A stretch of DNA of 64,000 nt, taken from NCBI GenBank assembly GCA_965199495.1, contig CBDASK010000003.1, positions 4,544,001 through 4,608,000 on the forward strand, given 5' to 3'. This DNA is from Abditibacterium sp. Its GTDB lineage: Bacteria > Armatimonadota > Abditibacteriia > Abditibacteriales > Abditibacteriaceae. Every line of letters begins with the position of its first letter. Position 1 is the stretch's first letter. Below, piece by piece: positions 1 to 64,000 of the stretch. The position numbers and the translations under genes were made by a program. Below the pieces are notes generated by a model. That model saw only the letters and a list, made by a program, of their open reading frames with translations. It was not told the origin of the DNA and searched no databases.

Positions 1-2292
1 GATATAACCGCCGAACGTTCCGCCGACCAAACCGATCATCGGAAGCGTGTGAATCGTGTTATCGTCGCTGCCCTTGAGCATGCCGGGACGCTCGCGCGGC
101 GGCAATTTTTTCATGCGCTCGCCATAAAGCCACGCGCCGTAAGTGCCCAACGCGGCGCCGACAATCATCGGCCCCAAACCTTTGTTGGCATAAGGCGCCA
201 GCGCCTGTCCCGACGAAGTGGCTCGGAGCAGCCACTTCGTCGTGTAATCGGGATTGACGCCATAATAGGCCAGCCGCAACGCCGCGCCGCCAATCGCGCC
301 CCAACAGATCGAAACGGCGATAGTTGTCGCCAAAGTCGCAAACGGCAAAACCACATTGTAGCGCACCGGCACGCGCAAACGCCCGCCGTTGGTATCGAGC
401 TGAATCAATCCATCGTAACTGCGCGCCGTGACGCTCGGCAGCGACGCGTCAACGGTAATTGGCAACGGCTGGCGGCCCTCGAACCGTTCGGGCGCCAAGA
501 TTCCGGCCAGCGACGGGCCGATATAAAGCGAGCCGCGCTGAGTGCCGCCGCGCTCGTCGGTCGGCACGATGTTGAGCATCATCTGCGCGCGTTTGCCGAC
601 TTCGATGTTGCCGAAATCCAAAACTTGCGGCTCAAACGTTAGTTCGAGCGGCACAACGGTATAAGAAACCGGAATGCGCGAGGTGCCGTTATCGGTCTGC
701 ACGGCGATGTGCGACGAATACGAACCGTTGGGCACGCGCGCCGTATCGAGGTTGACGATGATTTCCTGCTCGTTGCCCTGAAACCATTCGGGAATCGTGA
801 GGCCCGGCAACGACGAATCGTCGGCGCCCTGCCCGCCCGCCAAAATGTTGCCGACCGCCTTGGCCAATCCCGATTGCGCTTTGCGCGAAACCGGCACGCC
901 CAAATCGCCCCACAAAAGTCCCGGCCCGCCGTTTTTAATCGTGATCGTCGCCGTCTCGTGCGCGCCCGACGGCAGCGAGCCGAAATTCAGCGTCGCTGGT
1001 TCCCACTCGACGCGCGGCAAAATGTTCGATGTTCCCGTCGGATAAAGCGCGCGCCGAAACAGTTCGAGCGCGACCGGGCCGTTATCGGGATGATTTTTGG
1101 TGATGGTTTCCGCCGACTGCGCGGGCGCGGCAAAACCGTTTTGCAGCAGCCACGACGAAAACATACCGCCATACAAATACTTCGCCGATTCGGTCGGATG
1201 CGCGTCCAACAGGCGCGCCAAATCGGTCGCCGTGCGCGCTTTGCTGCCGTCGGCGAAAGTGAACGGCGGCAGACTTTGGCCGCCATCGTTGGGCCGCCGA
1301 ATCAAGTCTAAATCGGCGATAAAATCGTCCAAGTTTTGATAACGCAACGGCAGTTCGGGCGCGATGGCGACCAAAATTAAACGCTCGGTTTCGGGCGAAA
1401 CTTCGGGATTAAAGTAGCGCGGGTCGCGCTCGCGCATCTCACGCAGTTGCCGCAAATCCTGCGGGTCGCGCCCGCTCAGCAACCGGTAAAGCGTCATGCC
1501 CAGCGCGTGAATATCCGAGCGTTTTTCGGGCATTTCACGTTCGCGCGGGTTTTCGGGCGCGTAGCCCGCCGTGCCAAAACGCGCCGTGCCCGTTAAAGGC
1601 GCCGTGCCGTAGCCACCGGCTTCTTCAACCTTTTTTGTCAGGCCGAAATCTAATAAAACCGCCGCCTCGTCACTCGTGCGAATTTTGATGTTTTCCGGCT
1701 TAATATCGCGATGAATAATGCCGACGCGGTGCAGCGTGCGCACGGCTAAAGCGAGTTGATGAATCCATTCCAGAGCTTGCGCTTCTTCGAGCGGGCGCCC
1801 GGTTTCGGCCATTTTATTTTCGACGATTTCTTCCAACGTCGGCCCATCAACGAAGTCCATCATCAAGTAGAACCGCGTCGAAACCGGCAGCAAAGGCGCG
1901 CCGTGTTCGGGGCAAATGCTGGACTCGTCCCAGTTCAAACCGTCAATGGGACAGATGTGCCAATCGCCGTCTTCCTGATCGAAATAGGCCGCCGGAATGT
2001 TGGGATGGCGCAGCGTCGCCAGGTTGAGCGCCTCGCGTTTGAACAGGTCAACCGCCGCCGCGCGCTCGTCGCCCGGCGTGGCCGGGTTGTCGAGGACGTG
2101 CATCTCTTTGCACGCCAGCACGTTCCCGACGGCGGTATCGGTCACGCGATAGACCGAGCCGAAGTTGCCGCCACCCAAACGCTCGATGATGTCGTAGCGA
2201 TCTTTGATGCGGTCGCCGACGCGATGTTGTAAAAAACCGATTTCAGCGGCGAGCGCGGCGGAATTATCGGGCGACGAAAGAAGGGACACCAC
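1..2292 (-). CDS. Ser/Thr protein kinase (Hanks-type) with Ig-like repeats and C-terminal transmembrane region; 3' end runs off the window
   Basis: Missing from the ORF track; translated by hand from GTG at 2292 (or 2289). Motifs: LGGGNFGSVY (Gly loop), LACKEM, HPNIP, IIHRDIKPENI, LLDFGL, GTAGYAPE, SDIHALG. Then two 'P..L.FG' beta-sandwich repeats and hydrophobic helices. Frame is open to position 1. Confidence 0.9.
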   Translation of the reverse strand, partial: MVSLLSSPDNSAALAAEIGFLQHRVGDRIKDRYDIIERLGGGNFGSVYRVTDTAVGNVLACKEMHVLDNPATPGDERAAAVDLFKREALNLATLRHPNIPAAYFDQEDGDWHICPIDGLNWDESSICPEHGAPLLPVSTRFYLMMDFVDGPTLEEIVENKMAETGRPLEEAQALEWIHQLALAVRTLHRVGIIHRDIKPENIKIRTSDEAAVLLDFGLTKKVEEAGGYGTAPLTGTARFGTAGYAPENPREREMPEKRSDIHALGMTLYRLLSGRDPQDLRQLREMRERDPRYFNPEVSPETERLILVAIAPELPLRYQNLDDFIADLDLIRRPNDGGQSLPPFTFADGSKARTATDLARLLDAHPTESAKYLYGGMFSSWLLQNGFAAPAQSAETITKNHPDNGPVALELFRRALYPTGTSNILPRVEWEPATLNFGSLPSGAHETATITIKNGGPGLLWGDLGVPVSRKAQSGLAKAVGNILAGGQGADDSSLPGLTIPEWFQGNEQEIIVNLDTARVPNGSYSSHIAVQTDNGTSRIPVSYTVVPLELTFEPQVLDFGNIEVGKRAQMMLNIVPTDERGGTQRGSLYIGPSLAGILAPERFEGRQPLPITVDASLPSVTARSYDGLIQLDTNGGRLRVPVRYNVVLPFATLATTIAVSICWGAIGGAALRLAYYGVNPDYTTKWLLRATSSGQALAPYANKGLGPMIVGAALGTYGAWLYGERMKKLPPRERPGMLKGSDDNTIHTLPMIGLVGGTFGGYI

Positions 2293-2384
2293 GAAAGTTT
2301 AGCTTTGTGGCGCGCGCGAGTGAAGACGAAAGGCGGGCGAAACGTGAAGAGTTTTTTGTCAATCGAACCGGTGAATGTCGCGCT

Positions 2385-5300
2385 TTATTCCCCGTAAATT
2401 TCGATCTCGGCCAAATCGAGCGACATCGGTTCTTCGTAAGTTTTGATGTCGCGCCGCGCCTCAATCGCGAATGGATCGGGAATCAGCCCGCGCGTCGCCC
2501 GCCGCACCGTGATGCGCACCGCCGTGGCTGTTATCGCCTGCGGCACCGAAACGATGTTAATCGCGCGGTCATGGCTCCACGAAGTGAGCGGCGTATCCAT
2601 CGCGCCGCCCAATTCCGAGTTGAGCACATCGGCTTTAACGCTGGCGAAAGTTTGCCATTTGCCATTGGTTTCAATTTCGACATCGTAATCCAATAAAGCG
2701 CAATGTTGATTATCGGCCCGAATGCCTTTAAGCAAAATCGTGCGCACTTTTTGCGGCGCATTCCAGCGCGCCGTCACAACCGCCGGTTTAATGTTATCGT
2801 CTCCAACGGGCGCCATAGTGTCGCGGAAAATTTGGCCCGCATTGGTATCGGAAGGCGGCAAATTGTAGCCCGGCTCGAAATAATGAATGGATTGCAGCAA
2901 ACCATCGCTGAGCGCGCCGATGTTGCGCGCGCCCGGCGCCACGAACGTCGCCTCGCGCGCGAGATTGCGCCCCAAATCGAGCGCAACTGGCGTCAGTTTC
3001 ACGCCGCGCGGCAGACGCACGTAAGTTGGCAAACTCTGCAATCCGAGCGTGACGCGATTATTTTCGACGGACATATTGCGTTCGTTGCCCCACGCGTCAA
3101 CGATTTGTAAATTGCGCGCGTTGACGTTAAATTCGCGCGCTAATCCTAATTTCCCAGCGTTCGCGACATCGCCAGCGCGCAGCGAAACCACACTTTGTCC
3201 GTCGTTGCCATCGAAGCGCAGACCGGTAAACAGCGCGTTGCCGGTCGCGCCAAAGTCGAGGGCGCCCGCGAATTTCAAATCGCGCGTCATCGCGTAACGC
3301 GTTCGCGCGACGAGCGACAAAGCCATCGGCCCCTGATAAGTCCACGCGTAAGACGGCACTTTTCCGTACCCGCGCGGGTTGAGATAGAAGAACATATCGC
3401 GCTCGATGGGAATGCCGAATCGCTCGAAAACGTCCCGATCCGAAACCCAGCGCTCGGCCTGAATATCGGGCCAAATCACGCTCGCCCGTTGCGCGGCGAT
3501 GGCGTGTTCGCCCTGCCAGAGCGGAATGTCGCCTTTGCCGAACTGTTTTAATAGCGCGCGCATCGCCGTCAGTTTGGCGCGCAAGTAATTGGGGTCGGTG
3601 CTTTCGTGGCCTTCGTAGGCGTGAAAACTCCATTCGTCAATGGAATCGCCACCGCCCGCCTGCAAAAACTGCTTCATCCAACCCAGCCGAATCTGCACCG
3701 TCGCCGGGCCAAGCACGCGCGCCTGCGGATCGGCGGCGCGCAACGCAGCCACGGCGGGCCGAATCAAATTGACGTATTCGTCCGGCTTCATCTTCAAATC
3801 CGGCTCGTTGATAAATTCGTAATATTTAACGCGTCCCTTGAACTGCGTCGCGACTTTAGTCACCCAAGCGGGAGTTACGTCTTTCGGCTCCACGAACTGC
3901 AACCAAACATTGGCGCCATATTGTTTGGCGAGCGGAATCGCTTTTTCGTCAATCGCCAGCCAATCTTCGCCAGTCGCGTCCAGACGAATCGCGGGCATTC
4001 CGACGAACATCTGGCGCGGCACATCGGCGCGCCTATCTAATCCAGCGACTTGCTCAAATTTCGGCAAATTGGCAAACGGCGGCGTCACGCCGCACAGAGC
4101 CACGGCGCGTTGCAACACGTTCGCGCCGCTCGAAATCGTCGCGGTAATTTGATACCAACCGAATTGCGGCGGCGTCCAATTGAAACTTTGCGCCACGCCG
4201 CGATTGCCGCTCAAATCAACTTTAAATTCGCCCTGACCGACGCTGTTTTTGTTGGCGTCGCGCGCGATCCAATTTACGTTTGCGCTGGCGATTGCGCGTT
4301 TGGCGACCGGCATTTTTAGCGTGAGCGGAAACGGTTTCAAATCGTAAGCGATATTCCCGGCGAGCGACGATTCGAGCGTCGCGCTGTCGCCGGTGGCTGG
4401 TGCGGCTGGCGCATTGGGCGCGTTGGGCGCAAACGCATCGGAAGCCAAACGCGCGAGTATCGGGCGCGAAGCATCGGATTGGTTGCCCTGCGGCATATTG
4501 AAATCGGCGACCCAAACGCGGTTTTGCCCGTCAACGCGCACGGTCTGCACTTGATTAAAAGTCGCGCCCTGCCCAATCGAAGCGGGCCGCGTCGTCAATT
4601 TTCCGTTGGGCGCGCGACGCACAATCGTATTAGCGTCCATGCCAATCAAAGTGCCGTCACTTTGCAGCGCGAGCGCGTCGAACCATTCGCTGCCATCGCC
4701 TTTGCGCGCATTGGTTCCGGCGCCAATGGTTTGCTTGAGTTGTCCTTTTTGATCGAATTGATAAACCTGATTCGTCCACGCGACGATCCAGAAATTGCCT
4801 TTCTCGTCGGTCGCCAAATCGCGAACGCGCGTGAGAGGTTGACTGAGTTTAATTTCGCGCGATTTGTCGCCGTTAATCAGGACGATTTTATCGGCGCCCT
4901 CGCGAATCGAGCCGCTCGTCACCGCCATGCCATTTTGAGTAGCCGACAAACCGAGGGCGAACGGCACGTCCCAAGTTTTGATCCATTTCCCCTGCGAACT
5001 GTAAGCGGCCACGCGACTTTCGTCCCAGAACGTGACGTAAACATTCCCGCTCGCATCGGCAGCCACGCGGAATGGCGAACTTTGGCCTTCGATGGGAAAT
5101 TGGCTCAACGGTTTGCCATCGGCGCTCAAATGTTGCACGCGATTGTTGCCGGGCACAAAATCGTTGCCGCGTTTTTTGCCGGGGCCTTCGAGCGTCCAAA
5201 TCGTGCCATCGGGAGCGAACGAAAAATCGCGCAAATCGGCGAATTGGCCGGGCGCATCGCCTTTGCCGCCAACGCGCAATTCGGGATAAACGGCGTTAGC

Positions 5301-5414
5301 AACAACGACGTTTGGCGCCGGAGTCTGGGCTTGGGCGGGAATTTGGGCGCGCGAGCAACCGGTGAAAATCGGTAAAACGGCGAGCACGGCGTAGCGAGAC
5401 AATCGAAGCGACAT
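2385..5414 (-). CDS. Lipoprotein with N-terminal NHL beta-propeller, clan GH-A-like glycoside hydrolase domain and C-terminal discoidin/F5-8-like domain
   Basis: Lipobox-like FTGC. NHL-like repeats (GQFADLRDFSFAPDGTIW, PFRVAADASGNVYV). YYEFINEPD acid/base-like and LWQGEH nucleophile-like motifs. C-terminal beta-sandwich. Confidence 0.65.
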   Translation of the reverse strand: MSLRLSRYAVLAVLPIFTGCSRAQIPAQAQTPAPNVVVANAVYPELRVGGKGDAPGQFADLRDFSFAPDGTIWTLEGPGKKRGNDFVPGNNRVQHLSADGKPLSQFPIEGQSSPFRVAADASGNVYVTFWDESRVAAYSSQGKWIKTWDVPFALGLSATQNGMAVTSGSIREGADKIVLINGDKSREIKLSQPLTRVRDLATDEKGNFWIVAWTNQVYQFDQKGQLKQTIGAGTNARKGDGSEWFDALALQSDGTLIGMDANTIVRRAPNGKLTTRPASIGQGATFNQVQTVRVDGQNRVWVADFNMPQGNQSDASRPILARLASDAFAPNAPNAPAAPATGDSATLESSLAGNIAYDLKPFPLTLKMPVAKRAIASANVNWIARDANKNSVGQGEFKVDLSGNRGVAQSFNWTPPQFGWYQITATISSGANVLQRAVALCGVTPPFANLPKFEQVAGLDRRADVPRQMFVGMPAIRLDATGEDWLAIDEKAIPLAKQYGANVWLQFVEPKDVTPAWVTKVATQFKGRVKYYEFINEPDLKMKPDEYVNLIRPAVAALRAADPQARVLGPATVQIRLGWMKQFLQAGGGDSIDEWSFHAYEGHESTDPNYLRAKLTAMRALLKQFGKGDIPLWQGEHAIAAQRASVIWPDIQAERWVSDRDVFERFGIPIERDMFFYLNPRGYGKVPSYAWTYQGPMALSLVARTRYAMTRDLKFAGALDFGATGNALFTGLRFDGNDGQSVVSLRAGDVANAGKLGLAREFNVNARNLQIVDAWGNERNMSVENNRVTLGLQSLPTYVRLPRGVKLTPVALDLGRNLAREATFVAPGARNIGALSDGLLQSIHYFEPGYNLPPSDTNAGQIFRDTMAPVGDDNIKPAVVTARWNAPQKVRTILLKGIRADNQHCALLDYDVEIETNGKWQTFASVKADVLNSELGGAMDTPLTSWSHDRAINIVSVPQAITATAVRITVRRATRGLIPDPFAIEARRDIKTYEEPMSLDLAEIEIYGE

Positions 5415-5477
5415 AAAGAAGTTGGGACGAGCGTTTGCCGCAATTGTTGCGCGAAGAAACGATAATGCGACACGGCA

Positions 5478-5510
5478 AAACCGCCGATTTCATCGAGAAA
5501 TCGGCGGTTT
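5478..5510 (-). terminator. Probable intrinsic terminator downstream of the DUF5693 gene
   Basis: AAACCGCCGATTTC / GAAATCGGCGGTTT inverted repeat between genes. Confidence 0.55.
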
Positions 5511-5543
5511 GTTTCTGTCAAGCGAATGCGGAAGAGGGAATAA

Positions 5544-7736
5544 TCAGCTTCTAACAACCGATTCCTGAATCGCAATTCCTTCGCCGTGGCTGTGACCATT
5601 GAGCGCGCCCGCGTTGTTTTTGCGCGTTTGGAAGCGTCCGCCGAGCCAATTCAAAACCCACAGCGCGAACGCGCCGACGGCGCCGCCGATGACGATGCCC
5701 GCCAAAGAGCGCCAAATGTCAAAAAAGACCGGCGTGTGAATGTGGCACATCGTGTTGACGATGTCGGATTGGCCGATTGTCGCCAAAACCAGCACGCCCA
5801 GCGCGATGGCTTTGCGGTCGCGCAGCATGAACCACAGCGAAATGATGAACGCCGGATGGCCCATGAAAATTTCTTTGGTGCGCGGGCGCGTCACGAAAAC
5901 GCGCTCCAAAACCGCGCGCATTTTGAGTTCGATGGGCGAAATTTCCATGCCCGATTCGTTGCCAAAACGCGCCATCCAAATGTAGCCAACCGCTAAAATT
6001 ATGATAGACAAAACCGCCGTTTGCACTGTAAAAGGCCGATCAATGGCGCGCCGAAAACGCGTTTTCATTAACGCCAGACCGGGCGCGGCGCCATCTTGAA
6101 TCACGCGATGCGGGAACAGTTCGCCCAGAAACGCGAGCGGAATTAAGATTAAAGGCACGAACTGCGTGGCTTTTTCACCCAGAAATTCGTCGGCCTTGGA
6201 CAGGTAACGCCACTCGTTGAGCAATGATACGATGTGCAGCGACAGCAACAGCGAGAGCAGCGAAGTGCCCAGCAAAATGCCGAAGCCAAACCACGCGGTT
6301 TGCCCGATGCTGTCGTTTTTCGGCTTGCGAAACCCGTCCCAAATCGCGGGCAAGCCGCCCCACAGCATCGCGACAATCGAAGCGCAAATGCCAGCTTCCA
6401 TGCCCATGATCTGCGCGCCTTTGCCCTGCGACAAACTCAATGCGGCGACAATGATTAAACCGGCGATGAGCCAGTTGCGGCGCCCGGCGGCGCTCCAATC
6501 GTGAAAAAGATAGACCAGCAAAAGCGTCATGCCGACGGTGCCGACGCCGCTCAAAAATAGCATCAGATAATTGATGATGCGCGCGCCCTTTTCGCCAAAG
6601 TTTGGTTCCAGATACGAAGTCGGATAATTGCCAAACGCCTGCGCCGCGCCCAGAGTTGGCGCCGGTCGCAAGAAGCCACCGACCAAAGGCGGTCGCACCA
6701 AATCTTCGCTGACGCGCTGCATGAAGTCCAAATTCTGTTGATACGGCGTCATTTTCAATTCGATGGGCGCGCTCAAATCGCCCGGTTTCACCGGAATCGG
6801 TTCGCCCTTTTCCTGGCGCATCAAACGAATATAAAGCACGCGCATATCGCGTTCGCGCGCCGCGCGCACGAAACGCTCGACCAGAACTTCGGGATCGGCG
6901 CGCGCGGCTTCGTCGCCGTTGACGGTATGAAGCCGCGCCAAATCGCCCTGAGTGTCCATCGCGAAATCGCGAGTGCCGCGCTGTTTGGAAAACTCGATCA
7001 GCGTGTAAATCAACTTGCGCGCGCGCATTTCGCGCGCGACCGAACTCATCAACGAATCGTAGCCCAACACTTCGTCGTCGGGGAAAACTACGACTTTAGC
7101 GCCGGTTTTCTCGATGTCGTCGAACGTTTGCTTCAAACGCGCGGGCGTCAGGTTCAGCGAATTGGAAACGCGCGCTGTGGGAATGTAGCCGTTGTCGTGG
7201 ACGAACTTGATTTGCTGCGGGTCGAAGCCCATCGAAGCGTCGTTGAACAATTGCTTGGAGGCCGTTACCGCGATGAGCGAACGTCCATCCGCTTGCAACT
7301 GTAACGGCGGCGTGGCTGCTAACGACTGGTCTTTGATGCGCCCGAAAATTTGAGTCATCAACGCGGCGTCATCCGAATTGATGACGTAGCGATAAGCGGC
7401 GGGCACTTGAGTCCAATTGACGCCCGGATAAATTTTTTCGGCGGATTCGCGCGGCGAAATCGCGATGCGCGCGTTATCGCGCATCGTGCTCAATGTCTGG
7501 TTATAAATCGCCAGCGAAGTCGCGCCGCGCTTTTTGAAATCGGCCAGCAACTGCTTTTGCGAAATGCCATAAGCATCGGCCATCGAAGCGGTGTCTTCGT
7601 AATCGAGCGTGATTTGCGTGGAAAGCTGGCGATTTTCGTAATAAGCACGAAAAATCGTCCAAAACAGGCCATTGAAAACGCCGATGGCGACTAAAATCCA
7701 GGCCAGACGGAAACGGGGATGAGTGAAAGTATTCAA
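5544..7736 (-). CDS. DUF5693-family membrane protein
   Basis: N-terminal TM helix, periplasmic region with RFVRAARERDMR, many C-terminal TM helices with RPRTKE and NTMCHIHTP motifs typical of DUF5693. Confidence 0.8.
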   Translation of the reverse strand: MNTFTHPRFRLAWILVAIGVFNGLFWTIFRAYYENRQLSTQITLDYEDTASMADAYGISQKQLLADFKKRGATSLAIYNQTLSTMRDNARIAISPRESAEKIYPGVNWTQVPAAYRYVINSDDAALMTQIFGRIKDQSLAATPPLQLQADGRSLIAVTASKQLFNDASMGFDPQQIKFVHDNGYIPTARVSNSLNLTPARLKQTFDDIEKTGAKVVVFPDDEVLGYDSLMSSVAREMRARKLIYTLIEFSKQRGTRDFAMDTQGDLARLHTVNGDEAARADPEVLVERFVRAARERDMRVLYIRLMRQEKGEPIPVKPGDLSAPIELKMTPYQQNLDFMQRVSEDLVRPPLVGGFLRPAPTLGAAQAFGNYPTSYLEPNFGEKGARIINYLMLFLSGVGTVGMTLLLVYLFHDWSAAGRRNWLIAGLIIVAALSLSQGKGAQIMGMEAGICASIVAMLWGGLPAIWDGFRKPKNDSIGQTAWFGFGILLGTSLLSLLLSLHIVSLLNEWRYLSKADEFLGEKATQFVPLILIPLAFLGELFPHRVIQDGAAPGLALMKTRFRRAIDRPFTVQTAVLSIIILAVGYIWMARFGNESGMEISPIELKMRAVLERVFVTRPRTKEIFMGHPAFIISLWFMLRDRKAIALGVLVLATIGQSDIVNTMCHIHTPVFFDIWRSLAGIVIGGAVGAFALWVLNWLGGRFQTRKNNAGALNGHSHGEGIAIQESVVRS

Positions 7737-7789
7737 AACGGGGCGACCTTGCGAATATGCCAGTATAAAGGCGCCTCACAATTTGGCGC

Positions 7790-7823
7790 AAAAACGGGCG
7801 CGCGTCAATTGACGCGCGCCCGT
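7790..7823 (-). terminator. Probable intrinsic terminator of the sigma-70 gene
   Basis: Perfect 30-bp palindrome ACGGGCGCGCGTCAATTGACGCGCGCCCGT followed by a T-run on the minus strand. Confidence 0.55.
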
Positions 7824-7879
7824 CGGCGGTGAAGAACGGTTGAAAGAGGAGGACTTGTTCGGCGAATGTTTTGGTGCTT

Positions 7880-7943
7880 CCGTAGGGGCTTGCCGCGCAA
7901 GCCCACCTCCTCTGTTGTGGACTTGCGCGGCAAGCCCCTACGG
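7880..7943. repeat. REP doublet (REPIN-like, GTAG-ended)
   Basis: CCGTAGGGGCTTGCCGCGCAAGCCC ... GGACTTGCGCGGCAAGCCCCTACGG; each arm is itself a short hairpin. Confidence 0.7.
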
Positions 7944-7973
7944 TTGATTACGGGCAATGTAATAAGAATCCAA

Positions 7974-9230
7974 TTAATCTTCGTCCTCATCGCTCCCACT
8001 GAGCAATTTGTCCAAACCGGCGCCCTTGGCTTTGCTACGCAAATGCCGTAGCGCGCGCAATTCCAATTCATTGATGCGGTCGCGCGATAAACCCAACGCC
8101 TTGGCGACATCTTCGCTCGAAAGCGAACCGGCGTTGGCGTAATTGCCCAGACCGAATCGCATCGAAATCACGTCTTGTTCGCGCTCGCTCAAACCTTCGA
8201 GCAACTTGTTGACGCCCGACGCGACTTCGCGTTTGGCGGCGGCATCGGCGACGACTTCGACATCGTCTTCGGTCAACTGCTCGTTTAAATCGGCGCCGTC
8301 TTCGCCGCCGCCCGACGACAAATCGAGCGACAACGGCGACAATGCCGCGCGTTGCGCTTCCTCGATTTGAGCGACCGTTAAACCGCTCGCTTCGGCAATT
8401 TCTTCGCGCGTGGGCGAGCGATCCAACTTCTGTGACAATTCGCGTTGCGCCTTTTGCATCTTCTCGATGGCTTTATACAATTCGCCGCTCAGCTTCATCA
8501 TGCGCGAATGTTCGGTGATGGCGCGGTTCATCGCGCGCCGAATCCACCAGGTCGCATACGAGCCGAAAGTTTTGTTCGAGTCGGGCCGATAACGCTCGAC
8601 CGCATCAATCAAACCGATATTGCCTTCTTGCAGCAAATCGGTAATTGAAAGCGACGTGCGCGCCGCCGCCGCTTTGGCGATGTGAACGACCAAACGTAAA
8701 TTCGATTCGACCAAATCGTTGCGCGCTTTGGTCGCTTCGTCGGGCGCGCCGTGATGCGCAATCGCCGCCAGAGCGCGCTCGGTTTGCGCGTCCAAACGCG
8801 GCACGCGGCCCATGCGGTCGAGATAGATTTTGAGCGCGTCGTCCACCGGTTTCTGTGCGTCGTCAATGTCTTCGCCCGCGTAAAGCTCTTCTTCCTGCGC
8901 GATAAATTCGGCGACCGAACTCAAATCATCGTCTTTGCCGATGTTTTCTAAATCCGACAAAATCGCGTCCAAATCCGAATGCGCATCGTCGGTTTTCGGC
9001 TTATTTTTCTTAGCTTTTTTCGGTTGCGCGGGCGCTTCTTCGACCACGGGAATCGCGCGGCTTTCGAGCGCGCTCAGAATATCTTCGATGTCGGTCTCGT
9101 CGAGTTCGAGGTCAATTAATAAATCGTTGATCTGGGCAAACGAGATTTTTCCGTCGCGCGCGCCGCGTTCGATAAGGGCAGCCACGGCGGGCTGCTGCAA
9201 AAGTTCGTCGGGAGACTGTGTGTATGCCAT
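7974..9230 (-). CDS. RpoD/SigA-family sigma-70 factor (divergent paralog)
   Basis: Region 1.1-like N-terminus, region 1.2 DDALKIYLDRMG, region 2 NLRLVVHIAK...DLLQEGNIGLIDAVE...FGSYATWWIR, region 4 LSEREQDVISMRFGL. Confidence 0.9.
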   Translation of the reverse strand: MAYTQSPDELLQQPAVAALIERGARDGKISFAQINDLLIDLELDETDIEDILSALESRAIPVVEEAPAQPKKAKKNKPKTDDAHSDLDAILSDLENIGKDDDLSSVAEFIAQEEELYAGEDIDDAQKPVDDALKIYLDRMGRVPRLDAQTERALAAIAHHGAPDEATKARNDLVESNLRLVVHIAKAAAARTSLSITDLLQEGNIGLIDAVERYRPDSNKTFGSYATWWIRRAMNRAITEHSRMMKLSGELYKAIEKMQKAQRELSQKLDRSPTREEIAEASGLTVAQIEEAQRAALSPLSLDLSSGGGEDGADLNEQLTEDDVEVVADAAAKREVASGVNKLLEGLSEREQDVISMRFGLGNYANAGSLSSEDVAKALGLSRDRINELELRALRHLRSKAKGAGLDKLLSGSDEDED

Positions 9231-9281
9231 GTAAAATCGGAGGGTTACAGACGCAACAGTGCCGCAATCGTGCCGCAGTTT

Positions 9282-9429
9282 CAGGGAACAAGTGGCAGGG
9301 AGCAGGGAACACGGTTTTAAGTGAGTTATAACTTTGACGCGGTTTTAAGACGGGCAAAGGTGATTTCTGCCACGTAAACAACGCACTTCCATCAAACCTT
9401 GTCCCTTGCTCCCTTCCACTTGTTCCCTG
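9282..9429. repeat. Long intergenic inverted repeat built from degenerate 7-mers (AGGGA(A/G)CA)
   Basis: CAGGGAACAAGTGGCAGGGAGCAGGGAACACGGTTT pairs with AAACCTTGTCCCTTGCTCCCTTCCACTTGTTCCCTG. Confidence 0.75.
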
Positions 9430-9482
9430 GAGCCGTTACACTCAACGGTTGCTTTCTTTTGGGAAGAACTCTTAAATCACCT

Positions 9483-9866
9483 ATGCCTCTCGATAACTTG
9501 ACCGAACTGCGTCGCCGCGTGCCCGGCGGCAAATATAACTTGGCCCGCGCCGTGGCTGAGCGCGCGCGCCAACTGCAATCGGGCGAAAGCACGCCGCTCG
9601 TCGAAGTGAAATCGCCCAATCCGCTCAGCGTGGCCATCGAAGAAATCGTACAGGGCAAAATTTCGTTCACCGTCACCAAAGAGGGCGAAGTCGGCCACTC
9701 CGATTATGTGGACGAAAACGCCGAACTGCTCGCCGCCGATGCCGTGGACGAAGCGATTTTCGAGACGCCCGCCGAAGCCGAAGACGCCATCGCCGCCGAT
9801 GGCGAAGTCATGGACGACGTGCGCCAAACGCTCGAAGCCAACGCGCAAGCGACCGATAAAGCGTAA
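9483..9866 (+). CDS. rpoZ: RNA polymerase omega subunit with acidic C-terminal tail
   Basis: GKYNLARAVAERARQL...NPLSVAIEEIVQGKI motif; ATG at 9483. Confidence 0.9.
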   Translation: MPLDNLTELRRRVPGGKYNLARAVAERARQLQSGESTPLVEVKSPNPLSVAIEEIVQGKISFTVTKEGEVGHSDYVDENAELLAADAVDEAIFETPAEAEDAIAADGEVMDDVRQTLEANAQATDKA

Positions 9867-9880
9867 ATTTTCACGCGCGA

Positions 9881-9920
9881 AAAGCCCCGCCAACGATTAA
9901 GTTGGTGGGGCTTTTTTGTT
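9881..9920 (+). terminator. Intrinsic terminator, possibly bidirectional, between rpoZ and bioD
   Basis: AAAGCCCCGCCAAC...GTTGGTGGGGCTTTTTT hairpin plus U-tract. Confidence 0.8.
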
Positions 9921-9945
9921 TGAAATATTGAATCTAAATTTCTAA

Positions 9946-10647
9946 TTAGGCTCTTAAATTAACTTCAAATCCCGCCGCGATTTTCTCCAAAACCGCAATA
10001 TTATCGCGCGATTCGCCTAAAAATGGCACCTGCGCCCAGATGGGCAAACCCGTCATTTCGCGCAATAATTCGACGTTGGTCGCAGCAGCCACGTCGCCTT
10101 CGTCAATCGGCGCGGCGTCATTAAAAATCAACGATTCAATGCGCGGCGCCGATTTGACCGACAACAGCGTGTGATTGATCGTGCCCAGGGTGCGGCGCGC
10201 GACCAAAATAATCGGGCAATCCAAATCGTTGGCGAAATCGCGCGCTGTCCAGATGCCGTTTTCGTCTTCGCCAATCGGAACTTCCAAACCGCCAACGCCT
10301 TCGACTAAAACGACATCGCAGCGCGATTTCAATTGATCAATGGCGTCGTGCGCGCACCCGCGCCAATCGGCAGTTGAAACGTCCGCGCGGCGCGCGGCGA
10401 CGAGCGGCGCGAGCGGTTCTTCTAAAGAAATCGCGTTAATTTTCCACAACGCTTGAGGCAAATTTAAAATGGATTTGAGATAAAGGGCGTCTTCGCTTTG
10501 CAGTTCACCGTCGCGCCATTGGCAACCCGAAGCGAACGGTTTGATGACGCCGACGTTCAAACCTAATTGTCGAAACTTGAGCGCGAGCAAAGCCGTAACG
10601 ACGGTTTTGCCGACGCCGGTATCGGTGCCGGAAATAAAAAAAGTCAT
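9946..10647 (-). CDS. bioD: Dethiobiotin synthase
   Basis: FISGTDTGVGKT P-loop, KPFASG, VEGVGG, LGTINHTLL. Confidence 0.95.
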   Translation of the reverse strand: MTFFISGTDTGVGKTVVTALLALKFRQLGLNVGVIKPFASGCQWRDGELQSEDALYLKSILNLPQALWKINAISLEEPLAPLVAARRADVSTADWRGCAHDAIDQLKSRCDVVLVEGVGGLEVPIGEDENGIWTARDFANDLDCPIILVARRTLGTINHTLLSVKSAPRIESLIFNDAAPIDEGDVAAATNVELLREMTGLPIWAQVPFLGESRDNIAVLEKIAAGFEVNLRA

Positions 10648-10760
10648 TTCGGATGTCAGATTTCGGATGTCAGATTTCGGATAAAGGCCGAAGCCAGTTG
10701 AACGATAGGTAACTTGCTTCAAAGCATCTGAAATCTGGGATCTGACATCCGATTATCCGA
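10648..10760. repeat. Inverted array of short tandem repeats (TTTCGGA/TGTCAGA units)
   Basis: TTTCGGATGTCAGA x2 plus TTTCGGA on the left; TCTGAAATCTGGGATCTGACATCCGATTATCCGA on the right. Confidence 0.7.
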
Positions 10761-10763
10761 GAC

Positions 10764-11267
10764 CTATTCCCAGTTCCAGCAGGTGACGAGCGGTTGTTCG
10801 CTTGTCCATTTGGAGGCCGGTTTTTTGCGGCCCTGCGAGTCTTTGGTCATCAGTTGAGTCATCGCTTCTTCGATGCGAAACATCGCGACGAGCTGGGGAT
10901 GCGGTTCGGTGGGATGGGTGAATTCCTGCAATTTCTCGTGGAATTTGACGACGTTTGGGCAACCATCGGCGACGGTGTCCCAATCCAAATCGCCGCACAA
11001 AAATTCGGCGTAAAGGTCGCGGCGCTTTTTGGCGGCGGCTTGCGAGCGCTCCAGCCCGCTCCACATGCGGCACAGCTCGATGAGCAAATCTCCATTGATG
11101 CCCAGCCCTAATTTGCCTCCGCGTTTGCGCAGTCCCATCGCGCTTTGCAGCAGCGTGCGGTCGACATCGTCGGTTTCTTTGCCCAACTCTTTCTCGCGCT
11201 GATCCAAAATCCAGCCTTCTTCCTCGTTGATCGCTCTGCCGTAATACAAAAAGTCGTGTGCTTCCAT
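10764..11267 (-). CDS. Hypothetical protein (167 aa)
   Basis: ATG start, protein-like composition, closely packed behind the hydantoinase B gene; no family recognised. Confidence 0.65.
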   Translation of the reverse strand: MEAHDFLYYGRAINEEEGWILDQREKELGKETDDVDRTLLQSAMGLRKRGGKLGLGINGDLLIELCRMWSGLERSQAAAKKRRDLYAEFLCGDLDWDTVADGCPNVVKFHEKLQEFTHPTEPHPQLVAMFRIEEAMTQLMTKDSQGRKKPASKWTSEQPLVTCWNWE

Positions 11268-11278
11268 AATTGAGTTAT

Positions 11279-12829
11279 TCAGTTTTCCGCCCGTCCCCAG
11301 CCTCCACCGCCCGGCGTGGCTATGGTCAAACGTTCGCCCGTCGCGAACTCTCGCGTAAATTGCGCGGGCATCGCAGACATGCTTTCTAAGTTTGTCAGAT
11401 TTCGCCCAACTGCGCCCTGTTTTCCCTGATTTGCCCCCGGCGGCGCCGTTTCGCGCCGCGTCGAAAGCATCGTCACCGTCGCGTCGCGCAAAAATTCATA
11501 TTCGCGCACCAACCCATCGCCACCGCTATTTAAACCCTGACCACCCGAACCTTGACGAACACAGTATTGCGTCACTCGGAGCGGAAAAGCACGTTCGAGC
11601 GCCTCAACCGGCGTATTGAGCGTGTTGGTCATATGAGTTTGCACCGCGCTCGCGCCTTTGCGCACCGGTGAAGCGCCCGCGCCGCCGCCCAGCGTTTCGT
11701 AATACGTCCACGGCGCGCCGTTTTCATCGGTTCCGCCCATCGTCACGTTGTTCATCGTGCCCGCGCTGCACGCCGGAATTTGATCGGGCAACGCGTGCTG
11801 CATCGCTTGCGTAATTACGTCAACGATGCGCTGCGAAGTCTCGACGTTGCCACCAGCCACGGCGGCGGGCGATTGCGCATGAACAACGCTTCCACGCGGC
11901 GCCACAACCGAAATCGGCGCGAAAGTGCCTGAATTTAACGGCACATCTTCGCCCAGCAAACACGCGACAACATAATAACACGCGCTGAGTGTTATCGCCT
12001 CGACCGCATTCAAACTGCCCGCGACTTGTGGCGCAGTGCCGCTAAAATCGAAACCAATCGAATCGCCGTCAATCGTCATTGCCAACCGAATTTCGGCGAG
12101 TTCATCGCCGCATTCCAAAACGTCAGCCGCGCAATAAATTCCGTCCGGCCAACTCGCGATTACAGCCCGCGAACGCTTTTGCGCGTAAGTTTGCAGATGG
12201 CGCGCGTAAGCCATTAATTCGCCGTGGCTACTGTTCGCGGCGAGTTCGCGCAAACGTTCGTCGCCGCGAAAGAGCGCCGCGAGTTGCGCTTCCAAATCGC
12301 CGCGCCGTTCGTCGGGCGTGCGCGTGTTGCGCAAGATTATTTGCCAAACCGCGTCATTGCGTTTGCCGTTTTCGACTAAAAGTAGCGGCGGAATGATCAA
12401 ACCTTCCTGATAAATTTCGCGAGACAACGGCAAACTGCCCGGCGACATGCCACCAATATCGGCGTGATGCGCGCGATTGGCGACGAAGAAATCGGGCGTA
12501 TTATTTCCGCAAAAGACCGGCGCGACAACGGTAATATCGGGCAAATGCGTGCCGCCCGCGAATGGATCATTGAGAATAACGACATCGCCTTCGCGCCAAG
12601 CAGCCACGGCACCGCGCGCGGCGGTGACGCTGGCCTTCATCGCGCCCAGATGAACCGGAATATGCGCGGCCTGCGCGACTAATTCGCCCTGAGCGTCGAA
12701 AATCGCGCACGAGAAGTCGAGCCGTTCTTTGATGTTGGGCGAAAACCCGGTGCGTTTCAAAGCCTCGCCCATCTCTTCGGCGATGCCCGCGAAACGATGG
12801 CGGTAAAGTTCGAGTGTGATCGAATCCAT
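11279..12829 (-). CDS. Hydantoinase B/5-oxoprolinase family protein
   Basis: SPNIKERLDFSCA, HIPVHLG, NDPFAGGTHLPD, HHADIGG, TNTLNTPVE, TPGGGGWG. True start is probably ATG 12829, because the ORF-track extension reads through a repeat. Confidence 0.93.
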   Translation of the reverse strand: MDSITLELYRHRFAGIAEEMGEALKRTGFSPNIKERLDFSCAIFDAQGELVAQAAHIPVHLGAMKASVTAARGAVAAWREGDVVILNDPFAGGTHLPDITVVAPVFCGNNTPDFFVANRAHHADIGGMSPGSLPLSREIYQEGLIIPPLLLVENGKRNDAVWQIILRNTRTPDERRGDLEAQLAALFRGDERLRELAANSSHGELMAYARHLQTYAQKRSRAVIASWPDGIYCAADVLECGDELAEIRLAMTIDGDSIGFDFSGTAPQVAGSLNAVEAITLSACYYVVACLLGEDVPLNSGTFAPISVVAPRGSVVHAQSPAAVAGGNVETSQRIVDVITQAMQHALPDQIPACSAGTMNNVTMGGTDENGAPWTYYETLGGGAGASPVRKGASAVQTHMTNTLNTPVEALERAFPLRVTQYCVRQGSGGQGLNSGGDGLVREYEFLRDATVTMLSTRRETAPPGANQGKQGAVGRNLTNLESMSAMPAQFTREFATGERLTIATPGGGGWGRAEN

Positions 12830-12859
12830 GTTTTGGGTTATTTGGTTTTTGTCGAGATT

Positions 12860-13091
12860 GGTCGTTTTGCGATTATAGGTTTGAGGAGAGCATTGACTGC
12901 TGCCCCTCACCCCAGCCCTCTCCCACAGGAGAGGGAGCCACTTACTTGCGAGCAGTGGCGCGAGGAACTGACTTACAAGCCAGTTCTTGCAGCTCATACT
13001 CTCCAGCGAGTGGCTCCCTCTCCTGTGGGAGAGGGCTGGGGTGAGGGGCAGCAGTCAATGCTCTCCTCAAACTCATAATCGCAAAACGACC
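12860..13091. repeat. Large palindromic element with CCCTCACCCCAGCCCTCTCCCACAGGAGAGGGAG core
   Basis: Near-perfect inverted arms of about 80 bp around a spacer of about 65 bp. Confidence 0.85.
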
Positions 13092-13130
13092 CATTCTTCG
13101 CTTTCCCCTAAAATCCTACTCAGCGAAAAC

Positions 13131-14235
13131 CTATTCTTCGCCCACCGTATGTTCCAGATACGCATAAATAAACGGGTCAAAATCGCCGTCCATCACACCG
13201 GGAATATCGGCGGTTTCGTGGCTCGTCCTCAAATCTTTCACCAATTGATACGGCTGAAAAACGTAGTTGCGAATTTGACTGCCCCACTCGTTCGACAAAA
13301 CTTCGCCGCGCAAACTGGCGATATGTTCGCGCCGCTTGCGCCATTCCAACTCGAACAATTTCGATCTTAAAACGCGCATCGCGACTTCCTTGTTTTGCAA
13401 CTGCGAACGCTCGTTCTGACACTGGGTGACAACGCCGGTCGGAATGTGCGTGATGCGAATCGCCGTCTCGTTTTTCTGCACGTTCTGGCCGCCCGCGCTC
13501 GACGCGCGAAAAGTATCAATGCGCAAATCTTTGTCGTCAATTTCGACTTCGACGGTATCGGCGATTTCGGGCACGACATCAACTGAGGCAAAGCTCGTCA
13601 TGCGTTTGCCCTGCGAGTTGAACGGCGAAATCCGCACCAACCGATGCACGCCCGCCTCGGCCTTGCAATGGCCGTAAGCGTTTTCACCCTTGATAATCGC
13701 CGAAAAACCTTTGAGTCCAGCTTCGTCGCCGGGATTTTCTTCGATGACTTCGACGCTAAATTTTTTGCGGTCGGCCCAGCGCAAATAAGCCCGAACCATC
13801 ATCTGTGCCCAGTCCTGCGCTTCGGTTCCGCCCGCTCCGGCGTTGACCGAAAATATCGCGTTATTGGCGTCGTATTCGCCCGAAAATAATAATGTGCGCT
13901 CGAAAGCGCGGTATTCTTTGTCGAGTTGGGAAAATTCGCCGTCAATTTCTTTCGCCATGCTTTCGTCGCTTTCGGCTTGCGCCATTTCGACCAATTCGAG
14001 CAAATCGGCGGCGCGTTTATCGAGTGTGTCGAACGGCAAAACAAAGGCGCGGCCCGCCGAAAGTTGGCGCATAATATCCTGCGCGTTTTCGGTATCGTTC
14101 CACAAATCGGGGTCTTCGGCCTGCGTTTCTAATTCGGTTAATTGTGATTTTCGTTGAGGCAGGTCAAAGACCATCACCCTTGGCGCGCAACCCTTGGCGG
14201 ATCGCTTCGAGCGCATCTTTCGTGTGTTCTAACAT
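13131..14235 (-). CDS. prfB: Peptide chain release factor 2 with programmed +1 frameshift
   Basis: SPF and GGQ motifs. ATG 14235 gives 23 codons ending CTT TGA C (14169-14163), and the +1 frame continues DLPQRK. Confidence 0.96.
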
Positions 14236-14275
14236 TGCGATTTAAGTTAAGCAGGATTTGGCCATGAAAGAAGAT

Positions 14276-15133
14276 TTACAAAGTTTTATACCAATCGGAA
14301 TCTACACTAACCTCTTCGACAACTTGGGTTGTAATACCAAGTCCTAACTCTCTCAACTTTTCCGCGAGTTGTTCACCATCCACCAAATCGATTGGCGGGG
14401 CGCCATCACGGATAGCTTCTTTAATGGCGTCTCTGGTGAAAGTGCCAGTTGTGACGAATAGTCCTTTATCGGCGCGCCCAACCATTGCACCGCGAAAATC
14501 ACGGATTGCGCTCGACGAAACCGAACCTTGATATTTCTTACATTGAAATATAACGTGAAAACTGAGCAATCCATTGATACGAGCGATACCTTTTCCATCT
14601 ATGCCACCGTCGCCGCTTCTTCCAGTAACTTCGACTTGCACAAATCCTGATTCGCGTAAAAGGCGTTTCACCAAACGCTCAAAAGCGTTGGCATCCATTT
14701 CTTGGGTCAGAATGTGGTGCAGTTGCTCTTTCCAAGTTAAGTTCTCTGTGGATGCAATTTCGTTATCCGCATCATTAGCAGCAACCGAAATGTTTTTCCC
14801 GACCTTATCCATTTCGCGCACAAAGCGCACAACTTCTTTATGATTAACTTTTTCGATGTGGCGTTTATCAGGCACAATTGCCCATACACCGCGACTGGAA
14901 TTTTCTAATATCCCATACTTTTTTAAGTAAGTGCGCGCCCATGCAAGACGATATCCGATTTCTGTTTGGTTGCTCTTTTCAGCGTTATGCGGCACATTCA
15001 AAATATCTTCGGGCAGATTCGTAATTTCGGTGACTTTCTCGTAAATTTCTTCAATCGATCCAGAGCCTCCGAGTTGTTTGAGCGCCTGCAAAAGCGGATT
15101 CATCAAGAGTTCGTAAGGCGGGATTTGTTTCAT
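14276..15133 (-). CDS. mrr: Mrr-family (type IV) restriction endonuclease
   Basis: Mrr N-terminal domain (YRLAWARTYLKKYG...SSRGVW) and catalytic domain (FERLV...SGDGGIDG...QCKKY...IRDFRG...LVDG); visibly AT-richer than neighbours. Confidence 0.92.
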   Translation of the reverse strand: MKQIPPYELLMNPLLQALKQLGGSGSIEEIYEKVTEITNLPEDILNVPHNAEKSNQTEIGYRLAWARTYLKKYGILENSSRGVWAIVPDKRHIEKVNHKEVVRFVREMDKVGKNISVAANDADNEIASTENLTWKEQLHHILTQEMDANAFERLVKRLLRESGFVQVEVTGRSGDGGIDGKGIARINGLLSFHVIFQCKKYQGSVSSSAIRDFRGAMVGRADKGLFVTTGTFTRDAIKEAIRDGAPPIDLVDGEQLAEKLRELGLGITTQVVEEVSVDSDWYKTL

Positions 15134-15167
15134 AATGTTTCGTTTTTCAGATTCTACGCACCCTATT

Positions 15168-15280
15168 TTACTCCAACGCCTCGTCCAACAGATACGCCAA
15201 AACCAGATTCGTCGTCGCCACAAATCCATCCAAATGCACGCGCCAGATTTCCATAACGCGTCGCTACTTCTGCAAATAGC
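15168..15280 (-). pseudogene. Duplicated, internally deleted 3' end of the M42 peptidase gene
   Basis: Encodes RVHLDGFVATTNLVLAYLLDEALE* versus RTHLDGLVATTNLVVAYLLDEALE* at the 3' end of the intact gene (from 16977). Confidence 0.85.
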
Positions 15281-15442
15281 CCGTTAATCCAGTGTTATTA
15301 CCTTGACTTATTTTATTTTTTCATGATAGATTGACAACAAATTGGAGTTATCATAAAATCATCGTGGCTTCGCTATTCATATAACTTTAAGAGTAAAAAT
15401 TGTGCAGCCGCCGTTGGAAAACCATTGAAAAAGGAGAATTTC

Positions 15443-16903
15443 ATGTCAATCAATCTCGACCTCAAGCGAATCGATGCGAACGCCGCACAATTTGCCCCCA
15501 TGCTCAGCCACTTGCAGGGCAACATTCTGAAGGGGCACGGACGCGACCACACCGTCCATTTCTTTTTGCGATTCAACGTCACGGGAACGCACGCGCGTTC
15601 GCATGTGAAGCAGTTGGCGAACCGCTATGTCACTTCGGCATTGAAGCAACGGGACGACAGCAACGACTTCAAAACTTTTGGTATTCCGGGCACGCTCTTT
15701 GGCAACCTACTGTTATCCAGCGATGGCTACCGCGCCCTTGGTTTTACCGATGCCGAAATTGATGAGGCCTTCGATCAGGAACCGGTGCGTAGCGCGGGCG
15801 ATGCCGTAAAGTCGTCCTTCAAAACGGGCATGAAAGAATTCGCTCAAGACGATTTCAATGACCCGCCCGTTATAGATTGGGAAGAGGGTTTTCAGGGTCG
15901 CATTGACGCGATGCTGCTGTTGGCCGACGATGATCCGCAACTGTTGTTGCGCGAGGCGCACGCGGCGCTGGGACGTTTGCGGGAGTTTTGCGACATCGTT
16001 CATGTCGAACACGGCCACGCGCTACGCACGCCCGAAGGCGAAGGCATCGAACACTTCGGTTATGTGGATGGGCGCAGTCAGCCACTTTACTTTAGTCAAG
16101 ACTTCAATCAGGACGAAGGGCCAACCGATGTGTGGGATCCCGCTGAACCGTTGAAACGTGTTCTCGTGGCGGATCCGATGCTTTCGGTCGTTGGAGCCAA
16201 TGCAGCCGATGCCTTTGGCTCTTACTTCGTTTTTCGCAAACTCGAACAGAACGTGTTGGGTTTCAAGACGCGCGAGCGCGAGCTGGCCGAAGCCTTGAAT
16301 TTGGCGGATGTCGAGCGCGAGCGGGCGGGCGCGATGGCGGTTGGACGTTTCGAGGACGGCACGCCGGTGGCTCTATCGCGGAGCGACGGATTTGTGCCCG
16401 TCAAAGACAATAACTTCACCTACGACGTTGATGCCGACGGACTCAAATGTCCCTTTCAAGCTCACATTCGCAAAGCGAATCCGCGCGGTGACATCGAGCG
16501 CAAACTCGTTCCCGGTGGCGACCTCGAACAGTTGGAGCGCAGCCGCCGCGTCACGCGACGCGGCATTCCTTTTGGACAGCGCGACACCCATCCGCAATCG
16601 TTCCAGTCACTCGATGAATTGCCCAGTCACGGCGTAGGGTTGCTGTTCATGTGCTTTGGATCCAGCATCGCCAATCAGTTCGGTTTCATGCAAAAGTCGT
16701 GGATTAACAACGCGGACTTTGTGCTTCCCGGCACTGGAGTTGATCCGGTCGTCGCAGAAAATGACAGTGCGCCTGTGCCGCAAGAATGGCCCACGGAATG
16801 GGGCAAAAACGGAAAAACGCCGTTCTCCTTTGAGGGGTTCGTCCATTTCAAAGGCGGCGAGTTCTTTTTTGCTCCCAGCATTCCCTTCTTTAAAAAGTTG
16901 TAG
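15443..16903 (+). CDS. DyP-type (dye-decolorizing) heme peroxidase
   Basis: LQGNILKG, EHFGYVDGRSQP (GXXDG), CPFQAHIRKANPR, RRGIPFG, GLLFMCF; AAGGAG RBS before ATG 15443. Confidence 0.92.
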   Translation: MSINLDLKRIDANAAQFAPMLSHLQGNILKGHGRDHTVHFFLRFNVTGTHARSHVKQLANRYVTSALKQRDDSNDFKTFGIPGTLFGNLLLSSDGYRALGFTDAEIDEAFDQEPVRSAGDAVKSSFKTGMKEFAQDDFNDPPVIDWEEGFQGRIDAMLLLADDDPQLLLREAHAALGRLREFCDIVHVEHGHALRTPEGEGIEHFGYVDGRSQPLYFSQDFNQDEGPTDVWDPAEPLKRVLVADPMLSVVGANAADAFGSYFVFRKLEQNVLGFKTRERELAEALNLADVERERAGAMAVGRFEDGTPVALSRSDGFVPVKDNNFTYDVDADGLKCPFQAHIRKANPRGDIERKLVPGGDLEQLERSRRVTRRGIPFGQRDTHPQSFQSLDELPSHGVGLLFMCFGSSIANQFGFMQKSWINNADFVLPGTGVDPVVAENDSAPVPQEWPTEWGKNGKTPFSFEGFVHFKGGEFFFAPSIPFFKKL

Positions 16904-16924
16904 AAGATTGGATTAATCCCATTG

Positions 16925-16962
16925 AAAATCCTGCCTATATGGAAGTCGGCAGGATTTTTTTG
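16925..16962 (+). terminator. Intrinsic terminator between convergent dyp and peptidase genes
   Basis: AAAATCCTGCC...GGCAGGATTTTTTT. Confidence 0.8.
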
Positions 16963-16976
16963 GTCGTCGTTTTAAA

Positions 16977-18032
16977 TTACTCCAACGCCTCGTCCAACAA
17001 ATAAGCCACGACCAAATTCGTCGTCGCCACCAACCCGTCCAAATGCGTGCGCTCGACGCCGTGCGTCGCGTCAACACCCGGCCCGATGAGAGCCACGCGC
17101 GCGTCGGCGCCCGATTTCCATAAGGCGTCGCCGTCGCTGCAATAGTGCGGAAAGGTGTCAACGACCAAATCAATATCAAACTCGCGCGCCAACCGTTTCA
17201 GACGGCGGCGCATTTTTAGGTCATACGGGCCGTCGTCGTCGCGCGCGCAGACGGTGCAACGATGTTCGTCGCTGTGCTGGCCTTGGCCGGTTGGCGCGAT
17301 GTCGAGCGCGAGCATTTCGTGAACTGCGGACGAGACATTAGTCGCGCCGCCATGACCGACTTCCTCGTAATTGGGAATGTGAATCGTTGTGTTTTGCGCC
17401 GGTTTGAGTCCGGCATCGTGCAAGGCTTTGACGGCAGTGAGCAGACAAGCCACGAGCGCTTTGTCGTCGAGAAAACGCGCGCGAATATAATCGTGATTCC
17501 ATTCGGGCGACGAATCGAACGCAACACAATCGCCCACGCAAACGCCCAATTTTTCCAGTTCGTCGCCCGTGCGCGCGGGCGTGTCCAAGCGCACTTCCAT
17601 GTGCGCGTCGTCGCGCGGCGTTTCGCCGTTGCCGCTGGCATGAATGTGATGCGAAGCGTTGGTCACCAAAACAACGCCGCGAAATTCGGTGCCGTCGTCG
17701 GTCGTGACCGTGACGGTTAAGTTTTCGATGCTATTCCACGAGTAATTGCCCAACTTGGCGAGCGTAATTCGTCCGTTGGGTTTAATCGCTTTGACGACGG
17801 CGCCCAGCGTATCAACATGCGCGGTCACGGCGCGCGGCGCGCTGTCGGATTTGCCGGTCATTTGTCCGGTCACGACGCCTTTGCGCCCGACTTCGACGCG
17901 GAAATCGAACTGGCACAAAAGTTCGACGCACAAATCGGAACCACGCTGAGTGAAACCAACGGGCGAAGGTGTATTGAGCAGACGGGTCAGCGTGGAACGC
18001 AGGTAAGAAATATCGAGAGACGGCAGAGACAC
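16977..18032 (-). CDS. M42-family metallopeptidase (aminopeptidase)
   Basis: PSPVG, AHVDTLG, RFLDDK, YEEVGHG, ATHGVERTH; start uncertain (GTG 18032 chosen). Confidence 0.9.
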   Translation of the reverse strand: MSLPSLDISYLRSTLTRLLNTPSPVGFTQRGSDLCVELLCQFDFRVEVGRKGVVTGQMTGKSDSAPRAVTAHVDTLGAVVKAIKPNGRITLAKLGNYSWNSIENLTVTVTTDDGTEFRGVVLVTNASHHIHASGNGETPRDDAHMEVRLDTPARTGDELEKLGVCVGDCVAFDSSPEWNHDYIRARFLDDKALVACLLTAVKALHDAGLKPAQNTTIHIPNYEEVGHGGATNVSSAVHEMLALDIAPTGQGQHSDEHRCTVCARDDDGPYDLKMRRRLKRLAREFDIDLVVDTFPHYCSDGDALWKSGADARVALIGPGVDATHGVERTHLDGLVATTNLVVAYLLDEALE

Positions 18033-18085
18033 GAAGGCGCGCTGTTTTGCACGCGGCGTGCCATAAGTTTTGATTCGCCACAAAG

Positions 18086-18212
18086 TTAACAGAAGAGAAC
18101 GAAGAAATTAAACGTAAAAACACGAACATAAATTGTGGTTCTTCTACATTTTAATTTCTTCGTATTCTCTGTGCCCCTCTGTGCGTTCTCTGTGAACTCT
18201 GTGGCTAAAAAC
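18086..18212. repeat. Imperfect inverted repeat with CTCTGTG tandem units
   Basis: CTCTGTGCCCCTCTGTGCGTTCTCTGTGAACTCTGTGG array; ACGAAGAAATTAAA pairs with TTTAATTTCTTCGT. Confidence 0.6.
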
Positions 18213-18254
18213 ATTCGCAATTTCGCTAAATATCGCCATACTGGGGCGACGACT

Positions 18255-19346
18255 ATGACAATCGGAATTTTAGGCGGCGGCCAGCTCGCGCGCATGTTGG
18301 CGTTGGCGGGTTATCCGCTCGGTTTGCAATTCAAGATATTCGACGCCGCGCCCGACGCGCCCGCCGGACAACTCGCGCCCCTCCTCGCCGAAGACCCCAA
18401 CGACACGCCCGCGCTGCTGTGGTTTTCGCGCGGCCTCGATGCCATCACCTACGAATGGGAAAACGTGCCCGTCGCTTCGACGCGTTATTTAGAGCAGCGC
18501 GTCCCGGTTTTCCCGCCGCCGCGCGCTTTGGAAATCGCGCAAGACCGCGTCATCGAAAAAACCTTTTTCCGCGATTTGGGCGTGCCCGTCCCGCCATTTG
18601 TCGCCGTCGAAACGCGCGCCGAACTGGACGCCGCCGTCAGCGAATTGGGCTTGCCGTGCATCTTGAAAACGCGACGTTTTGGTTACGACGGCAAAGGCCA
18701 ATTTCGTCTCGAAACGCCGCGCGATATTGATAAAGCGTGGCAAGAACTGGGCGGCGTGCCTTTGATTACGGAAGGTTTCGTGCCGTTTACGCGCGAATTA
18801 TCAATCATCGTGGCGCGCGCGCAAGATGGCGAAAAGCAGTTTTATCCGCTCGTCGAAAATCATCACGCGCAGGGTATTTTGCGATTGTCCATCGCGCCCG
18901 CGCCCGATACTGCCGACTTACAAGCCACGGCGCAGGACTACATCGCGCGCATCGCCGACGAGTTGAATTACGTCGGCGTTTTGGCGCTCGAACTGTTTCA
19001 AGTCGGCGACGAATTATTGGCCAACGAAATCGCGCCGCGCGTGCATAATTCGGGACATTGGACAATCGAAGGCAGCCAAACCAGCCAATTCGAGAATCAC
19101 CTGCGCGCCGTGGCTGGCTTGCCGTTGGGCGCGACAAACATGAAAGCGCCGTTTGCCGCGATGATTAATCTCATCGGCGTTTTGCCGCCTTTATGCGATG
19201 TTTTGCAAATTCCCGGCGCCAGCGCGCACTATTACGGCAAAGAAATTAAGCCGAATCGCAAAGTCGGACATATTACGGTTGTTGCGCAAACGATGGACGA
19301 ATTGCGCGAGCGGATTGCGGCGGCGCAAAAATTGGCGAAAATTTAA
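18255..19346 (+). CDS. purK: N5-carboxyaminoimidazole ribonucleotide synthase
   Basis: IGILGGGQLARM, GYDGKGQ, NEIAPRVHNSGH, RKVGH. Confidence 0.96.
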   Translation: MTIGILGGGQLARMLALAGYPLGLQFKIFDAAPDAPAGQLAPLLAEDPNDTPALLWFSRGLDAITYEWENVPVASTRYLEQRVPVFPPPRALEIAQDRVIEKTFFRDLGVPVPPFVAVETRAELDAAVSELGLPCILKTRRFGYDGKGQFRLETPRDIDKAWQELGGVPLITEGFVPFTRELSIIVARAQDGEKQFYPLVENHHAQGILRLSIAPAPDTADLQATAQDYIARIADELNYVGVLALELFQVGDELLANEIAPRVHNSGHWTIEGSQTSQFENHLRAVAGLPLGATNMKAPFAAMINLIGVLPPLCDVLQIPGASAHYYGKEIKPNRKVGHITVVAQTMDELRERIAAAQKLAKI

Positions 19347-20089
19347 AATCCTATCGAGGTGCCGGGGACAAACTCTGGATCGGCATTGGGCTTCAAGGCG
19401 CGCGCGGCAAATTCAGCGATTTTGGGGTCGTCGGATTTGAGCAATGGTTCGATGGCCGCAGCCACGTCATCGTTCTGGAAGTCGCCTACACCATGACGCT
19501 GAGCCATATGCGACAAATTTCTAATACCCGTAATCACGTCTGATGTATTTTTGCTTTCGAGCAATGCGGTAGTTTGCTGCCAAACGATTTGCTTTATATC
19601 GCCAGAAACAGGCGCATCATCGGGCGCGAGCAAAGCGCCCTGAGAATCAGAAGAGCGAAAAGGTAAGCCATAAAGTTCAAGAGCAGACCATTCGAGAGGA
19701 AACCATTCGTCTGCATCGCGAGCGGCCCACAACAGATAAGAGCGTCCGGGAAGAAATTCATAAATTGTGACGCCGCCGTTCGCAACAATCAACGGATAAT
19801 TTTGGGCCGACGATTTACAATGAAAGTCGAATTCGTCTTTCGCTTTCAAATCGCCTTTTAAAACTGAGACAACGCGAAAGTGAGTCACGGCATCAACTGG
19901 CCCGCTAAACCGACCGACGAAGAGGTTTTTCGGCTCGGCTTTTTCCGTTGAAAGCGCGGTTACTTTCACAATAATTTGAGCTTTCTCGTTGAGTTTTTCG
20001 ATTGGGAGCGGCGGATAAACGGGGCTGGCGTGCGCCGGGATGCTTATCGCGGATAAAGCAAACAGAGCGAGAATTAAGAGCTTGCGCAT
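19343..20089 (-). CDS. Hypothetical secreted protein
   Basis: Sec signal peptide (MRKLLILALFALSAISIPAHA); no family recognised. Confidence 0.7.
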   Translation of the reverse strand: MRKLLILALFALSAISIPAHASPVYPPLPIEKLNEKAQIIVKVTALSTEKAEPKNLFVGRFSGPVDAVTHFRVVSVLKGDLKAKDEFDFHCKSSAQNYPLIVANGGVTIYEFLPGRSYLLWAARDADEWFPLEWSALELYGLPFRSSDSQGALLAPDDAPVSGDIKQIVWQQTTALLESKNTSDVITGIRNLSHMAQRHGVGDFQNDDVAAAIEPLLKSDDPKIAEFAARALKPNADPEFVPGTSIGF

Positions 20090-20140
20090 GAGGGTAATTT
20101 AAATGGACAAGCGTTTGGATCGCCAAGTTACGAATTCGGA

Positions 20141-20250
20141 GCGATTTGTAGAGACACCGACTTGTCGTGTCTAAAACGTAAATGGACTCGCGAGATTTTG
20201 CAAGAGCTTTTACGTTTTAGACACGACAAGTCGGTGTCTCTACAAATCGC
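20141..20250. repeat. REP doublet (REPIN-like, GTAGAGAC family)
   Basis: GCGATTTGTAGAGACACCGACTTGTCGTGTCTAAAACGTAAA and its perfect inverse. Confidence 0.85.
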
Positions 20251-20252
20251 GA

Positions 20253-20891
20253 CTAAATTTTCGGCACCTCGATTTCAAACTCTTCCGACATCACCGAATA
20301 CGACGAATCGCGGCTTTCGATAATTAAGATATGTTTGCCGACCGGCATGCGCACGCGCGGGAACTGCGGCGCCCAATTTTCCATGACGGCATCTATATAC
20401 GGTTCGTCGCCGATGAACTTCTTTTCGTGCAGCCAATACGCCGTGGCTCCGTGCGCCTCGTCGAAGGCAATCGTGGTAAAAACTTGTTTGACCGGCTTGA
20501 AATGCGTGACGACGACGCTCGACACGTCAATTGGCGAAACACGGGCCTCGGCAATCAAACGCGGGTCGGGAAAGCCCAAATTGAGTAAGGCTTCGGCTTG
20601 TGCGTCCGCGTCATCGGCGTGGGTTTGGACGATATGGGCGAACAATTCTTGCAGCGATTTTTGCGCATTGGAAAAAGGCGTGCCAATGTTTCCGCCGTCT
20701 TCGATGGCTTTATAAAGCGATTCGCGAGCAGTAAAAAGGGGGCGTGCCAAAGTTTCGGCATTTTCTGGCACACTATTGGAATAAGGCGGACGGTGCAAAA
20801 CACCGATGACCTGCGACAACCTCACCAAGGCCGCGCCCGGATTGGGCGGCGTGATGGTGGACTCGTCGCTCTTGAACGGATCGATTTTCAT
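20253..20891 (-). CDS. Hypothetical protein
   Basis: ATG 20891 preferred because the upstream extension reads through a repeat; helical N-half and beta-rich C-half. Confidence 0.65.
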   Translation of the reverse strand: MKIDPFKSDESTITPPNPGAALVRLSQVIGVLHRPPYSNSVPENAETLARPLFTARESLYKAIEDGGNIGTPFSNAQKSLQELFAHIVQTHADDADAQAEALLNLGFPDPRLIAEARVSPIDVSSVVVTHFKPVKQVFTTIAFDEAHGATAYWLHEKKFIGDEPYIDAVMENWAPQFPRVRMPVGKHILIIESRDSSYSVMSEEFEIEVPKI

Positions 20892-20909
20892 CGCCGCAAA
20901 GTCTAATCT

Positions 20910-21021
20910 AAGGGACAGGGAACAAGGAGCAAGGGACAAGGGAAATGCAGAAAATTTGAAGCCAGAACGCTTGGCCTGCTCGATTATTTCCTTGTTCACT
21001 GTCCCTTTCTACTTGTCCCTT
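20910..21021. repeat. Inverted repeat of degenerate 7-mers (AGGGACA), same family as 9282-9429
   Basis: AGGGACAGGGAACAAGGAGCAAGGGACAAGGGAAAT versus ATTTCCTTGTTCACTGTCCCTTTCTACTTGTCCCTT. Confidence 0.7.
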
Positions 21022-21044
21022 CAACCGTAGGTTTAATTCAAATT

Positions 21045-22511
21045 ATGGCCCAAAACATGGGAATGTCGCAGGGGCAAGAGCAAACGCTCAACCCCAAAAT
21101 GATCGCGTTTTATGAGCTGCTTCAACAGCCAAACGTCAACCTCGACCAGGCGATCAATTCTGAACTCGAAGAAAACCCGGCATTAGATATTTCCGCCGAG
21201 CGCACCTGTCCGGCGTGCGGCGCGCTGATGCCCGCCGCCGTCTGTCGCGAGTGCGGCTACAAACTCACGCGCGAAGACGAAAAAGAGGCCGAACAAGAAC
21301 AAGAGCGCGACCAAATCGTGGACGTTTCTATTGAAGCCTCGCCGATGGAAAAGCCGACCTACACTGGCGACGATGACGGATTTGATGTCATGGCACGGCT
21401 ATCAGCCACCGAGACGCTGACGGCGCATTTGCAGTGGTTATGGCGTTTGTCCTGCACCGACGAAACGCGCGCGCTGGGCGAACATATCATCGGCTGCATC
21501 AACGACGACGGCTATCTCGATACCGATCTGGAAACGTTATCCGAAGGTCTCGATATTCCCCTCGCCGAAGTCGAAGCGGTTTTGACCGACATCCAAAATC
21601 TCGAACCGGCGGGCGTCGGCGCGCGCACCCTGCGCGAGTGTTTAAGATTGCAACTGGTACATCGCGAAAAGGGCGCCAAATCCGAAATCGCGCAGTTGGC
21701 TTTGAAGCTGATTGACGATCACTGGCAACCGATGGCGCGCCATTCCTATGAAGACATCGCGCGCAAACTCAAAACGACCGTCGAGCGCGTGCAGGAAGGC
21801 GCCGATTTTATTCGCACCGAACTCACGCCCTATCCGGGACGGCAGTTTCGGCCTTCGTGGGAATCGGGCGCCAACGGCGGCGCCGGGCGCGTGCGGCCCG
21901 ATGTCGAAATTAAACCGATTTCGGGCAAACCCGGCGAATATACGGTGGAGGTCATCGAATCGCGCAGTTTGGGTCTGCGCGTCAACGCGGTTTACCGGCA
22001 ACTTTGGGACGCGATGCGCAAAGACCCGGCGGGCTATTCGAGCAACGACCGCGAACACGTTCAGGTTTATCTGACGCGCGCCCGCGAATTCATTGACAAT
22101 TTGAATCAGCGCCGCAAAACCTTGAAATTGATTATCGAGGCCGTCGCGCGCGAACAGGGCGCGTATTTGGAAGACGGCTTGCATTCGCTCAAACCGTTGA
22201 CGCGCCTGAGCGTGGCTCATCATCTGGGCTTGCACGAATCCACCGTCGGGCGTGCGGTTTCGGGCAAATACGCGCAGTTGCCCAACGGCGAAGTCGTCGG
22301 CTGCGAAGTGTTTTTCGATGCCTCGCTGAGCGTCAAAGAAGTCATCAAAGATTTGCTGGCGACCGAAAATCCGCGCAAACCGTTTTCGGACGAACAAATC
22401 TCGGCAGAACTCGCTAAAAAAGGCATAGAAATCGCGAGACGCACCGTCACTAAATATCGCGAAGCCCTCAAAATTCCGCCCGCCGCGCAACGGCGGCGCT
22501 ACGATAATTAA
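21045..22511 (+). CDS. rpoN: RNA polymerase sigma-54 factor
   Basis: RpoN box ARRTVTKYR, HESTVGRAV, ELEENPAL, EPAGVGARTLRECL. Confidence 0.96.
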   Translation: MAQNMGMSQGQEQTLNPKMIAFYELLQQPNVNLDQAINSELEENPALDISAERTCPACGALMPAAVCRECGYKLTREDEKEAEQEQERDQIVDVSIEASPMEKPTYTGDDDGFDVMARLSATETLTAHLQWLWRLSCTDETRALGEHIIGCINDDGYLDTDLETLSEGLDIPLAEVEAVLTDIQNLEPAGVGARTLRECLRLQLVHREKGAKSEIAQLALKLIDDHWQPMARHSYEDIARKLKTTVERVQEGADFIRTELTPYPGRQFRPSWESGANGGAGRVRPDVEIKPISGKPGEYTVEVIESRSLGLRVNAVYRQLWDAMRKDPAGYSSNDREHVQVYLTRAREFIDNLNQRRKTLKLIIEAVAREQGAYLEDGLHSLKPLTRLSVAHHLGLHESTVGRAVSGKYAQLPNGEVVGCEVFFDASLSVKEVIKDLLATENPRKPFSDEQISAELAKKGIEIARRTVTKYREALKIPPAAQRRRYDN

Positions 22512-22664
22512 GGAGACGAGGGAAACGGGAGACAAGGGAGACAGAAATTGGCGGGCGGATTGTTGACGATAGCGCCAAACCTCATTGCTGACACTACGCT
22601 AAAACGCCGCCGCTTTAACTTCTGTCTCCCTTGTCTCCCTTGTCTCCCGTCTCCCTCGTCTCCT
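22511..22664. repeat. Inverted array of AAGGGAGAC-like tandem units
   Basis: AGGAGACGAGGGAAACGGGAGACAAGGGAGACAGAA versus TTCTGTCTCCCTTGTCTCCCTTGTCTCCCGTCTCCCTCGTCTCCT. Confidence 0.75.
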
Positions 22665-22674
22665 GCAAAAACCT

Positions 22675-23403
22675 ATGCAGCCCTCATCACACTCCGAAAA
22701 CTATGAAATTGACGTTCAGGCGCTGATGCGTGGCTTGGTTCACGAACTGCGCAATCCGCTGTCGGCGGTTTTGACGGCCTCAAGCCTGATTCAGGGCGGC
22801 ACCGATGTGGACGAAGAAACCGCGATGCTGCTGGATGTCATCGAGAAAGAAGCGCGCCGCATGAACCGCATTTTGACCGAGTTCTCGCATTTCGTTAAAC
22901 CGCCGAAACCCAATGTCGAACCTTTCGACTTGGGCGCACTGGTTTGTGGCGTGGCTACATCGCTCGAAACCGAAGGCGCCTTCGAGGGCGTCGAAATCAG
23001 TCATCTCATGGAACGGCCCGTGATGGTGATTGGCGACCCAGCCCAAACCGAGCAAGCGTTGCAGCACATTTTGGAAAACGCGGCGCAGGCGTTGCAACAC
23101 GGCGGCTCGATGCAACTGTGGGCCGAAACCGACGGCGATCAGGGTTGCGTCCTCATCGAAGATTCGGGCGGCAAAGTGAGCGATAACGTCATCGAACACG
23201 CGTTTCAACCGTTCTTCTCGACCAAACCCGCAGCCACTGGCCTGGGGCTTTCCATTGCGCGCATCACAATTCTGGCGATGAACGGCGATATTACGCTCGA
23301 ATCGGGCGAACACGGCGCGCGCTTGCGTTTGTGCTTGCCTTTGTCCGCGTCAAACGAAACGCCAAACGACTTTTTTCAGGCCGCTCCGGTTTCAACTTTA
23401 TAA
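22675..23403 (+). CDS. Soluble histidine kinase (HisKA + HATPase_c) with no sensor domain
   Basis: H-box LVHELRNPL at about residue 23, N-box ENAAQA, F-box FQPFFSTK, G2 box TGLGL. Confidence 0.88.
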   Translation: MQPSSHSENYEIDVQALMRGLVHELRNPLSAVLTASSLIQGGTDVDEETAMLLDVIEKEARRMNRILTEFSHFVKPPKPNVEPFDLGALVCGVATSLETEGAFEGVEISHLMERPVMVIGDPAQTEQALQHILENAAQALQHGGSMQLWAETDGDQGCVLIEDSGGKVSDNVIEHAFQPFFSTKPAATGLGLSIARITILAMNGDITLESGEHGARLRLCLPLSASNETPNDFFQAAPVSTL

Positions 23404-23415
23404 CAATTTCCGACC

Positions 23416-24573
23416 ATGAAACACAACTTTAGCAAAGCCTTAACGCTCGCCCTCTGTTGCGCCGTGGCTGGTAGCGCGACAATCGCGAACGCCCAATATA
23501 AGTTGAGCGCGCCGCCCGGCTGGACGCAAAACCAGAGCGGCGGAAATTTAGTTTGGACGCGTGGCGCATCCAAAATCAAGTTGTCGGCGGCCACGCAAAC
23601 TCAAAACGTCGAGGCGTTTTTCCGCTCGCAAATCGCTAAAGACGCGAGTTATCGCGGCGCTGTGCGCAGCAAAGGCGAAATTCGCCCCACCGACAACGGC
23701 GCCTTTTCGACGGTTTACACGTTCGCGAATTCGGTCGTGGCTTATGTCGCCTTTAAACGGAGCGACGGCACGCGTTTTATCGCGCTCTCCTCGCCCGATC
23801 TTCAAACTTTGCAGCGCGATTTGCCCGCGCTCAAAAATATCGCGACCCAACTTCAACACAGCGGCTCGACGCAGCCACGTCCGGCCAGCGCCGCGACAAA
23901 AAGCAGCGTAGCGCCCGCGAAAACGATGTATCAAGCCGTGCCGGGCAAGCAGTATTTGTCGCCGTCGCAAATCGTCGGCGTCTACCTTAACGAAAGTTAT
24001 ACGTCGGGCGTCGGCGGCATGGTCGTTTTGCAATACGATCCGGTTTTGCTGCTGCGCGACGGCACGGCCTACGAAGATTTCGACGTGCCGCCGACCGAGC
24101 TGAACGTCGCCAGCTTCAAAAAGGCGCATCCGAAAAGTTGGGGGCGCTGGACGAAAACCGCCGCAGGTTTCAGCGTGCGCTTCAACGGCGACAAGTCGTC
24201 GTCCGACATCAAGGCGAGTTTCAAAGTCAAGCCCGCGTCCGCCGGACAGAAGTTGGCGGGCGAATACACCAGCATTGGCGGCGGCGGCAACACGGCGTTG
24301 GGCGGAAGCGTGATGGTCGCTTATTCCGATACTTATGTTTTCGACCGCAACGGTCGCTTTTCGGGCGAACGCGCGGGCGGCGGCAACGCGCCGGGTGTCG
24401 CGGTCGCGTCCAGCTCGAAAAACGCCGGAACTTACACGCTTTCGGGTTACACATTGCGCCTGAAATATAATGATGGGCGCGTTGTGCGGCGTCTCTTCTA
24501 TTTCTATCCCGACAAAGACCGCGCCGACAAATCGGTCGTCGGCATCGGCGGTTCTTCCTATATCGCGCAGTGA
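23416..24573 (+). CDS. Hypothetical secreted protein
   Basis: Signal peptide ending ANA-Q; Gly/Ser-rich beta domains; no family recognised with confidence. Confidence 0.75.
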   Translation: MKHNFSKALTLALCCAVAGSATIANAQYKLSAPPGWTQNQSGGNLVWTRGASKIKLSAATQTQNVEAFFRSQIAKDASYRGAVRSKGEIRPTDNGAFSTVYTFANSVVAYVAFKRSDGTRFIALSSPDLQTLQRDLPALKNIATQLQHSGSTQPRPASAATKSSVAPAKTMYQAVPGKQYLSPSQIVGVYLNESYTSGVGGMVVLQYDPVLLLRDGTAYEDFDVPPTELNVASFKKAHPKSWGRWTKTAAGFSVRFNGDKSSSDIKASFKVKPASAGQKLAGEYTSIGGGGNTALGGSVMVAYSDTYVFDRNGRFSGERAGGGNAPGVAVASSSKNAGTYTLSGYTLRLKYNDGRVVRRLFYFYPDKDRADKSVVGIGGSSYIAQ

Positions 24574-24662
24574 GGCGACGCGTGCGCGCCGGTGTTGTGA
24601 ATTAAGGCAAAACCCTACTGAACAGAACTCGTCCGATTTGTTAAGCTAAATAACAAAGCAGC

Positions 24663-24706
24663 CACGCTTTTCGCACCCACATTCAACGCGGAAAGCGTGT
24701 TTTTTT
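24663..24706 (+). terminator. Probable intrinsic terminator
   Basis: CACGCTTTTCGC...GCGGAAAGCGTG followed by T7. Confidence 0.6.
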
Positions 24707-24747
24707 GCGCGTTGGAGCCGCAGCGACGCGCCGATTCGATTTCCCCA

Positions 24748-25950
24748 ATGGCTCACATTTTACTTGTAGACGATCAATCCTCAATGCGCCTGACGCTGAC
24801 GGCGCTACTTAAAGGCGCCGGGCACACTTTGGCGCAGGCGGGCACCGGCGATGCGGCCATCGAAAAAATTCAGAAGAACGATTTCGATGTGGTTATCACC
24901 GATTTGAAGCTCGACAAAATTTCGGGCATGGAAGTTTTGGGCGCCGCCAAAAGCGCCAATCCGCAAACCGAAGTCATCATGCTGACCGGCTACGGCTCCA
25001 TCGAAACCGCCGTGGCTGCGATGAAAGCGGGCGCCATTGATTATCTGACCAAACCGATTGACACCGAAGAATTGATGTTGGCTTTGGAACGCGCGCAAGA
25101 ACGCCAGCAACTCAAATCGGAAGTCGCGCGTTTGCGGTCTGTCGTCGCCAAAGAAACCAATTTCGATCCGGGCAACATCGTCGCTTCGTCGCAGGCGATG
25201 CACGAAGTCTTGGAAATGGTCGCGCGCGTCGCGCCAACCGATGCGACCGTGCTGGTGCAGGGCGAAAGCGGCACCGGCAAAGAGTTAATCGCGCGCGCCT
25301 TGCACCAAAACTCCAAGCGCAAAGACGGCCCGTTCATCCCGATTAACTGCGGCGCCTTACCGGAAAACTTGCTCGAATCCGAACTGTTCGGCCATGTCAA
25401 AGGCGCCTTCACCGGCGCGCACCAGAACAAGAAGGGTCTGTTCGAGGAAGCCGACGGTGGCACCCTGTTTTTGGACGAAATCGGTGAAATGATGCTTTCG
25501 ACGCAGGTCAAACTTTTGCGCGTTTTGCAGGACAGCGAAGTGCGCCGCGTCGGCGGCAATACCAGCGTCAAGGTGGATGTGCGCGTCGTGGCCGCCACCA
25601 ACCAGAAGTTGCAACAGCGCGTCAAAGAAGGCGAATTCCGCGAAGATTTATATTATCGCCTGCAGGTCATCCCGATTTTCTTGCCGCCACTGCGCGAGCG
25701 TCAGGAAGAGATTTTGCCGCTCGTCAATCACTATCTGGGAATTATCGCCGAGAAGATGGGCAAGCCGATCAAAGGTCTGGCGCCCACAGCCGAGAAATCC
25801 TTGAAAGCCTATTCGTGGCCCGGCAACATCCGCGAGTTAATCAACGCCGTCGAACGCGCGGTCATTCTGGCGCGCGATGAAACCGTGAAAACCGAAGATT
25901 TCGCCTTAACGCTGGGCGGCACGGCGCTGGCCGACCGGCACAACGATTGA
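24748..25950 (+). CDS. Sigma-54-dependent response regulator (NtrC/AtoC family) lacking a C-terminal HTH
   Basis: Receiver domain (LLVDD, ITDLK, DYLTKP) and AAA+ domain (GESGTGKE, ESELFGH, GAFTGA, LFLDEIG, WPGNIREL); stops about 30 aa after WPGN. Confidence 0.93.
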   Translation: MAHILLVDDQSSMRLTLTALLKGAGHTLAQAGTGDAAIEKIQKNDFDVVITDLKLDKISGMEVLGAAKSANPQTEVIMLTGYGSIETAVAAMKAGAIDYLTKPIDTEELMLALERAQERQQLKSEVARLRSVVAKETNFDPGNIVASSQAMHEVLEMVARVAPTDATVLVQGESGTGKELIARALHQNSKRKDGPFIPINCGALPENLLESELFGHVKGAFTGAHQNKKGLFEEADGGTLFLDEIGEMMLSTQVKLLRVLQDSEVRRVGGNTSVKVDVRVVAATNQKLQQRVKEGEFREDLYYRLQVIPIFLPPLRERQEEILPLVNHYLGIIAEKMGKPIKGLAPTAEKSLKAYSWPGNIRELINAVERAVILARDETVKTEDFALTLGGTALADRHND

Positions 25951-25955
25951 TAAAC

Positions 25956-26072
25956 ATTTGCGTCCATAGAGACGCCGATTTATCGCGCCTAAGACCTCAA
26001 GGTTTCCCACCAAACTGCGCGCTAATTTTTACGTTTTAGACGCGATAAATCGGCGTCTCTATGGAAGCAAAT
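25956..26072. repeat. REP doublet (REPIN-like, GTAGAGAC family variant)
   Basis: TCCATAGAGACGCCGATTTATCGCGCCTAA / TTAGACGCGATAAATCGGCGTCTCTATGGA. Confidence 0.85.
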
Positions 26073-26086
26073 AAAAGGTTTCGACG

Positions 26087-27118
26087 ATGAAAGCGCAAAA
26101 GTTCATCCTCGCCGTTTTAATTCTGGTTTTTGCGCTCTGGCTCTTTTCCCATCGCGCCAACGCCGAAGAATTGTATGCGACGCTACGACGCGGACGGTTG
26201 GGCTGGCTCGCCGTGGCTGCTGCGCTGCAAGGGCTGACTTTGTGGAATCAACCGGCGCTTTACTATTCGCTTTATCGCGCGCTGGGCCTGAAAATTCGCT
26301 TTGGCGAATTGCTGCCCGTCGTGTGGGCCGGACGCTTTCTCGACATCGTGACGCCCGCCGCCGGATTGGGCGGAACGGCGTTATTATTGGAAGACGCGCG
26401 TCGCCGCCAGCTCGACGCCGGACGCGTGGTTTTGGCGAACACGCTCTATTTTCTGCTCAATTTTGCGTGGTTCGCGATTTTACTTTCGTGTTCGTTGGCT
26501 GTGCTTTTCGCTTGGCACGATCTCAAAACCTACGAATTTGTGCCCGCCGGAATCTTATTTATCGGCTTAATTTTGGGAATTATTGCGCTTCTTCTCATCA
26601 CTTATCGTCCGGCGATTTTCGAGCGAATTTTAGGTTGGCTGTGCGAGCGCATCAATTCCGGCACGCGATTAATTCTAAAACGCGATTTAGTTTCGCGCGC
26701 GCAAATCGGCGAATTTGTGTCGCATTTTGTCGAGGCGTCGCAGGTTCTGCGGGCGTCGAAGCGCGCGATGGCGCGGCCCGTTTTTCATGCGATTTTGGTG
26801 GACGCGTTAGAAATCGCGGTTTTGGGCGCGTGCTTTGGGGCGTTTCCCGGCGCATCGGGCGCGCCGGTTTCGCCCGAACTGCTGCTCGTTGGTTACAGCA
26901 TCGGCACGCTGTTTCTGGTGGTTTCGATAACGCCGCAGGGCTTGGGTGTCGTCGAGGGCGTGATGACGGCGATATTCGTGAGTCTGGGCGTGCCGCTCGA
27001 ACGCGCGGCGGTCGTGGTTCTGGTCTATCGCGGGCTGTCGCTGTGGTTGCCGCTCGTGGCCGGATTTCTGGTTTTGCGTTGGACGCCGACGTTGCGCGCG
27101 CCAAGGCGCGAGAGTTGA
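26087..27118 (+). CDS. Lysylphosphatidylglycerol synthase TM/flippase-like (UPF0104) membrane protein
   Basis: About 8 TM helices, ITPQGLGVVEG...VLVYRGLSLWLP motif. Confidence 0.85.
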   Translation: MKAQKFILAVLILVFALWLFSHRANAEELYATLRRGRLGWLAVAAALQGLTLWNQPALYYSLYRALGLKIRFGELLPVVWAGRFLDIVTPAAGLGGTALLLEDARRRQLDAGRVVLANTLYFLLNFAWFAILLSCSLAVLFAWHDLKTYEFVPAGILFIGLILGIIALLLITYRPAIFERILGWLCERINSGTRLILKRDLVSRAQIGEFVSHFVEASQVLRASKRAMARPVFHAILVDALEIAVLGACFGAFPGASGAPVSPELLLVGYSIGTLFLVVSITPQGLGVVEGVMTAIFVSLGVPLERAAVVVLVYRGLSLWLPLVAGFLVLRWTPTLRAPRRES

Positions 27119-27215
27119 GAGTTTGCTCAGAAGACGCGCATTTTCCTTTCGAGAAACCGCGCTGGCAATGGAAACTTACGGTCTATTTCAGCCAGCGATT
27201 ATTCAGTCACGAATT

Positions 27216-28976
27216 ATGGAAAGCCAACTCCGCCCGTCGAAGCCCGCGCCCTTAGATTTAACCACTGTTGAGGATGCGCAGGCGCCGTCTCACCCGAATC
27301 GTTTCGCGGCGCGGCGCGAATTATGGGCGGTGCGCGTGCCCGCCGTTTTGACGGCTTTGATGGGTCTACTTAATTTGTGGTCAACCGTCACACCTTCACT
27401 GCCCGACCGCGTGCGATTGATGTGGAATGTTTTACCCTTCGACGTGCGACGCGGCAGCCACCTCGCGGCGGCGCTGGCGGGGTTCGCGCTAATTTTACTG
27501 TCGCTCAACTTGTGGCGCCGCAAGCAAACCGCGTGGGCCTTGACTATCGGCGCGCTGTTTGTCTCGATTTTCGCGCACGGCCTCAAAGGTCTGGACTGGG
27601 AAGAAGCAATTTGCGCGCTCGTCTTAATTGTCTGGCTGTGGCGGGCGCGCCGCCAGTTTCACGCGCGCTCCGATGCGCCGTCGGTGCGCCAAGGATTGCG
27701 CGTTTTAGCTATCGCGTTTGTTTTCACCTTGCTTTACGGAACGGTCGGTTTTTATCTGCTCGACCACGAATTTCGCGTTAATTTCGGCCTGACCGACGCG
27801 ATTTCGCAGACCGTCGCGATGTTTTCCAGCTTTTCCGATCCGGGCCTGGAACCAATTACGCGCTTCGGACAATTTTTCGCCGATTCGATTTATTTCATCG
27901 CGATTTGCACTTTCGGCTACGCGCTGCTGATGTTGGCGCGTCCCCTCGTTTTGCGCCACAACGCCGACGCTGATTTGGAACGCGCGCGCTTAATCGTCGA
28001 AGAACATGGGCGCACGGCGCTGGCGTTTTGCGCCTTGTTGGGCGACAAAAAATTCTGGTTTTCGCCGGGCGGTTCGCTCGTGCAATACGCCCTCGTCGGG
28101 CGCGTGGCTGTGGCGTTGGGCGACCCGATTGGCCCAGCCGACGATGCAAATGCGGCGGTACACGGTTTCGTGGATTGGTGCGAGCGCAACGATTGGCGCC
28201 CGGCATGGTATGAAATTTATGACGAATTATTAGATCAACATCGCGCGGCGGGCATGACGATTTTGCGCATCGCGCACGAAGCGATTATTGACGTGCAGAA
28301 CTTTAATATCGCGGGCGGCAGCAACAAAAATATGCGTAACGCCATCAGCGCGCTCAAGAAAAAGGGTTATATTTGCCAAGTTCACGAGGCGCCGCAGAGC
28401 GACGAATTAATGGCGCAACTGCGCGCAGTCAGCGACGGCTGGCTGGCGATGATGAACGGCGCCGAGAAATCGTTTTCGCTGGGCTGGTTCGACGACGAAA
28501 CTATTCGCGCTTGCCCGATTATGGCGCTGCACGATCCCGACGGCGAACTGCTGGCGTTCGCCAACATCGTGCCGGAATATCAGCTCAACGAAAGCACAAT
28601 TGATCTGATGCGGCGGCGCGAAGAAATCCCGCGCGGCACGATGGAAATGCTCTTCGTCTCGCTTTTCGAGTGGTCGAAAGAACAAGGTTTCGACACCTTC
28701 AATCTGGGGCCAAGTCCGTTCGCGGGCGTCGGCGAACAGAGTGAAGACCCGGCGACCGAAAAGGCGTTGCACTTCATTTTTGAGCACATGAACGGCTTTT
28801 ATAACTTCAAAGGTTTGCACGCTTTTAAAGAAAAATTTAACCCGTCGTGGCGTCCGCTCTATCTGGCTTATGGCGGCAAGGGCGGCTTGCCCGTTGTCGC
28901 GATGGCCGTCGTGCGCGCTGATTCGGGCCAAGACGGCTGGTTCGATTTTCTGAAACAGTTGCGCGGAGCGAGATAA
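27216..28976 (+). CDS. Aminoacyl-phosphatidylglycerol synthase (MprF C-terminal/DUF2156 domain) with N-terminal TM helices
   Basis: HGLKGLDWEEA, GDKKFWFS, ALGDPIG, SFSLG, IDLMRR, FYNFKGLHAFKEKFNPSWRPLYLAY; start uncertain (27168 or 27216). Confidence 0.9.
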   Translation: MESQLRPSKPAPLDLTTVEDAQAPSHPNRFAARRELWAVRVPAVLTALMGLLNLWSTVTPSLPDRVRLMWNVLPFDVRRGSHLAAALAGFALILLSLNLWRRKQTAWALTIGALFVSIFAHGLKGLDWEEAICALVLIVWLWRARRQFHARSDAPSVRQGLRVLAIAFVFTLLYGTVGFYLLDHEFRVNFGLTDAISQTVAMFSSFSDPGLEPITRFGQFFADSIYFIAICTFGYALLMLARPLVLRHNADADLERARLIVEEHGRTALAFCALLGDKKFWFSPGGSLVQYALVGRVAVALGDPIGPADDANAAVHGFVDWCERNDWRPAWYEIYDELLDQHRAAGMTILRIAHEAIIDVQNFNIAGGSNKNMRNAISALKKKGYICQVHEAPQSDELMAQLRAVSDGWLAMMNGAEKSFSLGWFDDETIRACPIMALHDPDGELLAFANIVPEYQLNESTIDLMRRREEIPRGTMEMLFVSLFEWSKEQGFDTFNLGPSPFAGVGEQSEDPATEKALHFIFEHMNGFYNFKGLHAFKEKFNPSWRPLYLAYGGKGGLPVVAMAVVRADSGQDGWFDFLKQLRGAR

Positions 28977-28994
28977 GTCGCGGAGATTTATTCC

Positions 28995-29105
28995 GCCAAT
29001 TCGTAGAGACAGCGATTTATCGCGTCTAACACGTTAAAGTATCCACAAACTTCGCGAGTTCACTCACGTTTTAGACGCGATAAATCGCTGTCTCTACGAG
29101 TTGGC
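28995..29105. repeat. REP doublet (REPIN-like, GTAGAGAC family)
   Basis: CGTAGAGACAGCGATTTATCGCGTCTAA / TTAGACGCGATAAATCGCTGTCTCTACG. Confidence 0.85.
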
Positions 29106-29114
29106 ACAAAAACG

Positions 29115-29295
29115 TAGGAGTTACGCAGTTGGGTGCGCTTGTCATGGGTGCGCAGTGAGGCACGAGCGAAGTCGAAGAATCCATGACCTAATGGCAGTGA
29201 CGAAAGCGAAATCAACGTGCAACCGTTGGATTCTTCGACTTCGTTCGTGCCTCACTGCGCACCCATGACAAGCGCACCCAACTGCGTAACTCCTA
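29115..29295. mobile_element. MITE with TIR TAGGAGTTACGCAGTTG and 5-bp TSD AAACG, carrying a long internal palindrome
   Basis: TIRs at both ends; AAACG at 29110-29114 and 29296-29300; same TIRs recur at 61022-61450. Confidence 0.8.
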
Positions 29296-29304
29296 AAACG
29301 AACA

Positions 29305-30228
29305 ATGAAAAAATTATTCAAGATTCTACTGCCGCTCGTTGCGCTCTTGCTTATTGGTTATATTTGGGTTTGGCCGCGTTACATTACATGGTTTCACAAT
29401 CGTCAGGAAAACTCGGTTTTAGACGAGAAAATTCCCGGCAAAGTCGTCAAAGTTTCGATGCCGCTCAGCCCGCGCTTGCACCGCAAGATCACGGCGTGGC
29501 TGTATCTGCCGCCGGGCTACGACAAGTCGGACAAACGTTATCCGGTCGTCTACATTTTGCACGGCGCGCCCGGCGAAGTGCGCGACCCGTTCGTCAAAGG
29601 CCGCGTCCACGAAGCCGCCGAAAAATTGATTATGGCGCACCGCGTCAAACCGTTTATCGTGGTTTGCTTCGACGGTCACGGCCCGGCCAGTCCCGCCGAC
29701 GTGACCAACTTTCTCAATCGCGCCGACGGAACGTGGCAAATGGAAGATTTCATGGTTCACGAGTTGGTGCCGTGGGTAGACAAGAAATATCGCACCCTTC
29801 CCCGCGCGAGCGCACGCGCCTTGATCGGCGTTTCGGCGGGCGGCTACGGCGCGTTCAATCTGGCAATGAAATATCCCGACGTTTGGAGCGTGGCCGGTTC
29901 GCAGTGCGGCTTTTTCGATCCCGCCGACGACGCCAAAAACACGACCGAGATTTTAGGCTCGCCGGGGCCGTTGTGGAAAGCCAATAATCCGATGCTCGAA
30001 GCCCCAAAATTGCCGCCGGGCGCGCCGCTCCACTTTTATATGGACATTGGCCAAAACGACGAATTATTGGGCGAATTCAAGCGGATGAACGCCGAATTGA
30101 AGGCGCGCCGCATTGATCACGTCGCGCATATTTTTCCCGGCGGCCACAGTTGGGCGTATTGGAGCGCGCATTTTCCCGATTCGCTGTTGTTCGCGGGACA
30201 ACGATTTGAGGAAATGGCGAAAAGCTGA
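29305..30228 (+). CDS. Membrane-anchored alpha/beta hydrolase (putative esterase family)
   Basis: N-terminal TM, YLPPGY...RYPVVYILHG, GVSAGG nucleophile elbow, GGHSWAYW. Confidence 0.9.
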   Translation: MKKLFKILLPLVALLLIGYIWVWPRYITWFHNRQENSVLDEKIPGKVVKVSMPLSPRLHRKITAWLYLPPGYDKSDKRYPVVYILHGAPGEVRDPFVKGRVHEAAEKLIMAHRVKPFIVVCFDGHGPASPADVTNFLNRADGTWQMEDFMVHELVPWVDKKYRTLPRASARALIGVSAGGYGAFNLAMKYPDVWSVAGSQCGFFDPADDAKNTTEILGSPGPLWKANNPMLEAPKLPPGAPLHFYMDIGQNDELLGEFKRMNAELKARRIDHVAHIFPGGHSWAYWSAHFPDSLLFAGQRFEEMAKS

Positions 30229-30282
30229 AGTAACTTTGACGTTTTCCCTCACCCGCCTTCGCAACACCAAAACTCGAAATCA

Positions 30283-31926
30283 ATGAACCCCGACCCCATC
30301 GCCCGTCGCCAATTTCTGCGCATTTGCGCGCAGACCGCGCCCGCTCTGCTCGCGCCCGCGCTGTTGTCGGCGTGCGCGCGCAACACCGAAATCGCGTCCG
30401 CGACCAACGGCGCGACGCCAACAGCCACGCCGCCTTCGCCGTTGTTGAGTCCGAGCGCCAAATTCGCGGGCCAAAACCTTAAATGTGATATTTTGGTGAT
30501 GGGCGGCACGCCTGCGGGCATTGCGGCGGCGATTGCGGCGGCGCGTCTGGGCGCGCACGTTATTCTGGTCGAGGAGCGCCCGCTTCTGGGCGGCGACATC
30601 GTTTACGCGATGCTCAATATGTTCGACGTGCCGATGCAACGCGACGGCTCGACGCGGCTGGCGCACGGGATTTTTGGCGAGTTTTATAAAAAATTGGGCA
30701 GCGCCTTCGATGTCGGGCGCGCACAAAAACTGCTGGAAGAAAAAGTCGCCGCCGAACGCAATATCACGACGATGACCAACACGCATTTGGTGCGCGCGGT
30801 TGGCGATCACGGGCTGGCGAAGGGCGCGCTTGTCATTTCCAAACACGACGGCAAATTAAAGCGCATTCGCGCGAGCGTGATGATTGACGGAACGGGCGAC
30901 GCCAGCTTCGCCGATGCGGCGGGCGCGCAATCGTTCATTGGGCGCGAAAGCAGTGGGCACGACAAAAAAATGCAAGCGGCGGGATTGTTGTTCGCCGTTC
31001 ATGGTGCCGTCTGGATTGATATGATCAATTATGTCACCGCCGTCAAAATGATTCCCTCTCCGACGCCGCTTCCAGAAACTATCGGCGGCCCGATTCCCGA
31101 CGCATCGGATGGGGCGCGCATTGCGCCCAAACGCATTAAACATCGGCTGGGCGGCGCCAACGACCGCTATTTATGGGAGCGCGGCGATGTCGTCGCCGCC
31201 TACCAGCCACGGGGCGCGGATGTGTTGGCGATGTCGATTAATTTCGGCTTGCAACGCGATGGCAGCGTGGTTTTGAATACGCTCAATTCGATCAACGTCA
31301 ACGGTTTGGACGTGAAATCACGCCGGCGCGCGCACGCCGAAATCGTGCGCGAACTCGATACTTTTATTCCTTATTTGCACGGCGCGATGCCGGGCCTGGA
31401 AAACATTCGCGTGTCGAGAATCGCGCCCGAACTTTATATTCGCGAAACGCGCCATCTCAAAGGAGTTAAGACGCTGCAAGTGGACGATATTCGCAGCGGC
31501 AAAAAATTCTGGGATCGGATTGGTCTGGCGTCGTATCCGATTGATTTGCATCCCTACGAAAAGGCCGATTTCAACTTGTTCGAGCCGGAGCGCTATTTTT
31601 ACACGATTCCTCTGGGCACTTTGGTGCCGCGCGATGCGGACGGCGTCTTTGTGGCGTCGCGCAGTCTGTCGGCGAGTTACGAGGCGGCGGGTTCGTGCCG
31701 CGTGATTCCCGCGACGATGGCGATGGGCGAGGCGGCGGGCGTGGCTGCCGTTTTCTGTCTGCATAAGAAAATGACACCTCATACGATGATGAAAACGCCG
31801 CCGATGGTTTCGGGCGTTCAAAAGCAGTTACGCAAGCAGGGCGCCGATATCGGCGACGAAATTCCGGTCGAGCAAACGATTTTAGGCGCCGACGGTTTGC
31901 GGGCTTTGCCGCGCGGAGTGAATTAA
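30283..31926 (+). CDS. FAD-dependent oxidoreductase with Tat/lipoprotein signal
   Basis: ARRQFL twin-arginine plus LLSAC lipobox; DILVMGGTPAGIAAA, IDGTGD, YIRETRH, YPIDLH. Confidence 0.85.
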   Translation: MNPDPIARRQFLRICAQTAPALLAPALLSACARNTEIASATNGATPTATPPSPLLSPSAKFAGQNLKCDILVMGGTPAGIAAAIAAARLGAHVILVEERPLLGGDIVYAMLNMFDVPMQRDGSTRLAHGIFGEFYKKLGSAFDVGRAQKLLEEKVAAERNITTMTNTHLVRAVGDHGLAKGALVISKHDGKLKRIRASVMIDGTGDASFADAAGAQSFIGRESSGHDKKMQAAGLLFAVHGAVWIDMINYVTAVKMIPSPTPLPETIGGPIPDASDGARIAPKRIKHRLGGANDRYLWERGDVVAAYQPRGADVLAMSINFGLQRDGSVVLNTLNSINVNGLDVKSRRRAHAEIVRELDTFIPYLHGAMPGLENIRVSRIAPELYIRETRHLKGVKTLQVDDIRSGKKFWDRIGLASYPIDLHPYEKADFNLFEPERYFYTIPLGTLVPRDADGVFVASRSLSASYEAAGSCRVIPATMAMGEAAGVAAVFCLHKKMTPHTMMKTPPMVSGVQKQLRKQGADIGDEIPVEQTILGADGLRALPRGVN

Positions 31927-32002
31927 ATTTCTCTCGTCCAACGCGTTGAGATTTCTCTCAACCTTTGCACGCTGGCGCACGTTTCGCTGTTCTAACACTT
32001 TG

Positions 32003-32893
32003 ATGAAAACCCCAATTTTTGCGCTGAGCGCCACGCTCTGCTGCACGCTTCCTTTCTCCGCTTTGGCAGCTAATTCCGGCCCGAAACCTTCGCCGCCGCA
32101 CTCGCAATTAATCCTTGAATCCATGCCGGAATCGCCCATCGTGCATCGCCGCATTACGACGTGGGTTTTTCTGCCGCAGGGCTACAACGACGCGCAAAAT
32201 AAAACCAAGCGTTATCCGGTGATTTATCTGTTGCACGGGCAACCCGGCGGCTGGACGGACGCTTATCGTTCGGGCAAATTGGACGAAATGGCCGACAAAC
32301 TCATCGCTGGCGGCGAAATGCCACCGGCGATTATGGTCGCCTTCGACGGCAACGGGCCGGAAGGTCTGGGCGACATGACGAATTTTTGCAATCGCGTGGA
32401 CGGCTACCGGACGGAAGATTTCATCGTCAAAGGTTTGGTGCCTTACATGGACGCGACTTATCGCACGATTGCTAACGCCGATCATCGCGCAATCTGGGGC
32501 TATTCATCGGGCGGCTATGGCGCGCTCAATCTGGGGTTCAAACATCCCGATGTATTTCACGTTTTGGCTTCGCAGGCCGGTTTTTATCAGCCGCAGGACG
32601 ACAAAGGTTTGATGATGCGAGTTTTGGGCAAACCCGGCGACGGACTGTGGAAAGCCAACGATCCAACTTTAACTGTGCAAAATTTGCCGACCAACTCGCC
32701 GATGAATGTTTACCTGGACGCCAGCCCCAACGAAGACGATTACGCTGGTTTTCAGAACATCGCTGCCTCGCTCAAGGCGCGCGGCGCCAACGTGGAAACG
32801 CACTCGCTCGACAAAGCGCACGCGTGGCGATTAATCGTCAATCGCAGCCGCGACGCGCTGGTTTTCATCGGCAAAAGTTTCGGCGCTTCGTGA
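32003..32893 (+). CDS. Secreted alpha/beta hydrolase (putative esterase), paralog of 29305
   Basis: Signal peptide, RYPVIYLLHG, GYSSGG, AHAW. Confidence 0.88.
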   Translation: MKTPIFALSATLCCTLPFSALAANSGPKPSPPHSQLILESMPESPIVHRRITTWVFLPQGYNDAQNKTKRYPVIYLLHGQPGGWTDAYRSGKLDEMADKLIAGGEMPPAIMVAFDGNGPEGLGDMTNFCNRVDGYRTEDFIVKGLVPYMDATYRTIANADHRAIWGYSSGGYGALNLGFKHPDVFHVLASQAGFYQPQDDKGLMMRVLGKPGDGLWKANDPTLTVQNLPTNSPMNVYLDASPNEDDYAGFQNIAASLKARGANVETHSLDKAHAWRLIVNRSRDALVFIGKSFGAS

Positions 32894-32927
32894 TATTTTT
32901 GGCTGAGTCGGGCAACGCGTCACTCGC

Positions 32928-33968
32928 CTATTCGGGCGCGCTGAGCCGATCGAAATACTTGTTGCGCGGCAACTGCGCTGTCGCGTCGTCATTCAATAAA
33001 GCTTCGATGGCGTTCGCGGGCATTTTGCCCGTCAGCCACGCGCGCAAATTTTCGCGGGCGGCTTCGATTTGCGCGTCTGTTGGCGGCTCGATATGCAGCG
33101 TGAGCGTTTCCGATTCGGGCGAATTGGAGCAACGTCCGGTGCCCTGATCGTGATATTCCCAGCCCAGACTTGTCGGCGTATTTTCGTCGAGCGCCAAGTC
33201 GAAGAGCGTCAAAAAACGCTGGCTTGGATTGCTCTCGCTGGCTCGCCAAACTTCCATCTGATCGGTGACGGCATCGAAGTCGGCGCTCCAATAACCGCCG
33301 TTGACGCCATGCAACTCCCAGCCACGCACGCCCGCGCGACCAAACTCGTTTTCGGATTGCAAATCCAATTCTAATTGCCGACAATTCTGGCTCCAGACCG
33401 ATTTTTCCAGCCAGCCGATCCACTGCGCCAACGGCTGCAACTCTTCGAGCGAACCGCAAATCCATTCCAAGTCGCGGTGGACATGATCGTCCATCGCCGA
33501 CAATTGCGGGTGCAACTGCGGATAAAAAATTTTCAGTAACTGCTTGGCGATGTTCTCGTCCGCGCCTTCCATCCAGTCGTGCATCGAGAGTTCGTAGCGA
33601 AACGGCAGGTCGTCGCGATTCCAACTTTCGCGGCAAAACCCGCTGCCATCGGCGCGCAGAAAAAGCGTTAAAGTGCGACTCAAAGATGGATCGTAGCCCA
33701 CGATAAAGCGCGCGATGTCGCCGCGCCCCAGCGCATCGGCGGCGATGGTGGGATAAGCAGCCACGTCGCCTTCCTGCGCGCTCGTGAGCGGCGTGGCGAC
33801 TGTCAGCGTTTTGGCCGCGCCGCCCGCGTTTTCGCGCGCGCGCAGAAAGAGCAAACCGTTGAGCGCGCGCAAATCGTAGGTTTTGCCGTGCCAATCGAGC
33901 TGACTTTGCGCCTGCGGCAAGTGGCGGCGCGGACGTTTTCTGTCCCACGGAAAAATCGGAAAATCCAT
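32928..33968 (-). CDS. Hypothetical protein (346 aa)
   Basis: Long ORF with ATG, co-oriented just downstream of the DUF6915 gene; no family recognised. Confidence 0.65.
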   Translation of the reverse strand: MDFPIFPWDRKRPRRHLPQAQSQLDWHGKTYDLRALNGLLFLRARENAGGAAKTLTVATPLTSAQEGDVAAYPTIAADALGRGDIARFIVGYDPSLSRTLTLFLRADGSGFCRESWNRDDLPFRYELSMHDWMEGADENIAKQLLKIFYPQLHPQLSAMDDHVHRDLEWICGSLEELQPLAQWIGWLEKSVWSQNCRQLELDLQSENEFGRAGVRGWELHGVNGGYWSADFDAVTDQMEVWRASESNPSQRFLTLFDLALDENTPTSLGWEYHDQGTGRCSNSPESETLTLHIEPPTDAQIEAARENLRAWLTGKMPANAIEALLNDDATAQLPRNKYFDRLSAPE

Positions 33969-33980
33969 TGTGCCCTCAGT

Positions 33981-34409
33981 TTATTCGCCCGATGATTCGT
34001 CCGGCGCTTCTTCAATCGTCATTTCCTGCATTCGCCGTTTTTGATCGGGCGTCAATCCGTTCATCCAGCGACGCAGAGGCATTTCGCGCAGAAACTCGGC
34101 GGGCGTGGGAATCGCGTTCAAATCTTCCAAAATGTGCCGCTCAGCGACGGCGCGCGTCGGCACGGCTTCGCCGTCGGACGGACGTCGGTAAAGGTCGCCG
34201 AAAAACTGCTCGCACAGCGAAATTCCAAACGTCGAATGCAGCAGAGCGCGATGCCGCCAATCGGCGATGTAGAGTTTCGATTGATCCAAGAACTTGTGAA
34301 TCGGCACGTAATCGTCGGGCGTGCCGCCCCATTTGCGCGCCGACGATTCGGCATGAAAAAGGATGTCTCCTATGCTTGCAAGTTTGGGATATTCATGCGC
34401 GGCCCGCAT
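33981..34409 (-). CDS. DUF6915-like protein
   Basis: HAESSARKWGG..DDYVPIH..LDQSK..ADWRHRALLHS..GI..CEQFFG....DG..VP.R.VAERHILED pattern; start uncertain. Confidence 0.7.
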   Translation of the reverse strand: MRAAHEYPKLASIGDILFHAESSARKWGGTPDDYVPIHKFLDQSKLYIADWRHRALLHSTFGISLCEQFFGDLYRRPSDGEAVPTRAVAERHILEDLNAIPTPAEFLREMPLRRWMNGLTPDQKRRMQEMTIEEAPDESSGE

Positions 34410-34493
34410 AAAATTAAACGTGTGTTGCTCTTCGACAAACTTATTCGTGAGCATACTTAAGCGACCTATAGCGACTTGTGATAACCTCAAATC

Positions 34494-35099
34494 ATGCCCG
34501 AAATGTTTCTTACCGTCGAACAAACCGCCGCGCGTTTGCAGCTTTCGCCTTTAACGGTGCAGCGTCAACTCAAGCGCGGCGCGCTACGCGGCGTCAAGCG
34601 GGGCCGCGTGTGGCGCGTGCCCGAATCGGCGTTGGGCGAAAGTTCGCCGCCGACCGATTCGGATGGAGCGCAACAAAAAGCCGACGCGATTACAGCCGAA
34701 ATGCGAAGCGGCGACAGAAATCGGCGCAACGCCGCGCTGTTACAACTGCTGCGCGCCGATGCAGCCACGCGCTCAATCGTCGAGGCCGTGGCTGCCCATC
34801 AGCAGACGAGTTACGCGGGGCCGCAGCAAGATTGGAGCGATTGGCGGGTAAACTTACCTCAGATTACTCCGATGAAAATTACGCTCTTGGTTCAACTCGA
34901 CGCCGCGCCCGATGGCACGCCTGGCTTTTCGTCGTGGTGCCCCGAACTCGACATCGCCTCGCAAGGCGAAACCGAAGACGAAGCCCGCGTCAATCTGCGC
35001 GAGGCGCTGGAACTCTTCTTTGAAGACGCCGATGCGGATGAAGTCGCGCGGCGGCTGGCGCAGGGTGCGCGCGTGACGCAATTAGAGTTGGCGGCTTAG
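34494..35099 (+). CDS. Excisionase-type HTH (HTH_17) protein in frame with a HicB-like antitoxin (internal ATG 34872)
   Basis: FLTVEQTAARLQLSPLTV...GRVWRVP at the N-terminus; WCPELDIASQGETEDEARVNLREALELF at the C-terminus. Confidence 0.75.
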   Translation: MPEMFLTVEQTAARLQLSPLTVQRQLKRGALRGVKRGRVWRVPESALGESSPPTDSDGAQQKADAITAEMRSGDRNRRNAALLQLLRADAATRSIVEAVAAHQQTSYAGPQQDWSDWRVNLPQITPMKITLLVQLDAAPDGTPGFSSWCPELDIASQGETEDEARVNLREALELFFEDADADEVARRLAQGARVTQLELAA

Positions 35100-35125
35100 T
35101 GCCCAAACTAAAATCTACGAAAATT
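35099..35125 (+). pseudogene. Possible truncated hicA toxin start
   Basis: GTG overlapping the hicB stop encodes MPKLK, a typical HicA N-terminus; similarity is then lost as the sequence becomes AT-rich. Confidence 0.35.
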
Positions 35126-35190
35126 TTTGAGAAGACCTTCACTCAAGATACTGAATTGAGTTATAATGTGATCAGCAGGAAGAAAATAAA

Positions 35191-35373
35191 ATGTCAAACA
35201 GACAAAAACCAGGGGAGAAGCCAAGCCGTTCAGGTGAATATATTGAGCGTGGCCCGCGAGGTGGAGAAGTATCGAAAGCCAGACAAGTCACGATTGAACC
35301 GCGCGATGAGAAATTGCCACCAACTCAGGAAAAAGGGCGGACATGGGAAAGAATTGGGCCACCTGATTCTTGA
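35191..35373 (+). CDS. YjzC-like small protein
   Basis: KPGEKPSRSGEYIERGPRGG...KLPPTQEKGRTW pattern. Confidence 0.8.
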   Translation: MSNRQKPGEKPSRSGEYIERGPRGGEVSKARQVTIEPRDEKLPPTQEKGRTWERIGPPDS

Positions 35374-35728
35374 GCGTTCTGAAGTTCGCGGGTTCGCGTT
35401 TAAGCAGTAGACACGAACCCGCAATTTTCGTTACAGTTCACAAATCATGAAAATTACTCGCAGAAAGATTACGGACGGTTTATCTTTTCCAAAAATAGAT
35501 CAACTCCCCAACCTACGAATCCACCTAATCAATTGAGTTTGGACGAATTTGCCAAGATGAGAGAGAAGTGTGAATTCTATTTCGTTAAACGGATAGACGC
35601 AATTTTGCACTTTAAGAACCACTGGCAAAAACTCACTCAATTTTCAAATTCTTGTGCAGCTTTCTGTTTTATCATGGGAATATTACTCAGTGCATTATTT
35701 GTTAAAATTAATATGGAGAAGAAAATCA

Positions 35729-35941
35729 ATGACGCAAAAAGACAATCTCAAAGTGCCGTATCACAGGTTAGAAATTCCAGACTCTCAAACCGGCATAACG
35801 GAGGGGCAGGAGGCAGTATCAATAACGGAATATCCAGCCCAATCCCTCAACGAACCCGCGACATCGCAACCAGCACAACAAAACGATAACCGCGAACCAG
35901 AAGCATCAACCCCGCCAAATCCAACTCCACAGGAGAACTAA
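35729..35941 (+). CDS. Small Pro/Gln/Thr-rich hypothetical peptide (70 aa)
   Basis: GGAG upstream of ATG 35729; shares the YPAxxLNxPA motif with the next ORF. Confidence 0.5.
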   Translation: MTQKDNLKVPYHRLEIPDSQTGITEGQEAVSITEYPAQSLNEPATSQPAQQNDNREPEASTPPNPTPQEN

Positions 35942-35945
35942 AATA

Positions 35946-36143
35946 ATGCCCGACGAATACTTCGATAAAGCTATTCACGCCGATCCACATCAATCAGGTA
36001 ATGCTTACAAAGGCGATTTAGCAGCGATGTTAACTGCATATCCAGCAGAGATGTTGAATCAACCAGCACTGCAAGAAACTCCAGCCACACCACCGACCAC
36101 AGCAGAAGCACCGCCTACTCAAGCGCCTCCTACTGCGGATTGA
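35946..36143 (+). CDS. Small Pro/Thr/Ala-rich hypothetical peptide (65 aa)
   Basis: AGGAG RBS, starts 4 nt after the previous stop, carries the shared motif. Confidence 0.55.
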   Translation: MPDEYFDKAIHADPHQSGNAYKGDLAAMLTAYPAEMLNQPALQETPATPPTTAEAPPTQAPPTAD

Positions 36144-36446
36144 CAACCGTATATTGCTGTTTGTGTAAGAGTCCATAATATCCCAGATATTATGGACTTT
36201 CGCATTTCTCTGGCATTTTTGAATTGAGCGGTCGTTTCCTTTGTGGAACTTACTTCCGTCAAATCCGACCGCTCAACTCGGATAACTAATGGATGCCACA
36301 AGCATTACCCGCGCCAGCAATGGAGCGATGAACGGTTTTTTCCGTCTATAAGCGGATGCAGCAGCCACGTCGCGTGGCAACGTCAGCGCAGAAAATCGCG
36401 TGGCGCCATCATTGCATCGCTTAAATGCCGCGAGGCAAACCCCAAA

Positions 36447-37892
36447 ATGATTACCGAAGCACAATTAGCGCAGGATTTGGAAGTTCAGGAATATCAGGCC
36501 GGATTCGTCACCGATATCGAATCCGAAAATATCGGGCGCGGTTTGTCCGAGGAGACCGTGCGCACCATCTCGGCCAAGAAAAATGAGCCGGACTGGTTGT
36601 TGCAGTGGCGACTCAAGGCCTATCGCAACTGGCTCAAAATGGAAGAGCCGCACTGGGCCAACGCGCAATATCCCGCCGTTGATTACCAGAATATCATCTA
36701 TTATTCGGCGCCCAAAGAAAAGGTTTTGTTGGATTCATTGGATCAAGTCGATCCGAAATTGCTCGAAACTTACAAAAAGTTGGGCATTCCTTTGGAAGAA
36801 CAGAAGCTCTTGGCGGGCGTGGCTGTGGATGCCGTTTTTGATTCGGTTTCTGTCGCCACGACATTCAAAGGCGCGCTGAAAGAAGTCGGCGTGATTTTCT
36901 GTTCGTTCTCCGAAGCGGTGCAGGAACACCCCGAACTCGTCAAAAAATATTTGGGCAGCGTCGTTCCGGCGACCGACAACTATTTCGCGGCATTGAACTC
37001 GGCGGTGTTTTCCGATGGTTCGTTCGTTTTCATTCCCAAGGGCGTCAAATGCCCGATGGAGCTTTCGACGTATTTTCGCATTAATACGCAGGACACCGGA
37101 CAATTCGAGCGCACGCTAATTGTTTGCGAAGACGATGCGCAAGTTTCGTATCTCGAAGGTTGCACGGCGCCCAAGTTCGATACCAACCAATTGCACGCGG
37201 CGGTTGTCGAATTGGTGGCTTTGGATCGCGCCAACATCAAATATTCGACCGTCCAAAACTGGTATCCGGGCGATAAAAACGGCAAAGGCGGCATCTATAA
37301 CTTCGTAACCAAGCGCGGTGCCTGTCGCGGCGAATCGAGCAAGATTTCGTGGACGCAGGTCGAAACCGGCAGCGCCATCACCTGGAAATATCCCGGCGTG
37401 ATTTTGCAGGGCGATAATTCAATTGGCGAGTTTTATTCGGTCGCCGTCACCAATAACGCGCAACTCGCCGATACCGGAACCAAGATGATTCACATCGGCA
37501 AAAATACGCGCTCGACGATTGTCAGCAAAGGCATTTCGGCGGGGCGCGGGCAGAACTCGTATCGCGGTCTGGTGAAGGTTTTGAAAGGCGCCGAAAACGC
37601 GCGCAACTTCTCGCAGTGCGATAGTTTGCTCATCGGCGACCGTTGCGGCGCGCATACGTTTCCGTATATTGAAGTGCGCAATCCGACGGCGAAAATCGAA
37701 CATGAAGCCTCGACATCGAAGGTCGGCGAAGACCAGATTTTCTATTGCAATCAGCGCGGCATCCCGACCGAAGACGCGGTTTCGATGATCGTCAACGGCT
37801 TCTGCAAAGAGGTCTTCAAAGAATTGCCGATGGAATTCGCCGTCGAAGCGCAGAAGTTGCTGGGAATCTCGCTGGAAGGAAGCGTTGGCTAA
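36447..37892 (+). CDS. sufB: Fe-S cluster assembly protein SufB
   Basis: [54 protein letters not shown]. Confidence 0.97.
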
Positions 37893-37903
37893 AACAAAAT
37901 TTA

Positions 37904-38023
37904 TTTCACACAAACAAACAAAGAACGGCACAAAGAAAACGAAGGGAATGAAGAAGCTTAAATGCTTTATTTGCTTCCGACTCTTTGTTTTCTTTGTGCC
38001 GTTCTTTGTTTCTTTGTGTGAAA
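37904..38023. repeat. Inverted repeat of ACAAAG-rich tandem units inside the suf operon
   Basis: TTTCACACAAACAAACAAAGAACGGCACAAAGAAAAC / GTTTTCTTTGTGCCGTTCTTTGTTTCTTTGTGTGAAA. Confidence 0.8.
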
Positions 38024-38038
38024 CTCCCATTTCTACAA

Positions 38039-38815
38039 ATGTCATTACTTGAAATTAAAAATTTACACGCGCGCGTCGAAGATAAAGAAATCTTGCGCGG
38101 CATTAACTTAACCATCAATCCCGGCGAAGTCCACGCGATTATGGGGCCAAACGGTTCGGGCAAATCCACGCTCGCCTCGGTTTTGGCCGGGCGCGAAGAG
38201 TATGAAGTCACCGGCGGCGAAGTTTTATTCGAGGGCAAAGATTTGCTCGATATGAAGCCCGAAGAGCGCGCGGGCGAAGGTCTGTTTCTGGCGTTTCAAT
38301 ATCCGGTCGAAATTCCCGGCGTGAACACACAGGTCTTTTTGCGCGCGGCGGTCAATGGCATTCGCAAGCACCAAGGTCAGGAAGAGATGAGCGCGATGGA
38401 CTTCTTGAAAGCCGTCAAAGAGAAGTCGAAGTTGGTTGAATTGCCCGATAACTTGCTCAAGCGCAGCGTGAACGAAGGCTTTTCGGGCGGCGAAAAGAAA
38501 CGCTCGGAAGTGTTTCAAATGGCGTTGCTCGAACCGAAAATGGCGGTCTTGGATGAAACCGATTCGGGTTTGGATATTGACGCATTGCGCATCGTCGCCA
38601 ATGGTGTGAATATGCAGCGCTCGCCGGAAAAGTCAGCGCTTGTTATCACGCATTATCAGCGTTTGCTGGATTATATCGTGCCGGATTTCGTGCACGTTTT
38701 GTATCAGGGTCGTATTATCAAATCGGGCGGCAAAGAGTTGGCGCAGGAACTGGATGAGACTGGTTACGACGAAATTATCGCCGGTTACGCGGATAACAAT
38801 GGAGCGGGAGTTTAA
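38039..38815 (+). CDS. sufC: Fe-S cluster assembly ATPase SufC
   Basis: MGPNGSGKST, AFQYPVEIPGV, NEGFSGGEKKR, LDETDSGLD, ITHYQRLL. Confidence 0.97.
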   Translation: MSLLEIKNLHARVEDKEILRGINLTINPGEVHAIMGPNGSGKSTLASVLAGREEYEVTGGEVLFEGKDLLDMKPEERAGEGLFLAFQYPVEIPGVNTQVFLRAAVNGIRKHQGQEEMSAMDFLKAVKEKSKLVELPDNLLKRSVNEGFSGGEKKRSEVFQMALLEPKMAVLDETDSGLDIDALRIVANGVNMQRSPEKSALVITHYQRLLDYIVPDFVHVLYQGRIIKSGGKELAQELDETGYDEIIAGYADNNGAGV

Positions 38816-38859
38816 ATTTTAATCAGAAAGCATTGAGGTTTAATTTACACACTAAAACT

Positions 38860-40176
38860 ATGGCTTCTCCCACGACACAAACCGCCGTCGAGCATTACGT
38901 TTCGGCGTTTACCGACTTTCAAATAGACCATCCGGCCCCGACGTGGCTGACAGAAAAACGCCGCGCCGCGATGGACGCGTTTAAAACGCTCGGCTTCCCA
39001 ACAACGCGCGACGAGGAATGGAAATATACCGACATCACTCCAGTCGCCAACCTTGCAGCCACGCCGATCTTCCGGCCCGATTTGAATGGTAACGCACCGC
39101 ATATCGCCGCCCAATTGCCGTTTGGCGAATTGGCCGGGCATCGTTTGACTTTCGTCAACGGCCACTTCGCGCCCGAATTATCCAATATCAAAGCGTTGCC
39201 GACTGGCGCCACGATTAAGCCAATGTCTCGCGCGATTGAAGAAGACGGCGAACTTTTGCAGCAGCATTTTGGGCGCCATCTCGATTGGCGTAACGAAACA
39301 TTCGCCGCTCTCAACACCGCGTTCGCGCAGGACGGTGCATTTATTCATCTGGCCGATGGCGTTGCGCTCGAAGATTCGATTCATTTAACGTTTATTTCGA
39401 GCGGCGACGGCGAAACCGTGACGCATCCGCGCAACCTGATACTCTTGGGCGCGGGCGCCGTGGCTCATATCGTCGAGACTTACGCGGCGGCGGATGATGG
39501 CGTCTATTTTTGCAACGCCATCACCGAAGTCGAGACCTCGGACGGCGCGCAACTCGAACACATCAAAGTGCAGCGCGAAGGCGAGAAAGCGTTTCACGTC
39601 GGCACGTTTCAATTGCATAGCGCCGAGAATGTGACGGCGAGTTCGCATTGTCTCAACTTTGGCGGGCGCATCGTGCGCAACAACTCTAACGCGGTTTTGA
39701 GCGCCGAGAACAGCGAAATCACGCTCAACGGTTTAGTCGTCGGGCGCGGATCGCAGCACGTTGATAATCACACCGTGATGGATCACGCGCAGCCGCACTG
39801 CGATTCGCACGAGAACTACGCGCATGTTTTGGACGACAAAAGCGTTGGCGTTTTCAACGGCAAAATCTTCGTGCGCGAAGACGCGCAAAAGACCGACGCC
39901 AAACAATCGAACCGCACGTTGCTGTTGTCGCGCGACGCTCAAATTGATGCCAAACCGCAGCTCGAAATCTTCGCCGACGACGTGAAATGCACGCACGGCG
40001 CCACCATCGGCCAACTCGACGAGGAAGCGTTATTTTACCTGCGCGCGCGTGGCGTGCCCGAACGCGACGCGCGTAACATTTTGATTCGCGCGTTCGCGGC
40101 GGAAGTCTTCGAGACGATTTCGCAGGACGATTTGCGCGAGGCATTGGAAGGTGAGTTGAATCAGCGTTTGGGGTGA
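38860..40176 (+). CDS. sufD: Fe-S cluster assembly protein SufD
   Basis: PTTRDEEWKYT, KPQLEIFADDVKCTHGATIG, FYLRARG. Confidence 0.96.
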   Translation: MASPTTQTAVEHYVSAFTDFQIDHPAPTWLTEKRRAAMDAFKTLGFPTTRDEEWKYTDITPVANLAATPIFRPDLNGNAPHIAAQLPFGELAGHRLTFVNGHFAPELSNIKALPTGATIKPMSRAIEEDGELLQQHFGRHLDWRNETFAALNTAFAQDGAFIHLADGVALEDSIHLTFISSGDGETVTHPRNLILLGAGAVAHIVETYAAADDGVYFCNAITEVETSDGAQLEHIKVQREGEKAFHVGTFQLHSAENVTASSHCLNFGGRIVRNNSNAVLSAENSEITLNGLVVGRGSQHVDNHTVMDHAQPHCDSHENYAHVLDDKSVGVFNGKIFVREDAQKTDAKQSNRTLLLSRDAQIDAKPQLEIFADDVKCTHGATIGQLDEEALFYLRARGVPERDARNILIRAFAAEVFETISQDDLREALEGELNQRLG

Positions 40177-40227
40177 ACCTTTCCTTGGCACAACACGAAT
40201 CAAAACTCGTTGAGAGAACCTGTTTCT

Positions 40228-40980
40228 ATGTCTCGATTCAAACATCTCGCGCTGCTTTTAGCGTTCTCTATTTTTAGAACAGGCGTTGTCTTAGCTTCTC
40301 CAGTCCCGTCCTTTGAAATCAAACCTCTGGCCAAAAGCCATGTTCTCTCCCAAGAAGTTCGCGCAGCGATGCCTGCGGGTTCGCACACTCGGTTCGCTGG
40401 TGTTTATCAGCCGACTTCGCCCAAGACGAGGTTACTGCTACATCTCTACGAAGTCCCATTCAACGCGCAAGAGATGGAGACGCGCGTGGAAGGTTACGCG
40501 GACAGCAACTTGAGATTAGATGTTTTTCATCGCACGGCTGCTAAAACCTCGCCGCATTGGGAGAGGCTCAACTCTGTTTTCATCAAGGCCGACGAATTGG
40601 ACAATGGACTGTCGTTCGATAAAATCAGTTTCAACTGGCAGTGGCTCGATCCGGCAAAGCGAAAGATACCCGTTCTAAACCTCAATTTCCACGATAGCGA
40701 CGGCTTTTATGGTGGGTTGGGTTACATCGTTCTCCTCGTTTTTCCGCAGGGTTTAAGCGCTCCTGCATTCAAGGACATAAGTTTTTATGGTTGGGAACAA
40801 ATGGATCAGTATTTCGGTAAGATGGAATTGAATGCTTTGGACGAACACGGGTTAGCGATGGAACGTAGCGAGGCCAAAACCGCCCCAGACAACACACTTG
40901 GAGTGGAAGAAAGCCGCTGGAACGGTCATGGTTTTACCCGCAGCTTCAAGCCATACATACCTACTCAACACGCGAGATAA
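40228..40980 (+). CDS. Hypothetical secreted protein
   Basis: Signal-peptide-like N-terminus; lower GC; no family recognised. Confidence 0.6.
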   Translation: MSRFKHLALLLAFSIFRTGVVLASPVPSFEIKPLAKSHVLSQEVRAAMPAGSHTRFAGVYQPTSPKTRLLLHLYEVPFNAQEMETRVEGYADSNLRLDVFHRTAAKTSPHWERLNSVFIKADELDNGLSFDKISFNWQWLDPAKRKIPVLNLNFHDSDGFYGGLGYIVLLVFPQGLSAPAFKDISFYGWEQMDQYFGKMELNALDEHGLAMERSEAKTAPDNTLGVEESRWNGHGFTRSFKPYIPTQHAR

Positions 40981-41252
40981 ACAATAGAAACGGTTCGCTT
41001 TTCAACGAGGAAACCGGACCGCTTTGCGATACAAGTGGGACTTGCGTTCTCTTCCAATCTTTGTGCTTTCGAAAACCCAGATTGGAAAAAAATAGCAAAA
41101 CGGAAAAGCTGGCGAACAATCTGGTGTTCGGCAGCTTTTCATCTGTTTGTTAGCCAAACGTTGAATCACTGCGCCATTTTAATTTCGCCTACGAAAATAT
41201 CATCACACTCCACGCTTGAAAAAATAAATGTTTGAAAACTCGCTAATCTGGG

Positions 41253-41284
41253 TATAATCTATTTGCGCATACGAATGTGCAAAT
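41253..41284 (+). promoter_or_regulatory. -10 box (TATAAT) followed by a candidate LacI operator palindrome
   Basis: TATAAT at 41253-41258; ATTTGCGCAT-ACGA-ATGTGCAAAT inverted repeat at 41261-41284, just upstream of the lacI-family start. Confidence 0.55.
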
Positions 41285-41291
41285 AACTCTA

Positions 41292-42311
41292 ATGCCCGTT
41301 ACCGCCAAAGAACTCGCCCGCGAACTGAATTTATCGCAGCCCACGGTTTCGCGGATTTTGAGTGGCGATACCAACCATCGGGCGGCGGCGGCGACGCGAG
41401 AGCGCGTGATGGAAGCGGCCAAACGGTTGGGCTATCAGCCCAATGCGGTCGCCAGTTCGTTGCGGCGCGGGCGCACCGATATTATCGGGTTGCATACCAG
41501 CTACGACTACGATGTGCGCAACGAGTTTCTGGGCGCTATCGTCGGCAGTTTGCAACGCGCGTGTTCGGCGCATTCTTTGGATGTGTTGCTGCATTCGGCG
41601 TTGTCGGGCGTTTCGGCGCGCGAGATGTTTGGAAAACTCCGCGATGGGCGCATTGACGGTTTGATTTTGCATTCGCCCAGCGATGATCCGCTCGTTGGTT
41701 TGTTGCGCAAATCGAATTTCCCCGTCGTCGTCGTGGCTGACCCATTGCCCGGCATGACCTCGGTCACCAGCGACGATGCGGGCGGCATGGAATTACTCAT
41801 CGCCCATTTGTGGGAGCGTGGCTATCGTCAGTTCGCGTTTGTGGCGCCGCGTAGCGAATTGGCTTCGGTCGAGCGGCGGCGCATCGCCTTCGATTGCGAA
41901 CTGGAAAAACGTGCGTTGCCCGCAACGAACTTTCGCACTTTTGCGATAGATTTCGAACATACCGCGCCCGTTTTGCCCGAACTGCTCGCCGTGGCTCATA
42001 GCGTGGGCGAGCGATTGGCGGTGTGTTGCTGGAACGACCGCGCCGCCCACAATTTGCTGGGCGACTGCGCACGCAACGGCGTGAGCGTGCCGCAAACGTT
42101 GGCAATCACCGGTTTCGATGGTTTCACGGACGATAAATTACCGGCGCGCCAGTTGGTGACGGCGATTTGTCCCTGGGAAGCCGTCGCAGCCACGGCGCTC
42201 GAACAGTTGCGCGCGCTCATTGATGCGCGCGGCCAAAAATCAGCGGCGTCTAAACCGGCGCCGCAAGAGACGTGCTTGCCGGTTCAACTCCGCATCGGCG
42301 ATACGACCTGA
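41292..42311 (+). CDS. LacI-family transcriptional regulator
   Basis: [20 protein letters not shown]...[23 protein letters not shown]. Confidence 0.95.
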
Positions 42312-42394
42312 CGCCCCAGCGTCATACAAACGAGGCGATTTTGCTTTCACTTGCTTCGCTTTTCAGCTCATTTTTCCACCAAGGAACTCTCCCA

Positions 42395-43156
42395 ATGAAA
42401 CCCACTCTCACACAACCAAAACGGACTTCTGGATTCACCCTGATAGAATTGCTCGTCGTTATCGCGATTATCGCCATTTTGGCAGCGATTCTGTTTCCCG
42501 TGTTCGCTCGCGCCCGCGAAAACGCGCGCCGCGCTTCCTGCCAGAGCAATCTCAAGCAGTTGGCGCTGGGCATCGAGCAATACAAAAACGATTACGATAC
42601 CAAATATCCCGGTTTTGGCCAACCGGGCAATGTGGGCTGGGCGCAGAACGTGCAGCCCTACCTCAAGAGTCTGCAAATTTTGCAGTGCCCCAGCGAGCCG
42701 ACGGGTGGCCCAGACTATTCGCAACCGTTGCCCGCACTTGTGGCCGATACCAAGTTGTGCGATTATTTTTATAATGCTTCGCTAACCAACTACAATCCAC
42801 AGGACGCCAACTATGGCCGTGCTGAATCCGAACTATCGCAACCCACTCTGACCATTTTGGCGGGCGATGGCAGCGTCTATAACGCGGGCAACATTTTGCC
42901 TTACTACGATAGTGGAACCAATGGCTTCGATTGCAACCAAACTATGGGTGCGATGCCAGACGATCCGGCGTCTTATCCGGGCGGCACATGCGGTTGGGTC
43001 GCGTTTCGTCGGACTCCGGGTAAGCGTCATTTGGATGGCGCAAATTACGCTTTTTGCGATGGTCACGTAAAATTCGTGCGCCCGGCCAACGTGTGGGGCA
43101 ACGGTGCCCCGATGTCGGTTTCTCAACAAAACCCGACGTTCCGCCCGGTAGAATAA
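42395..43156 (+). CDS. Prepilin-type N-terminal cleavage/methylation protein, DUF1559 with H-X9-DG motif
   Basis: [59 protein letters not shown]. Confidence 0.93.
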
Positions 43157-43173
43157 GGCACCGCATCAACGAT

Positions 43174-43347
43174 ATGACACTCAAAAGAATCTCCTTTGCG
43201 CTTTGTGCGCTCCTTGGCTTGCTCGTGGTCAACGGCTGTTCGAGCAGCAAGACCGACAGCGCCACCAATGTGCCGGGGCCACCCACGGGGCCGCAACCCG
43301 CAGCCAATACCTCAAGTGGCAATCGAACCGGCAACACCGTGCAGTGA
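43174..43347 (+). CDS. Small lipoprotein (57 aa)
   Basis: MTLKRISFALCALLGLLVVNGC lipobox followed by a Pro/Gly/Ser-rich tail; directly after the DUF1559 gene. Confidence 0.7.
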   Translation: MTLKRISFALCALLGLLVVNGCSSSKTDSATNVPGPPTGPQPAANTSSGNRTGNTVQ

Positions 43348-43428
43348 TCCGCTTCGACGCTTCCTCCACTTTTTCAAACTTCCAACAACCGGTGCCATCA
43401 CGTCATGGCATCGGCTGTTGATTTTTTC

Positions 43429-45285
43429 ATGCGAAACTCTTTTCTTTCCCGCTCTCTCTTTTTGCCCCTACTCTGCGCCACAACTTTAAGCGCGTGCGCG
43501 CAAAACAACGTCGGCGTGGCTGCTGATGCCGCGCCCCAAGTCGCGGCCCAGAATACCGATATGAAACCAGTCCCCGTGACGCTCAAGAAAACCACCGACG
43601 GCACCCAACTGTTGCGCGACGGCAAACCGTATCAAATCAAGGGCGCGGGCGGTTCGGGCAACTGGGCGATGCTGGCTAAATATGGCGGCAACAGCGTGCG
43701 CACTTGGGGCGTTGACGATCTGGCGAAACAGCTCGATGAAGCACAAAAACTCGGCCTTACCATCACGGCGGGCATTTGGCTGGGCCATACCGAACACGGT
43801 TTTAGCTACGACGATCCGAAACAGGTCGCCGACCAGTTCGCCAAAGCCAAAGCCGCCATTGACCAATTTAAAGATTATCCGGCGCTGTTGATGTGGGGCA
43901 TCGGCAACGAAATGGAAGGTTACTCGCCGACGACCGACCCGAAAATGTGGGCGGCGGTGCAGCAAATCGCGGCTTATGCGCACAAAGTTGACCCGAACCA
44001 TCCGACGATGACGGTCGTCGCTGAAATCGGCGGCGATAAAGTCGCGGCGCTCCACAAAAACTGCCCCGATATTGATGTCGTCGGCATCAACTCCTATGCG
44101 GGCGCGGTTTCGATTCCCGACCGTTATCTCAAAGCGGGCGGCACCAAACCCTATGTTTTGACCGAGTTCGGCCCGGCGGGCACTTGGGAAACCGGCAAAA
44201 CCGATTGGGGCGCGCCGCTCGAACCGACCAGCACGGAAAAAGCCGAATCGTATGCCAACGCGTGGAACAAAGCGATTGCCAATCAGCCGCTCGCGCTGGG
44301 CGGTTATGCGTTTACGTGGGGCAACAAACAGGAAGCCACGGCGACATGGTTTGGAATGCTGTTGCCCAATGGCGAACCGTTGGGCGCCGTTGACGCGATG
44401 AGCCGCGTCTGGACGGGCAAAGCTCCGCCGGAAAGCGCGCCGGTTATCGAAAGCTATAAGTTGCAGGGCGACCAAAAAGTGAAGCCGGGCGCGATGGTGA
44501 ACGCCAATTTGACAGTCAGCGATCCCGACGGCGACCCGATCAAAGTCGAGTGGATTCTGCGCGGCGACCTGATGATTGCGGGCAACAACGGCGACGCCGA
44601 AGCCGCGCCTCCAACTTATCCCGACGCGATAATTAAAGGCGATAACAAGGGAGTTCAGGTCAAAATGCCAGACATCGGCGGCGCCTATCGGCTGTTCGCT
44701 TATGCGCGCGACGGCAAAAATGGCGCGGCGGTCGCCAACATTCCGCTCTTTGTCGAAGGCGGCGGCAAAGCGCCCGCCGCTAAAGCGCGCACCGCGAAAT
44801 TACCGTTCGATTTAACGCCCAAAAACGGCGATGCGCCTTACGCCGCGTCGGGTTTCATGGGCAATGCCGCAGCGATTACCGTCGAAAACTCGACCGACAA
44901 TCCGCATAGCGGTAAAAGCGATTTGAAAGTGCAATACAACGCCGCCGACAATTGGGGCGGCGTCGTGTGGCAAAGCCCCGCCGACGATTGGGGCGACAAA
45001 CCCGGCGGCTTCGATCTGGAGGGCGCCCAGAAATTGACTTTTTGGGCACGCGGCGCCAAGGGCGGCGAAAAAGTCGAGTTCGGTTTTGGCCTGATTGATC
45101 GCGACAAAAAGTATTACGATACGACCAAAGGCAAAACGACCGCAACGTTGACAACCGATTGGAAGCAATATACCATTCCGATTGGCGACGTGGATTTGAG
45201 CCGCATCAAAACCGGATTTTACTGGACAGCCGCCGCAACGGGCGCGCCATTCACGTTTTATCTGGACGACATTCGCTGGGAATAA
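43429..45285 (+). CDS. Secreted clan GH-A (GH2-like TIM barrel) glycoside hydrolase with C-terminal CBM-like domain
   Basis: LSAC lipobox-like; GGNSVRTWG, WGIGNE, GINSY, LTEFG; C-terminal LTFWARG...FYLDDIRW beta-sandwich. Confidence 0.8.
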   Translation: MRNSFLSRSLFLPLLCATTLSACAQNNVGVAADAAPQVAAQNTDMKPVPVTLKKTTDGTQLLRDGKPYQIKGAGGSGNWAMLAKYGGNSVRTWGVDDLAKQLDEAQKLGLTITAGIWLGHTEHGFSYDDPKQVADQFAKAKAAIDQFKDYPALLMWGIGNEMEGYSPTTDPKMWAAVQQIAAYAHKVDPNHPTMTVVAEIGGDKVAALHKNCPDIDVVGINSYAGAVSIPDRYLKAGGTKPYVLTEFGPAGTWETGKTDWGAPLEPTSTEKAESYANAWNKAIANQPLALGGYAFTWGNKQEATATWFGMLLPNGEPLGAVDAMSRVWTGKAPPESAPVIESYKLQGDQKVKPGAMVNANLTVSDPDGDPIKVEWILRGDLMIAGNNGDAEAAPPTYPDAIIKGDNKGVQVKMPDIGGAYRLFAYARDGKNGAAVANIPLFVEGGGKAPAAKARTAKLPFDLTPKNGDAPYAASGFMGNAAAITVENSTDNPHSGKSDLKVQYNAADNWGGVVWQSPADDWGDKPGGFDLEGAQKLTFWARGAKGGEKVEFGFGLIDRDKKYYDTTKGKTTATLTTDWKQYTIPIGDVDLSRIKTGFYWTAAATGAPFTFYLDDIRWE

Positions 45286-45387
45286 CTCACAAAGCGAAGG
45301 GGCCAACGCACGTCAGCCCCTCCGTATCTCGATGTTGATAATCCCTTCTTTGAAGCACCTTTAGCCAGTTAATCTAATTTGAAAATC

Positions 45388-46932
45388 TTAACTTTCAATT
45401 GGATTTTTAGACATTTGTTCTTCAATTTGGCCCAAGAATTCCTTTGCCAGCTCTGTTGTTCGTGTATCTTCGGTTGTTTCCAAAAGCGAAACACATTGAC
45501 GCATCAACTCAAAAGCACTTGTAATATCGCCTTCGTTTCTCCGTAATGCAGCCAAATTACCAAGTGATACTGCTTGACCAATAGTGTCTCCCAATTCTCG
45601 CTTAATTTTTAACCCTCGATAACAGGCCTCTTCTGCATTTTTCCATCTACCCAATTGTTGATATAAAGTCACCAAATTATTGAGAATTTGGGCTTCCGTG
45701 AGGCGGTCGCCGACTTCAAGGCAAATGGTCAAGCCCTCTTGATAGATTTCTTCGGCTCGCTCCCATTGCGACTGTTGTCCGTAAACAAGCCCAAGGTTAT
45801 TAAGAGTTTGGCTTTGGGTTGCACGATCTCCCGTCAGGCGCTTCATTCGTAAACTTTCTTGAAGTGCTACTTCTGATTGTGAGTAGAGTTCGCACTGTAG
45901 ATACAGCGCACCCAGATTACCCAATGTTTGCGCCTCACCCACTAAGTCATTGGAGGCTTTAGCGAGGGAAAGGCTTCTGTTGAAAGCCTTTTCTGCATCT
46001 TTCCACTTCCCTTGAGAATAATAAACACTACCTAAATTGCTGAACGTTTTTGATAGGTCAGAGTAATTTTCTGACTCGTGGGAAATTTCCAAGTCTCTCA
46101 GTAGAGAGTCTTCCGCTTGCTTCCATTTTCCCTGAACTCGATAAGCAATCCCCAAATTATTTAGAACTTGACTTTCCATTTGACGATTATTCGTTTCCTG
46201 TGCAACAGCCAAAGCTTTTGCATGGCTTTTTTCGGCCATATTCCAATCACCTATAGCCTGATAGATATTGCCCAAACGAGTTAACAACGAAAATTGAATT
46301 ATATGATGTTGAGAATGAAAGGCTAAAGAGTTGACATCTTCAAGCAGATTTTCGATCTCACGGATGCGTGTCCTTTTTTCTTCAAGGACTAATTTATCGA
46401 CATCCACCCACTCATCTTTTAATAATATCTGCGCTACTTCTAAACTTGCCTCTGGTGTTCGCGCGAAGAAGTACAATCCCGAACGCACCGAGTAAAAATC
46501 GGGTGCGCCCCGCATTATCGCTACTAACGCATATTCGGGCACAAACAGCACAAGTGGGCATGACATGACACGCGGGAACGAATTGCGCGCGGCGTTAAGG
46601 TTAGCCACGACGGGCGAGTTGGCCGCGTTTTTAGAATCGGGCAGCGAATATTCTAAACCACCGACTAAAACAGCGTTAGGGTTGGGTTTAGTCAGACTAT
46701 TTTGAAGTTCGTCGAGCAAATGGCGAATCGGTTCGCGCAGTTCGATGCTCTTCAAAACGGCGTCAGGGCGGTCGGCATGCAGGGCGGCGATGATGTCGCG
46801 GCGTTGCGCGGGGTCGTTACAACGCACCAAAAACAACGCGAAGCCCTGCGCACGTCGCAAAGCCATTTTCAGGGATTGCAACTGTTCGGCTTCATCGTTT
46901 GGCGCCGGGTCAAACGGATCGAAATCAGACAT
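45388..46932 (-). CDS. Tetratricopeptide-repeat protein with N-terminal alpha/beta domain
   Basis: About 7 repeats of the type LNNLG..Y..QG.W..AE; start overlaps the ATPase stop. Confidence 0.9.
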   Translation of the reverse strand: MSDFDPFDPAPNDEAEQLQSLKMALRRAQGFALFLVRCNDPAQRRDIIAALHADRPDAVLKSIELREPIRHLLDELQNSLTKPNPNAVLVGGLEYSLPDSKNAANSPVVANLNAARNSFPRVMSCPLVLFVPEYALVAIMRGAPDFYSVRSGLYFFARTPEASLEVAQILLKDEWVDVDKLVLEEKRTRIREIENLLEDVNSLAFHSQHHIIQFSLLTRLGNIYQAIGDWNMAEKSHAKALAVAQETNNRQMESQVLNNLGIAYRVQGKWKQAEDSLLRDLEISHESENYSDLSKTFSNLGSVYYSQGKWKDAEKAFNRSLSLAKASNDLVGEAQTLGNLGALYLQCELYSQSEVALQESLRMKRLTGDRATQSQTLNNLGLVYGQQSQWERAEEIYQEGLTICLEVGDRLTEAQILNNLVTLYQQLGRWKNAEEACYRGLKIKRELGDTIGQAVSLGNLAALRRNEGDITSAFELMRQCVSLLETTEDTRTTELAKEFLGQIEEQMSKNPIES

Positions 46933-48292
46933 TTGGCGAGTTCAAACGTTGGGCCGTCTTCTTGAATTTGGGAAGTTGGCGCACAATGGGATTCACCGCA
47001 TACCAAGGAGTAACGCTGGAAAACGGATCATCAGCGCCGTCGCCATTGATGTATTCCAGCACACTCAAATTTTCCAACATCCGCGAGTAATCGGGGTCAT
47101 CATTGGGAATTTGTTGGTCATCGGATTTCTCCAGTAGCACCAGCTTTTCCCAGTTAGTTTCGGGAATGCCCACTGCATAACCGCTTACGGTTTGGGAGAT
47201 GGCCTGATGTGCGGCTCGCAAGCGAATTGGGATTTGCTCAGTGAAGGTGCAAGCCTCGCGTACAAACAACATCAGGTTTCTCACATGACCGCCGCTGTTT
47301 TTCAAAAGAAATTCCAAAGCGTCCGCTTCAAATACCTCCTCTAACTTCGCCCCATTTAAGCGGTGTTCCAAAAGCTCGCGCAAAAATTGCAGACCCAGTG
47401 GATAAGATTCGTGTGTGCCGCGTCGGAAAATTTTGACCATCGGCAAGACCATCGGATCACTTCCGTAACGTTGCTTAAGTTGCTGGCTCTCGGAACGCGC
47501 CAGACTCAAAGGGATGGTATAAATGACGTGAGTGCCCAAGCCAATCAACTGAGGCGCTCGTTCGATGAAGAGTTCTCGATGGGAGGCCGCGCCTTCGCCA
47601 AAATCTCCCACGCGCTGAATTTTCTCCAGACTGTCCAAAATTAATACGATGTCGTCAAACGGTTGCTCTCCATTTGAAACCTTAATTTCTTGCACTTTTA
47701 AGCGCGCCCGAGTGAAAACCAAATTTATTTCTTCGAGCATTGTGGTCATGCGCGGCAACAAATATTCGCGCACTTTTTGACGGGCTTCAGGGTCTTTTTT
47801 CAACAAAGCGATCTTGAATTTGGCCTTACCCAATTCGATCTCACCCTCTTCCATTTCAACATCGCGCAGCAGCAAACGTTCCACTTCATCAATTCGTTTT
47901 TGAAAGTAAGAATCCTTCAATTCAATTCCGACTTTTCGCAACGAGGTTCCCAGTTCTGCGACAATGGCGAGCAAAATATCGGTTGGCTCAACATCGAAAT
48001 CATCGAGATACTCTTCGGCATCCAGCACAATTGTAAAATATCGCTTATGGCCGACTTTAGGTTGAGGATTCTCCAACGCTCGCTTCAAACACAATAATTC
48101 CGATGATTTTCCACAACCGATATGTCCCGACACCAAAAACTTCATCGGTTTTTGCGAGAGACGCAAATTTTCCTGCACGCGCTCTGTCAACGCGTTATCA
48201 CCGCGCGCCTGAGAACAATCCACGTAAAACGCGGCGGACGCGGGATCGAAGGGATCGCATGCGTTGTAAAGGTAGGTCAAAATATCGCTCAT
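46925..48292 (-). CDS. P-loop ATPase (AAA/STAND-like)
   Basis: Walker A SGHIGCGKS, Walker B IVLILDSLEK, SGGHVR. Confidence 0.88.
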   Translation of the reverse strand: MSDILTYLYNACDPFDPASAAFYVDCSQARGDNALTERVQENLRLSQKPMKFLVSGHIGCGKSSELLCLKRALENPQPKVGHKRYFTIVLDAEEYLDDFDVEPTDILLAIVAELGTSLRKVGIELKDSYFQKRIDEVERLLLRDVEMEEGEIELGKAKFKIALLKKDPEARQKVREYLLPRMTTMLEEINLVFTRARLKVQEIKVSNGEQPFDDIVLILDSLEKIQRVGDFGEGAASHRELFIERAPQLIGLGTHVIYTIPLSLARSESQQLKQRYGSDPMVLPMVKIFRRGTHESYPLGLQFLRELLEHRLNGAKLEEVFEADALEFLLKNSGGHVRNLMLFVREACTFTEQIPIRLRAAHQAISQTVSGYAVGIPETNWEKLVLLEKSDDQQIPNDDPDYSRMLENLSVLEYINGDGADDPFSSVTPWYAVNPIVRQLPKFKKTAQRLNSPNV

Positions 48293-48476
48293 CGTTATCA
48301 ATCGCCAGTTTAGTCCAAATACTCAATTTTTTGCGTTTGCACAGCAACAAGTCCAACCGCGAGATGCTCAGCCTACCGGTGCTTTGCTAAAGTGCCGATC
48401 TTTTGGAGCAACGGGAAGCCAACCTTGAAGTTGTTGGAATAGAAGAATCCGCAAAGAAGTCAACATCAATTCAGGA

Positions 48477-49406
48477 TTACCTGTTTGCCAACCATACGAT
48501 TTCGTCTGGCGTCAACGTCAGCTCGTCGGCTTGTAACGCTTCGCGCAATCGCGTGGGTTTACTGGTGCCGATGATAGGAAAAACCGGAAACGATTGATTG
48601 ATCAAATACGCCAAAGCGATTTGGCCGGGCGTCGCGTCATATTTGCGGGCTAACTCGCGCGCCCGCTCGCGCCGCGCGTTGTTTTGCGGCGAATTATAAG
48701 CGTCCGTATCGTGGCCGTCGAAAAACCCGTGCGCCGTCGGGCTGTAAACCGCAAGCGCGAAATTATTATCGCGATACCAACCGATTTGCTCTTCAGCCTC
48801 GACCAAAGTGCTGTCGCTGCTTTGCGCATGGGCCAGACTCCAGCGCGGCTGAGAAATCACGAAACCGACTTTATCGTTTGCGCGCGCGTATTCGTTGGCT
48901 TCGCTGATGCGCGCGGTTGACCAGTTGCTCGCGCCCAGATATTTGAGGCGCCCGCGTTCGATTTCGGCGTTGAGCGCGTCCACAATCTCGCCGACCGGCA
49001 CGCGTTCATCGTCGCGATGCAGATAGTACAGCTCGACGTGGCTGCATTGCAGGCGGCCCAAACTATCGTCAAGATCGGCGCCAATTCGTTCGGGCGACAA
49101 ATAATATTCGACACTGCGATAATTCGGCATCGAAATATGCCCGCCTTTGGTGGCAACAACAACTTGATCGGTCAAACCGCGCCGCCGCAAGTAATCGCCG
49201 ATGCCGATTTCACTGATGCCGTTGCCGCCGGGCAACCAAAACGAATAGCAATGCGCGGTATCGAAAAAGTTGCCGCCCGCCTCGACAAACGCATCGAGCA
49301 ACGCGTCCGACTCGGCTGCGGGCAAGGCGAATAATTCGCCCAACCCGCAGCAAAACGACGAAAGTTGCAGGTCGGTACCCGCAAGTGACTGTTGATTTAT
49401 TTTCAT
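48477..49406 (-). CDS. Aldo/keto reductase
   Basis: GGNFFDTAHCY, VATKGG, YYLHRD, GASNW, PIIG. Confidence 0.93.
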   Translation of the reverse strand: MKINQQSLAGTDLQLSSFCCGLGELFALPAAESDALLDAFVEAGGNFFDTAHCYSFWLPGGNGISEIGIGDYLRRRGLTDQVVVATKGGHISMPNYRSVEYYLSPERIGADLDDSLGRLQCSHVELYYLHRDDERVPVGEIVDALNAEIERGRLKYLGASNWSTARISEANEYARANDKVGFVISQPRWSLAHAQSSDSTLVEAEEQIGWYRDNNFALAVYSPTAHGFFDGHDTDAYNSPQNNARRERARELARKYDATPGQIALAYLINQSFPVFPIIGTSKPTRLREALQADELTLTPDEIVWLANR

Positions 49407-49407
49407 C

Positions 49408-50463
49408 TTAGTTCGCCGCCAAACGCTCGTTCTCCCACGCTTGCAGTTCGCTCATCGGCTCGCCTTTGACGTGCATTTTGTCTTCGGGCACACCAAAATT
49501 TATCGCGGTCAGTTCGGCTAATTTCGCCAAATCATCGGCGCTTAAATCGGGCAAATCGGGCGCGGCGGCGAATTCGTGCAACTGCTCCATATCGTAGATG
49601 TTGGGGAGCGTCGTGCAAACCAACGGCTCGCTCAAAATGAATTTAAGCGCCTGTTGGCCAATCGTCGCTTCGCGGCCTTCGGTCAAGAATTCGAGCGATT
49701 TCAATTTTTCGATACCGTTCAACAGCCATTTGCGCGAACGATGGCGACGATGATCGTTGGCAGCGAACTGCGTTTCGGGGGTGTAATGGCCTTCGAGCAT
49801 ACCCGACGAGTGCGGCACCCGCACCAACAAACCGACTTGTTTTTCGCGCGCTTTATCGAAGAACGCGTTGCCCGGCCACTGCTCGAGCAGATTGTAAATG
49901 ATCTGCATCGAATCCAGCGGGCGATGCTTGAGATAGCCGTTGCCTTCGGTAATCCAGCCATTGGCCGGGCCAAGAGCCACGCCCGCATAACGAATTTTGC
50001 CTTCCTGTTTCAGTTCGCCCAAAACGTCCCAAATTTCGTCGCTGAAAACGCCGCCGATGCGCGCGTTGTGGATTTGCCATAAGGGAATCTGCTCGATGCC
50101 CAGACGTTGCAGCGATTGCTCGCAGGCGAATTTGACGAACTCGCGGTCGAAACGATGCGGCAATTCGACTTGGCCGCGACGCTCTTCGGCGGTCGTATTG
50201 TAAATATCGTAGCCGAATTTGGTGGCATAAACCACGTCGGTCGGGTTCTCGCCGAACGCCTGTTTGAGCAAGGTTTCGCCGCGCCCGTTGGCGTAGGTGT
50301 CGGCGGTATCGAAGAATGTCATGCCCGCATCGCGCGCGGCGCGCAGCATAGCGATGGCTTCTTCGTCGGTCTTTTCGCCCCACCAGTCGGTGGCGACAGT
50401 CCACACGCCGAATCCGACTTCGGATACGGTGAGATCAGTGTTGGGAAGAGTACGGAATTTCAC
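49408..50463 (-). CDS. Aldo/keto reductase
   Basis: VSEVGFG, FFDTADTY, YATKFG, QIIYNLL; GTG start at 50463. Confidence 0.93.
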   Translation of the reverse strand: MKFRTLPNTDLTVSEVGFGVWTVATDWWGEKTDEEAIAMLRAARDAGMTFFDTADTYANGRGETLLKQAFGENPTDVVYATKFGYDIYNTTAEERRGQVELPHRFDREFVKFACEQSLQRLGIEQIPLWQIHNARIGGVFSDEIWDVLGELKQEGKIRYAGVALGPANGWITEGNGYLKHRPLDSMQIIYNLLEQWPGNAFFDKAREKQVGLLVRVPHSSGMLEGHYTPETQFAANDHRRHRSRKWLLNGIEKLKSLEFLTEGREATIGQQALKFILSEPLVCTTLPNIYDMEQLHEFAAAPDLPDLSADDLAKLAELTAINFGVPEDKMHVKGEPMSELQAWENERLAAN

Positions 50464-50525
50464 AAAGTAAAGTTTAGTGAATCGGGCGAATATGACACCT
50501 ATTTTAGACGGAAAAGGAAGACGAC

Positions 50526-50567
50526 AAAAAAAGCGGAAAGCCAAATTGAATTGACTTTCCGCTTTTG
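50526..50567 (-). terminator. Intrinsic terminator of the DUF5679 gene
   Basis: AAAAAAAGCGGAAAG...CTTTCCGCTTTT hairpin with U-tract on the minus strand. Confidence 0.7.
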
Positions 50568-50584
50568 GGGTTGCTGATACCGAT

Positions 50585-50737
50585 TTACGCGGCTGGCATT
50601 GAAGCGCCGATTTTGGTCATCTTGGTGCCGCAGGTCGGACAGGTGCCCTGCACGGCGGGTTTGCCATTTTTCATTTCGATCTGGTGAGGATCGTTCATCT
50701 CACGCTTCTCTTTGCATTTAACGCAGTATGCTTCCAT
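50585..50737 (-). CDS. DUF5679-like small zinc-ribbon protein (50 aa)
   Basis: Hand translation MEAYCVKCKEKREMNDPHQIEMKNGKPAVQGTCPTCGTKMTKIGASMPAA; AAGGAG RBS; below the ORF-track cutoff. Confidence 0.85.
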   Translation of the reverse strand: MEAYCVKCKEKREMNDPHQIEMKNGKPAVQGTCPTCGTKMTKIGASMPAA

Positions 50738-50836
50738 GATTGTTGTTTTGACTCCTTTGAGTGGGTTGTTACGGCTTGGTTTTTTACGACTAAATACGAC
50801 CGCACCTCAGACTTTGCAAAATCGCGGCCTTTACAG

Positions 50837-51256
50837 TTATAAGTCGCGGCTCTCAAAGAACTCGATGATTTCCCCATCTGGGCCAACAACGAAAGCGATT
50901 TTCGTTTTGAGTCCCATCTCGGTAAAAACACCGGGCACCATCGGCTCGGTTCTTATCTCTGCTCCGGCTGCGACCGCCGTTTGGAATGCGGCCTCGCAAT
51001 CGTCGGTGCGGAGGCATAAGTGTAACAGATTTGGCTCGCCACTGAGCGTGGACGCCTCGTCGCGCTCGAATATTTCGAGGTAGTTGCCGTCGCCCGTATT
51101 GAGCATGATCGCACGTTTGGGCGCCACGCCCCAACGGATTTTTTCGACGAACCCCAGACCATCACAATAAAAACGAATGCTTTTGTCCCAATCGTTGGTG
51201 CGAATGGCGATGTGGTGAAATCCACAGCCGGGAATTTTTGGGTTGGTATTTTCCAT
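50837..51256 (-). CDS. VOC (glyoxalase/bleomycin resistance) family protein
   Basis: FHHIAI...SIRFY..GLGF, YLEIF, HLCL, GPDGEIIEF. Confidence 0.9.
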   Translation of the reverse strand: MENTNPKIPGCGFHHIAIRTNDWDKSIRFYCDGLGFVEKIRWGVAPKRAIMLNTGDGNYLEIFERDEASTLSGEPNLLHLCLRTDDCEAAFQTAVAAGAEIRTEPMVPGVFTEMGLKTKIAFVVGPDGEIIEFFESRDL

Positions 51257-51312
51257 CAAGCGCGTGTATTGCTCAGAATTGATGCCAATTTGGCGCGGCA
51301 ATTAAATTACGC

Positions 51313-51930
51313 TCATTCATCTTCGCTCGCGTCCTTACCGTCGCCGTGGCTGCTTAAATCTTCGCGCGCTTTCAAACTGCCGCGCTCGAACAGATTCATC
51401 GTTTGCGCGCCCGCGCCTTCCTCCATCGCGGCGAATTCGGCCAAATCGGGCAAATCGGCCAACGATTTGAGTCCGAACTGTTCCAGAAACAACGGCCCGC
51501 TCTCGAACAGCCACGGGCGTCCCGGCGCGTCTTTGCGCCCATTGGGCGCAACCAGTTTGCGCTCCAACAAAAAGTTGAGCGGCCCGCCGCTATCCACACC
51601 GCGTAGCGCGTCAATGTCGCCGCGCGTGACGGGCTGACGATAAGCGACAATCGCTAAAACCTCGAACGCCGCGCGCGAAAGTCGGCTCTTTTTCTCGTCG
51701 CGCAAACGCCGAATATAAGGTGCATAAATCGCCTTAGTCACGAATTGCCAGCCGCCCGCGACTTCAACTAATTGCAACGCGCCGATGCCGTTTTTCTCGC
51801 GCGCCAAATCTTCCAACGCCGCACGCACTTCGTCGAGCGAAATTTCGGCAGCATTGGCCAAGCGCTCTGCCGCAATCGGACGGTCGGCGGCGAATAACAA
51901 CGCTTCGATAATATCGGTGGATTGAGGCAT
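51313..51930 (-). CDS. scpB: SMC-Scp complex subunit ScpB
   Basis: IEALLFAA, LSRAAFEVLAIVAYRQPVTR, PGRP...FLEQFGLKSLADLP. Confidence 0.95.
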   Translation of the reverse strand: MPQSTDIIEALLFAADRPIAAERLANAAEISLDEVRAALEDLAREKNGIGALQLVEVAGGWQFVTKAIYAPYIRRLRDEKKSRLSRAAFEVLAIVAYRQPVTRGDIDALRGVDSGGPLNFLLERKLVAPNGRKDAPGRPWLFESGPLFLEQFGLKSLADLPDLAEFAAMEEGAGAQTMNLFERGSLKAREDLSSHGDGKDASEDE

Positions 51931-51954
51931 GGGGAAAAGGATGAATAGTGCGGT

Positions 51955-51997
51955 TGATATTTGTGAATGCGATATAAAATCGCATTCACAAATATCA
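51955..51997. repeat. AT-rich perfect hairpin between scpA and scpB
   Basis: TGATATTTGTGAATGCGAT-ATAAA-ATCGCATTCACAAATATCA. Confidence 0.7.
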
Positions 51998-52015
51998 GCG
52001 AAGACCCATTTTCTT

Positions 52016-52840
52016 TTACTCTTTCGCTTTTTCGATCCAAATTTCTTCAAACAATTCGGCCTGTTTCACGAGGGCGCGACCACGCCGAATTAATTCCAAA
52101 ACCGCCAAAAACGTGACGACAACTTCCAAACGGCTCTGGCAATCTTCGCACAGCGATTCAAAGTTTAAGCGGCCCGCGCCTGCTAATTTCCATTCGACAT
52201 CGCGCAACCGTTCCGGCAGCGAAAATGGTTCGCGGCGCACAAGAGCCACCGGCGCTTCTTCCATGCGTTTCAGCACGCGCTTGAGCGCCGATAATAAATC
52301 GAAACTCGAAACATCCGATAACAACAGTGATTGCGAAAGTTCGGCGTCGAAACTGTTCCAGCTATTTTTGAGCGCATCGGGCGAACGCGCGAACAAGTCG
52401 GCGCGCGCCTCACGTTTGTCGCGCAGTTCTTCGGCGGCTTCCTGAATGCGCTGATATTCCAACAAGCGCTCGACCAACTCGGCGCGCGGGTCGGCACTTT
52501 CGTCGTCCATCGCATCTTCGTTTTCCGATTCGGCTTTGGGCAACAACATGCGCGCCTTGATCTGCATCAGCGTCGCCGCCGTCACCAGAAAATCGCCCGC
52601 CGTTTCAGCGCCGATTTCTTCCATCAAGCTCAGATATTCCACAAACTCGCTGGTGATGCGCGCAATGGGAATATCGAAAATATCATAACGATGCGCGCGA
52701 ATTAAATACAACAACAAATCGAGCGGCCCCTCGAAAATCGGGAGCGCGATTTTATGGCCGGTGAAACGGTCGGGGTCTTTGACCTGCGGCTGAGCGTGCG
52801 CGCCCTGATGCGCCGATGCTTCGTTAAGCGGTTCTTTCAT
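52016..52840 (-). CDS. scpA: Segregation and condensation protein ScpA
   Basis: FEGPLDLLLYLI, FLVTAATL..IKARMLLP, DPRAELV, VTFLAVLEL. Confidence 0.95.
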   Translation of the reverse strand: MKEPLNEASAHQGAHAQPQVKDPDRFTGHKIALPIFEGPLDLLLYLIRAHRYDIFDIPIARITSEFVEYLSLMEEIGAETAGDFLVTAATLMQIKARMLLPKAESENEDAMDDESADPRAELVERLLEYQRIQEAAEELRDKREARADLFARSPDALKNSWNSFDAELSQSLLLSDVSSFDLLSALKRVLKRMEEAPVALVRREPFSLPERLRDVEWKLAGAGRLNFESLCEDCQSRLEVVVTFLAVLELIRRGRALVKQAELFEEIWIEKAKE

Positions 52841-52956
52841 GCGGGTGCCTCGCCCCAATCGCCGGGATTCTTGGCGATGTCATCGCCCAAATAATGAGCG
52901 GTGTAGGCGTGCGCGAATTCGTGAATAAAGCGAGCGGGAAAATCCATAAAAACCGC

Positions 52957-53114
52957 TTGACAAAAAACTCAATAGCCACAAAAACACAGAAATCACAAAA
53001 GGAACAAAAAATTCAAAAGACTTTGAAGCGCAACGATTCGGCGAAGAAAGTTCGACAATCTATTTTGAACCCTTTTGTAATTTCTGTGTTTTTGTGGCTA
53101 TTGAGTTTTTTCAA
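52957..53114. repeat. Long AT-rich inverted repeat of CACA(A/G)AA units
   Basis: AAAAAACTCAATAGCCACAAAAACACAGAAATCACAAAAGG / CCTTTTGTAATTTCTGTGTTTTTGTGGCTATTGAGTTTTTT. Confidence 0.8.
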
Positions 53115-53115
53115 A

Positions 53116-54459
53116 CTATCGGCTCCCCGCCATTTGCGCGTTCGCTTGCGCGCGCAAACGGTCGGGAATCAAATCGTGGCTCAAAACATCTTCCAACGTT
53201 TCGCGTTCGATGATTAAATCGGCCTCGCCATCGTTCACCAAAACGACCGCCGGGCGGCGAAAGCGATTGTAATTGCTCGCCATCGCATACGCATAAGCGC
53301 CCGTCGAATAGACCGCGATCACGTCGCCGCGCGTGGGTTTTGCGATGTGCGCTTCTTCGATCAAAACGTCGGTTTCGCAGTGTTTGCCCGCAATCGCGAC
53401 TTGCACCAAATCGGTCTCGTGCGCGTGGCTGGCGTTGAGCGCGAAATATTTCGCTTCATAAAGCGCCGGACGCGGGTTGTCACTCAGGCCGCCGTCCACC
53501 GAAACGTAGGTGTTCACGTTGGGAATCTCTTTAATTGTGCCCACGCGATACAACGTCGTGCCCGCTTCGCCGACCATCGAACGGCCCGGCTCAACGGCCA
53601 ATTGCGGCATATCGAGATTTAATTTCGCGCACTCTTGCCGCACTGTGCCAACTAAAGTCGCGACGTATTCGTCCATCGAAGGCGGCTCATGCTCCGGCAA
53701 ATAGCGAATGCCCAGACCGCCGCCCAAATCGAGTTGCTCGAAGGTAACGCCCAAATCGTCGCGGATTTCGCCCAGAAACTCGCACATCAAACGCGCGGCG
53801 AGCGTGAAAAATGGCGCGTCCAAAATCTGCGACCCGATATGACAACCGACGCCGATGAGTTCGAGATTTTCTTTGCCCAGCGCCGCTTCGACGCCGCGCC
53901 GCGCCATGCCGCCGTCAATGTTGAAGCCGAACTTGGTGTCAATGCGTCCGGTCTGAATCAGGCGATGCGTGTGCGCGTCAACGGCGGGCGTCAGCCGCAA
54001 CATAATGGTTTGCCTGACGCCTTTTTCTCCGGCCATCCGGTTCAAACGGTCGAGTTCGTCGAAGTTGTCCACGATGACGCGCCCGATTTTGGCGTCCAAG
54101 GCCATTGCGAGTTCTTCGTCCGATTTGTTGTTGCCGTGGAAAATAATCCGTTCGACGGGGAAATCGGCGCGCAGAGCCGTCAGCAGTTCGCCCGCCGAAG
54201 CGACGTCTATCCACAAACCTTCCTGCGCCGCGATTTTGGCAATCGCCAAACAGGGAAACGCCTTGGAAGCGTAAGTGATATGCGTTTGCACATTGTGCGC
54301 ATCGAAGGCCGCGCGCAAGCCGCGCATCTGGCCGCGAATGTGGGCTTCGTCCATTACGATGAGCGGCGTGCCAAACTGCTGAGCCAATTCGACGGCATCG
54401 CAGCCGCCGATGGACAAATGATTCTGGGAGTTGAGAGATTGGGTTCCAAGCGTAAACAC
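53116..54459 (-). CDS. lysA: Diaminopimelate decarboxylase
   Basis: YASKA (PLP Lys), HGNNKS, HIGSQI, EPGR, GKHCETD, MASNYN. Confidence 0.96.
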   Translation of the reverse strand: MFTLGTQSLNSQNHLSIGGCDAVELAQQFGTPLIVMDEAHIRGQMRGLRAAFDAHNVQTHITYASKAFPCLAIAKIAAQEGLWIDVASAGELLTALRADFPVERIIFHGNNKSDEELAMALDAKIGRVIVDNFDELDRLNRMAGEKGVRQTIMLRLTPAVDAHTHRLIQTGRIDTKFGFNIDGGMARRGVEAALGKENLELIGVGCHIGSQILDAPFFTLAARLMCEFLGEIRDDLGVTFEQLDLGGGLGIRYLPEHEPPSMDEYVATLVGTVRQECAKLNLDMPQLAVEPGRSMVGEAGTTLYRVGTIKEIPNVNTYVSVDGGLSDNPRPALYEAKYFALNASHAHETDLVQVAIAGKHCETDVLIEEAHIAKPTRGDVIAVYSTGAYAYAMASNYNRFRRPAVVLVNDGEADLIIERETLEDVLSHDLIPDRLRAQANAQMAGSR

Positions 54460-54635
54460 GGGTAAGTATCCTTGAGCGAAACTTTCTTTATAAAAGGCAA
54501 ATTTCGAGAAAAGTGTCGCGTAAGTTTAGCAGAAAACCGGGTTTTCTCTTGAACTCTGGCGCGTCAATTCATACGGAGCGCTCGCTACACTATGAAAAAC
54601 TCGCGTTACTGCGCGCGCACCCCGCGTTTTCGTTC

Positions 54636-55589
54636 ATGCCATTTTATTCCGTCATTATTCCCGTTTTTAATCGGGCCGATTTGGTCAGTGCCACGCTCGA
54701 TAGCGTGATGGCGCAGAGCTGCACCGATTGGGAACTTCTCGTGATTGACGATGGCTCGACCGATGGCACCTTGGAAGTTTTGCGAGCTTATCGGGAAAAG
54801 TTAGGCGAGCGGATGCGGGTTTTGCAACAGAAACACGCCGGGCCGGGCGCCGCGCGCAATCAGGGCCTCGCGGCAGCCACCGGCACTTATCTGGCGTTTC
54901 TTGATAGCGACGATTTATGGTTTCCGTGGACATTAGAGTTTTATCGAACGACGTTGGGAAATCACGATTTCCCGGCGTTTTTGGCGGGCGAACCGTTGGT
55001 TTTTCGGCAGATGTCGGAGTGGGAAAACCGCCGCAATCAAAGCTGCGACGAAATCGCGCGAACAGCGCGCGTTGAACGATTCGACGATTACTTGTGCGCC
55101 GATTTGCCGACCGATTGGTTTAGCGCTTCGTCGTTCGTGGTGCGCCGCGACGCTGTGCGCGACAAATCGTTTTGCGCGCGCCCGATTAATGCCGAAGACA
55201 TTGATTTCACGCTGCAAATGAGCGCTGAACCCGGCTTTGTCAATGTGCAATCGCCCGCCACTTTCGGCTATCGCCAGCACGCGGGCGGCATCACCAAAAA
55301 ATACGGTCGCACCGTGCAGGGCATGGAATTATTGATCAACAGCGAGCGCAACGGCCTTTATCCGGGCGGACGAACGCGCCAGCACGCCCGCCTGATGATG
55401 CTTTCGCGCCATCTGCGCCCGGCGTTGCTGGAGTTTCTCGACCAAGGCTATCGCCGCCGCGCGTGGCGCGCGTTTGCCCGCACGCTGCTCTGGCATATCC
55501 GTCTGGGACGCGTCCGATTTTTGCTCGGTTTCGTGCTGCGGAGCCTACGAGTTCAACGGAGGCACAAACAAAATCGTAAACGAAAATAA
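54636..55589 (+). CDS. Family 2 glycosyltransferase
   Basis: SVIIPVFNR, IDDGSTD, GPGAARNQG, AFLDSDD, AEDIDF. Confidence 0.92.
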   Translation: MPFYSVIIPVFNRADLVSATLDSVMAQSCTDWELLVIDDGSTDGTLEVLRAYREKLGERMRVLQQKHAGPGAARNQGLAAATGTYLAFLDSDDLWFPWTLEFYRTTLGNHDFPAFLAGEPLVFRQMSEWENRRNQSCDEIARTARVERFDDYLCADLPTDWFSASSFVVRRDAVRDKSFCARPINAEDIDFTLQMSAEPGFVNVQSPATFGYRQHAGGITKKYGRTVQGMELLINSERNGLYPGGRTRQHARLMMLSRHLRPALLEFLDQGYRRRAWRAFARTLLWHIRLGRVRFLLGFVLRSLRVQRRHKQNRKRK

Positions 55590-55807
55590 GCAACCTTTCC
55601 CATACATTCTCATCAAAATAAAGTACCGACTCAAACGATTATTGATGTCCCCAAGCACAATATTTAGATTTAGCTTAGAATAAATCTATCTTCAAATGGA
55701 TTTTATGAGTTCGTAAGATAATGGCAACTTCCTTGTTTATACCAGAAAAACAGCGATGTGAAAGCAGTTCTCCGCGCACAAACTCTGCTGAATCTGAGAC
55801 GCCTTCT

Positions 55808-57130
55808 ATGACTCAAATCCACACTTTCATGCACCAAAGCATTCCCGACAACTGGCCCGGCGCCGCGCTTCAAGAAACGATCTCTTGTAACCGAGATTTC
55901 TTCAGCAACAAACGCGTTTTGGTGACGGGCGCCTGTGGCTTTGTAGGCGGTCATCTGGCGCGCGCGCTTCATCTGGCGGGCGCCGATGTGGTGGCGCTCG
56001 ATATTCGCGGGGCGCAGGGTTCGCACCTCGAATTAACCGGAGTTTCCGACGAAATCGAGATGGTGCGCGGCGACATTACTGACCGCCGCCACATGGAAGA
56101 ATTAGTCGCAAAAGGCAATTTTTCCCACATTTTTCATCTGGCGGCGGGCGCGACAACGGTTGAAAAAGCGATGACCGACCCGGTCGGCACCATCATGGCC
56201 AACACGATGGGCTTCGTCAATCTGGCCGAGGGCGCGCGCCTGGTGCCCGCCGATAAGCGCCCAACAGTGATTTATTCTTCGACTGATAAAGTTTATGGCG
56301 AACACGAAATATTGCCTTATACCGAAGATCATGGATTGGGCGGCGTTGGCGTTTATGATGCCGCTAAATTGTGCGCCGATATATTGGCTTCGACTTATCA
56401 TAAGGCTTTGGGAGTGCCGACAATTGTATTGCGTATGTGCAACATTTATGGGCCTTATGATTTCAATTTCGACTATCGTTTAATTCCCAAAGCGATGCGC
56501 AATATCTTTCGCGATGGCGAGGCGCCCGAATTGTATATGAATTCGGTCGAACACTTTCGCGATTATCTGTTTGTCGAGGACGCGGTGCGCGCCTATTTTC
56601 ATATCGCGCGCTGCCAAAATTGTCATGGCCGCGTCTACAATTTGCCGGGGGCGCTTTACGCTTCGACGCCCGACATTTTACGCGAAATCGTCAGCCATAT
56701 CGGCACGCTGCAAGAGCGCGCCGCCGAGGCAAAGCCCGATTCGAGTTTCGCCAATCATCGCTGGGATCGCTCGATCAAAATCGTGCCGTCCGACCCCAAT
56801 CTCATCACGATTTCCAAGCAGCATTTGGATGGCACGCGCATCTTTAACGAAACCGGTTTCGAGCCGAAAACCAGCTTTCATCAGGGATTGGCAGCCACGG
56901 CGCCCTTTTATCAGTGGTATTTTGAAAACATCGCGCCTTCTGAGCGTCGCGCATCGAATCTCACGTTGGCACAAACAGAGGAGAAACCCGCGTTCGATGG
57001 CGGTTTTCATACGGTGATGACCGACGACGGATTGCCAATCAGCGTTTTGAATCCAATTATGCGCGAACAAACGCAACACGAAATCATAGAAAGCTCGCCG
57101 CGTCCCTCGATTTTTTCGATGGTTAAATGA
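55808..57130 (+). CDS. NAD-dependent nucleotide-sugar epimerase/dehydratase (extended SDR)
   Basis: VLVTGACGFVG, HLAA, SSTDKVYG, YDAAK, NIYGP; start uncertain (55721/55808/55829). Confidence 0.9.
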   Translation: MTQIHTFMHQSIPDNWPGAALQETISCNRDFFSNKRVLVTGACGFVGGHLARALHLAGADVVALDIRGAQGSHLELTGVSDEIEMVRGDITDRRHMEELVAKGNFSHIFHLAAGATTVEKAMTDPVGTIMANTMGFVNLAEGARLVPADKRPTVIYSSTDKVYGEHEILPYTEDHGLGGVGVYDAAKLCADILASTYHKALGVPTIVLRMCNIYGPYDFNFDYRLIPKAMRNIFRDGEAPELYMNSVEHFRDYLFVEDAVRAYFHIARCQNCHGRVYNLPGALYASTPDILREIVSHIGTLQERAAEAKPDSSFANHRWDRSIKIVPSDPNLITISKQHLDGTRIFNETGFEPKTSFHQGLAATAPFYQWYFENIAPSERRASNLTLAQTEEKPAFDGGFHTVMTDDGLPISVLNPIMREQTQHEIIESSPRPSIFSMVK

Positions 57131-58164
57131 GCATGAATTGGCACACACAACGCGCCTTAGTTTTGGGCGCCGCAGGCTTTTGCGGCGCCCATTTATGCGA
57201 CCAATTGGTGCGGCTTAGCTGCCATGTCATCGGACTGGATAAATCATTGCCACCCGCTTCGTGGTTGCATAGTTCGGGCACTTTGAATCAAATAGATTGG
57301 CGCGACGGAGACATTCTTGATTTAGACCATTTAAAACTATTGTTAGCCAGTAATTCAATTGATACAATTTTCCTATTGGCGGCACAACCCATTGTTTCGA
57401 TTTCCAACTCTTATCCGCTCGAAACAGCGCAGACCAATATTATCGGAACTTACAATGTATTGGAAGCGATGCGCGTTTTGCCCAGTCCGCCTAAGTTAGT
57501 TTTCGCTTCGTCGGGCGCTTATTATGGCGCGACCAATACGCAAAGCGCCATCACCGAAGATGAACCGGCGTTAGTCGCGGGCAATATTTACGCGCCGACC
57601 AAGGCGGCGGCAGATTTGGCGGTGCGTTGCTACGCCAAAATTTATGGCCTACGCGCCGCCAGTTGCCGTTGGATGAACACTTACGGCCCCGGCGACCTCA
57701 ACTTTTCGCGCATTATTCCGGCGACGATGAAACGTTTGAGCTGTAACCAACGCGGTTTAATTGATGGCACCGACGGCACCAACGTTTTGGAAATGCTGCA
57801 TATTGACGATATGATCGAAGCCTACCTCGCCGTGGCTGCTGCTCTCGACCGCGACGAAGTGCGCGGCCAAGCCTTTAATTTCGGCGGCGGCGCGCCGCTT
57901 CAACTCAGCCACGTCGTGCGCGAAGCGGCGCGCGCGTGGAATGAAGTGAATGGAACGAACGTTGAAATCGAACCGGAAATCACCGGGCCGAAAATTGATT
58001 CGGTGAAATATCTGGATATTTCCCGCGCGCGTGAAGTATTGGATTGGACTCCGCAAATTAGTTTGCAAGAGGGCTTGCGCGAAACGGCACAATGGTATCG
58101 CGATTATTTTGATAATTCAATTTCGCGCAGAGACGCAGAGAGATTGAAGAACTTCGTAAGGTGA
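57127..58164 (+). CDS. NAD-dependent nucleotide-sugar epimerase/dehydratase (extended SDR)
   Basis: LVLGAAGFCG, LAAQP, YAPTK, NTYGPGD; ATGA overlap with the previous gene. Confidence 0.9.
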   Translation: MSMNWHTQRALVLGAAGFCGAHLCDQLVRLSCHVIGLDKSLPPASWLHSSGTLNQIDWRDGDILDLDHLKLLLASNSIDTIFLLAAQPIVSISNSYPLETAQTNIIGTYNVLEAMRVLPSPPKLVFASSGAYYGATNTQSAITEDEPALVAGNIYAPTKAAADLAVRCYAKIYGLRAASCRWMNTYGPGDLNFSRIIPATMKRLSCNQRGLIDGTDGTNVLEMLHIDDMIEAYLAVAAALDRDEVRGQAFNFGGGAPLQLSHVVREAARAWNEVNGTNVEIEPEITGPKIDSVKYLDISRAREVLDWTPQISLQEGLRETAQWYRDYFDNSISRRDAERLKNFVR

Positions 58165-58243
58165 TTGAAGAACGACCAAAAAATGGAGAATTTACATTTT
58201 CTTTTGATTGTCCCTGATTTTCTTTGCGTCTCTGCGTGAAATT
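58119..58243. repeat. Inverted repeat (CGCAGAGA units) overlapping the 3' end of the epimerase gene
   Basis: AATTTCGCGCAGAGACGCAGAGA / TCTTTGCGTCTCTGCGTGAAATT. Confidence 0.7.
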
Positions 58244-58245
58244 TT

Positions 58246-59136
58246 TCACCGCGCACGCACATCGTTTTGCGGCCAACTCAAACCGGTGAGACGGTCGTAA
58301 GCCTCAACGTATTTGGCGCGCGTGCCTTGGACGACATCGGCGGGCAAGTTTGGCCCCGGCGCGCTTTTGTTCCATTCCAGCGTTTCGAGATAATCGCGCA
58401 CGAACTGTTTGTCGAGCGATTGTTGCGCCCTGCCCGCTTCGTAAGTCGCGGCTTCCCAATAGCGCGACGAATCGGGCGTGGCCATTTCGTCAACAACGAT
58501 CAAATCGCCGTCGGCCATGCCCATCTCGAATTTAGTATCGGCTAAAATTAAACCTTTGCTTTCGGCGAAAGTGTTGATCCAATCATAGAGTTCGAGCGAC
58601 GCGTCGCGCACCTGTTTGGCGCGCACTTCGCCCAAAATTTCGACGGTTTGTTCCCACGAAATCGGCGCGTCGTGATCGCCCAATTCGGCTTTGGTCGTCG
58701 GCGTAAAAATCGGCTGGGGCAACTTGTCCGATTCGCGCAAACCGGCGGGCAACTTCACGCCGCAAACTTCGCCGGTTTGTTGGTATTGCTTCCAGCCACT
58801 GCCCGATAAATAGCCGCGCACCACGCATTCGACCGGCAAAACTTCGGCTTTGCGACACAACATCGCGCGGCCATTCCAATCGCTTTCGGCACCGAATTCA
58901 TTCCACGGCGCGGGAAAATCGGGCACGCGATGCAACAATAAATGATTGTCAATGATGTGCGAAGTGCGCGCGAACCAGAAGACGGAAAGCGTCGAAAGAA
59001 TGCGGCCTTTATCGGGAATCGGCGTCGGCAAAATCACGTCGAACGCCGAAATGCGGTCGGTCGCAACCAGAATAATGTTGTCGCCCGCATCGTAAATTTC
59101 GCGGACTTTGCCAGTTTTTATGGGTTGAATTTGCAT
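58246..59136 (-). CDS. purC: Phosphoribosylaminoimidazole-succinocarboxamide synthase
   Basis: GKVREIY, TDRISAFD, ECVVRGYLSGS, ADTKFE, TPDSSR, DKQFVRD. Confidence 0.97.
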   Translation of the reverse strand: MQIQPIKTGKVREIYDAGDNIILVATDRISAFDVILPTPIPDKGRILSTLSVFWFARTSHIIDNHLLLHRVPDFPAPWNEFGAESDWNGRAMLCRKAEVLPVECVVRGYLSGSGWKQYQQTGEVCGVKLPAGLRESDKLPQPIFTPTTKAELGDHDAPISWEQTVEILGEVRAKQVRDASLELYDWINTFAESKGLILADTKFEMGMADGDLIVVDEMATPDSSRYWEAATYEAGRAQQSLDKQFVRDYLETLEWNKSAPGPNLPADVVQGTRAKYVEAYDRLTGLSWPQNDVRAR

Positions 59137-59146
59137 ATTTTCTTGG

Positions 59147-59238
59147 TTCACACAAAGGGACAAAGTTCACACCAAGAACACGAAGAGTTTTTGGAATTGC
59201 TTTGTATCCCTGGTGCGAACTTTGTCCCTTTGTGTGAA
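59147..59238. repeat. Inverted repeat of ACAAAG units (same style as 37904-38023)
   Basis: TTCACACAAAGGGACAAAGTTCACACCA / TGGTGCGAACTTTGTCCCTTTGTGTGAA. Confidence 0.8.
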
Positions 59239-59246
59239 ATTTCAAT

Positions 59247-59720
59247 TTACATCGGTTCAAGCGGGATGAAGTTGGATTTCGCATTGAGTTTAACCACGCG
59301 TTTGGTGATTTCCTGCGTCAAAGCCATGCCGTTTTCGATTTCGCGTGCGCCGAAACTCCAGCTTCGGGGGCCAGCTTTGATTTCTAATCTGCCGTTTTTC
59401 GTCGTCGCTTCGTTGATTTCTTCCCACTTGACGAACGTCGAAACGCCGTTTTCGTTGACGATGCGCAATCCGGTCTTTTCGAGTTCGACCAATCCTTTGG
59501 CGGCGCGCTTGCGGCGTTTGTCGAGGTTGAGTTGCGCCACGAAAAAGCGCGCCAGAATCGCGAGCGCGCCGCCAATAGCCACGGCGCGTGCGAGGGGCGG
59601 TGTGTTGGGCGCCAACGCGAGGCCAAACGCGACGAACTGGCCCAGAAACGAGCCGACCGCCAACACATAAAACGCGCGGATTTCGGCGGGCGACGGCGAG
59701 AGATAACGAAAGGTGCGCAT
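59247..59720 (-). CDS. Hypothetical membrane protein (2 TM plus PH-like C-terminal domain)
   Basis: ATG 4 nt after the M16 gene stop; two hydrophobic helices, then a GLRI...FVKWEEI beta region. Confidence 0.65.
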   Translation of the reverse strand: MRTFRYLSPSPAEIRAFYVLAVGSFLGQFVAFGLALAPNTPPLARAVAIGGALAILARFFVAQLNLDKRRKRAAKGLVELEKTGLRIVNENGVSTFVKWEEINEATTKNGRLEIKAGPRSWSFGAREIENGMALTQEITKRVVKLNAKSNFIPLEPM

Positions 59721-59724
59721 ATTT

Positions 59725-60951
59725 CTAAACCCGCGCCAACTCCTGCGCGCCCAACGTGACGACCGACGGTTCGCCAACCGGACAAGTGTCGTAAAATGCC
59801 GCAATCGAAACGGGCGTGACGGCGTTGATGGCGTCGGTAATTTCATCGAGCGGGCGCACGCGACCCAAAATCCACAGGTCGCGCGCCAAGGCTCCGGCGC
59901 GTGCGCGGCTGCTCTCTTCTTGCATAATCAAACTCGTCAGCGTTTTGATGCGCGCGCGATCTAATTCATCTTGACTCACGCCTTCGCTCATGCGGCGCAG
60001 TTCGCCGATGGTCACTTGCAACGTTTCGTCGGCACGTTCGGGCGTCGTTCCGGCGTAGGCGAGCGTATAACCAAAACCGCGATGGCCGTTGGCTGAGGCC
60101 GAAACCGAATAAACCAAGCCGCGTTTTTCGCGCACTTCGGTAAACAAACGCGCGCCCATGCCGCCGCTCAAAATCGCCATCGCCAGTCGGTAATCATAAT
60201 TGCGCGCGTCGTCGGGCGCGATGGTTTGATAAGCGATGGCAATTTGCTGCTGCGCTTTGTCGGCGGGAATATGCGCCCACAGCGGTTCATTTACGACTTG
60301 CGTTTCGCCAATGGTGGGCGCGCTCCCGTTCCAATCGCCGAACAATTTTTCGATTTGAGAAATCGTCTGTTCCCAATCGAAATTGCCCGCCAACGCCAAA
60401 ATCGCGCCCTGCGGTTTGAAGCGCGCGGCGTGATCGGCGCGCAAATCTTCGAGTGTCAGGCTTTCCAAACCTTCGACGGTTCCCATCGGCGAGCGCGCAT
60501 GGCCCGATTGAAAATAGCGGCGCCGCAGTTCATAAAACGTCTGGCTCGACGGCGAATCTTTTAAGCCCTGCAATCCCTGAATCGCCAAATCGCGCTCGGC
60601 CTGCCAATTTTCAAAGCGCGGGCGCAAAATGATGTCGGCGTAAAGTTGGAGGGCTTCGGGCAAATACAAACCCAGCGTCGCGCCGCCAAACGTGGTGAAT
60701 TCGACGCCCGCGCCGCCGCCGCGACTGAGGCCCAAACCGTCCAAAGCATCGGACAATTGGCGCGCATCGTAAGCTCCGGCGCCGCGATAACTGGCGCTTT
60801 CGATGACGCCAGTCAAACCGTCTTTGCCAATCGGTTCGGTCGCGCTACCCGTGGGAATCAGAAAATTAAAAGCCGCCGCCTGTTTCGACGGCATCGGTTC
60901 GCCGACGAGGGTCAGGCCGTTAGATAATTGATGAATTTGGGACGAAATCAT
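59725..60951 (-). CDS. M16 (pitrilysin) family peptidase-like subunit, probably non-catalytic
   Basis: HQLSNGL, ILSGGMGARLFTEVREKRGLVYSV; HXXEH zinc motif replaced by GVIES. Confidence 0.88.
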   Translation of the reverse strand: MISSQIHQLSNGLTLVGEPMPSKQAAAFNFLIPTGSATEPIGKDGLTGVIESASYRGAGAYDARQLSDALDGLGLSRGGGAGVEFTTFGGATLGLYLPEALQLYADIILRPRFENWQAERDLAIQGLQGLKDSPSSQTFYELRRRYFQSGHARSPMGTVEGLESLTLEDLRADHAARFKPQGAILALAGNFDWEQTISQIEKLFGDWNGSAPTIGETQVVNEPLWAHIPADKAQQQIAIAYQTIAPDDARNYDYRLAMAILSGGMGARLFTEVREKRGLVYSVSASANGHRGFGYTLAYAGTTPERADETLQVTIGELRRMSEGVSQDELDRARIKTLTSLIMQEESSRARAGALARDLWILGRVRPLDEITDAINAVTPVSIAAFYDTCPVGEPSVVTLGAQELARV

Positions 60952-61021
60952 GGAAGCGTGCGAATTTTGAGTTTAATGGGTTGCGAAAGAGTAAGATTGC
61001 GTGTCAAAATAACGAGAATGA

Positions 61022-61450
61022 TAGGAGTTACGCAGTTGGTTCCAATTTGTCATTTCGAGCGCCGGGTGCCCCCTGGGCGGCAGAAATCTTTCGGCCCCGC
61101 GCCAGCGGAAGTCCTAGATAACCCCGTGTGCAAGTTCTATTCACGTTCAATCTCTCCCTCCTTTGTCATTCTGAGCGAAGAGAGGCACGAACGAAGTCGA
61201 AGAATCCACAGGTTGCGATGGAGTTTGACGTTCATCGCGAGTGATACGTCATGGATTCTTCGACTTCGTTCGTGCCTCTCTTCGCTCAGAATGACAAGGC
61301 GAGGAGCTAAAAACAACTTGCACACGGGGTTAGATAGCTTTGAAAGCGAAAACCGATTGAACGGCGTTGCCGCGCGGGCGCAAGATTTCTGCCGCCCAGG
61401 GGGCACCCGGCGCTCGAAATGACAAATTGGAACCAACTGCGTAACTCCTA
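61022..61450. mobile_element. Nested MITE: outer TIR TAGGAGTTACGCAGTTG (TSD AATGA) containing an inner ACCCCGTGTGCAAGTT-TIR element (61121-61330, TSD TAGATA)
   Basis: Four concentric inverted-repeat layers and two distinct TSD pairs are directly readable in the sequence. Confidence 0.85.
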
Positions 61451-61589
61451 AATGAGAATTTAAAATCATAACAAGTGAATTTCGCAATTTCGCATGAAAC
61501 ACCCTGCCCGCGTAATTCCCAGCGATAACCAATCCAAGACCTCCGCTCACTTGCCCGCCTCGTCTATTCGACCAATACTCCCCTGTGAC

Positions 61590-62042
61590 GTGATTTTTCT
61601 CTCGCCGCGCGACTGGCTCGCGCAATGGCCGCGCCGACTGCAATGGTTTGCCGTCGCTTTGCTGTTGCTCGCCAGCACCGCGCAGAGTTGGCACGTCTGC
61701 GCGATGGGCAGCCACGCCCTGTGCGCCGGGCCGATGGACGACGTGGCTATGCGTTACGTCACGGTGCGTAACGCCGACGGTTCGCCCGGCCCAGTCGTGT
61801 GCGCGGAAACTCCGTCACCGCCCAAGATTCGCGGCAACAGCTTAAATTCGCGGCCCGCCGCCAACGGAGCGGTGGACTGTCTGGCGATGTTGCTGCAAAC
61901 CATGCCTTTGCAAGCGGGCGTGCCGTTTACGCTCGAACTTCGCGAAACCTCGCGCACGATTTACGCGACGCGCGCCGAAATCAAACCCGCCTTCGCTTCG
62001 CCGCTCGCGCTGCGCGGGCGCGCTCCACCAGCGACTTGTTGA
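61590..62042 (+). CDS. DUF2946-like secreted leader protein ending in an RAPP ribosome-arrest motif
   Basis: Hydrophobic signal segment, HVCAMGSHALC...MDDVAM, C-terminal LRGRAPPATC*; start uncertain (GTG 61590 or ATG 61494). Confidence 0.7.
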   Translation: MIFLSPRDWLAQWPRRLQWFAVALLLLASTAQSWHVCAMGSHALCAGPMDDVAMRYVTVRNADGSPGPVVCAETPSPPKIRGNSLNSRPAANGAVDCLAMLLQTMPLQAGVPFTLELRETSRTIYATRAEIKPAFASPLALRGRAPPATC

Positions 62043-62090
62043 ATTCCGCACTCCGCCGCGTTTTCGCGGCTCAACCCAATTCAATAGGTC
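62033..62090 (+). promoter_or_regulatory. RNA stem-loop pairing the leader stop-codon region with the RBS region of the redoxin gene
   Basis: GACTTGTTGAATT (62033-62045) pairs with AATTCAATAGGTC (62078-62090): 13 bp including 2 G-U pairs; inner hairpin GCCGCG-TTTT-CGCGGC. Confidence 0.7.
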
Positions 62091-62093
62091 TCC

Positions 62094-62765
62094 ATGAATC
62101 TTTCCATTTCGCGTCGCACTGCGGCGCTTTCGACAGCGTTTGCCGTCGCCTCTCTCGCGCTCGCCTTGCCAGCTTCGGCGCACAACATCAGCAGCAAAGG
62201 TTACGACCAACTCAAAAGCGAAACTGCAAACTTCGCCCATACCCAAAGCGCGCCCAGCGCTCGCATCAACCAGAAATTGCCGTCGTTCGCGGTCAAAACC
62301 GTGTTCGGCAAAGGCTTCACCAACGCTTCGTTTCAGGGCAAAATCGGCGTTTTCGTTCTCGCTGATACGCAGTGTCCCTGCGTTCAAGCGGTCGAGATGC
62401 GCCTCAAGAATCTGAGCAAACGCTACGGAAAAAACGGCGTGCGCATCGTTTATGTGTTCCCCAAACCCGGCGAACGCGCGCTCGATGTCGCGCGCTTTAT
62501 GCAGAATCACCAGATTCCATTTCCCGCCGTGGTTGACCAGAATCAGCGCTTTTATAAAATGCTCGATGGCAAATGTTCGAGCGAGGTTTACGTGACCGAC
62601 AAAAAAGGCGTCTTGCGCTATCACGGTCGCGTGGACGACTCGACGTTCGATCCCAAGGCCGTGCAAAAGCGCGATCTGGAAGCGGCGGTTGTGCAAATCG
62701 CGCGCAACCAAACCGTTAAAAATCCCGAAGTGCCCGCGATGGGCTGCGCCATTCCGCGCCTTTAA
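62094..62765 (+). CDS. Secreted redoxin (AhpC/TSA, thioredoxin-fold) protein
   Basis: Signal peptide ending ASA-H; DTQCPCV, LRYHGRVDD, C-terminal PAMGCAI. Confidence 0.85.
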   Translation: MNLSISRRTAALSTAFAVASLALALPASAHNISSKGYDQLKSETANFAHTQSAPSARINQKLPSFAVKTVFGKGFTNASFQGKIGVFVLADTQCPCVQAVEMRLKNLSKRYGKNGVRIVYVFPKPGERALDVARFMQNHQIPFPAVVDQNQRFYKMLDGKCSSEVYVTDKKGVLRYHGRVDDSTFDPKAVQKRDLEAAVVQIARNQTVKNPEVPAMGCAIPRL

Positions 62766-62846
62766 CCATCGAATTTGGAACGACGAGAAGGCGATTCTTA
62801 ATTGAATTTCGTTTTTCTCGGCGCTCATCTCCAAAACCGTAAATTA

Positions 62847-63636
62847 ATGAAAAATTTCATATTTTCAACGCCCGCTCGCGGTGCGTTTCCCCGTCGCGCG
62901 TCCGCATTCACCCTTGTGGAGTTGCTGGTTGTCATCGCGATTATCGCCATTTTGGCGGCGATTCTGTTTCCCGTTTTCGCCCGCGCCCGCGAAAACGCGC
63001 GCCGCGCCAGTTGCCTAAGCAATCTCAAACAAATCGGCATTGGCTTCATGCAATACACGCAGGATTACGACGAGCAAGGCCCGATGACTTCGATGTCCGG
63101 CGGCATGATGGCGGGCGGCGCCTATTCATGGACGACTTCAACGCAGCCCTATATCAAGAGCGTGCAGATTTTCCGATGTCCATCCGACAGCGCCGCGCGT
63201 TGGAACGCGCCCAACTTGCCGCCCGCCGCCCCGCCCTACACCACGAGTTACGTGTTCAACTCGTGGTTCGCGCCCGACAAAAAAGACCCGGCAACGGGCG
63301 CGGTCAATGGTTACTCGAACCTCGCCAAAGTGCAAGAACCTTCGCGCTCGATTATTCTGTCGGAAAAAGCCGACTTGACAGAGGGTTCGATGCTCGCCGA
63401 CGCCGACCATTTTCATCCGATGTATTGGGGCGCCACGCCCGAAGAAACTTCGGCGATGATGAGCGGTCTGGGACGGCGCCAACAATGTACCCGCAGAACT
63501 GGCGGTCAAGCGCCATCTGGAGGGCTTCAATAACCTCTACGCCGACGGCCACGCCAAGTGGAATCGTTTTGAGCAACTCACCAGTTACCCCAACGCCGAT
63601 CCGGTCGTGGCCGAAGGCAATTTTCGCCCGCGCTAA
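62847..63636 (+). pseudogene. DUF1559/H-X9-DG prepilin-like gene split by a frameshift near 63468 (pseudogene or sequencing error)
   Basis: [15 protein letters not shown]-terminus; the conserved [17 protein letters not shown] end lies in the +1 frame (63469-63636). Confidence 0.75.
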
Positions 63637-63640
63637 ACCG

Positions 63641-64000
63641 ATGAAAAATTTCAAATCTCGGCAATTTCGACAAAAAGCATTTACGCTCGTGGAATTGCTC
63701 GTCGTCATCGCAATAATCGCCATTCTCGCGGCGATCCTGTTTCCCGTTTTCGCCCGCGCTCGCGAAAACGCGCGCCGCACTTCTTGTTTGTCCAATCTCA
63801 AACAAATCGGCTTGGCCTATATGCAATACACGCAGGATTACGACGAGCATTATCCTTTGGCCTCGCAGCCAACGGCGCCGACTTCGTGGACGGAAACCGT
63901 GCAGCCTTACGTCAAAAACTTTCAAATCTTCCGTTGCCCCAACGACAACAGCCAGAACTGGACGGCGCCGCTCGCCAGTCCCAACTTCGAGCAGCAGGGT
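63641..64000 (+). CDS. Second DUF1559 prepilin-like protein (runs off the window)
   Basis: [57 protein letters not shown]. Confidence 0.9.

Follow-up and report, generated by a model that had tools for sequence, protein, structure and literature searches.

A predicted arrest-peptide leader upstream of a redoxin and DUF1559 operon in Abditibacterium

A small leader ORF with conserved cysteines

Does the small RAPP-ended protein encoded just ahead of a redoxin gene in Abditibacterium sp. control the translation of the genes behind it, and to which signal would it respond? An earlier note on this locus, at the end of the window (the whole stretch of 64,000 nucleotides that was analysed), had proposed a new metal-responsive system in which a ribosome arrested in the leader frees the redoxin start. 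The leader (Table 1) has 150 amino acids from its GTG, or 182 if the in-frame ATG at 61494 is used, and it ends in RGRAPPATC-stop, RAPP being residues 144-147 of 150. On re-reading the sequence, the ORF, its RAPP end, which is also conserved in relatives, and its Pro-Pro codons at 62025-62030 were as described. Leader orthologues are present in nine other genomes of the genus, and differences from that of G011 fall mainly on third codon positions (13/10/24 by position). Scanning for promoters on the + strand gave no sigma-70-like site immediately ahead of the leader, and terminators were not in excess.

The leader had been called secreted; the hydrophobic N-terminal helix is conserved, and export is predicted from it. 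The AlphaFold model is weak (mean pLDDT 60, pTM 0.30), with helix 15-40 as its best-predicted part. The residues first singled out as ligand-like (HALC and MDDVAM) gave way to others in the family alignment: the likely ligands are His35, Cys37 and Cys97, the last likewise invariant among 16 leaders, together with Cys71. MDDVAM, tried as a key element, was rejected, being found among the stored proteins in the window leader and three close relatives only. The mid-domain CxC that begins at the Cys71 position in most relatives occurs in 50 of 82 distinct family members. In all 58 family representatives a cysteine lies 45-47 residues upstream of RxPP. The caveat that the leader lacks a canonical CxxC was borne out, as CxxC at this anchor site occurs in just 2 of the 82 members and not in the window leader, which also lacks the His that precedes the anchor Cys in 48/82. 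The commonest number of cysteines between WHVC and CLA is four (35/82), and the window leader also has four, though without CxC.

Table 1. Features of the leader-redoxin-DUF1559 locus (window positions)
Feature	Position	Strand	Evidence
Leader ORF (CruR/CutF-like putative arrest-peptide leader, 'WHVC..CLA..RxPP' family)	61590..62042	+	ORF list, genus orthologues, family alignment
Hydrophobic N-terminal helix, predicted export signal or membrane anchor	61632..61688	+	Conserved hydrophobic stretch
WHVC, His35 and Cys37, candidate ligands	61689..61700	+	Invariant in 16/16 aligned leaders
Cys71, candidate ligand; single Cys in window leader, first Cys of CxC in most relatives	61800..61802	+	Nearly invariant
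Cys97 of CLA, positional match of CruR CxxC	61878..61880	+	46 residues before Arg of RAPP
RAPP arrest motif (predicted)	62019..62030	+	RAPP/RGPP/RSPP in 58/58 representatives; stall position by analogy with ApdA/ApdP and CruR
5' arm of predicted stem, spans leader stop codon	62033..62045	+	Folding; pair table
Small inner hairpin within stem loop	62055..62070	+	MFE and centroid structures
3' arm of predicted stem, -16 to -4 of redoxin start, includes weak AGGT	62078..62090	+	Folding
Redoxin (AhpC/TSA fold)	62094..62765	+	Pfam PF08534, PF00578 over cut-off
First DUF1559 prepilin-like gene, DHFHP subfamily, frameshifted near 63470	62847..63636	+	PF07963, PF07596
Second DUF1559 gene, DNFFP variant of subfamily, intact	63641..64000, on to window-equivalent 64378	+	Pfam profiles

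The RAPP motif

Conservation of RAPP at orthologous loci had been set beforehand as a check, and it held throughout the family, with 23 representatives ending in RAPP, 34 in RGPP and one in RSPP. RAPP and RGPP are described as the two interchangeable robust arrest cores, and ordinary proteins as avoiding RAPP (Fujiwara 2025, PMC12992588). By analogy with ApdA/ApdP and CruR, a ribosome would very likely stall at RAPP, and the first Pro (62025-62027) would then occupy the P site. Although the motif is present, arrest in the ApdA/ApdP class depends on upstream residues too. The same genome has six further RAPP/RGPP leaders, ahead of RND efflux, TonB and cupredoxin-like genes.

A predicted stem over the redoxin start

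The 13 base pairs (two G-U) between the two arms were confirmed from the sequence. The predicted mean unpaired probability of the 3' arm is 0.02 when the RNA is free vs about 0.6 when the stall footprint is blocked. Both stability measures exceed chance: the fold has a z-score of -2.06, with 4 of 200 shuffles equally stable, and the duplex (-15.4 kcal/mol) is equalled by 2.8% of 1142 same-strand gene pairs of the same genome, whose starts are crude calls.

Stem conservation at orthologous loci, another expectation of the earlier note, was also observed. At 15 of 16 loci, a locus-specific stem is predicted to join the segment directly behind the Pro-Pro codons to the one directly ahead of the following start codon (p<0.05 vs own shuffles), the compared genomes being related and thus not independent; locus G012b had no such duplex (-3.5, p=0.88). 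Cognate pairs of 5' arm and start region averaged -13.7 kcal/mol vs -6.8 kcal/mol for swapped partners, and in an 8-locus subset the observed pairing ranked best of 40320 permutations. Complementarity is strongest at the Pro-Pro codons and has vanished 12 nt or more upstream. The stem is retained although the Pro-to-ATG distance varies from 45 to 277 nt and the first gene is of three kinds. With the footprint blocked, the start region becomes cheaper to open in 16/16 loci. Both G-U pairs become Watson-Crick pairs in contigs of relatives, and a script count limited to four loci gave two two-sided pair changes, in G004 and L155. Six of nine held-out loci reached -10.4 or lower, compared with 16.3% of background pairs (with crude gene starts), and the other three were weak (-4.7 to -5.5). 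No Rfam family matched at the stem; three sub-threshold Rfam matches at 61163-61298 correspond to a palindromic repeat.

The SD-like AGGT reported within the 3' arm is present (62086-62089), but it is weak (-3.6 kcal/mol) and not conserved, and it was rejected as a key element: five of 16 loci have no SD-like element, and in three runs the relatives have A in place of G at 62087, a change that abolishes AGGT and turns a U-G pair of the stem into U-A. The anti-SD was located in 16S rRNA.

Downstream genes

The redoxin was as first described, with a CPC motif and an ATG at 62094; it has QCPC, a C-terminal GC and a predicted signal peptide followed by His, and its motifs are conserved in the genus. 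The 'tandem DUF1559 genes' are two adjacent genes, both with an N-methylation motif and a DUF1559 domain over the PF07963 and PF07596 cut-offs, but only the second is intact. The first lies in two reading frames and is 5 nt shorter than its G004 orthologue at the frameshift, where the letters are identical in a contig from one run (X1), possibly the source sample. For the H-X9-DG C-terminal motif, the second gene scores 18.1 vs a cut-off of 19, and the first loses the region through its frameshift. The AlphaFold model of the DUF1559 domain is poor (pLDDT 34).

Past the window end, the cluster continues with DJ-1/PfpI+YHS and CusF-family genes. The expected leader-redoxin-DUF1559 synteny holds in part: the redoxin is the first gene in 10 of 16 loci, but DUF1559 genes occur in only 10/16 operons and are optional cargo. 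An HMA protein comes first in G013 and G019, and G005 and G006 have a redoxin without the leader. Relatives' operons also contain DUF4198 (Ni- or Zn-binding proteins), PepSY_TM, CbiMQO and ZIP families. The proposed link to metals is strengthened by metal-homeostasis genes of the putative operon (CusF and YHS here, HMA and DUF4198 in relatives).

Proposed switch and alternative explanations

With RAPP at its end and final codons able to pair with the redoxin start region, the leader would likely arrest its ribosome at that point; the ribosome would then keep the predicted stem open, so that the operon could be translated. Metal bound by the putatively exported Cys/His domain would probably release the stall, after which the stem would close. 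The cargo would be a variable set of envelope proteins (redoxin, DHFHP-type DUF1559, DJ-1/YHS, CusF, HMA, DUF4198). Motif, fixed Cys-to-RAPP spacing, complementarity of the stem and gene content are directly observed, and the conservation of the first three supports well the arrest-peptide and occluding-stem logic of the earlier note as a predicted switch. That the stem gates translation is likely, and that the signal is a transition metal is fairly probable, with copper favoured by CusF and Zn/Ni/Co by DUF4198 and CbiMQO in relatives. We infer that the operon is on when metal is scarce rather than in excess, and we give the whole model, a CruR/CutF-like switch of this polarity, about an even chance. 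Cys97 lies about 46 residues from the peptidyl-transferase centre, a distance at which, in CutF, metal binding is assigned to the periplasmic opening of SecY (bioRxiv 10.1101/2025.02.05.636593; PMC9973294).

The same stall and stem could work in the opposite direction, metal prolonging the stall so that the operon is on in excess for detoxification or buffering. In CutF the stem shields the SD and copper turns the switch on (PMC9973294), and the CusF and HMA cargo and the RND/TolC efflux genes behind four other leaders of this genome are equally compatible with such a polarity. However, RAPP is a strong default arrest core (PMC12992588), its prototype CruR is relieved by copper (PMC9426467), and relatives' operons contain uptake or capture families (DUF4198, PepSY_TM, CbiMQO, ZIP), so we consider this direction rather unlikely. 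Slightly less likely still is a leader that senses envelope redox state or secretion capacity, disulfide folding pulling the chain from arrest to control a thiol-redox protein. A thiol-redox first gene is compatible with disulfide sensing, as are AhpC/TSA and DsbD-N genes recurring beside the DHFHP DUF1559 subfamily and the prevalence of four cysteines between WHVC and CLA, shared by the window leader; furthermore, Fujiwara 2025 (PMC12992588) describes an arrest peptide of RAPP type that carries a Cys pair and precedes a thioredoxin-domain gene. Against it stand the invariant His adjoining Cys37, the metal-family cargo (CusF, HMA, DUF4198), the two loci where HMA comes first and, in the loci examined, the absence of a Sec/YidC gene behind the leader.

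CruR itself works by Rho-dependent termination (PMC9426467), and a stalled ribosome could here block Rho, leaving the stem secondary. Raw counts show more C than G between about 61940 and 62200 (e.g., 34 C vs 19 G). But CruR has a 162-bp Rho region, whereas here only 51 nt separate the leader from the next gene, an interval of 15-75 nt in 14/16 loci, with a predicted start-occluding stem at a fixed distance from the start codon, making transcriptional polarity improbable. Chance offers the last alternative, an ordinary small exported protein with no regulation. The 6-frame scan of the genome does yield dozens of chance RxPP-ending frames, and -10.4 kcal/mol is reached by 16% of ordinary gene pairs; yet motif, spacing and locus-specific complementarity are all conserved and ordinary proteins avoid RAPP (PMC12992588), and we regard coincidence as very improbable. 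The preferred reading remains a stall-and-stem switch that would be on when metal is scarce.

Relation to known leaders

The leader resembles CruR (Bp2923), which precedes bfrG in Bordetella pertussis, in being the first gene of its operon, in its N-terminal hydrophobic segment and in a C-terminal RAPP three residues before the stop, with a Cys-to-RAPP spacing of 46 residues here and 45 in CruR (Roy 2022, PMC9426467); CruR arrest is demonstrated in PMC12992588. Partners in cruR operons include AhpC/TSA genes (Roy 2022, PMC9426467). However, CruR has CxxC and its cargo is a TonB transporter in Proteobacteria, whereas the window leader has the single Cys of CLA, WHVC and Cys71, and its cargo is a redoxin and pilin-like genes in Armatimonadota. 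The suggested DUF2946 profile search did not place the leader in that family. No match was found in the window leader or elsewhere in the genome, and three of 40 homologues scored 14.5-21.8 bits, all under the Pfam cut-off of PF11162 (23.7 bits). NCBIfam had no model matching the leader. The ESM look-alikes of the leader were nevertheless DUF2946 clusters (0.94-0.95). One protein, P0022, has a UniRef label beginning 'DUF2946 domain-containin' yet no Pfam match.

CutF, ahead of cutO in Rhodobacter capsulatus, is an exported leader on which a stalled ribosome unfolds the stem that covers the following initiation region (Ozturk 2023, PMC9973294), the scheme predicted here too; about 45 residues separate its metal site from its stall motif (bioRxiv 10.1101/2025.02.05.636593), a spacing like that seen here. 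It has CxxxC, a proline-rich end and activation by copper, whereas the family described here has RAPP/RGPP, no CxxxC and often no SD in its stem; a CutF-type stem is predicted computationally for it in both locus sets, with the SD missing as above. ApdA/ApdP (and SecM) share the RAP/P core with Pro in the P and A sites and a SecM-like opening of a downstream stem (Morici 2024, PMC10951233). ApdA/ApdP precede protein-localisation genes; in contrast, the window leader is marked by conserved Cys/His and is followed by envelope redox genes and genes of metal families.

Fujiwara 2025 (PMC12992588) defines a class of small exported ORFs with RAPP/RGPP that lie ahead of metal, thioredoxin and DUF1559 genes. 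Leaders with RAPP had already been described in front of genes for AhpC/TSA or thioredoxin-domain proteins (PMC9426467; PMC12992588), and the claim of a new system is not supported. The RAPP-to-DUF1559 link is not new either: the source data of Fig. 4B place DUF1559 among 30 enriched downstream classes (112 RAPP vs 68 AAPP, adjusted p 1e-31), although the main text, in the portions available, does not mention DUF1559. Abditibacterium utsteinense has at least four other RAPP leaders in that list; among the entries listed there is no WHVC/WHIC leader, and the available portions contain no stem or subfamily analysis (PMC12992588). Beyond this published mechanism class and general association, the leader family without CxxC, under the DUF2946 cut-off, is new, as is one DUF1559 subfamily (DHFHP motif) as frequent cargo. 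If the switch operates as proposed, co-translational metal sensing extends to a family without the supposedly defining CxxC, and therefore tests the role of the fixed 45-47 residue spacing.

The DHFHP subfamily and other Pro-Pro leaders

Outside the WHVC family, 28 of 42 loci have DHFHP genes preceded by Cys-rich leaders of other kinds, mostly with a Pro-Pro motif other than RAPP, a post hoc figure because the broader Pro-Pro filter was set after the data were seen; such leaders precede 6 of 63 other DUF1559 genes, controls under the same filter. A constant link to RxPP leaders was rejected: among L197-L236 such a leader was present just at L213, and it was missing at L080 and L085. Tentatively, the DHFHP DUF1559 protein, usually a single copy beside tens to hundreds of paralogues, might be a dedicated metal-capturing pilin-like protein of Armatimonadota, wired phylum-wide to several unrelated exported Cys-rich leaders. 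Most of these leaders would stall at new Pro-Pro motifs distinct from RAPP (LTPP, PIPP, ETPP and others) and melt a stem over its start; the CxxC-less WHVC leader would be the Abditibacteriaceae version, sensing through His/Cys. Were this so, one subfamily would be picked out of a very large family that lacks an assigned function for a concrete metal-binding test. About 27 non-RAPP Pro-Pro leaders, a kind outside the search of Fujiwara 2025 (PMC12992588), are candidate arrest peptides.

Locus Structure and Leader Family

The leader ORF ending in RGRAPPATC, its Pro-Pro codons, the 13-bp stem and the redoxin gene were all found in the sequence as the earlier note had described them. The GTG start of the leader aligned with ATG starts of relatives in the family alignment, and the predicted fold was more stable than 196 of 200 shuffles. 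The redoxin and both tandem DUF1559 genes passed the Pfam cut-offs, but the first DUF1559 gene is frameshifted and five bases shorter than its orthologue in the related genome G004. Identical letters across the frameshift were present in one contig of sequencing run X1, which may represent the source sample. From its named homologues, the genome probably belongs to the Abditibacteriaceae (Armatimonadota).

Coordinates of the features (window positions unless a contig is named)
Feature	Position	Description
Palindromic repeat	61030-61450	nested; between M16 peptidase gene and leader
Leader ORF	61590-62042	GTG start; ends RGRAPPATC; Pro-Pro 62025-62030
Stem	62033-62045 with 62078-62090	13 pairs, two G-U; 3' end four bases before redoxin ATG
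Redoxin N-terminal region	62094-62200	
X1 contig	62965-63775	covers the frameshift
Frameshift	near 63470	first DUF1559 gene
Downstream of window		rest of second DUF1559, then DJ-1/PfpI-YHS fusion, CusF-family lipoprotein-like gene
L071	G000:C3 463653-464297 (-)	RAPP/RGPP-ending leader, own genome
L072	G000:C3 481884-482360 (-)	as L071
L073	G000:C3 494549-495184 (+)	as L071
L074	G000:C3 2055458-2055937 (-)	as L071
L075	G000:C3 4052456-4052887 (+)	as L071
L076	G000:C3 4312360-4312791 (-)	as L071
L166	G014:C6, ~610876-611278	split family leader

The core of the palindromic repeat had about 130 BLAST matches in its own genome; at this site, G011 carries a regulator and three other genes instead. 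In most redoxin orthologues of the genus (the window and L001 to L009), a His directly follows the predicted signal peptide (ASA-H, ALA-H), as it does in the DUF4198 partner. By analogy, the redoxin N-terminal His could be a candidate metal site like those described in the accessible text of PMC12537917.

Leader-redoxin synteny held in nine of the 12 other genomes of the genus, where a leader with a RAPP or RGPP end lies directly upstream of redoxin, but not in G005 and G006, which have redoxin without the leader; the G008 contig stops at the gene. Of the family's 27 genomes, 18 gave a leader match to a 16-sequence profile, and these represent six of six genera. The RAPP end proved conserved as RxPP: all 58 representatives from a 1.84-billion-protein library, several of which are input sequences or their clusters, ended in RGPP (34), RAPP (23) or RSPP (1), and all had a Cys 45-47 residues upstream of the Arg. 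Invariant alignment columns include His35, Cys37, Cys97-Leu-Ala, Arg144, Pro146 and Pro147. Among 82 distinct members of this WHVC family, just two had CxxC at the anchor-Cys site and 48 had a His at most five residues before that Cys, a residue absent from the window's protein. MDDVAM, previously read as ligand-like, was limited to four close sequences and is discarded as such a motif.

The window leader matched nothing in Pfam or NCBIfam, including DUF2946, for which three of 40 homologues gave matches, all under the cut-off; by ESM, DUF2946 clusters are among those closest to it. By two tests (a profile match over cut-off and CxxC) the leader does not qualify for DUF2946, though it appears from its sequence to work like a DUF2946 leader. 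At L166, a frameshift divides a family leader that lacks a clear stem, although the DUF1559 gene of the DHFHP subfamily (below) downstream is intact; the locus is possibly a decayed switch.

Conservation of the Stem

At 16 loci we paired a fixed stretch, nt 3-24 counted from the first Pro codon, with the 22 nt that lead up to the following start. Cognate duplexes averaged -13.7 kcal/mol, versus -6.8 for swapped partners. Conservation of the stem was upheld, with 15 of 16 loci better than shuffles at p<0.05 (exception G012b) and the observed pairing of an 8-locus subset ranking best of 40320 permutations, p-values that are overstated because the genomes are related. The signal was limited to stretches beginning at or near the Pro codons, and the stem persists across Pro-to-ATG distances of 45-277 nt, whether the first gene behind it is a redoxin (10 loci), DUF1559 (four) or HMA (two). 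Six of nine held-out loci reached -10.4 kcal/mol or lower, and three were weak, one of them behind the frameshifted leader of G014; among 1142 crude gene pairs of the own genome, 16.3% lie at or below -10.4 and 2.8% at or below -15.4. Blocking the ribosome footprint made opening of the start region cheaper in computations at 16/16 loci, and raised the predicted unpaired probability of the window's 3' arm from 0.02 to ~0.6.

Two-sided pair changes numbered two (G004 and L155); three (G004) and two (L155) of the 13 pairs are broken, mostly near the stem ends. In relatives' contigs, 62087 G>A and 62085 T>C turn both G-U pairs into Watson-Crick pairs. The same substitutions remove AGGT, and five of the 16 loci have no SD-like sequence; the AGGT once taken for the key SD is therefore ruled out as the conserved element. 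Palindromic repeats or long inserts occupy the stem loop at L054 (G010), L159 and L161, with basal pairing intact; at L161 the insert itself lengthens the stem.

Mechanism and Relation to Known Systems

The locus is likely a conserved arrest-leader switch of the kind of CruR (Bordetella) and CutF (Rhodobacter), judging from sequence. Both RAPP and RGPP serve as versatile and robust cores of arrest peptides (Fujiwara 2025, PMC12992588) and stall with Pro in both P and A sites (Morici et al. 2024, PMC10951233; for CruR, PMC12992588), and by analogy ribosomes very probably stall at the leader end. A ribosome stalled at RAPP would sit on the 5' arm and so leave the redoxin start accessible, and such gating by the stem is probable, too. 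Metal sensing by the leader, which we grade below both, is somewhat favoured. In CruR, 45 residues separate CxxC from RAPP and this spacing is required (Roy 2022, PMC9426467); the WHVC family shares the Cys-to-Arg spacing (45-47) but rarely has CxxC. The CutF spacing is also 45, a distance that in its authors' reading puts the metal site where SecY opens to the periplasm.

We favour an operon that would be on when metal is scarce, because RAPP arrests by default, Cu relieves CruR (Roy 2022, PMC9426467) and uptake or capture families recur. The opposite, CutF-type direction, with the operon on in metal excess, is possible, as is a leader that senses redox state or secretion; Rho polarity is also a possible explanation.

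The earlier note's candidate new system has precedents in the accessible texts and source data, where the mechanism class and the RAPP-to-DUF1559 association are already known: AhpC_TSA genes occur in cruR operons (Roy 2022, PMC9426467), thioredoxin-domain genes lie downstream of RAPP-type leaders, and DUF1559 is enriched downstream (112 RAPP vs 68 AAPP, adjusted p 1e-31; Fig. 4B source data, Fujiwara 2025, PMC12992588). That source data also has some leaders annotated DUF2946 and at least four further RAPP leaders from Abditibacterium utsteinense; WHVC leaders may already be within its RAPP lists. Our search, with most subscription journals outside it, found no main-text report of DUF1559 with copper or with Abditibacterium, and nothing relevant in main texts on arrest peptides with Armatimonadota; the papers it listed for DUF1559 by itself concern planctomycetes. 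What is new here is a CxxC-less leader and its link to a single DUF1559 subfamily, whose leaders differ from one part of the phylum to another.

Operon Cargo and the DHFHP Subfamily

DUF1559 was present in 10/16 leader operons; over the stretches of DNA retrieved, the operons of G011, G009, G001, G007, G013 and G019 lacked it. Further partners were DJ-1/YHS, CusF, HMA, DUF4198 and one unannotated protein; as far as the accessible texts go, DUF4198 proteins bound Ni best in one study (PMC12537917) and Zn in another. The own genome has at least six more hydrophobic leaders ending in RAPP or RGPP (L071-L076): four lie before TolC/RND efflux genes, one before a TonB receptor with ExbB and one before a cupredoxin-like protein; in several, the last codons pair with a downstream GGAG element.

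Leader-linked DUF1559 proteins have in common a D-H-F-H-P-x-x-W-type motif, found in two of 33 prepilin-type genes of the own genome, both in the window's operon. The C-terminal-domain profile of this DHFHP subfamily, with nine candidates scored per genome, matched 60/401 phylum genomes at E<=1e-35, mostly in one copy. Flanks were examined at 42 loci: 40 of 71 listed matches, top-ranked outside the earlier set, plus L080 and L085. A general tie to RxPP leaders was rejected, L213 alone passing the strict filter. A broader filter, set after the neighbourhoods were seen (stop codon at most 450 nt away, Pro-Pro among the final 14 residues, a hydrophobic stretch, >=2 Cys), was passed by 28/42 DHFHP loci, versus 6/63 other DUF1559 loci (of 73 candidates, ten were left out because the flank was short or the motif missing) and 1/33 in the own genome, a count that omits the window's genes as too distant from their leader. 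Five of the six control matches were RAPP/RGPP leaders (L084, L103, L105, L146, L153), four with canonical CxxC; other DUF1559 genes are therefore leader-linked too.

The 28 leader-linked DHFHP loci span 19/27 genera and 7/9 families. Their leaders form six phmmer clusters, have mostly non-RxPP end motifs and do not match the WHVC profile significantly (best E 0.013). Their pairing with the cognate downstream start is stronger than with the starts of other loci (-12.5 vs -8.0; with one leader per genus, -11.4 vs -8.2, p 2e-4). AhpC/TSA, DJ-1, DUF4198, HMA, PepSY_TM, CbiM/Q, ZIP and DsbD-N were among the families of 54 sampled nearby ORFs. That the subfamily comprises metal-capturing pilin-like proteins under several new Pro-Pro arrest peptides is a tentative and rather doubtful proposal. 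The first gene after DUF1559 is DsrE-like in L197 and L199 (a weak match in the latter), and an FmdE gene follows the DHFHP DUF1559 gene in L235.
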